Assembly: GCF_000008305.1 (NCBI RefSeq) | Contig: NC_006055.1 | Coordinates: forward strand, 570,001-602,000 | Source of the DNA: Mesoplasma florum L1 | Lineage (GTDB): Bacteria; Bacillota_I; Bacilli_A; Mycoplasmatales; Mycoplasmataceae | Direction of reading: 5' to 3' | Length of the DNA stretch: 32,000 nt | Shown here: positions 1 to 32,000 of the stretch, piece by piece | How positions within the stretch are numbered: position 1 is the first letter of the stretch | Layout: every line of letters starts with the position of its first letter | Translations under genes and position numbers: made by a program | The notes under the pieces: model-generated | Seen by the model: the letters and a program-made list of their open reading frames with translations, nothing else | What the model was told of the DNA's origin: nothing | The model's database searches: none

Positions 1-319
1 TAAAAATATTACCATTTTTAAAAATCATAGTTAAATCAGCAATATCTCCAAGAACTCCTAGTTTTACATCTTCTATTTGTTCTAAACCATATTGTTTAAT
101 TTGACTTGCTGTTTGAATAAATTTGCTTATTGTAAATAATCTTTTATTTGTTAATAAAATCATATGCGCAAAAGCGTTTATTTCTCCAACAATAATATCA
201 ATTACATATTCATCAGATAAAAAGTATTTTTCTACTTCATTAAATTCTTTTTTATCTATCAGTTGATATTTATCAAAATTATAAATCTCTAATTTACTTA
301 AATACTCTTTATTGTTCAT
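1..319 (-). CDS. hypothetical protein, bacterial PH-domain-like (YokE/bPH type); C-terminal part lies outside the window
   Basis: ATG at 317-319 (rc) and open to the window edge. Translation is MNNKEYLSKLEIYNFDKYQLIDKKEFNEVEKYFLSDEYVIDIIVGEINAFAHMILLTNKRLFTISKF... The hydrophobic-LTNKRL-hydrophobic strand is typical of bacterial PH domains. Family assignment is from memory only. Confidence 0.5.
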   Translation of the reverse strand, partial: MNNKEYLSKLEIYNFDKYQLIDKKEFNEVEKYFLSDEYVIDIIVGEINAFAHMILLTNKRLFTISKFIQTASQIKQYGLEQIEDVKLGVLGDIADLTMIFKNGNIF

Positions 320-337
320 AAATAGATTATAACAAAT

Positions 338-368
338 AAAAAAACCACATTAAGATATGGTGTTTTTA
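338..368 (-). terminator. rho-independent terminator (bidirectional-looking hairpin)
   Basis: ACCACAT (344-350) / ATATGGT (355-361) stem with one mismatch and loop TAAG. Flanked by an A-run on + (a T-run on the minus transcript). Lies directly after the stop of the 385-774 gene. Confidence 0.5.
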
Positions 369-384
369 TTACAACAAATGTTTG

Positions 385-774
385 TTAATTTAGCATTTCT
401 TCAATTTCTTTTTCTAAAATTGATGCTTCCTTTTTAAATTTAATAATCATACTTTTATTGTTAGAATTTTTATTTATTGCTTTAATTTTATCTTCTAATT
501 CTATTTGCTTTAACTTTAAAGATGTCATATTGCATTCATTAATTGAAATGTCATTTTTTTCTTTTTTATTATTTGAATTTTTGTTATATAAAATTCAAAA
601 TGGAATTGCTCCCACAAATGGGAAAATGGCTAAAGTTGCTAATAAACCCAACCAAACACCAGATTGCTTTCCTTGCTTGCATTTTTTAATAGCTAAAAAA
701 CTAAATGCAGTTACAAAAATTAAAATAAATAAATAACATGCTATGTAAATAAGTATAAAAGCTCAAGTTGGCAT
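385..774 (-). CDS. small membrane protein, N-terminal 2xTM plus Lys/Asn-rich coiled-coil tail (129 aa), unknown function
   Basis: ATG 772-774, TAA 385-387, with two in-frame TGA=Trp. Translation is MPTWAFILIYIACYLFILIFVTAFSFLAIKK...GVWLGLLATLAIFPFVGAIPFWILYNKNSNNKKEKND...LKLKQIELEDKIKAINK...ILEKEIEEMLN. Same architecture as the adjacent upstream gene. Confidence 0.6.
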
Positions 775-775
775 A

Positions 776-1255
776 CTAGTTTTCTCCCTTTAAAAAATTG
801 ATTTTATTTTTGCAAGTAATTATTTCTACTTTTGTTATTTCTATTTCTTTTTTAAGATTGATAATTTCTTTATTCAATGTTGATAAATTTTCTTTGATGA
901 CCCCAGATTTTTTATTATTCTTTAATTCTTCTCTTAATCTTAACTTTGAGTTTTGAAAAGAAAGTTTAGAATTTAACTTTTCTAATTCACTTAGTGCATT
1001 TTGTAAAAAAATATTGTCTATATTATTATTCTTACTATCAGGTAATTTATGTTTAACTATTTCACTTTTTTGGACGTTATCATTATTTTTTTTATATTTT
1101 TCATACATAATGAAACACAGTACAATACCAAGTAACGCACTACCTAAAAAACCAACTAAAAACCCTCATGGATTACCATTAAAACATAATTCGGCACCAT
1201 AATATGTCAGTCCTACAGCTAAAATTATTACAAATATTATTATAAATATACTCAT
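776..1255 (-). CDS. small membrane protein, N-terminal 2xTM plus coiled-coil tail (159 aa), unknown function
   Basis: Extends ORF 776-1108 upstream through an in-frame TGA to ATG 1253-1255. Translation is MSIFIIIFVIILAVGLTYYGAELCFNGNPWGFLVGFLGSALLGIVLCFIMYEKYKKNNDN... followed by heptad-like LNSKLSFQNSKLRLREELK...INLKKEIEITKVEI. Confidence 0.65.
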
Positions 1256-1289
1256 TTTATCACCTTATCTTTTATCTTATTTTAGCAAA

Positions 1290-1306
1290 ACCACATTATA
1301 TGTGGT
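1290..1306 (-). terminator. rho-independent terminator after the DHH gene
   Basis: Perfect ACCACAT/ATGTGGT stem with a 3-nt loop, abutting stop codon 1307-1309. A-run 1287-1290 on + gives the T-tract on the minus transcript. Confidence 0.55.
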
Positions 1307-2251
1307 CTATTCATTATCAATTATTATTTGATTTGCATCTTCAACAATTTGCATTGCTTCATCTAAACTGTTAATGATTGCTCCAGCAGCCATTTTGTGA
1401 CCACCTCCACCTCATTTAACAGCTAATTCATTAACTGCAATACCATTTGAACGGAATTCAACTCTTCATTTTCCATCTTCTCTGATTGAGAAAGTGATTC
1501 AAATGTCAATTCCTTCTAAGTCTTTTAATAAGTTTGAAAATTTACCATTTTCTTCATAACTTAAATTATATTTTTTCATTAACTCATCTGGTAAGATGAT
1601 ATATCCAACTTTGTGATCAGTAACTTTAGCTGATGCTATTAATTCTGATTGTAAAGCTAAAACTGGGAATGAACGTTTGTACATAGTTTTATACATTTCA
1701 AACACATCAAAACCTGTCTCAATTAATCTAGCACATACTTCAAAAGTTCTTGGTGTAATACCACCAAATAAAAATCTTCCACTGTCTGTACAAATTCCAT
1801 GATAAATTACTCTAGCTGCAACTGGTGTTATTTCTCAGTTATTATTAACAGCTAAATCTCCAACCATTTCACTTGCACTTGTATAATTTACATCAACTCA
1901 TGATAGATCTCCATATGGTGTTGCATCTGGGTGGTGATCAATTTTTAGTAAAAATGCACCCTTATCATAATTTTGATTATCAATTCTTTCAACATTACCA
2001 CAATCAGTTACAATAACTAATGCATCCTTAAATATTGCTTCATCTGTAAAAACATCAGGTGTTCCAGCATGTTTTAAATATCCAATTTCTTCACCAAATG
2101 CATAAACTTCTTTATTTGGGTAATTTGTTTTAATTAATTCTTTTAAGCCTAATTGTGAACCATAAGCATCTCCATCTGGAACAATATGTCTTAAAATAAT
2201 TATCTTGTCATATTTTTCTATAACTTGTTTTATTTGTTTATAAATTGTCAT
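1307..2251 (-). CDS. nrnA: DHH/DHHA1 family phosphoesterase (NrnA-like oligoribonuclease/pAp phosphatase), 314 aa
   Basis: Joins ORFs 1499-1705 and 1898-2251 across TGA codons in one frame (945 nt). Motifs seen: HIVPDGDAYGS, VTDCG, KIDHHPD (DHH), and C-terminal GGGGHKMAAGA (DHHA1 GGGH). Confidence 0.8.
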
Positions 2252-2311
2252 AATTCTCCTTATATTATTAATATTTTACCAACTATTTGATAGAACTTTT
2301 TATTTTACAAT

Positions 2312-2338
2312 AAAAAAAGCAATTCCTTACGGAATTAC
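2312..2338 (-). terminator. rho-independent terminator after the 558-aa membrane protein gene
   Basis: Minus-strand GTAATTCC-GTAA-GGAATTGC hairpin followed by TTTTTTT. Confidence 0.6.
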
Positions 2339-2365
2339 TAATTTTTATTAATATTAAAGAGCTAA

Positions 2366-4042
2366 TTATTTAGCTGCTTTTGTAGATTTTGTAGATTTTT
2401 TTGCTTTTGCATTTTTTAATGCATCTGCTTCAACTGCTTTACGTAATTCTCTAGCCATGTTTGGTGAAATTAAGTTGTTGATTAAGAAACTTGAAATTGA
2501 TAAGTAAATTCAGAATCCAACTAAAGTAACTCCATTAATTGCTGAGAAAATGCTTTGTAAGCTATGTCCATCTGGTCCATATAAAGCCATAAAGTTTGAA
2601 ACAGTAGCAATAGTTCATGCGATCATTGGTAAAATGATTCCATCAACTAATAATTTTTTAGATAATGTTTTGTGTTGTTTAAAGCTATCTACTAATGTAG
2701 CGATTACATAGAATATTAAACTTGTTGATAATACTAAGTAAGCTACTGCTGAGAATCAAACTCAAATTTGAGCTGATGATCCCGGAGCAACGATGTTAAC
2801 TTTTGATACACCAACAATTCCTGCTGAAATTGTAATGAAAGTTAATACGTATAATGAGTAGAAAATAATAGCTGGTTTAACTAAAATATTTTTGATGTTT
2901 TTGTATTGTTCATTTCTGAAGATCATTAATGAATGAGCAATAATAGTTAAAATTACTCAAGAAACGAAGAATGTAGCTGCTACAGCTAATGTTCTTACAT
3001 CACCTGTTAAATTAGAAACTAATCCATTAATTAATCCACCAACAAATGCTGAAATAATAATTGCTGGGATAAACATTGCAACTAAGAAGAAGTTAAATTT
3101 AAAGATTTCTAAACTATAAATTTTTCATCCTAAATTGTTATCCGCTTTATCTTGTAATGCTTTGTGATAAGCAATTGAGTATTTTGAACCTGTTGCACAG
3201 TATTCATATCCACGTTTTAAGTCGAAGAATAATTCATCTCCACGACCATTGATTGAACGTCTTCTTTCTTTTTCATACATTTCTTTGATTGATTCTGTAA
3301 CAACTTTTGCTGCTTCAGCAAAAACTGTTAAGTCTCCTTCTTTGATAAGTACTGAACAAATTTCATCCATCATAATGTTTAAGAATTCTGGTTTGAAGGC
3401 CAATCCTGAATATGCTGCATAATCAGCTTTAACTGCATCAAAGTTTCCTTCTGCCAATTTAACTTGTAATCCTTCAGTAAATGAAATTGTTTTTTGGTAG
3501 TTGTATAAAACATTTGATTGACGGTTTTTCATGTATGATTTCATTCCAATAACTGTTCCAAATAATAATTGTTTTGTTAATGGTACAAACATTGCAAATA
3601 CTCCCCCAACTAAAATCATTTTGAATGGATCCAATAATGTTTTTAATAATGAGTTTGCTGCCATAAATCCGTTTAAAACATATGTACCAGCTCCAGCTTT
3701 ATCATTTGCTGCTTCAATTAATGCATTGATAAATGCAATATTTGTTGATCCACCTAATGATAATGCAGATGAAGTAATTATTCCAGATGGTAATGTTCCA
3801 CCATTAAATAACATTGCTGCATTTAAATCTGTATATTTTTCAAAAAATGCAGTTCATGCGTTTGATTCACTTAAACCAGCAACCATGATAAGATCATCTA
3901 AAGTTTTGTTTCAGTTTGTACCTGATCCCAATTGAACTGCACCGATGTTGTAAATAGCAACTGAATCAATTCAAGCTGAGTAACCAAAGTAAATAACTGC
4001 AACAACTAGTAATAAAATAACTAATCTAACTGTTTTTCTCAT
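2366..4042 (-). CDS. polytopic membrane protein of unknown function (558 aa): N-terminal TM, ~300-aa soluble region, C-terminal multi-TM bundle, Lys-rich tail
   Basis: ATG 4040-4042, TAA 2366-2368, 1677 nt in one frame containing ORF 3125-3814. N-terminus is MRKTVRLVILLLVVAVIYFGYSAW. The C-terminal half is hydrophobic (…FFLVAMFIPAIIISAFVGGL…, …WVWFSAVAYLVLSTSLIFYVIATL…). Ends …KNAKAKKSTKSTKAAK. Confidence 0.7.
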
Positions 4043-4080
4043 TTTCTCTATTCCTTTCTTTTAACCAAAATATTATAACA

Positions 4081-4109
4081 AAAAAAATCAGTGTCAATAC
4101 TGATTTTTT
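4081..4109 (-). terminator. rho-independent terminator after leuS
   Basis: ATCAGT-GTCAAT-ACTGAT hairpin (4087-4104) flanked by A-run and T-run. Confidence 0.65.
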
Positions 4110-4123
4110 GTTTTTTTGCACCC

Positions 4124-6529
4124 TTATTTAATAACTATGTTAACAATTCTGTCAACTACAGCAATCTCTTTAATGATTTCTTTATCTTTAATATAGCTAA
4201 TAATGCTCTCTTGTTTCTTAGCTAATTCTAATAATTTATCTTTAATAGTTCCTTTTTCTACTTCAATAGTAGCTCTTAATTTACCATTAATTTGTAGAGC
4301 AATAACAACTGTGTTTGAAACTAATTTACTTGGATCAAAAACTGGTCAAGCTTGTTTTGTAATTGAAGGAGCATGTCCTAGTTTTTCTCATAATTCTTCT
4401 CCAATGAATGGAGCATAAATACTTAACATTTTTACAAATCCTTCAATGTAAGGACGATATACTGGTCCTTCATGTTTATAAACTGCGTTAACAAATATCA
4501 TTAATTGTGATATTGCTGTATTAAATTTTAATGATTCAATCATTTCACTTACATTTTTAACTACATCATTATAAACAAAGTCTAGTTTAGTATCATTTAC
4601 ATCAGTTAATTCAGTAGTCATAACCATTCTATAAGCTCTATGAATTCATTTTAAAGCAGAATCTAATCCATCTTCACTTCATGGTAATGAAGCATCTAAT
4701 GGTCCCATGAACATTTCATATAATCTTAAACTATCAGCACCATGTGTTGAAACAATGTCATCAGGATTAATTACATTTCCTCATGATTTAGACATTTTTC
4801 TTCCATCTGGTCCTAAAATCATTCCTTGATTAAATAATTGTTTAAACGGTTCTTTAACTGAAGTAATTCCTAGATCATATAATACATAGTTTCAAAATCT
4901 TGCGTATAGTAAATGACCAACAGCATGTTCTTGTCCACCAACATATAAATCAACTGGCATTCATTTTTCAAAACGTTTTTTAGCTTCTGCACTATCAATG
5001 TCAATAAATTCATTTTCTCCATCAGCTAAAATATAAGCTAAGTAATATCAACTTGAACCTGCAGATTGAGGCATTGTGTTTGTTTCTCTTCTATATTTAA
5101 CACCATCAATTTCTACATTAACTCATTCTTCAACATTGGCTAATGGTGATTCTCCAGTACCACTTGGTTTAATATTTTTAATTCTTGGTAATTCAACTGG
5201 TAAATCCTCAATTAATGTTATTTCTTGATTTGGTCCATATAAGACTGGGAAAGGTTCACCATAAAATCTTTGACGTGAGAATAATCAATCTCTTAATTTA
5301 TAGTTTGTTTGTTCTCTTCCTCAACCTTGTTCAATAGCAATTTTTGTCATTGTTTGAATAGCTTGTTTTTTATCCATCCCATTTAAAATATCTGAGTTGA
5401 TAATTTTACCTTCTCCAACAAAAGCTTTTTCATCAGTTTTGTTTTCAATAACAAATTTTTTCTCTAAGTTGAATTTAGTTGCAAATTCTCAATCTCTTTT
5501 ATCGTGAGCAGGGACTGCCATAACAGCACCAGTTCCATAATTTGCTAATACATAATCACTAACTCAAACTTGAACTAATTCATTAGTATGTGGATTAGTT
5601 GCATAGCTTCCAGTGAAAACTCCAGTTTTTGGTTTTGATTCATCTTTACGATCAATCTCTGATTTATTTTTTGCTAATTCGATATAAGTTTGTACTTCTT
5701 TTAATTGTTCTGGAGTTGTAATGTTTAATACTTGTTCATGCTCTGGAGCTAAAACAATATAACTAACTCCATAGATAGTGTCTATTCTAGTAGTGAATAC
5801 AGGAACTTTAATATTGTTAACTAAAAAGTCTAATTCAACACCAGTTGATTTACCAATTCAGTTTCTTTGTAAGTCTTTGATTGAACTATTTCATTCTAAT
5901 TCATCTAATCCTTCTAATAAACGATCAGCATATTCTGTAATTTTTAAAACTCATTGACGCATTTTACGTTTAGTTACAGGATGCTCTCCACGTTCACTAA
6001 CCATTAATCCATCTTTTTCAATAATTTCATCATTAGCTAAAACAGTTCCTAATTCTTGACATCAGTTAACTTCAACATCACGGTTTTCTGCTAAACCTTT
6101 TTTATACAGTTGATTAAATATTCATTGTGTTATTTTGTAATAGTTTGGATTAGCTGTTGATATTTCTTTATCAAAATCATAACTAAATCCCATCATTTTT
6201 AATTGGCGTTTAAATGTTTTAATATTTTCTAAAGTGAAATCAATTGGATCATTACCTGTTTTTAATGCATATTGTTCTGCTGGTAATCCAAATGCATCTC
6301 AACCCATTGGGTGTAAAACATCATATCCATTCATTCTTTTATAACGAGAAAAAACATCAGTTGCAGTATAACCTTTAACATGACCAACATGAATACCTGC
6401 TCCACTTGGGTATGGGAACATATCCAATACATAAGATTTTTTATCAGATGTATTAGTTGTTTTATTTGTATTATTTTCTTCTCAATATTTTTTTCATTTC
6501 TTTTCAATCGCTTTATGTGAAAATTCCAT
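4124..6529 (-). CDS. leuS: leucine--tRNA ligase (801 aa)
   Basis: ATG 6527-6529, TAA 4124-4126, 2406 nt, with many in-frame TGA=Trp. Contains the class I HIGH-type motif ([16 protein letters not shown]) and the KMSKS motif (GRKMSKSWGNV). Alignable by eye over its whole length with bacterial LeuS. Confidence 0.97.
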
Positions 6530-6580
6530 TTTAAACTCCTTGTAAATATAAACTATTATTAATTTTACTATTTTTAAAAA

Positions 6581-6613
6581 ATAAAAAAAGTAATAATCAA
6601 ATGATTATTACTT
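6581..6613 (-). terminator. rho-independent terminator after tRNA-Ile
   Basis: Perfect 12-bp inverted repeat AAGTAATAATCA/TGATTATTACTT (6588-6613), followed on the minus strand by TTTTTTTATTTTTT. Confidence 0.7.
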
Positions 6614-6624
6614 GTGATATCTAA

Positions 6625-6701
6625 TGGTCGGAATAATTGGACTTGAACCAACGACCTCTCCGTTATCAGCGGAGTGCTCTAACCAGCTGAGCTATATTCC
6701 G
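6625..6701 (-). tRNA. tRNA-Ile (anticodon GAT), CCA encoded
   Basis: rc = CGGAATATAGCTCAGCTGGTTAGAGCACTCCGCTGATAACGGAGAGGTCGTTGGTTCAAGTCCAATTATTCCGACCA. Cloverleaf folds by hand. Anticodon loop is CTGATAA. Confidence 0.95.
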
Positions 6702-6709
6702 AAAACAAA

Positions 6710-6741
6710 AATATTGTATTATTTTTACAATATTAAGTCAA
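6710..6741 (-). promoter_or_regulatory. candidate sigma-70-type promoter for tRNA-Ile, overlapping the hairpin that probably terminates the upstream orphan gene
   Basis: Minus strand reads TTGACT (6736-6741), a 17-nt spacer, TACAAT (6713-6718), then 11 nt to tRNA position 1. The same bases form the hairpin AATATTGTA/TACAATATT (6710-6734), which is followed by TTTTGTTTT. Confidence 0.45.
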
Positions 6742-6774
6742 TAGAAAAACATTAAATTTATATTTTTATTAAAT

Positions 6775-8544
6775 TTATATTTCTTCTTCATATGCTGGAC
6801 TATATAAAAATAATTCTTTGTTATAAGTTTTTAATACATTTTCTGTGTCCACAAAAAGAAATTTTGAATAAAAAGATTCAGTATTTCATTTCAATGGTGC
6901 AGTAACAAATGCAGCAACATATTTTGCATTTCTAATTTTTTTAAAAAAATCTTCTTTGCTTATATTTTCCGGTATCCTATTTTTTTCAAAAAGCTTATCA
7001 TAATAGTCATAAATAACATTTTGCGCACTATGAATTAAATTAGCTGATGTTTCTATTTGATTAAATAAGTCTCTAGACCCAATTCCAGTAGGACTTGCTT
7101 TATTACAAATCAGATAAGTTTGATCATTATCTGCAAAAACTATTAAATCACATATTTCAACATTTTTAATAGTTATTCTATCAGCCAATATAATATCCTT
7201 GTTATCTTTTTTTGATAAAAAAGAATCATTATATTTTTTTTCATTAATTCTATGACTTTTGTTTTTAAACAATTTTTTTGCTTTATAAACATCTTCTAAT
7301 TCTTTTTTGCTTTTTTCATTCAATTTTTTAAAAGATAATTTTATATGTTCATCATAGGTTTGATCTAAAATATATCACTTTCCACCGTTTAAATATATTT
7401 CTCCTTCTTGGGTAATATAAATGTAATCAATAATATTTTTCAATTTCTGTTTTTTAATTTCCTTATTTTCCTCATCGAATATTGTTATTTCTCAATTCAT
7501 AAAAAAATTTCTAATTTTATTTTTTGAAAATGAAACATCCCTATTAGGTGCTTTTTCAAAATTAAATTTAACAAAATCACTGTAAATATTTTCAAATGTT
7601 GGAATTACATCATATTCCTTTCTAAATTTACCATCTCTAGATTCAATAATCCATTTAGCAGCATTAAAATAGTCAGCATAATCAGACCATGTTATAGTTA
7701 TTTCTTTTTTATCAATTGTTTCAAAAATTTCATAAAATTCATCAAAGTATTTTTCATTTAAGCCATTTTCTGCAAATTCACTTACAGGTTTCCAATATGA
7801 TAATCAAAGTTTAGGTTCTTTTTTAGAAATACTAGAAATACTAGAAATATATTTTTTAAATTCTTGCGGCGAAACTGATTTTTTTATTTCAAAAAAATCA
7901 GCTGCATTTATTTTGTTTTTAGAAAATTCATCTTCGCTTGTTCCCTCATCAATAATTCCTAACTCTTTTGATACATTGAAAGTTGTTTCCAAATCTAAAT
8001 TTTTGATGTTATTTGAAAATTGAATTTCACTTGTTATTGTTGAATTACTTCTATTATAGTTTGTAGATTGTATTCTTTTTCCTCTTATCGGTTTTTCAAC
8101 AAATTTTTGTAAAACAGGTTCAGTTCCATCATATAGTCTTGTTATAATTTCTTTTCCAAAATCTTTAACAATGAACTCACTTATATAGTTACTTGCATGA
8201 CCACCTGTTGATGCATAAAGCTCATTTTCATATGCAATTAAGAAAATAAATGATACAGATGTGTTAACTAAATTATCAAAATGTTGATCTTTAAAAAAAT
8301 TAGATAAACCACTCATCCATGATATTTCCGCATCTTTTATGTAGACAAGAGCAGCAATATTTTCATCATCAGATTCTTCATTATATATTCAAAAATTATT
8401 TTCAACCAAACTATTTTTATCAATTATATATTGAAAAATTAAGTCTTTAATGATTGATAGATTCATTTCTTCATTATGTCTTTGTAATTCATTTTCTCAT
8501 ATTTTTTTTGTATCTAATTTGTATATTCTAAAACTTTGATTCAT
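6775..8544 (-). CDS. orphan 589-aa protein with a C-terminal PD-(D/E)xK-like nuclease motif; resembles the TIGR04141/DUF6119 'sporadically distributed' family (candidate defence protein)
   Basis: ATG 8542-8544 preceded by AAAGGAGAC, TAA 6775-6777, 1770 nt. I translated codon by codon across 6775-8544 and the only in-frame stops are 6 TGA. This joins ORFs 6886-7323 and 7804-8316. C-terminal segment is ILADRITIKNVEICDLIVFADNDQTYLICNKASPTGIGSRDLFNQIETSANLI. CDS call is confident, function is not. Confidence 0.8.
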
Positions 8545-8587
8545 TTGTCTCCTTTAAAATCTCTATATAATTTTAATATATTCATAA

Positions 8588-8611
8588 TAAAAAAAGACAG
8601 CATTTGCCATC
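8588..8611 (-). terminator. rho-independent terminator after rpsI
   Basis: Minus-strand GAUGGC-AAAU-GCUGUC hairpin (two G.U pairs) followed by TTTTTTTATT. Confidence 0.5.
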
Positions 8612-8641
8612 TTTTAAATATATATTGCTGAAAATATATGA

Positions 8642-9037
8642 TTAACGTTTTGAGTATTGAGGTGCTCTACGTGCTCCACGAAGACCGTATTTTTTACGTT
8701 CTTTAATACGTGCATCACGTGTTAGTAACCCAACAGCTCTTAACCCTTTACGGTAATCTTCACTAGCTACTAATAATGCTCTAGCAATCCCTAAACGAGT
8801 TGCTCCAGCTTGACCAGTAAACCCTCCGCCTTTAACTGTAACAGTGATATCAAAATCTTTTTCTGTTCCAGTTGCTACAAGTGGTTGTTCTAAGTCTTGA
8901 ACTAATGTTGGATATGGGAAGAATTCTAATGCAGGAACACCATTAACAATGATGTTTCCTTTTCCAGGAGTTAAGATAACTTGAGCTACAGAAGTTTTTC
9001 TTCTTCCAGTTCCTCTATAAATAACTTTTTCTGCCAT
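8642..9037 (-). CDS. rpsI: 30S ribosomal protein S9
   Basis: 131-aa ORF ending ...[17 protein letters not shown], the canonical S9 C-terminus. Its ATG overlaps the rplM stop (TAATG). Confidence 0.97.
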
Positions 9038-9489
9038 TATTTGTTATCTCCTTTTTTTACAAATGTTAAAACTTCTGGTTTTTGAGCTGCGTAAGGGTGG
9101 TTTTCACCAACAAATACGTGTAATGCTCTAAATTGATTTCTTCCTTGTACATTTTTTGGTAACATCAAACGAATTGAACGTTCTAAAATTTTAGTTGCGT
9201 CTAATTCTCTTTGAACTGCTACAGTTCTTCTTCTTAGTCCACCTGGGTGCATTGAGTGGTGGTAGTATGTTTTATCTGATTCTTTTTTACCAGTAAATAA
9301 TACTTTCTCAGCGTTAATGATGATAACGTGATCACCATTGTTCATGTGAGGTGTGAAGTCAACTTTATGTTTACCTCTTAAGATTCTAGCTACTTCTGTA
9401 GATAATCTCCCCACATTTTGTCCTGCTGCATCAACGATATATCAATTTTTTTTGATGTCTTTTGCAGCAATTAATGTTGTTTGTTTCAT
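9037..9489 (-). CDS. rplM: 50S ribosomal protein L13 (150 aa)
   Basis: ORF 9037-9414 extended through an in-frame TGA to ATG 9487-9489, which has the SD AGAGGAG upstream. Translation is [42 protein letters not shown]..., a typical L13 N-terminus. Confidence 0.95.
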
Positions 9490-9577
9490 GTGCTTTTTCT
9501 CCTCTTATTTGACTTGTCCGGGGTCTTATAAATGTAGTAAGCAAAAATATTATAATACATTTGTTTTAAAATTTAAA
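9490..9577 (-). promoter_or_regulatory. rplM-rpsI promoter plus ~55-nt leader with a GC-rich element (possible L13 autoregulatory leader)
   Basis: Minus strand has TTTAAA (9572-9577), 17 nt, TATAAT (9549-9554). The leader contains ...AAGACCCCGGACAAGUC..., an isolated GC-rich patch in AT-rich spacer. No covariance model was run. Confidence 0.3.
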
Positions 9578-9580
9578 TTC

Positions 9581-10147
9581 CTAAATGAAATTTTTTATAT
9601 ATAAAGGTAAAATTTCTTCAATTTCATCAACCAATCTAAAGTTTTTTTCTAATAAGTTAAATGTTTGAATATAATCTAAAGACTTATTATCTTCTTTAAT
9701 TAAAAAGTTAGAATAAGTTTTTTTAATATCATCTAATTCAGATAAGTTAACAACTGTTTCTTCTATTAAAGGTTTTTGGTTTTCATATACTCCAATATAG
9801 TATTTACTTCCTCTAGCATCTAATATTGAAATAGCTTGATCATTTGCTGCTTGAAATGCTAATGAATTTAATAAATAGACTTTAATTCTATTGTTTAAAG
9901 TTTTTAAAGTTTTAACAATTGTTAGCCCAACTCTAACACCAGTATAACTACCAGGACCATTAGTTAAATAAAATTCTTGAATATCATTAATTTTTAAATT
10001 ATTTTTACTTAATAACTTAGTGATAGTAGATAATGCTATATCACTAACCTTTTTAGTGTCAGACAATATTAGACTATCGATTATCTGATCATCTTTTTTT
10101 AGTATTAAAACTAATTTTCAATTACATGTATCTATAAATAATTTCAT
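9581..10147 (-). CDS. tsaB: tRNA t6A37 biosynthesis protein TsaB (YeaZ family), 188 aa
   Basis: ORF 9581-10066 extended through TGA to ATG 10145-10147. Translation is MKLFIDTCNWKLVLILKK...TNGPGSYTGVRVGLTIVKTL (YeaZ GPGSxTGxRxG motif). Immediately downstream of tsaE. Confidence 0.85.
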
Positions 10148-10148
10148 C

Positions 10149-10568
10149 CTAATAATTTCTTTCTATTTTAATTTCTCTAGTAGTTTCATCAATTGCTAAT
10201 ATTTCAATTTTTATATTTTTAAATTCATTAAAGTCATAATTTAAATTTGTTCATCATTCAATGATATTAATATTGTTATCAAATTCTTCTAAGAACATTT
10301 CAATATTTGATTGTTCATCTAGTCTATATGCATCCATATGATTTATGACTAGGTTATTTGTAGTTTCATATTGATTCAAAATATTAAAAGTTGGGGATGT
10401 TACATTTTCTTCAACTCCCAATGATTTAATTAATTGCTTTGTTAAAGTTGTTTTACCTGCACCAAGATCACCTGTTAATAATAAATAAACTTCACCCTTA
10501 ACGCTTTTTAGTTCATCAGCGATTTTAATGGCTAATTCTCTAGTTTCATTAATGCTTTTGATAATCAT
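10149..10568 (-). CDS. tsaE: tRNA t6A37 biosynthesis ATPase TsaE (YjeE family), 139 aa
   Basis: P-loop TGDLGAGKTTLTK. ORF 10254-10586 runs on through two consecutive TGA codons (EWW) to TAG 10149-10151. Preferred start is ATG 10566-10568, 6 nt after the SD AAAGAGGTGA. The ATG at 10584-10586 is an alternative. Confidence 0.85.
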
Positions 10569-10599
10569 TAAAATCACCTCTTTCATTATTAGATTATAT

Positions 10600-10622
10600 A
10601 AAAAAATACCTATTAAAGGTAT
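10600..10622 (-). terminator. rho-independent terminator after mgtA
   Basis: ATACCT-ATTAA-AGGTAT hairpin (10606-10622) abutting the stop, with an A-run 10600-10605 on +. Confidence 0.6.
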
Positions 10623-13283
10623 TTATAATCATTCTTTAAATTTTTTGATGTATAGTTTTTTAACTAATTGTGCTAGAACTATATAAGTTCCAACAAATCC
10701 CAATGCTACAAATATAAATGATCAGTGTGGTGTTGACATTTGAACCAATTGATTAATTGGTGTAAATGGAATCAATATAGCAGCTAAACAAATCACAATA
10801 GTTGCTATTAACATTGACATTGAACATTTAGATTGTATAAATGGTGTTTTTTCAGTTCTATACACTTGCATTACAGCTGTTTGAGTCATTAATCCAACAA
10901 CAAATCAAGAAGCGTGGAATTGCATTGCATTAGTGCTTCCTTCAGGCACACTTCCTTGGAATGGCACTAATTTGTATCCGAATATTAAAACTAAGAATGT
11001 TGAAATATCAAATATAGAACTTATAGGTCCATTTATAACTGCAAACCATATTATATTTTTGGTTGTAAATGGTCTAGGTTTTTGTAAAAACTCTTCATCT
11101 ACATTATCAAAAACTAAAGCAAACATTACAAAGTCATATAATAAGTTTTGTAATAATAGATGTAATGCTAACATTGGCTCTTCTTTTGTTAAGAACAATG
11201 CAACAATAACAGATATAACGTTACCAAAGTTTGATGCAACTGTTACTTTAATGTATTTAAGCATATTAGCCAAACTCTTACGTCCTTCAATAACAGCATT
11301 TTCAATAGCCATTAATGATTCACTTGTTAAGATCATATCAGCTGCATCTTGAGCAATATTTGATGCTTCACTAAATGAAATAGCTACATCAGATTCTCTA
11401 AGAACTGGAGCATCATTAATTCCATCTCCCATGAAACCAACTACATGCCCTTGCGCTTGTAATGCTGCAATAATTGTTGATTTATGAATTGGTGATAATT
11501 TTACGAATACATTAGCTTCAACAACAGCTTTGTGTAATTGTCTATCATCCATAGCTTCAATTTCTGCACCAGAAAATAGTTTAGTAATTTCAAAATCAAC
11601 ATTTTTACAGATTGCTCTTGTAATAATTTCATTATCACCAGTAAGAACTTTTGTTGATATTCCTTTTGATGCTAAATTTTTAATTAATTTTTTTGAAGTT
11701 TTTTTAGGTTTATCAAAGAAAGTACCAAATCCATAAAAAATTAGTTCTTCTTCAACGTCTTCATCTTGTAAAACATTATGAGCTATACCAATTACTCGGT
11801 AACCATCAATGTTTAATTCATGAGTTTTTTTCAAAATCATTTTCTTTAGCTTAGCGTCTAATTTTTCTATTTTTCCATTAATAGAAATTCTATTACATAC
11901 TTTTAAAACTTCTTCTACTGCACCTTTTGTAAAAATTTCTTTATCTTTTTTACTAGTTAAAATTACAGATAAGATTTTTCTTTCAAAGTCAAAAGGTATT
12001 TCTCATTCTTTTGTATAATCATCTACATCAGGTTTTTTAATTTTTGATGACAAAACAGCACTATCAATAGGATTTTGGAATCCTGATTGGAAATAACTAT
12101 TTAGATATAAAACATTTTCTAAGAATTCTGATTTTTCACCATTAACTCCAGTTACTTTATCTAAACTAATTTCACCACTTGTAATAGTTCCTGTTTTATC
12201 TGTACATAAAATATCAATAGCACCTATGTTTTGTACTGAATTTAAATTTTTAACAATCATTTCACCATTTTTTTCAATTTGTTTGTAACCTCTTGTTAAG
12301 TTTGAAGTTACAATAATTGGTAACATTTCTGGTGTTATACCTACAGCAATAGCTATAGTAAACATTGCGCCCTTAACTCAATCTCCTTGTTGTAAACCTG
12401 AGATTAATAAAACAACAGGAATTACAGCAATCATAAATGCAATTAGGTATAATGTAATTCTTTTAATTCCTTTTTCAAATGAAGAACTTTTTCTTTTTTC
12501 TTTAACTTTGTTATCAATTAATGAGAAATAAGTTTTTTGCCCTGTAGCAACTACAATTGCTAATCCACTACCTGACATAACTTCTGTTCCCATATAACCA
12601 ATGTTTTCATAACTTAAATGAGATTCGAATTCTTTATCATGTGAATCTTTTTTTTGTACTGGGAAACTTTCACCAGTTAAAGATGATTGGTTAACATATA
12701 AATTATTTGATCAAATAATTCTAACATCAGCTGGAATAATATCTCCATTCACTAAATAGATAACATCTCCTGGAACTAACTCATCATTTTCAATAACTTC
12801 AGCTTCTTTAATCATTCTAATTGAATTAGCGTTATCTACTGATTTATAGTTGTATGAAATATTTCTTATGACTTTTGATGTTTTTTTATTCTCAGTTATC
12901 ATTCTTTTAATAACTAAATGAGATCTGATTTCTTGAATGAATGCCATTGTTCCACTAGCTAATATCATAATTAGCACAATAACAGCAGCCACTAGTGAAA
13001 ATGTATTTGGATCACTAACATACTCATAAAAGTTAAATGCATCGATCGCCATTAAAATAATATTAAATGGTGAAAAAAATGATTTAACAAATACAAGAAA
13101 AACATTAAATCTTGCTGGTTTTAATTCTTTACCACCAAATTTTTCTCTATTTACTTCAACTTGTTCATCGTTTAAACCAAAACTATTTACTTCAAATTGT
13201 TTTAGTAATTTATTATTATCAGAGTCTACATAATTGATTAATTCAATTTTTGTATTATTGTTTAATTTCTTTAGTTTTTTCAT
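10623..13283 (-). CDS. mgtA: P-type Mg2+-transporting ATPase (MgtA type), 886 aa
   Basis: Four ORF fragments (10905-11840, 12003-12365, 12378-12593, 12711-13283) share one frame and are separated only by TGA. I checked the gaps codon by codon. Motifs seen: TGESFPV, CTDKTGTIT (phosphorylation site), MGDGINDAP hinge. The N-terminus (...LNDEQVEVNREKFGGKEL) is typical of MgtA/MgtB. Confidence 0.9.
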
Positions 13284-13437
13284 AAATTATCCTTTTCTAT
13301 GAATGCCTAAATACTAAAATTTTAACGATTAAAAAATAGTGATTTAAAAGCACTCTCAATAAAATTTAATCCTTTAAATAAACCCTGGGATGGAATACTC
13401 ATAAAATCACCTCTTTCATTTCTTATAGATTATAGCA
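13284..13437 (-). promoter_or_regulatory. mgtA promoter and ~135-nt leader
   Basis: Extended -10 TGCTATAAT (rc of 13429-13437), then a leader carrying a strong SD plus a short ORF before the mgtA ATG at 13281-13283. Confidence 0.5.
13322..13402 (-). CDS. candidate 26-codon leader peptide ORF in the mgtA 5' leader
   Basis: AAAGAGGTGATTTT-ATG at 13400-13402. Translation is MSIPSQGLFKGLNFIESAFKSLFFNR, stop TAA 13322-13324, 38 nt before the mgtA start. No homology support. Confidence 0.3.
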   Translation of the reverse strand: MSIPSQGLFKGLNFIESAFKSLFFNR

Positions 13438-13478
13438 TAAAAAGTAAAATCCATAAAATATGAATTTATTATAGACAT

Positions 13479-13516
13479 CAAAAAAAACATCAAGCCTTAG
13501 TTTTAGTTTGATGTTT
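13479..13516 (-). terminator. rho-independent terminator after the ROK kinase gene (end of the tre operon)
   Basis: AAACATCAA (13485-13493) / TTGATGTTT (13508-13516) stem, followed on the minus strand by TTTTTTTT. Confidence 0.6.
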
Positions 13517-13523
13517 CTTCTTA

Positions 13524-14462
13524 TTATTTAATATTTTCTACAGCTCAGTAATAAGCTCCTCAAATTCCTGCGTCATTACCAAGTTTAGCTATTTCTATAA
13601 CCATATCTTCATAAAATGATTTTAAAGTATATTTTTTTAAATTTTCGAAAATTATTTCAGATATTCTTTCGCCTAAATTTGAAGGGCCACCTCCAATTAT
13701 TACTTTATCAACGTCTAAAACAGTTTGTAAATATCCAATAGCTTTAGATAAAGGCATTAAGCACTCTTTGAAAATGTTTATAATAACAGGATCTTCGTTA
13801 TTAAACAATTCAACAATATCAATAATTTTTATTGTCTTAAATTCTTTTCCAAATTTTGATTCAATGTAATTCTTGTTATCAGTTTTATTAAGTTCACGCT
13901 CTATACCTGTAGCACTACTTTTTGCTTCTAAACAACCATAAACACCACATGAGCAAAGTAATTCTTCATCAGCGAAACAACCACCATGGCCACCTTCACT
14001 TGCGTATCCTTTTTTAGTTCCTTCTCAAATTTGTTTATTTAAAATTAAACCATGACCAACTCCAGTTCCTAAAGTGAACAGCATCATAGATTCTGGTATA
14101 CCATCTTGACCTTTTTTTCATTCACCATAAGTTGCAGCATTGGCATCATTTAAAATAAATATTTTTTCAAAATTGAATATTCTTCTTGCTTCTTTTAAAA
14201 GAGGATAATTTCATCAATTTAAATTACCTGCAAAAACAATAATTTCAGTTTTTTTATCGTATGCGCCAGGCACAGAAAAAGATATTGCTTCAATATTTTC
14301 TCATTTATAGCCATTTTCTTTAAAATAAATATCTATCATTTTCTTTAAATTTTCAATTATTTCAAATTTTGGTGTTTCAACAAAAAACTTACTTTTTATT
14401 TCGAAGTTTTCAATAAGTGCGCATTTAGCTGAATTTCCACCTAAATCAATATTTAGTATCAT
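13524..14462 (-). CDS. glcK: ROK family sugar kinase, probable glucokinase (312 aa)
   Basis: ATG 14460-14462, TAA 13524-13526. N-terminal MILNIDLGGNSAKCAL (ATP-binding DxGG), ROK zinc motif CSCGVYGCLEA, and GGGPSNLG near the C-terminus. Contains several in-frame TGA. Confidence 0.85.
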
Positions 14463-14478
14463 TTTATTTCTCCTAATT

Positions 14479-14832
14479 TTATAATATGTGTCTTGTACTT
14501 AAATAAATTTTTCTATATGTGTAAATTCCATACAGGAAAGCAAAAATATTTAGTGTTAATAGCTCAAATATTATTAAAATAAACATTGTTTTCATTGATT
14601 TTTCATTTAAATAACTTCCATATATATCAATCTTATATATAGCTTGTCAGCAGTACAATGCACTTACTATAGTTTGGATAAAAACTATACAAGGTAATAT
14701 TCATCAAAAAGGAAACTGTTTTACAACCCCAATATAAATACAACTAATTATAAAAAGTAAAGTTGAAACAATGAAAACTGCAATACTTGAATTAAGCGAA
14801 AATCTTGCCTTTTCACGATCATTATATCTCAT
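14479..14832 (-). CDS. small polytopic membrane protein (117 aa), unknown function, embedded in the tre operon
   Basis: ATG 14830-14832, TAA 14479-14481. Translation is MRYNDREKARFSLNSSIAVFIVSTLLFIISCIYIGVVKQFPFWWILPCIVFIQTIVSALYCWQAIY...MFILIIFELLTLNIFAFLYGIYTY. Missing from the ORF track because of TGA codons. Confidence 0.55.
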
Positions 14833-14837
14833 TGTTT

Positions 14838-16457
14838 TTATTTCCTTTCGATTGCTATTACTTGATAAGGTTTTAAAGAATCAAAACTAAAATCTTCATA
14901 ATTATTTAAAATTATTTTTCAATTATTGCTATCTAGTTTTAATTTTATCAATTTATTTTCAGTTGTTCAGTTTGTTAATATAATTATTTCTTTATCTTTT
15001 AATTTTCTACAATATGCATAATCCTGATTTTCAAAAAAGCTAATTGTTCCATCATTAAATACTTCTTCATTTAATCTTAAATTAATTACTTTTTTGTAAA
15101 AATTTAAAACAGATTTATCATCATTTAATTGGTTTTTAACATTGATTGTTTTGTAATTTTTATTAACAAATAAATCTATATTTTCTTTTTCTGAAAATCC
15201 AGCATTGAATTCATCATTTCATTGCATCACACTTCTTGCATTGTCTCTTGATTTAATTCTTAAAATATCAAGTACTTCTTCTTCTGATTTTATTTTTAAT
15301 AAATCATTAGCATTTCCAATTGATTCAACATCTTTAAATTCATTAAGGTTATTAAAAGTTAAATTTGTCATACCAATTTCTTCGCCTTGATAAATGAATG
15401 GAACTCCACGCATTAATGAAGTAAATGCAAAAATAGAAGTTGCACTTTCATATCAATATTTATCTACATTTCCAAATCTTGAAACAGCTCTTGGTTGATC
15501 ATGATTATTCATAAATAAAGCTAAAGTAGAATTTTCTAATTGATAATATTCTTGTCATTCTTTTTGTAATTTTCAAAACAAGTTTAAATCAGGTTTAACA
15601 TTTGTTCATTTGTCATTATTTTCATAATCAACTTTTAGATGTAAGAATGTAAAAACTGAATCAAGCTCTTTATTTTCTACCTTAGCATATTTAGCTGATT
15701 TTTCTTTAGTTGTTGATGAAACTTCACCAACTGTAAATATTTCATTATCAGTTCCAAAAACTTCATTATGCATCAAGTTAAAATACTCTTCAACTTTTAC
15801 TCCATCTGTATAGAATCTTCGCCCATCCCCAATTTCATCATTTTCAAATAATGTGGGTTTGCTATAAAGATTACAAACATCAAGTCTGAAACCACTAATA
15901 CCTTTATCTTTTCAAAACTTTAATATATTAATTAGTTCATTTCTAACTTCTGGATTTTCTCAATTTAAATCTGGTTGTTCTTTTGTAAATAAATGTAAAT
16001 AGTATTTATTTAGATTAGGTACAAATTCTCAACTTAAACCACCCATTTTACTTTTTCAATTAGTTGGCTCTTTACCATCGACTGGATCTTTAAAAATATA
16101 ATAATTCATATATTTTTCATCACCAGCTAAAGCTTTTTTAAATCATTCGTGTTGGTCAGAAGTATGATTGAAAACTATATCTAAAACAATTGTTAAATCT
16201 CTTTTCTTTGCTTCAGATATAAGAATTTCCACTTCTTCCATAGTACCAAATTCTTCATTTATTCCACAATAATCTGAAACATCATAACCACTATCTTTAA
16301 AAGGTGATTTTGTAAAGGGAGATATTCATATTCTAGTTATGCCTAAACTTTTTAAATAATCTAATTTATTTATTATACCTTTGATATTTCCTTTACCTTT
16401 TTTCTTACCATCAGAAAAAGTTAAAGGGAATATCTGATAAATTACTTCATTTCTCAT
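14838..16457 (-). CDS. treA: GH13 alpha-glucosidase, most likely trehalose-6-phosphate hydrolase (539 aa)
   Basis: ATG 16455-16457, TAA 14838-14840. GH13 signatures: VLDIVFNHTS, GFRLDVCNLY, TVGEV, FMNNHDQPR. The genomic link to PTS EIIBC supports a phospho-disaccharide substrate. Trehalose specificity is inferred, not proven. Confidence 0.85.
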
Positions 16458-16480
16458 TTTTTCCCTTTTTCTATTTAGTT

Positions 16481-16510
16481 TTATTTTAATATTATTTTAA
16501 TATTATTTTA
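16481..16510. repeat. 2.7 copies of an 11-nt tandem repeat (TTATTTTAATA) spanning the treB stop codon and the treB-treA spacer
   Basis: Read directly: ttattttaata ttattttaata ttatttta. Each unit reads TAAAAT on the minus strand, so an internal -10-like box is possible. Confidence 0.6.
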
Positions 16511-18062
16511 GTAATTCTGCTGCTTTTACTTCGATATTGAATTTTTCGAAATATTTAACTTTTGAGAATACCATTGTTAATCCTATTGAAACTGCTGCTG
16601 TTAATATCATTGATATCATAAATCATGTATAACCAGTTCCAATTCAAGTATTAACACCTTCAATTTTTGATTCAACTTGAACATTTAAAATTCCTAATCA
16701 CGCACCATTTCCTGAGTTAGTTGCACTAACACCTGAAATAACTGCTAATTCTAATCCTAAACCTGTTGCAATTGAAGCTGCTACAAATGGATACATATGT
16801 TTTAAGTTAACACCATACATTGCTGGTTCAGTAACTCCTAGATAAGCTGAAACAACTGATGGAATACCTACATCTTTTGCTCTTGGATCTTTTTTGTTAA
16901 CTAATATTCAACCAAGAACAGCACTTCCTTGAGCAATAGCTTGAGCACATGTTCCAATAAATAAGAAGTTTCCTCCATTTTGTATTGTGTCTTGTACAAA
17001 CACTGCATTAAATAAGTGGTGAACTCCTGTTAATACAATTGGTGCATACGCCATACCAATTATAAATCCGAAGAAGTATTTTGCAATGTTATTTGTAAAT
17101 GCTCATGAAATAGCAAAACTGATAACTGATGCAACTATAAATCCTGCAGGACCAATTACAAACATAGCTAATGTAAATGTTGGTAAAATTGTTACTAACG
17201 GAACAACAATTTGACTTACAACTGCTGGTGATGTTCTTTTAATTCATTTATTGATATAAGCACCAACAATACCAATAGCAAACGCAGGAATAACTTGCGC
17301 TGTATATTGAATTTTTCAAGGATATTTCATGAAACCTCAGTCAAAGGCTCCATCATCCATACCTGCCATAATTTGTCAGATTCATTTAAATCCACCATCT
17401 TGTGAAGCTTCACCAGAAACTTCATAAACGTTCATTAAAGGTGGAACTAATAAACATAGTCCAACAACAATTCCCATAACTTGGTCAGCTTCCATTTTTC
17501 TAAAAATACTTCAGCATAAATGAACTGGAAGTCATCAGAAACAAACTTGAGCTGGAATTCATAAGAAGTCATCAAGTCCTTGTCAGAATTGACCAGATTT
17601 AACAATTATAAAGCCATTAAAATCTGCTTCTAAAATATTTCTAAATCCTAGGATTATCCCACCTGCTACTAAAACAGGAATAATTGGAATAAATACTTCT
17701 CCTAAAAAGTTAAGTGATTTTAAGAATCACCCACCATTATTTTGGTTTGCGATGGCTTTAGCTTTTTCCTTAGAAACAGCTTCAACCCCTGAAACAGCTA
17801 CAAACTCTTTAAAGTATTTTTCAACTTCTGTTCCAATGATAATTTGATATTGACCAGAAGATTTAAAAGTACCTTTAACACTTGGCATTGTTTCAACTTT
17901 TGCTTTATTAATTAGATTTTCATCTTTAATAACAAGTCTTAGTCTTGTCAAACAGTGAGTTGCTGAAATAATATTTTCAGAACCACCAAGATATTCAACA
18001 AGTTCTTTTGATCAAGCTTTTAAATCAATCTTTACTTGTGGTAATTTTTCTTTTTTACCCAT
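16503..18062 (-). CDS. treB: PTS sugar transporter EIIBC component (trehalose/sucrose family), 519 aa, no EIIA domain
   Basis: ATG 18060-18062, TAA 16503-16505. EIIB active-site motif ATHCLTRLRL. A long multi-TM EIIC follows, with many in-frame TGA (…GGWFLKSLNFLGEVFIPIIPVLVAGG…). Confidence 0.9.
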
Positions 18063-18078
18063 AATCTTTGCCTTTCTA

Positions 18079-18094
18079 TTGGAAACATTTCCAA
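18079..18094. promoter_or_regulatory. LacI-family operator palindrome between the treB -10 box and its RBS
   Basis: TTGGAAA-CA-TTTCCAA is a perfect 7+7 inverted repeat. On the minus strand it lies just downstream of TATAAT (rc of 18102-18107) and upstream of AGAAAGG-N-ATG. Confidence 0.6.
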
Positions 18095-18124
18095 CACTAT
18101 TATTATATATAAAAAAATAAACTA

Positions 18125-19072
18125 TTAAATAATTTTGAAGAAATTTTCCATTTTCTTTTCTTTATTTAATAATTTATTCCCAATTTGATATCCTATTAAA
18201 AAGTAATCAATAAAGATATTTATGTCTGAATTAGTTAAATATTGACTTTTTCCCATTCTTCCAATATCAGTTGTAATAAAATTGTTTCTTATTTTATTTT
18301 CCATTAAATGACCATACACATACATTGATATAGTATGTGTTGCGCTTACTATAATTTTAGGATTATAGTCTTTTATTATTTTGTGAATAATTTCTTCAAC
18401 ATCTTCAAAAGAATTTTGTTTTAATAAGTAATTTTGAACTTTATTGTTTTTAATATTTTCTGTAAAAGATTCAGATCTATATTTTCCTGTTGTAATGTCT
18501 TCTTTGTTTAGACCAATAAATGCAACTTTTTCATTTTTATAGTCAGTTTCAATTTTTAAAGCTAGTTCTTTAAACATTTCTTTATCATCAATGTTAACAG
18601 ATTTAACTCCTTCAATATTTCTGTTATAAACAATTAAGTTAGTTGATTTTATATCTTGAATTTGTAGTATTAAATCTTTAGAAGTATGTTTGGGTAATAA
18701 TAAAACAATTCCAAACGGGTTTCTCATTGTTAAATATTTTAAATCTTTTTGATAAATTTCACTTTCAGATGATGAAAGAAAAATAAAGAAATTAATATTA
18801 TCAGCTGTTAATGAACTCTTGACACCATTAACAATTTCCATATTAGCTGTCTCATCGTTATTGTAAGGCAATATTAAATAAACATCTTTACTAGGCTTTT
18901 TAATATTAGATGCTGCAAAATTAGGGACATAGTCAGTTTCGTTTAAAACTTTATTGATTTTTGATTTAGCTTCTTCAGAAATATTGTAATCATTAAAATA
19001 TCTAGAAACAGTTCCTATTCCAACACCAGCTTTTTTAGCAATATCATGATAAGTCATTTTTGTTTTTTTCAT
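18125..19072 (-). CDS. treR: LacI family transcriptional regulator (315 aa), probable repressor of the adjacent PTS/hydrolase operon
   Basis: Intact ORF. N-terminal HTH is MTYHDIAKKAGVGIGTVSRYFN, followed by a periplasmic-binding-protein-like sugar-binding fold. Confidence 0.88.
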   Translation of the reverse strand: MKKTKMTYHDIAKKAGVGIGTVSRYFNDYNISEEAKSKINKVLNETDYVPNFAASNIKKPSKDVYLILPYNNDETANMEIVNGVKSSLTADNINFFIFLSSSESEIYQKDLKYLTMRNPFGIVLLLPKHTSKDLILQIQDIKSTNLIVYNRNIEGVKSVNIDDKEMFKELALKIETDYKNEKVAFIGLNKEDITTGKYRSESFTENIKNNKVQNYLLKQNSFEDVEEIIHKIIKDYNPKIIVSATHTISMYVYGHLMENKIRNNFITTDIGRMGKSQYLTNSDINIFIDYFLIGYQIGNKLLNKEKKMENFFKII

Positions 19073-19123
19073 ATAATCCCTTTTATTTGTTTTCTATAAA
19101 TTAATTATATTACTTTTAACAAA

Positions 19124-19148
19124 CAAAAAGAGTGCTTAATGGCACTCT
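19124..19148 (-). terminator. rho-independent terminator after gpmI
   Basis: AGAGTGC (19129-19135) / GCACTCT (19142-19148) hairpin, followed on the minus strand by TTTTTGTTTG. Confidence 0.65.
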
Positions 19149-19160
19149 AAATTTTATAAA

Positions 19161-20759
19161 TTATTTTTTGATAATCATTGAAGGTTGAGTCATTTCTTTA
19201 GGAATTTCTAATCCCATAATATCTAAAATTGTTGGTGCAACTTTAGCTATAGCTGGATCAAAATCACTTAACTCAATTGTTTTATCAGTAACAATTATTG
19301 GAACTAAACTAGTTGTGTGTTTTTTGTTAGGTCCTCCAGTTTCATCGATCATGATTTCTGCATTACCATGATCAGCTGTAATAACCATTACACCATTGTG
19401 TTTTAAAACAAATTCATCGTGAATACGTTTTAATTGTTCATCTAAAACTTTTACACCTTTAACAGTTGCATCATTATTACCTGTATGACCAACCATGTCA
19501 CAGTTAGCGAAGTTTAATACGATTAAATCAAATTCATCTTTTTTAACTTCTTCTAATAATTTATCTGTAATTTCAACAGCTGACATTTCTGGTTTTAAAT
19601 CATAAGTTGCAACTTTTGGTGATGAAATTAAATCAATACTTGCATGAGGTAAAGAAATTTCTTCAGGTTTTGCTAAACCATTTTTAAAGTAATCGTTTCC
19701 TCCGTCAAAGAAGAAAGTAACGTGAGCAATTTTTTCAGTTTCAGCAATTCTTAATTGTTTTAATCCTAAACTTGAAATGTATTCTCCTAAAGTATTAGTT
19801 AATGGAGTTGGTGGATATGCTATAAATTGTGAAGTTACACTATCTGCATATTTCATTGTCGAAACAAATCTAATTTTGTCTCCAATAAATTCAACATCTT
19901 TGAATGCTTCATCATTTCATGCTGGATAATTATTATTTGTCATGATTGATGCCATTTGAATAGCACGATCAGGACGGAAGTTAGTAAAGATCATAGCATC
20001 ATTTGCTTTTAATTCTGAATCAACAACACTTGCATTATAAGCAGGAACAATCATTTCATCATCTAATCCATTTTCATATGCTGCTTTAACATATTCAATT
20101 GGGTCTGTAAATTTAGGTTGATCAACTTTTCTTTCAGTCATTGTTATATATGCTGCTGCACTTCTTTCAAATCTTTTATCACGATCCATTGCAAAATATC
20201 TTCCACTAATTGAAGCTATTTCACCAATGTTGTTGTTATCTTTAATAACTTGTAATAATTGATTAATATATTGTTCTGCAACTTTTGGTGCTGTATCTCT
20301 ACCATCAGTAATTAAATCAAATTTAATATTTGTTAAACCAAATTTAACTGCTGCTTTATACATTGAAATCATATGATTCATATGAGAGTGAACTCCACCA
20401 TCTGAGAATAATCCCATTAAGTGCAATGCACTATTGTGTTCTTTAACATATTTAAATGTATCCACTAATACTTCGTTTGTTAAAAATCCATCAACTTTAA
20501 CTTCATGATTTAGTTTTGCTAAAGATTCCATGTTAATTCTTCCAGCACCTAAATGAATATGCCCTACTTCTGAGTTACCCATTTGTCCTTCTGGTAAACC
20601 TACTCATTCACCTGAAGCATGTGCTTTAACTCATGGATACATACCCATCATTTCTTTTACAAATTTTTGATCAGCATTAGCAACTGCATTACCAACACCA
20701 GCTTCTTCAATTCCTCAACCATCTAAAATGGCTAAGATAACAGGTTTTTTAACATTCAT
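19161..20759 (-). CDS. gpmI: 2,3-bisphosphoglycerate-independent phosphoglycerate mutase (532 aa)
   Basis: ORFs 19161-19856 and 19917-20582 plus an N-terminal extension share one frame (1599 nt). N-terminus is MNVKKPVILAILDGWG. Other motifs: GNSEVGHIHLGAGR, ITADHGNAE. Confidence 0.95.
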
Positions 20760-20774
20760 TTTTATTTCTCCTTG

Positions 20775-21596
20775 TTATTTATTTAAAATGTACTTGTTAA
20801 CAAATTCTGCAACAGCACCTTCTGTATTTTCTTTATCTATATAGACTTGAGCAACTTCTTTAATTCTTGGTTCTGAATTTTTTAAAGCTACTCCAATTCC
20901 AGCATGTTCAATCATTGGTAAATCATTCATACCATCACCCATTGCAGCAATGTTTTCTAATGGAATATTAAAGTATTCTGACAATCAATCAATCGCAAAT
21001 TTTTTATTAATTCCTGGCGCATTGATTTCAGCAATTTTTCCATCATTAGTTGCAATATTTAAATTGAACTCTTTTTCAAATTTTTCATAAAGATCATAAT
21101 TACCGTTGAATCCTAAAATTTTGAAAAAGTCAAAATTAAAATTATCTTTAACATCTTCATAGATTAGATATTCTCCATCAAAAAATCTTCCTTCTCAATG
21201 ACATTCTTCATTATAAACATCATTAACTTTTCTTGAAAGAATAACTGTATTTAAATCATCAACATATCCTCATAGAATTGTATCTGTATTTTTAACTTCT
21301 TCAAATAATTGTTTAGCTTGGTCAGATTTAATTGGACTACTTTTTAAAACCTTTTCAGTATTTAAATCATAAATACATCCAGAGTTACATCCAATTAAAA
21401 TTGCATTCTCTTCGGCCAAATTATGAGCTTTTAAATTATTTGGTTTTGCTAAAACTGGTCTTCCAGTAACAAAAGCTACTTTAGTACCAGTTTTAATAGC
21501 ATCTTGTAATGGCTTAATATTAGATTCGATAATATTTCCCATCTTGTGATAAGAAGTACCATCCATATCTAAAACTAAAAGCTTAATTTCATTCAT
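20775..21596 (-). CDS. Cof-type HAD-IIB family phosphatase (273 aa)
   Basis: ORFs 20775-20984 and 21270-21596 are in one frame. I checked the gap codon by codon and found only TGA. Motifs: LVLDMDGT (motif I), FVTGR, GDGMNDLPM (motif IV). Confidence 0.85.
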
Positions 21597-21599
21597 TAA

Positions 21600-22346
21600 T
21601 TATTTTTTGTAATTGATTAATGCAATAAAATCATCAGCTTTTAATGAAGCTCCACCAACAAGTGCTCCATCAATGTTTGGTTGTGACATTAATTCAGCAA
21701 TGTTTGATGGGTTAACACTTCCACCATATTGAATAGTAATTTGTTGTGCAGTTTTTTCGTCATAAATTTTTGTTAAATTTTTACGAATAGCTTCACACAC
21801 TTTTTCAGCATCTTCACTTGTTGCAGTTTTACCTGTTCCAATAGCTCAGATTGGTTCATAAGCAATAATTGTTTTTAATGCATCCTCTGCACTAATTCCT
21901 TTATATGCTTTTTTAATTTGTGCGTTTACAAATGTAACAGTTTTTTTAGCTTCTTTAGTTTCTAAAGTTTCACCACAACAAATAATTGGTGTGATTCCTG
22001 CAGCTAATAATGCAGTAGCTTTTTTGTTTACTGTTTCATCAGTTTCAGCAAACATTTCTCTTCTTTCTGAGTGACCAATAATAACGTATTGTACTCCTAC
22101 TTCTTGTAACATTGAAATTGAAACTTCTCCAGTAAATGCTCCTTTTTCAGCAAAGTGAACATTTTGTGCAGCAACTTTAACATTTTTTGCTTTTTCAATT
22201 CCTTTTGATAATAATGTAAATGGTAATCCTAATCCTGCAACTACATCTGATTTTTTAGCAGCCTTGTCAACTTTTTTTAAGAAAGTAACAAGTTCAGCAT
22301 TAGTTCCGTTCATTTTTCAATTTCCGAAAATTACTTTTTGTCTCAT
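21600..22346 (-). CDS. tpiA: triose-phosphate isomerase (248 aa)
   Basis: ATG 22344-22346. N-terminus is [15 protein letters not shown]. Other motifs: [19 protein letters not shown] (W = TGA), YGGSV. Confidence 0.95.
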
Positions 22347-22410
22347 GATATTTCTCCTCTTGTTTTTTTGTACATTTTTAATTATATAACAATAAGAAAA
22401 TCAATGAAAT

Positions 22411-22440
22411 AAAAAAGATAACAACATTTAAGTTGTTATC
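22411..22440 (-). terminator. rho-independent terminator after the lipoprotein gene
   Basis: Perfect 9-bp stem GATAACAAC-ATTTAA-GTTGTTATC (22417-22440) with flanking A/T runs. Confidence 0.7.
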
Positions 22441-22451
22441 AAAAAATATTT

Positions 22452-24968
22452 TTATTTTTTAACTTGAGTGGTTGTCATTAATTCGTTTTTTCCGTTAATT
22501 CAAATTGAAAATTTTTCATAAACTGGAAATCAACCAGCATTCGCTTTTTTACCTTTAACAGTTATTTGAAACTTACCTGTTTTTTCATCTAAAAGTTTTG
22601 GTGTCTCAATTTCATAAAGATTTGATGCAGGATCTTGAGTTAAATAAACATCATCAATTTTAGATTTAAAATTGTTTACTGTAAACAGAAGGTTTTTTTC
22701 TTCGTTCTCTTTTATTTCTAATCTATTGCTATTATTCAATGTTCAATTTTCTCCAATAGTTGTAACATATGGTAAAGCTCATACATTGGCTGTTATTTCA
22801 ATTTTTTGATTAGGATCATCTTCTTGATATAAATTTATAAGACTTGTCACGTCATCTTTTGCAGTTGATGAAACTTTAATAGTTAAAAATTGTCTGTTGT
22901 TTTTAACATTAACTTTTCCATCAGTTTCAGCAATAACTTCTGGATTATCAGATTCTATTTTAAAAGTTTTACCTGATAAATTTTTACCATAAACTTCATA
23001 TGTATTTAAAGTTGGGTTTCTCATATCAAAAGTTAAAGAATCTTTTTCTTCAAACTCAGCAGGCATATATCATGTACCATTATTTGAAAAAACTTTTTCT
23101 CCTGTGTTACCTAATTTGTAATTAATTGTTACTTTATATGATAGTTCTCCTTTGTCAATTCATTCAAAGTAAACATCAGAAATACCACTTATTGATTTTA
23201 AATCAGATTCTACTTGTTTTTGAAGATTGTTTTCTTGTCCTTGTTTTCAATTATAATTATTTTTAATATTATTCAATTCCTTGTCAATATTTTCTGAAAT
23301 ATCAGTTTCTTGTTTTGAAACTAATGTAAATATAGGTCCCATTTCACCATTCAATTTTAAAGCTATTTTTACTTTGCCATTTTCTGGTAAAGATTTAATA
23401 AATTTATAATACAATGTAAATTTTTGCTGATTTTCAGAATCTTGAACTAGTTTTATTTCTGCATATGTTGAAACTGGAAAAGAATTTTCAATTTCTTGAA
23501 GTTGTGAAATAAATTCGAGATTGTCTCCCTTAGCTTTATCGAAATCTTTCATCATAATATCTAAAGATGTTTCATGATTTAAATATCATCCATATTCTGG
23601 TTCTAGTTTAGAAACTATTTCAGGTTTTGCTAATATTATGGTTGTAAATTCTATTGCGTCTTCTTTTTCTTCCTCATCTCAAACTTTAATCACTGCTCGA
23701 ATATTTTTATTGTCATTAGCAACTAATGTAATTTTTCCGTCAGCATAAGTTGCTTGTATTGATGAATCATCTGAACTAACAGATATTTTCTTATTAGTTA
23801 AATTTTTCCCTTTTACATCAATTAATATTTTGTTAGTTTTTCTCATATCGATTGTTTGATTTTCGATCTTATCAAAACTTGCAGATTCATATTTTAATAG
23901 TGTACCACTTATTGAAGATGGACCAAAAAAATCATTTGAATAACTTAATTTAATATTATATTTTAATGCTACTTCATCTTCTCAAGAAAACTCTGCATTT
24001 AAAATCCCTTCAATTTTTAAGTTAGATTCAACTGCATTTTTTGCTGAAACTGAACTTTTATATTCTTTTGACTCAAAAATATTCTTAGCTGTTTTAATAG
24101 CTTCAGTCAAATTGGTTTTAAGTTGTATAACTCCCTCAGCATTTTCAGGACCTTTGCTTTTTTCATCATATTTAATTGAAATAGTATAGTTATAAGGCGC
24201 TCACTGATCTCAAACTAAACTTGTTTTTTCAACACCTTCTATACTTTCAAAAGTTGATTTAATAAATTTTGCAGCAGCAATTTTCGACTCATATTTTTTA
24301 TTATCCTTACTGATTGACTGGTTAGCAGCATAAATATCAGTGGTTAAATTATTTTTTAAATTTATCAAAACTTCTATTTTTTCTGGGCCTTCAACATTAT
24401 TTCTATAATTTAAACTAATTTCAAATTTTAATTGACTTCTTACCGTTAATATTTTAACAACACTAACTTGATCAACACCAGTAATCGATTTAAATTTAGT
24501 TCTAATGTTTTCTTTTGCCTCATCTTCATTATTGTAAAAAGTCATACTTAACTCTTTAGCAACTTCACTTACGTTTTTTTCATTATTTATTTTAATTATT
24601 ACATCAAACTCTCCTGCTGATGTTTTTGGTCATATATAACCTTTTTTTAATTTTCCTTTAATATGGATAGAAGAAACTGAATCAGTTCCATAAACACTTC
24701 CTGTTAAAGAATCTATTCCTTCAGTTTTTCAATCTGATTTTGATTGAATATCTTTTATCGCACTTTCTTTACTATCAAATGCTCCTTTTTCATTTAAATA
24801 GTTTTGAACTTCCATCTTTAATAAAACCTGACTGCTTTCCTTATCAGTGGTTTTTTGATCAGTTGTTCCGCCTTTATTTTTATCACCCTTAAAAGAACAA
24901 GACACAGCTGTTGCACTTGCTCCTCCAACGATACTAACTGCAGCTAGTAAAGTAACTGTTTTTTTCAT
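22452..24968 (-). CDS. large surface lipoprotein (838 aa) with repeated modules, unknown function
   Basis: Five ORF fragments plus the 23556-24209 gap share one frame. I translated the gap and found only TGA. The signal peptide plus lipobox is MKKTVTLLAAVSIVGGASATAVS-C. TAA at 22452-22454. Confidence 0.8.
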
Positions 24969-25008
24969 TTCCCTAACCTCTTTTCTTTATTTAATAAATA
25001 AAAATTAG

Positions 25009-25701
25009 TTAGTTTAAAGGTGGCATAATCCTCATTTTTTCAGTTTTATTAATCTTAGTTTTTAAATATTTAAAAGTTAGTTCATTTTTTTTAATCGTAT
25101 ATGCTAAAAAATGTTTTATTAAATTAATAAAAACAATTTCATTATTTTGATCACATTCATCATTTTCATTGTTTGTTGGTTCATATTTTTGAATTCATAA
25201 AGAAAGATCAACTTCACCTTCATTTTCAATTAATCAGTTCTTTTTAAAAATATATTTTATTACAATATATAAAATAAGACTTATTATAATAATACTCATC
25301 ACTAAGAAAACAATGGTAACTATTTGAATTGATAAAGGCAAAGTCTCTTTAAACCTATTAAAAAATATAAATCGCACAAGCTTGATTGCTAAAAATGGTA
25401 TTATTAAACCTAAAAGTTTAAATATTGACTTTATATTTTCTTTCTTAGTTAAAACATTAATATTTTTATTCTTAATTAAATCTTCGTCATCTCTTGAAAT
25501 GAATCTTATAGTTTCTGAAGTCAATAATATTATTAAAATAATTGAAAAAAGATTATTAACTCTTTCAATAGTCACGTTAGTTGCTTGATAGTTATCTGTT
25601 TTCATAATTTCAAAAGAAAACAAAAAGGCAAACAAAAAGTGTGCACAAACTATTGCATAAATTGAAAAATAAATCATTTTTTTAAATTTTGGTGCATGCA
25701 T
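25009..25701 (-). CDS. membrane protein (230 aa), N-terminal 4xTM plus acidic C-terminal tail, unknown function
   Basis: ORF 25234-25701 continues through two TGA codons to TAA 25009-25011. The C-terminal extension is ...WLIENEGEVDLSLWIQKYEPTNNENDECDQNNEIVF.... Confidence 0.6.
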
Positions 25702-25752
25702 TTTGTTAACCTCCTATTTTATTTATAACTAATTTTACTCTTTTAAAAAAAT

Positions 25753-25773
25753 AAAAAAAGCACATAAGTGCTT
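25753..25773 (-). terminator. rho-independent terminator of the nine-tRNA operon
   Basis: AAGCAC-ATAA-GTGCTT hairpin, followed on the minus strand by TTTTTTTATTTTTTT. Lies 12 nt after tRNA-Phe. Confidence 0.7.
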
Positions 25774-25785
25774 AAATTTTTATAG

Positions 25786-25861
25786 TGGTGGTTGTGGACG
25801 GAATTGAACCGCCGACACGCAGAGCTTCAATCTGCTGCTCTACCAACTGAGCTACACAACC
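25786..25861 (-). tRNA. tRNA-Phe (GAA)
   Basis: rc = GGTTGTGTAGCTCAGTTGGTAGAGCAGCAGATTGAAGCTCTGCGTGTCGGCGGTTCAATTCCGTCCACAACCACCA. Anticodon loop is TTGAAGC. Confidence 0.95.
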
Positions 25862-25863
25862 GA

Positions 25864-25940
25864 TGGCGACCCCAACGGGACTCGAACCCGTGATCTCCTC
25901 CGTGACAGGGAGGCGCGATAACCAACTTCGCTATGGGGCC
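25864..25940 (-). tRNA. tRNA-Asp (GTC)
   Basis: rc = GGCCCCATAGCGAAGTTGGTTATCGCGCCTCCCTGTCACGGAGGAGATCACGGGTTCGAGTCCCGTTGGGGTCGCCA. Anticodon loop is CTGTCAC. Confidence 0.95.
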
Positions 25941-25947
25941 ATTAAAA

Positions 25948-26023
<76 letters not shown>

Positions 26024-26033
26024 ATAAAAAAAA

Positions 26034-26126
26034 TGGCGGAAGATGAGGGATTCGAACCCCCGCTCGGGTTTCCCCGACTCTCGGTTTTCAAGACCGATCC
26101 CTTCAGCCGGACTTGGGTAATCTTCC
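26034..26126 (-). tRNA. tRNA-Ser (TGA), long variable arm
   Basis: rc = GGAAGATTACCCAAGTCCGGCTGAAGGGATCGGTCTTGAAAACCGAGAGTCGGGGAAACCCGAGCGGGGGTTCGAATCCCTCATCTTCCGCCA. Confidence 0.93.
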
Positions 26127-26164
26127 GTGTAATATTCAAGTTGCAACCATATTTTATTAACTAT

Positions 26165-26241
26165 TGGTGGACCTTATTGGACTTGAACCAATGACCGTCC
26201 GGTTATGAGCCGGATGCTCTAACCAACTGAGCTAAAGGTCC
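26165..26241 (-). tRNA. tRNA with CAT anticodon, probably tRNA-Ile2 (lysidine-modified CAU)
   Basis: rc = GGACCTTTAGCTCAGTTGGTTAGAGCATCCGGCTCATAACCGGACGGTCATTGGTTCAAGTCCAATAAGGTCCACCA. The GGACCTTTAGCTCAG 5' end and the position in the conserved Met-Ile-Ser order point to Ile2. A Met assignment cannot be excluded from sequence alone. Confidence 0.8.
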
Positions 26242-26249
26242 TTTAATTA

Positions 26250-26326
26250 TGGTAGCGGGGGCGAGATTTGAACTCGCGACCTTTCGGGTATGAACCGAAC
26301 GCTCTAACCAACTGAGCTACCCCGCC
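26250..26326 (-). tRNA. elongator tRNA-Met (CAT)
   Basis: rc = GGCGGGGTAGCTCAGTTGGTTAGAGCGTTCGGTTCATACCCGAAAGGTCGCGAGTTCAAATCTCGCCCCCGCTACCA. Confidence 0.88.
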
Positions 26327-26335
26327 GTAAAAAAA

Positions 26336-26411
26336 TGGTGGACCCTATCGGGATCGAACCGACGACCCCCTGCGTGCAAGGCAGGTGCTCTCCCAGCTGA
26401 GCTAAGGGCCC
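26336..26411 (-). tRNA. tRNA-Ala (TGC)
   Basis: rc = GGGCCCTTAGCTCAGCTGGGAGAGCACCTGCCTTGCACGCAGGGGGTCGTCGGTTCGATCCCGATAGGGTCCACCA. The G3:U70 identity pair is present. Confidence 0.95.
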
Positions 26412-26424
26412 ACAAAAAATATAA

Positions 26425-26501
26425 TGGTCGGGAAGACAGGATTCGAACCTGCGACCCTTCGGTCCCAAACCGAATGCTCTACCAAGCTGAGCCACTTCCC
26501 G
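26425..26501 (-). tRNA. tRNA-Pro (TGG)
   Basis: rc = CGGGAAGTGGCTCAGCTTGGTAGAGCATTCGGTTTGGGACCGAAGGGTCGCAGGTTCGAATCCTGTCTTCCCGACCA. Confidence 0.95.
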
Positions 26502-26548
26502 ATACGACAATGTTATTACTTTTTCAATAATAACATTAATAATTTAAT

Positions 26549-26625
26549 TGGTGCGCCCGGAGGGACTCGAACCCCCAACCTTTTGATCCGTAGTCAAACG
26601 ATCTATCCAATTGATCTACGGGCGC
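26549..26625 (-). tRNA. tRNA-Arg (ACG)
   Basis: rc = GCGCCCGTAGATCAATTGGATAGATCGTTTGACTACGGATCAAAAGGTTGGGGGTTCGAGTCCCTCCGGGCGCACCA. Confidence 0.95.
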
Positions 26626-26668
26626 ATTTGTTATTATTGGTACACCTTAAAATTTAAGGGACTTTTTT

Positions 26669-26697
26669 ATTATAAATAAGTTTTACTAAAAAAACAA
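26669..26697 (-). promoter_or_regulatory. candidate promoter of the nine-tRNA operon
   Basis: Minus strand has TTGTTT (26692-26697), 17 nt, TATAAT (26669-26674), about 43 nt upstream of tRNA-Arg. The palindrome CCTTAAA-A-TTTAAGG (26645-26659) lies in the leader. Confidence 0.4.
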
Positions 26698-26724
26698 TAG
26701 ATTTTTTACAAATTTAAATTTTGT

Positions 26725-26754
26725 AAAAAAAACCATTCAGATCCCTGAATGGTT
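26725..26754 (-). terminator. rho-independent terminator after tRNA-Cys
   Basis: Perfect 10-bp stem AACCATTCAG-ATCC-CTGAATGGTT (26731-26754), followed on the minus strand by TTTTTTTT. A second AT-only hairpin lies at 26702-26730. Confidence 0.75.
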
Positions 26755-26764
26755 GGTATTTTAT

Positions 26765-26839
26765 TGGAGGCGGCAATCGGATTCGAACCGATGATCAGGG
26801 TGTTGCAGACCCATGCCTTAGCCACTTGGCTATGCCGCC
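26765..26839 (-). tRNA. tRNA-Cys (GCA)
   Basis: rc = GGCGGCATAGCCAAGTGGCTAAGGCATGGGTCTGCAACACCCTGATCATCGGTTCGAATCCGATTGCCGCCTCCA. Anticodon loop is CTGCAAC. Confidence 0.92.
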
Positions 26840-26911
26840 AAATTAATTACTATATAAGTATATAAAAAAAATCTTATTATGTAAATTAATAGTTGTCATT
26901 TACATAATTTT

Positions 26912-26937
26912 AAAAAAATCAGACTTTACTGTCTGAT
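26912..26937 (-). terminator. rho-independent terminator after the paralogous membrane-protein pair
   Basis: ATCAGAC-TTTACT-GTCTGAT hairpin (26918-26937), followed on the minus strand by TTTTTTT. Confidence 0.7.
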
Positions 26938-26941
26938 TAGT

Positions 26942-27961
26942 TTATTTATTCATTTTATCTATTCTTTTAATTATTAAATATCTATATAAAGTTGAAAAGC
27001 CTATGTAGATACCTGCAATAATAACTACGAACATAAAGAATCAAGCAACACCAGGTATACCCAATAAACCGTCTTTAGCAGGAGTTGTTATTTGTAAAAA
27101 GAAATAAGGATAAGCATACATTGATGTTGGAGCAGTTCCACCTGATTCTTTTAATAATCCTCTAAGAATTGCATATACACCATAACTTATTAAAGTGATA
27201 ATACCTTGCATTCAATTTTTGTGTAAAAACTTAGTTGATATATTTTCTTTTGAATCATGGTTCATACCTAAAATAACATATAACACAAATGCAATTGGCC
27301 CAAATGTATGGAATACTTCATTTTCTATTACTGATGTTACACTTGGGAATATTGCTTGTAATAATGATTCACCATTTCCTAAGCTGGTTGCAATTACAGT
27401 AGGTCTTAAACTTAACTGATAAATTAAGAATGTTATAGTAATAAACGTAGCTGTTAATATTGCACCATTAGTACTAATTAATCCTTTTTCACCTTCACTT
27501 TTTGGTTTGATAAATGAAGTTGTCATTCAAACTAAAACTAGTATATTACTTAATAAAGTAAAGAATGAAGTTCTAAATCATATTTCTTCAAAAGGTTGAT
27601 AATTTGCATGTAAAGTTTTAGCTTCACCTATTACTGTAAAGTTAATTGTTGAAATTATATTAAATACATTTTCACCATTAACTTTTGTAATAATTAATCA
27701 ATCATAGTTTTTTCCTTCAGCAAATGTTATCAACTCTTCAACTGTTTTGATATTTGTTTCGGGATTATTTAAAATATCATTTATTTGTTTTACATAAATA
27801 CTTGAATCAATAATAGGTTTTAAATAACTCATAAGTAATACAGCAAATAAAATAATAACAAAAGATAATTTAAATCAAAATTTTCAATCACTAACTGAAT
27901 AGTTATTTGAGAATCATTTATTAACACTTTGTTTTTTTAAAGTAAAATAATTATTTTTCAT
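26942..27961 (-). CDS. polytopic membrane protein (339 aa), paralog A, unknown function
   Basis: ATG 27959-27961, TAA 26942-26944. Contains ORF 27212-27526 and several TGA codons. Shares blocks with the upstream gene: YQPFE, SFFTL(L/I)SN(I/L)L(V/I)L(V/I)WM, NE(V/M)FHT, YG(V/A)YAI(L/I)RGLLK, (A/F)YPY(F/P)FLQ(I/V)T. Confidence 0.7.
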
Positions 27962-28898
27962 TGTTTACTCCTTTTTTTGCTCCTTTGTTTGCATTTTTAA
28001 TAATTATGAAATTATATAAAGAAGTAAATCCAATACAAATACTTGCTATTACTATCATAAAAATTAAAAATAAAACTATTCCTGGTAACTCAATAGCCCC
28101 CATTTTTACATTAAGTTCTGTTACTTGTAAGAATGGATAAGGGAAAGCTTGTTGGCTTGATCCTGGAGTACCACCAGCAACTTTTAATAAACCTCTAATT
28201 ATTGCATATGCTCCGTATGAACAAAGCCCTAAAATACCAAAAACTCAAGTTGTGCTTAATTCTTTAAAATTAAATGCTGTTCCCTTTTCTCACTTAACAC
28301 CAAAAAGTACATAACCAATAAAGAATATTGGTGCAACCGTATGGAACATTTCATTTACAAAATGACTCATGAAATTATTAGCAATCTCTGAAACTGTTAT
28401 TCTTAAAATTAAGTTATAAAGTAAGAAAGTCACTGTTATATAAGCAGCAAATATAATTGAAGTTCTTTTATTTAAAATGCCTTTTTTACCTTCATTTAAA
28501 GGTTTAAATAACGCAACATACATTCAAATTAATATTAATAAATTACTTATTAATGTAAAGAATGAAGACATTTGAATAAATTGTTCAAATGGCTGATAAC
28601 CTGCATGAAGTAATCCATCTGATGTTTTATAAAAAATTAATCTTTCTTGAATAGATTTAGATAAATTTAAATTATCTAAAACTTCTTTTAATTTATCACT
28701 AGCTATATCTGAGCTTAGGTTTAAATCATTTATTTGTTTAACTACAGATGACATATTAACAAATAATTGAATGTAACTGAATAGTACAATAAAAGTCATT
28801 AATACTACGAATAAAGTTTTATATCAAAATCTTCAGTCTTTCAATGTATAGTTTTTATATCAAGCTGTAAGCTTTTCTTTTTTTAAAGTAAAAAACAT
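27951..28898 (-). CDS. polytopic membrane protein (315 aa), paralog B, unknown function
   Basis: ATG 28896-28898, TAA 27951-27953. Joins ORFs 28290-28523 and 28524-28799 across TGA. Overlaps the start of paralog A by 11 nt. Confidence 0.7.
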
Positions 28899-28919
28899 AT
28901 TGCTTCCTTTCAAATAAAA

Positions 28920-28950
28920 AGTATATAACCTTTTAAAAAGATTATATACT
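28920..28950 (-). terminator. rho-independent terminator after potCD
   Basis: AGTATATAA (28920-28928) / TTATATACT (28942-28950) stem with an inner CTTTT/AAAAG extension. Followed on the minus strand by TTTTATTTG. Confidence 0.55.
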
Positions 28951-28960
28951 AATTTAAATA

Positions 28961-31900
28961 TTAATTTTTACCTGCACGTAATGTATTATATGCATCAATT
29001 AATTTTGGATCTAATTCATTATTAAAGAATGGTTGCAATCATGTGTCTTTGTAACCTGATCCTTCTTGTAAAATAATAGGTTTAAACATATCTGCATATC
29101 TGTAGTATGTTCCTTCTTCTTCACCATCTACTGGTGCTGCTGTTGCTGAAGCCAATGTTTCAACAAAACCAGTTGGTGTACCTGTTGAATCTGATATATC
29201 TTCAGCATGTGCTATAAAGAAGTTAATAAAGTCATAAGCGATATCTTTATGTGTAGAATATTTAGACATAACCATATTATCTGAATATATGTTTGTTGTT
29301 TGATGAGTTGGTGCATCTTCTTCAGTTGGTTTTTCACCATTTACTCCTTCAACTTCTGCATTAGGTCTACCATATAAGAAGTAAACTTTATTTTCATCTT
29401 CATCAGCTTTAGGCTGAACTGAATATGTATCATCATCTTCATCTGTTTCTAAAGTATCCTCACCATTATAAACAACATTAGCATATGATAAGTCTCCGTT
29501 ATACATAACAGCAAAGTCAAATCTTCCTTCAGCTGCACTTTGAATTAATGAATCACCTTGTAATCCAACTTTTTTATAGCTTAATAATGTTGCTAACTCT
29601 CTTGTAGCTGCATCAATTTGACTTTGTTTAGTTAAATTACCAGTACCATACAATATTTGTCCTGCCATTGCATAAACGTTTTTAGGATCTTCATTTAAAA
29701 CAACTTCTTTACCAGCCGCTGCTGCATCTCATAAAATTCTTCATGAAAGTTCAGAGTTATTCATTGCATAGTCATAATCTTTATCATAGTCTGTGTTATT
29801 ACCAATTGATTCTCATTTTGCTTCTTCACCAGATTTTAATTTTCTTAATAATGTTTCTGGATGAGTTTCTAATAATCATTTTATATTAGCTGCATCTGGA
29901 TTTGAACTTGTTCTGCTTGTTCCCATTGAATTTGGGTTAACAGCAATAACTAAATCTCCTCATAAATAAGGTATAGCATAATCAATAATTGACCCTGTAC
30001 CTAATTGAGTTTCTTCATACTCTTCTGACTCTGAATAATTAACTTTAGATTTATACATAATATCTAAAAGCTCATCACTTATTTGTAATGTTTCAGCTTC
30101 TTCTTCTGATTGAGTTTTTGCTATAAATTCTTCTGAAGGTTTTTTATCTGGATTAATTCCTTTTTCTAAACCATCAAATCCTTCTGATCATGCATTAATT
30201 CTTGAATAATCTAATGGTTCTAACTTACCTTCTTCAGCTAATTTTTGTACCATGTAATCACTAGGTACCATTAAGTCATAGTTGAATGTGTAAAGTTTAT
30301 TATAAAGTGTTTCATTTGAATCATATTCTTGATAGTTAACTTTAACATTGTATTCTTTTTCAAATTCTTTAATTAAAGATGGATCAATATATTCTCCCCA
30401 GTTACCAATAACTAAATCATAAATATTATTCATAACAAATGCCACAGTTAATCCTGTAAATGATACTAAGAATAAAAGTGACACTAAAAGTACTTTTCAA
30501 CTTCTAGCAAAGAAACCTTTTGTAAAGTTTGCTTCATCAATATTTGTTGGGAAATATTTTTCTTTTTGTTTTGCTATAGCTAACTTAATATGTGTTACTT
30601 TTTCATCTTTTGCTTTTATTAAATTATTTTGTTTTGTTTCAAATTTTACAAAAGCTTCATTTTTTAAATTAATTAATTCTTTATCATTTGGATTTTTTGA
30701 AATTTTGTTATTTATTTTGCTTGTTACACTTATTTTTCTAAAAGCTTGTGTTGCAACTAAATCTAATCTACTTGCTAAATCATTAATTTTGTTTTCGTTA
30801 ATTTGTTTAATGTCTTTCAATTTTTCAACAATCATTCTAAGTTTAAAGTTATTTTTTCCTTCTTCAACTTCAATTTTTCATTCTTCATAGTATTTAATTT
30901 TTTTGTTATATCAATTAATAGTACTTTTTGAAGGATCAATTTCTGCTTTAAATTCTTTTTTAAGTTGTTTAATTTTTTTGTTAATTGAAGCGGCTTTTTC
31001 TTTAGCTTCTTTTTCTTTTTCATTTAATCATGCAACTTCTTCAGAAAGGAATGTTACTTTTTCTTCTATTTTTTCTAACTGAATAGAAATCTTAGCTGCT
31101 TTCTTAATATCTGTTGTTTTAGATAATTGTTTTTCAAGTTGTTTTTGTTTTGCAATTGCTTTTTTCAATCTAGCACCATATCTTTTTTCACGGTTAATTG
31201 TATTTTGCAATTTATATCTTTTTCATTCTAATTTTGCTATTTTTTTATCATAGTTTTTTGAATTAGCAATTTTAAGTTTAAATTTCAATACGTAAAACTT
31301 AAATCATATTGATAAGTTGAAAGAAATCTTTCTTTTTGTACCAGTATTCAATGAATCTGTTAACATTTGAATTTCTTTTTCTAATTTATATATTTCTTTA
31401 GTTTTATATGTACCATTTTTAATTTGTAATTTTGTTGTTTCTTTTTTATCTTGAGCAAATAAGAAAGCGTTTCAAATAATTACACCTGCTGCAATGATTC
31501 CTACCATCATTGTTCCAAATGCAAAAATATAAGGTTTAATTCTTTTTGCTGAATAAATAAATGACGCAACGTTTGTTTGAGCTCCACCTGTAAAGTATGA
31601 AATGATGAAGTCATCAAAACTCATTGCAAATGCTATGATAGTTGCAATAATAATTGCTGGTTTTAAAATAGGTAAAATAATTTTAAATATAACAGTACTT
31701 GTTTTAGCACCTAAATCATAACTAGCTTCAACTATTGATTTATCTACTTTTCTAAGTCTTGGCATAACTGTAATTAAAACATACGGAACGTTGAATGAAA
31801 CGTGGGCCATAATTAAAGTTAAAATACCAAATTTTAATCCACATATCAAAAATACTACCATTAAAGCAACAGCTGTAATAATATCAGCATTAATTAATGG

Positions 31901-32000
31901 AATGTTTGCAATTGACATTCATTTGCTTTGTTTTCTTTTTGTTAATCTGCTAAGTCCAATAGCAGCCATAACTCCGATTACAACACTAATCATTGTTGAA
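28961..32000 (-). CDS. potCD: fused spermidine/putrescine ABC transporter permease (PotC-like), ~300-aa coiled-coil linker, TM anchor and substrate-binding domain (PotD-like); N-terminus outside the window
   Basis: ORFs 29039-29668, 30188-30484, 30497-30835, 31028-31210 and 31472-31918 share one frame. I translated both gaps (30836-31027, 31211-31471) and they contain only TGA. The permease part is ...IANIPLINADIITAVALMV...SYDLGAKTSTVIFKIILP (EAA-like loop). The SBP part begins after the TM WKVLLVSLLFLVSFTGLTVAF with ...YNVKVNYQEYDSNETLYNKL..DLMVPSDYMV. TAA 28961-28963. Confidence 0.85.

What the first reader, a model, noticed from the sequence alone, without database searches (positions are those of the whole stretch)
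6775..8544. Orphan 589-aa protein with a restriction-endonuclease-like C-terminus: candidate single-gene defence nuclease (TIGR04141/DUF6119-like)
I rebuilt one uninterrupted code-4 ORF of 1770 nt from two track fragments plus unlisted segments.
- The C-terminal region (about residues 450-505, nt ~7030-7195) reads ILA-D-RITIKNV-E-IC-D-LIVFADNDQTYLICN-K-ASPTGIG-SRDLFNQ-IETSANLI. That is an Asp, then a hydrophobic strand with E-x-x-D, then a hydrophobic strand ending in Lys, which is the PD-(D/E)xK layout.
- It is followed by an S-x-x-L-F-x-Q helix motif.
- From memory, the combination (…E-x-CDL…hydrophobic-K…S-h-L-F-n-Q…S-a-x-L), a length near 600 aa and an N-terminus of the type x-hydrophobic-YKL match the uncharacterised 'sporadically distributed protein, TIGR04141' / Pfam DUF6119 family, which tends to occur in mobile or defence contexts.
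- The rest of the protein (N-terminal ~230 aa with STGGHASNY; middle domain rich in W/F/Y/E/K) matches nothing I recognise.
- An unexplained nuclease-like gene in an otherwise housekeeping stretch of a minimal genome is the most system-like anomaly in this window.
Basis: partly seen in the sequence, partly recalled or inferred. Interest (0 to 1): 0.8.

Follow-up and report, generated by a model that had tools for sequence, protein, structure and literature searches.

The report
Accessory DNA-clamp-plus-nuclease gene, DUF6119 family
This is a real, expressed but dispensable gene found in only one of 13 compared Mesoplasma florum strains; it belongs to a rare uncharacterised family (DUF6119/TIGR04141) that looks like a DNA-binding module fused to a DNA-cutting enzyme and usually sits among anti-phage and mobile-element genes, so it is a credible but unproven single-gene defence candidate.

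Summary
The 1770-nt code-4 ORF (6775-8544, minus strand) is real. It is mfl491 of Mesoplasma florum L1, 589 aa.

- **Expression and status:** published data show its own promoter and about 103 protein copies per cell. It is non-essential and non-core. Nine of 13 strains have nothing between leuS and rpsI, and three carry different cargo there.
- **Family size:** rare, 781 clusters at 50% identity among 1.84 billion proteins.
- **Conserved residues:** E463, D466, K482 and R491 are invariant. E435 and Q496 are 99% conserved. D455 is not conserved (D or H).
- **C-terminal domain:** the AlphaFold model has the element order of a PD-(D/E)xK nuclease, but Foldseek gives only weak matches, so the fold is likely, not proven.
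- **N-terminal ~390 aa:** they resemble RdgC, a DNA-clamp fold also reported for lambda RexA, by structure only.
- **Context:** relatives have no fixed partner gene. They sit among restriction-modification, KAP NTPase, GmrSD, STAND, BREX and recombinase genes. None was found on phages, plasmids or viral contigs.

Best reading: a stand-alone DNA-sensing nuclease of the defence/mobilome type, function untested.

The parts
6775..8544 (-). Coding sequence of mfl491 (589 aa plus TAA; 6 TGA and 4 TGG Trp codons), a DUF6119/TIGR04141 family protein
   Evidence: Table-4 translation; Pfam and NCBIfam hits above curated cut-offs; 100% identity to the M. florum L1 protein; genome coordinates 576775-578544 = mfl491; 10 validated unique peptides and about 103 molecules per cell
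7363..8544 (-). N-terminal module (residues 1-394), predicted RdgC/RexA-like DNA-binding fold. Family-conserved positions include I7, Y8, W76, the T113-G114-G115-x-G/A117 loop, F129-G130, G155, R165, K222 and W390
   Evidence: AF2 model with pLDDT 89.1. Foldseek: E. coli RdgC 2owl prob 0.87; phage RdgC proteins prob 0.85-1.00, E 6e-4 to 1.6e-3. The C-terminal-only model gives no RdgC hit. Conservation. Not supported by sequence profiles
7258..7362 (-). Long connecting helix (residues about 395-429) between the two modules
   Evidence: DSSP of both AF2 models: helix 395-422
6778..7257 (-). C-terminal domain (residues about 430-589), predicted PD-(D/E)xK-like metal-dependent nuclease
   Evidence: Domain model with pLDDT 93.6 and pTM 0.91. 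Element order is alpha(435-440), beta(451-453), beta(467-470), beta(476-482), alpha(487-506), beta(541-546), alpha(558-572), beta(578-580/581). Weak Foldseek hits are enriched for PD-(D/E)xK nucleases
7057..7242 (-). Putative active-site block, residues 435-496: E435 (99%), D/H455, E463 (100%), D466 (100%), H/C480 (Cys here), K482 (100%), R491 (100%), Q496 (99%)
   Evidence: Column counts in a 134-sequence family alignment
8549..8555 (-). Ribosome-binding site AAAGGAG, 4 nt upstream of the ATG
   Evidence: Sequence read directly
8563..8575 (-). The gene's own promoter: -10 box TAAAAT (8570-8575) and mapped transcription start G at 8563
   Evidence: Matteau et al. 2020 TSS table, genome 578569-578575 and 578562-578563, checked against the sequence
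8592..8615 (-). Intrinsic terminator of the upstream rplM-rpsI unit, which isolates mfl491 from the ribosomal-protein operon
   Evidence: Terminator scan; TU_277 terminator in Matteau 2020
6625..6701 (-). tRNA-Ile(GAT). It lies immediately downstream, is co-transcribed with mfl491 (TU_276) and also has its own promoter (-10 TACAAT at about 6713-6718). Together with rpsI it marks the edge of the variable slot
   Evidence: ARAGORN and Rfam; promoter scan; TU and TSS tables

Best explanation
mfl491 encodes a two-module enzyme of the DUF6119/TIGR04141 family. The N-terminal ~390 residues are predicted to adopt the RdgC/RexA type of non-specific DNA-binding scaffold. In RdgC that scaffold dimerises into a ring or horseshoe around duplex DNA. 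A long helix connects it to a C-terminal domain of ~160 residues with the layout of a PD-(D/E)xK metal-dependent nuclease. The proposed active site is E435 on the first helix, D466 at the start of the second core strand, H/C480-x-K482 on the third strand, and E463, D/H455, R491 and Q496 nearby.

The proposed mechanism is that the N-terminal module loads on or senses DNA and the fused nuclease cuts it. There is no adjacent methyltransferase, immunity gene or fixed partner. The cell tolerates about 100 copies. So self-DNA must be spared by an intrinsic property: dependence on a DNA modification, structure or end, or activation by an invader-derived trigger.

Biologically it is a strain-specific accessory gene in a variable slot between rpsI and tRNA-Ile/leuS. 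It most likely acts against incoming DNA (phage, plasmid or integrative element).

Shown: gene, expression, family membership, conservation pattern, accessory status, gene contexts. Inferred: both folds, nuclease activity, DNA sensing and the defence role.
For: - **Family membership:** above curated cut-offs.
- **Conservation:** E463, D466, K482 and R491 are invariant and E435 and Q496 are 99% conserved across 134 relatives that are only 17-34% identical to mfl491. Position 455 alternates D/H and position 480 alternates H/C, and all four residue types can bind metal ions.
- **Models:** both are confident (pLDDT 89.1 and 93.6). The element order is alpha-beta-beta-beta-alpha-beta. D466 sits just before strand 2, and K482 ends strand 3 sixteen residues later, which is typical PD-(D/E)xK spacing.
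- **Weak structural matches, C-terminal domain:** 9 of the top 30 PDB hits are PD-(D/E)xK nucleases: CdiA-CT, Card1, Hef, Can2, SfsA and XPF. Card1, NucS and SfsA also appear with the full-length model.
- **Structural matches, N-terminal region:** RdgC crystal structure 2owl (prob 0.87) and at least seven phage RdgC-type proteins (prob 0.63-1.00). RexA of the lambda exclusion system shares this fold (PMC11077077).
- **Stand-alone gene:** no conserved neighbour in 50 Bacteroidota-rich loci, and intergenic gaps are mostly over 100 nt.
- **Neighbour content:** Type IIG and Type I restriction-modification, AbiEii-like AAA_21, AAA_15, BrxC, M78 peptidase, integrases and recombinases. In the subfamily closer to mfl491: KAP NTPase, HD-CE, ParB_N, C5 and D12 methylases, GmrSD, nSTAND3, HNH, restriction enzymes and IS21.
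- **In M. florum:** own TSS, FPKM about 636, about 103 molecules per cell. Non-core, non-essential and absent from JCVI-syn3.0. A transposon insertion at 577001 lies inside the C-terminal domain. The slot is empty in 9 of 13 strains and holds 'hypothetical + DNA helicase' in W12, W20 and W37.
Against: - No statistically significant structural match for the C-terminal domain (best E 0.14, prob at most 0.44).
- No PDDEXK Pfam family matched any of 44 C-terminal domains, even at E<=10.
- No PDB relative by sequence or profile.
- The RdgC link is structural only. TM-scores are low (0.23-0.43 against the target), hhalign probability against a 12-sequence RdgC alignment is below 1%, and no RdgC Pfam hit appeared.
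- The acidic residue of (D/E)xK is replaced by His or Cys.
- No PADLOC or PHROG model matches any of 44 family members meaningfully.
- The neighbour enrichment was not tested against a background.
- To my knowledge no phage of M. florum has been described.
- mfl491's own neighbours are housekeeping genes.
- mfl491 differs from the family consensus at several well-conserved N-terminal positions (K215 to A, S217 to F).
Confidence: 0.45

Rival explanations
1. It is an accessory DNA repair or recombination factor: an RdgC-like recombination modulator with a structure-specific nuclease, analogous to NucS, RecU or RmuC. It would process stalled forks, mismatches or recombination intermediates of the host chromosome rather than foreign DNA.
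For: RdgC itself is a recombination and replication-restart modulator (PMC11077077). The weak structural hits include the repair nucleases NucS, Hef, XPF and SfsA. The protein is expressed constitutively at a level close to DnaA and GyrA. One neighbour in a related locus is RmuC.
Against: Repair factors are normally conserved within a species. This gene is non-core; at this locus only L1 of the 13 strains carries it. The family is very rare and patchy across phyla. Neighbours are dominated by restriction, Abi-like, STAND and recombinase genes, not repair operons.
Confidence: 0.15
2. It is a selfish or element-maintenance gene: a nuclease that promotes its own spread or retention (homing-like, addiction-like), or a leftover cargo gene of a degraded integrative element. 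It would give the host no defence benefit.
For: It is a single gene dropped into an otherwise conserved housekeeping stretch next to a tRNA gene. The same slot carries alternative cargo in other strains. Contexts differ completely between species and often include integrases, serine recombinases and IS21.
Against: No flanking direct or inverted repeats beyond AT-rich chance matches. No recombinase lies beside mfl491. The scans returned one locus per record, with no sign of multi-copy spread within a genome. No relative was found on phages, plasmids or 2.9 million viral contigs with the queries used. All conserved residues are intact, and the gene is transcribed and translated.
Confidence: 0.15
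3. It is a modification-dependent (Type IV-like) restriction enzyme. This is a specific sub-case of the best explanation: the N-terminal module reads modified or foreign-pattern DNA and the nuclease cuts only that.
For: It is a solitary nuclease-like gene with no cognate methyltransferase in the window or in most loci. It co-locates with GmrSD-type Type IV enzymes and complete restriction-modification systems. Constitutive expression is tolerated by the host.
Against: No similarity to known modification readers (SRA, YTH/EVE, McrB-N, DUF3578 and others) was seen in Pfam or PADLOC scans. RdgC-type scaffolds bind DNA non-specifically.
Confidence: 0.15
4. It is not an enzyme. The conserved C-terminal residues would bind a metal or ligand for regulation, and the protein would act as a nucleoid-associated or regulatory DNA-binding protein.
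For: The nuclease fold is not statistically established. The canonical acidic residue of (D/E)xK is missing. E. coli RdgC is annotated as a nucleoid-associated protein.
Against: Four invariant and two 99%-conserved charged or polar residues cluster on the strands and helices where PD-(D/E)xK active sites lie. That degree of conservation across relatives only 17-34% identical to mfl491 is typical of catalysis.
Confidence: 0.1

Closest known systems
Pfam PF19614 (DUF6119) / NCBIfam TIGR04141 'sporadically distributed protein'
   Same: Full-length HMM matches above curated cut-offs. Length is about 590 aa with a single architecture, all family-invariant residues are present, and distribution is sporadic and accessory.
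   Different: Nothing functional is known for the family. mfl491 belongs to a very divergent low-GC branch (at most 34% identity to anything found). It uses Cys instead of the usual His at position 480 and differs from consensus at K215 and S217.
RdgC (E. coli, PDB 2owl; phage RdgC proteins) and lambda RexA
   Same: The predicted fold of residues about 1-390 matches RdgC structures and models. Both families begin with a short hydrophobic-Tyr-(Lys/Arg)-hydrophobic strand: FRIYKL here, VYRL, IYRL or LYKL in RdgC proteins. RexA shows that this scaffold is used in phage exclusion.
   Different: No detectable sequence or profile similarity, and TM-scores are low. RdgC and RexA are about 280-300 aa with no enzymatic domain, and RexA works with the membrane protein RexB. 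Here the scaffold is fused to a nuclease-like domain and has no partner gene.
Sensor-nuclease fusions with a PD-(D/E)xK effector (Card1/Can2, NucS/EndoMS, CdiA-CT DNases)
   Same: An N-terminal sensing or DNA-binding module is followed by a C-terminal restriction-endonuclease-like domain. These are the best weak structural matches of the C-terminal domain.
   Different: Matches are not significant (E at least 0.14). There is no CARF domain and no CRISPR context. The motif is D...(H/C)xK with extra conserved E463, R491 and Q496 instead of D...(D/E)xK.
Solitary (Type IV or Type IIG-like) restriction enzymes in defence islands
   Same: A single large gene with no fixed partner, found beside restriction-modification, GmrSD, BREX and Abi-type genes.
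   Different: No methyltransferase domain, no known modification-reader domain and no NTPase motor. It matches no PADLOC restriction model.

Membership tests
DUF6119 (PF19614) / TIGR04141 | Whole-protein HMM score above the curated cut-off | tested here: met
   PF19614: 78.4 bits against 27, E 6.2e-22. TIGR04141: 66 bits against 35, E 2.3e-18.
DUF6119 (PF19614) / TIGR04141 | Near full-length match and typical length and architecture (about 570-610 aa, single block) | tested here: met
   Residues 58-569 align to profile positions 35-509 of 524. Most full-length relatives among the 150 listed are 560-640 aa and match in one stretch.
DUF6119 (PF19614) / TIGR04141 | Family-invariant residues present (W76, G115, G130, W390, E435, E463, D466, K482, R491, Q496) | tested here: met
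   All are present in mfl491; counts from 134 aligned relatives.
DUF6119 (PF19614) / TIGR04141 | Sporadic, accessory distribution | tested here: met
   781 clusters among 1.84 billion representatives. Relatives are scattered over Bacteroidota, Patescibacteria, Planctomycetota, Bacillota and others. The gene is non-core in M. florum.
PD-(D/E)xK nuclease superfamily | Core alpha-beta-beta-beta-alpha-beta arrangement | tested here: inconclusive
   The DSSP element order of two confident AF2 models fits.
PD-(D/E)xK nuclease superfamily | Catalytic signature: Asp at the start of strand 2 and (D/E)-x-K on strand 3, often with Glu on helix 1 | tested here: inconclusive
   D466 and K482 are invariant with a 16-residue spacing, and E435 is 99% conserved. 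The (D/E) position is His (108) or Cys (24) of 134. E463 is invariant and may substitute.
PD-(D/E)xK nuclease superfamily | Significant structural or profile similarity to an established member | tested here: not met
PD-(D/E)xK nuclease superfamily | Metal-dependent phosphodiesterase activity | not testable with these tools
   Needs biochemistry.
RdgC / RexA DNA-binding fold | Structural similarity to RdgC | tested here: met
   2owl prob 0.87, E 0.015. Phage RdgC proteins prob 0.85-1.00, E 6e-4 to 1.6e-3, as six of the top seven hits. TM-scores are only 0.23-0.43, so the support is moderate.
RdgC / RexA DNA-binding fold | Sequence or profile homology to Pfam RdgC | tested here: not met
   No RdgC hit at E<=10 in 44 members. 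hhalign prob 0.3% against E. coli RdgC and at most 0.3% against a 12-sequence RdgC alignment.
RdgC / RexA DNA-binding fold | Dimeric ring or horseshoe that binds DNA | not testable with these tools
   No multimer prediction or coordinates were available.
Known anti-phage defence systems (PADLOC-DB 2.0) | HMM match to a catalogued defence protein | tested here: not met
   mfl491 gave 0 families at E<=1. Among 44 relatives there were only two isolated chance-level hits.
Known anti-phage defence systems (PADLOC-DB 2.0) | Location in defence islands or the mobilome | tested here: inconclusive
   Neighbours of relatives include many restriction-modification, KAP, GmrSD, STAND, BrxC, AbiEii-like and recombinase genes. 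No background test was done. mfl491 itself lies between housekeeping genes, in a strain-variable slot.
Type II restriction-modification endonuclease | Adjacent cognate DNA methyltransferase | tested here: not met
   The flanking genes are rpsI and tRNA-Ile/leuS. Most related loci have no methylase. Where one is adjacent, as in L008 and L009, it is a complete Type IIG enzyme with its own nuclease.
Core housekeeping gene of the clade | Conserved and syntenic in all strains, or essential | tested here: not met
   Classed NC and NE and absent from JCVI-syn3.0. leuS and rpsI are adjacent in 9 of 13 strains. A transposon insertion lies at 577001.

The most novel reading that the evidence does not exclude
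DUF6119 is an unrecognised one-polypeptide immune system. A RexA/RdgC-type DNA clamp would sense invading or abnormal DNA (replication or recombination intermediates, ends, or modified DNA) and directly license its fused PD-(D/E)xK-like nuclease. In effect this is a Rex-like sensor that carries its own effector. It occupies a strain-variable defence slot in the near-minimal M. florum L1, where it could be dissected with few confounding systems.
Probability: 0.3. Interest if true: 0.75.

Novelty: new variant of a known kind. Interest (0 to 1): 0.55.

Why it matters
If DUF6119 proteins are DNA-sensing nucleases, they would add a new domain combination to the list of single-gene defence or DNA-surveillance enzymes: an RdgC/RexA-like clamp plus a variant restriction-endonuclease-like domain. 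They would also give a function to a family that databases only call 'sporadically distributed'.

The M. florum copy is a convenient entry point. The organism is a near-minimal model with genome-wide expression, proteome and transposon data and with genetic tools. The gene is dispensable, constitutively expressed and absent from sister strains, which provide natural controls.

The rpsI to tRNA-Ile slot with alternative cargo suggests that even near-minimal genomes keep exchangeable defence-type loci. This bears on genome-minimisation designs and on how efficiently foreign DNA can be introduced into this chassis.

Tried and rejected
- **Word-indexed homologue search, three times** (single sequence, 3-sequence and 44-sequence profiles). 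Each returned only 3 proteins, probably because low-complexity AT-rich words filled the 8000-candidate limit. The exhaustive representative search was needed.
- **tblastn of mfl491 and a central family member against PLSDB plasmids and INPHARED phages:** no match.
- **IMG/VR scans with two subfamily alignments:** none.
- **Genome and metagenome scans with the closest-relative alignment A3:** nothing confirmed. The search motifs match mfl491 exactly. I therefore infer that the species-representative M. florum genome in that collection lacks the gene.
- **Links by sequence:**
  - PDB sequence and profile searches were empty.
  - Permissive Pfam scans of 44 C-terminal domains and 44 full-length members gave no PDDEXK or RdgC family.
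  - hhalign against E. coli RdgC and a purpose-built 12-sequence RdgC alignment was negative.
- **Flanking repeats that could mark an insertion:** only AT-rich chance matches, the best being a 21-nt, 81% inverted pair at 6746-6766 and 8631-8651.
- **Phospholipase-D (HxK...D) nuclease reading of 'HVK':** rejected. The His is Cys in 24 of 134 members including mfl491, and the downstream spacing does not fit.
- **Type II restriction subunit:** rejected for lack of a cognate methylase.
- **Transposase or homing nuclease:** considered unlikely (one locus per record, no terminal repeats).
- **Rfam scan of the window:** only tRNAs.
Full report
**1. The observation**

The window is 27.6% G+C. The minus strand of 6775-8544 reads as one 589-codon frame under genetic code 4. 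Under code 11 there are 7 stops, that is six in-frame TGA plus the TAA terminator. Given the strand's composition, 589 codons free of TAA and TAG arise by chance with probability about 5e-20.

The protein is 100% identical to 'unknown protein [Mesoplasma florum L1]' on a 793,224-bp record. The window therefore corresponds to genome positions 570,001-602,000, and the gene is mfl491 (576775-578544).

**2. Family**

Pfam DUF6119 scores 78.4 bits against a cut-off of 27, and TIGR04141 scores 66 bits against 35.

An exhaustive profile search of 1.84 billion cluster representatives found 781 relatives at E<=1e-3 and 198 at E<=1e-30. Most are 560-640 aa and match in one block. The family is real, rare and uniform in architecture.

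mfl491 is an outlier in it. Its best identity to anything found is 30-34%, to four proteins from low-GC assemblies that do not use TGA as a sense codon.

The literature holds nothing functional:
- 'DUF6119' returned one paper, on plant MADS-box genes.
- 'TIGR04141' occurs in two papers. One is a phytoplasma preprint noting that the family is 'commonly associated to mobilomes'.
- No solved structure is related by sequence or profile.

**3. What is conserved**

In a 134-sequence alignment the most conserved positions are as follows.

| Position | Conservation |
|---|---|
| E463, D466, K482, R491 | invariant |
| E435, Q496, G115 | 99% |
| W76, W390 | 98% |
| G130 | 97% |
| 455 | D in 80, H in 53, N in 1 |
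| 480 | H in 108, C in 24 (Cys in mfl491) |

D455 is not. The position expected to be acidic in '(D/E)xK' is a His or Cys.

**4. Structure prediction**

With a 44-sequence alignment, AlphaFold2 gave a confident full-length model (pLDDT 89.1, pTM 0.73). The C-terminal domain model, residues 392-589, was better still (pLDDT 93.6, pTM 0.91).

In the C-terminal domain the order of elements and the conserved residues on them are:

| Element | Residues | Conserved residue |
|---|---|---|
| helix | 435-440 | E435 |
| strand | 451-453 | followed by D/H455 |
| small hairpin | 458-463 | E463 |
| strand | 467-470 | preceded by D466 |
| strand | 476-482 | H/C480-x-K482 |
| long helix | 487-506 | R491, Q496 |
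| strand | 541-546 | |
| helix | 558-572 | |
| strand | 578-580/581 | |

This is the alpha-beta-beta-beta-alpha-beta grammar of PD-(D/E)xK nucleases. The Asp sits at the start of strand 2, and the Lys lies 16 residues later at the end of strand 3. That statement rests on established knowledge of the superfamily, in which the first position of (D/E)xK is known to vary.

The direct tests were not decisive:
- Foldseek against the PDB gave no hit better than E 0.14.
- However, 9 of the top 30 hits are PD-(D/E)xK enzymes: CdiA-CT DNases, Card1, Can2, Hef, XPF and SfsA. Card1, NucS and SfsA also appeared with the full-length model.
- No PDDEXK Pfam family matched any of 44 C-terminal domains, even at E<=10.

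I therefore rate the nuclease fold as likely (about 0.7) but unproven.

**5. The N-terminal two-thirds**

Foldseek matched the full-length model to E. coli RdgC (2owl; prob 0.87). In the viral structure library it matched a run of phage RdgC or 'recombination-associated' proteins (prob 0.85-1.00, E 6e-4 to 1.6e-3), which are six of the top seven hits. The C-terminal-only model gave no RdgC hit, so the similarity lies in residues about 1-390.

RdgC is a non-specific duplex-DNA binder that forms ring-shaped dimers. Lambda RexA, the sensor half of the Rex exclusion system, has the same fold (PMC11077077).

Sequence methods do not see this link:
- no Pfam RdgC hit;
- hhalign probability below 1% against E. 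coli RdgC;
- the same against a 12-sequence RdgC alignment I assembled from phage records.

One small shared feature is the N-terminal strand motif, hydrophobic-Tyr-Lys/Arg-hydrophobic. It reads FRIYKL here and VYRL, IYRL or LYKL in RdgC proteins. TM-scores are low (0.23-0.43), as expected if the sub-domains are hinged differently. I give the RdgC-like assignment about 0.6.

**6. Status in M. florum**

- **Baby et al. 2018** class mfl491 as non-core among 13 strains, non-essential, and absent from JCVI-syn3.0.
- **Their ortholog table** shows leuS and rpsI with consecutive gene numbers in 9 strains, and one intervening gene in L1. W12, W20 and W37 have two different intervening genes, 'hypothetical' and 'DNA helicase' (families 5323 and 5324).
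- **A transposon insertion** is recorded at 577001, inside the C-terminal domain.
- **Matteau et al. 2020** map a dedicated transcription start at window position 8563, with a TAAAAT -10 box at 8570-8575. The transcription unit runs through the downstream tRNA-Ile(GAT). Mean FPKM is about 636. There are 10 validated unique peptides and an estimated 103 protein molecules per cell.

The sequence shows an intrinsic terminator after rpsI (8592-8615) and an AAAGGAG ribosome-binding site.

The gene's G+C (23.4%) and its use of TGA for 6 of 10 Trp codons fit the host. It has therefore been in a code-4 lineage for a long time, or it came from one. No flanking repeats mark an insertion event.

**7. Context of relatives**

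*Subfamily 1.* A motif-based scan of one genome per species returned 59 loci. Most are from Bacteroidota, with a few from Patescibacteria, Planctomycetota, Aminicenantes, Desulfosporosinus, SAR324 and others.
- Clustering the five genes on each side of 50 loci found no neighbour family shared beyond four closely related Sediminibacterium genomes. Most intergenic gaps exceed 100 nt. The gene has no obligate partner.
- Pfam and PADLOC scans of 135 neighbours found:
  - Type IIG enzymes, one only 4 nt upstream in L008 and L009;
  - Type I methylase and specificity subunits, AAA_21 (AbiEii-like), AAA_15, M78 peptidases and BrxC;
  - integrases and serine recombinases.

*Subfamily 2.* This is the subfamily that includes mfl491. 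It returned 34 metagenomic loci, mostly from human gut.
- Neighbours include KAP NTPase (7 loci, always 61 nt downstream, in what look like related islands), HD-CE, ParB_N, C5 and D12 methylases, GmrSD, nSTAND3, HNH, two restriction endonucleases and IS21.

*Absences.* No relative was found in 50,697 phage records, 72,556 plasmids or 2.9 million viral contigs with the queries used. No PHROG family matches, and no PADLOC model matches.

The picture is a chromosomal gene that lives in defence or mobilome islands and is not yet catalogued as a defence component. I did not test the neighbour enrichment against a genomic background.

**8. Most likely mechanism**

I propose a stand-alone DNA-sensing nuclease. 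An RdgC/RexA-like module binds or encircles DNA, and the fused PD-(D/E)xK-like domain cleaves it using the site formed by E435, D/H455, E463, D466, H/C480, K482, R491 and Q496. The cell tolerates about 100 copies with no methylase or immunity gene nearby. Discrimination must therefore be intrinsic, through dependence on a modification, a structure or a trigger. All of this is inference.

The rivals, scored in the report sections, are:
- an accessory repair or recombination nuclease;
- a selfish or element-maintenance gene;
- a Type IV-like enzyme, which is a sub-case of the best explanation;
- a non-catalytic DNA-binding protein.

**9. Novelty and verdict**

That mfl491 is a TIGR04141/DUF6119 member is already in public annotation. 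I found neither of the following in the searched literature:
- the predicted architecture, an RdgC/RexA-like scaffold fused to a variant restriction-endonuclease-like domain;
- the systematic defence-island context.

The strain-variable slot between rpsI and tRNA-Ile with alternative cargo was read here from published tables, not searched for in the literature.

I file the gene as a member of DUF6119. It resembles PD-(D/E)xK sensor-nuclease fusions in how it probably works, but membership of that superfamily is not established. It is not a member of any catalogued defence system.

Interest is moderate. It is a well-supported, testable candidate in a tractable near-minimal organism, but both the enzymatic activity and the biological role remain inferences.

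Noticed in passing
window 6702-8641 (the slot between tRNA-Ile at 6625-6701 and rpsI at 8642-9037): The slot varies between strains. Nine of 13 M. florum strains have no protein gene between leuS and rpsI, and L1 has mfl491. W12, W20 and W37 instead carry two other genes there, annotated 'hypothetical protein' and 'DNA helicase' (families 5323 and 5324). That pair could be a different defence-type cassette.
   Followed up: partly
window 6574-8563, minus strand: According to Matteau et al. 2020 (TU_276), the mfl491 transcript runs on through tRNA-Ile(GAT), which also has its own promoter (-10 TACAAT at about 6713-6718, TSS about 6706). So an accessory gene is co-transcribed with a tRNA gene. 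An antisense TSS on the plus strand (genome 578577/8, -10 TATAAT) sits back-to-back with the mfl491 promoter and points into rpsI.
   Followed up: no
L071, L072, L073, L076, L081, L092, L095 (gene +1, 61 nt after the DUF6119 stop; gene +2 in four of these loci: L071, L076, L092, L095): In one group of metagenome loci, largely from human gut, the DUF6119 gene is always followed at a fixed 61-nt gap by a KAP-family P-loop NTPase of about 464 aa (truncated to 311 aa in L072). In four of them a protein of about 1055 aa comes next, and the HD-CE domain is also found in four neighbours. This may be a conserved three-gene island or a subfamily-specific system.
   Followed up: partly
L008 6253-9975 and L009 844-4590: A complete Type IIG restriction-methyltransferase of about 1240 aa (PADLOC E 4e-255) ends 4 nt before the DUF6119 start on the same strand. 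The two genes may form one operon in a Patescibacteria MAG and in an unclassified bacterial MAG.
   Followed up: partly
L004 2230-3615 and L005 1125-2510: A 461-aa N6_N4 DNA methyltransferase lies 165 nt upstream of the DUF6119 gene (P0010) in two independent metagenome contigs, preceded by an unannotated 286-aa gene.
   Followed up: no
mfl491 residues 455 and 480 (window about 7180-7182 and 7105-7107): Two family positions alternate only between residues that can bind metal ions: D/H at 455 and H/C at 480. This hints at an unusual metal site rather than the classical carboxylate pair.
   Followed up: partly
window 25786-26839, minus strand: A tight cluster of ten tRNA genes (Phe, Asp, Met, Ser, Met, Met, Ala, Pro, Arg, Cys). 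It explains the local G+C rise to about 34%.
   Followed up: no
window 6746-6766 and 8631-8651: An imperfect 21-nt inverted repeat (81% complementary) brackets the mfl491 insert almost exactly. It is AT-rich and probably chance, but it is the only candidate boundary feature.
   Followed up: no
Genome-contig scan with alignment A3: The search motifs match mfl491 exactly, yet no confirmed hit came back from one genome per species. The M. florum representative genome in that collection apparently lacks the gene, and no other species representative carries a close relative with these motifs.
   Followed up: no
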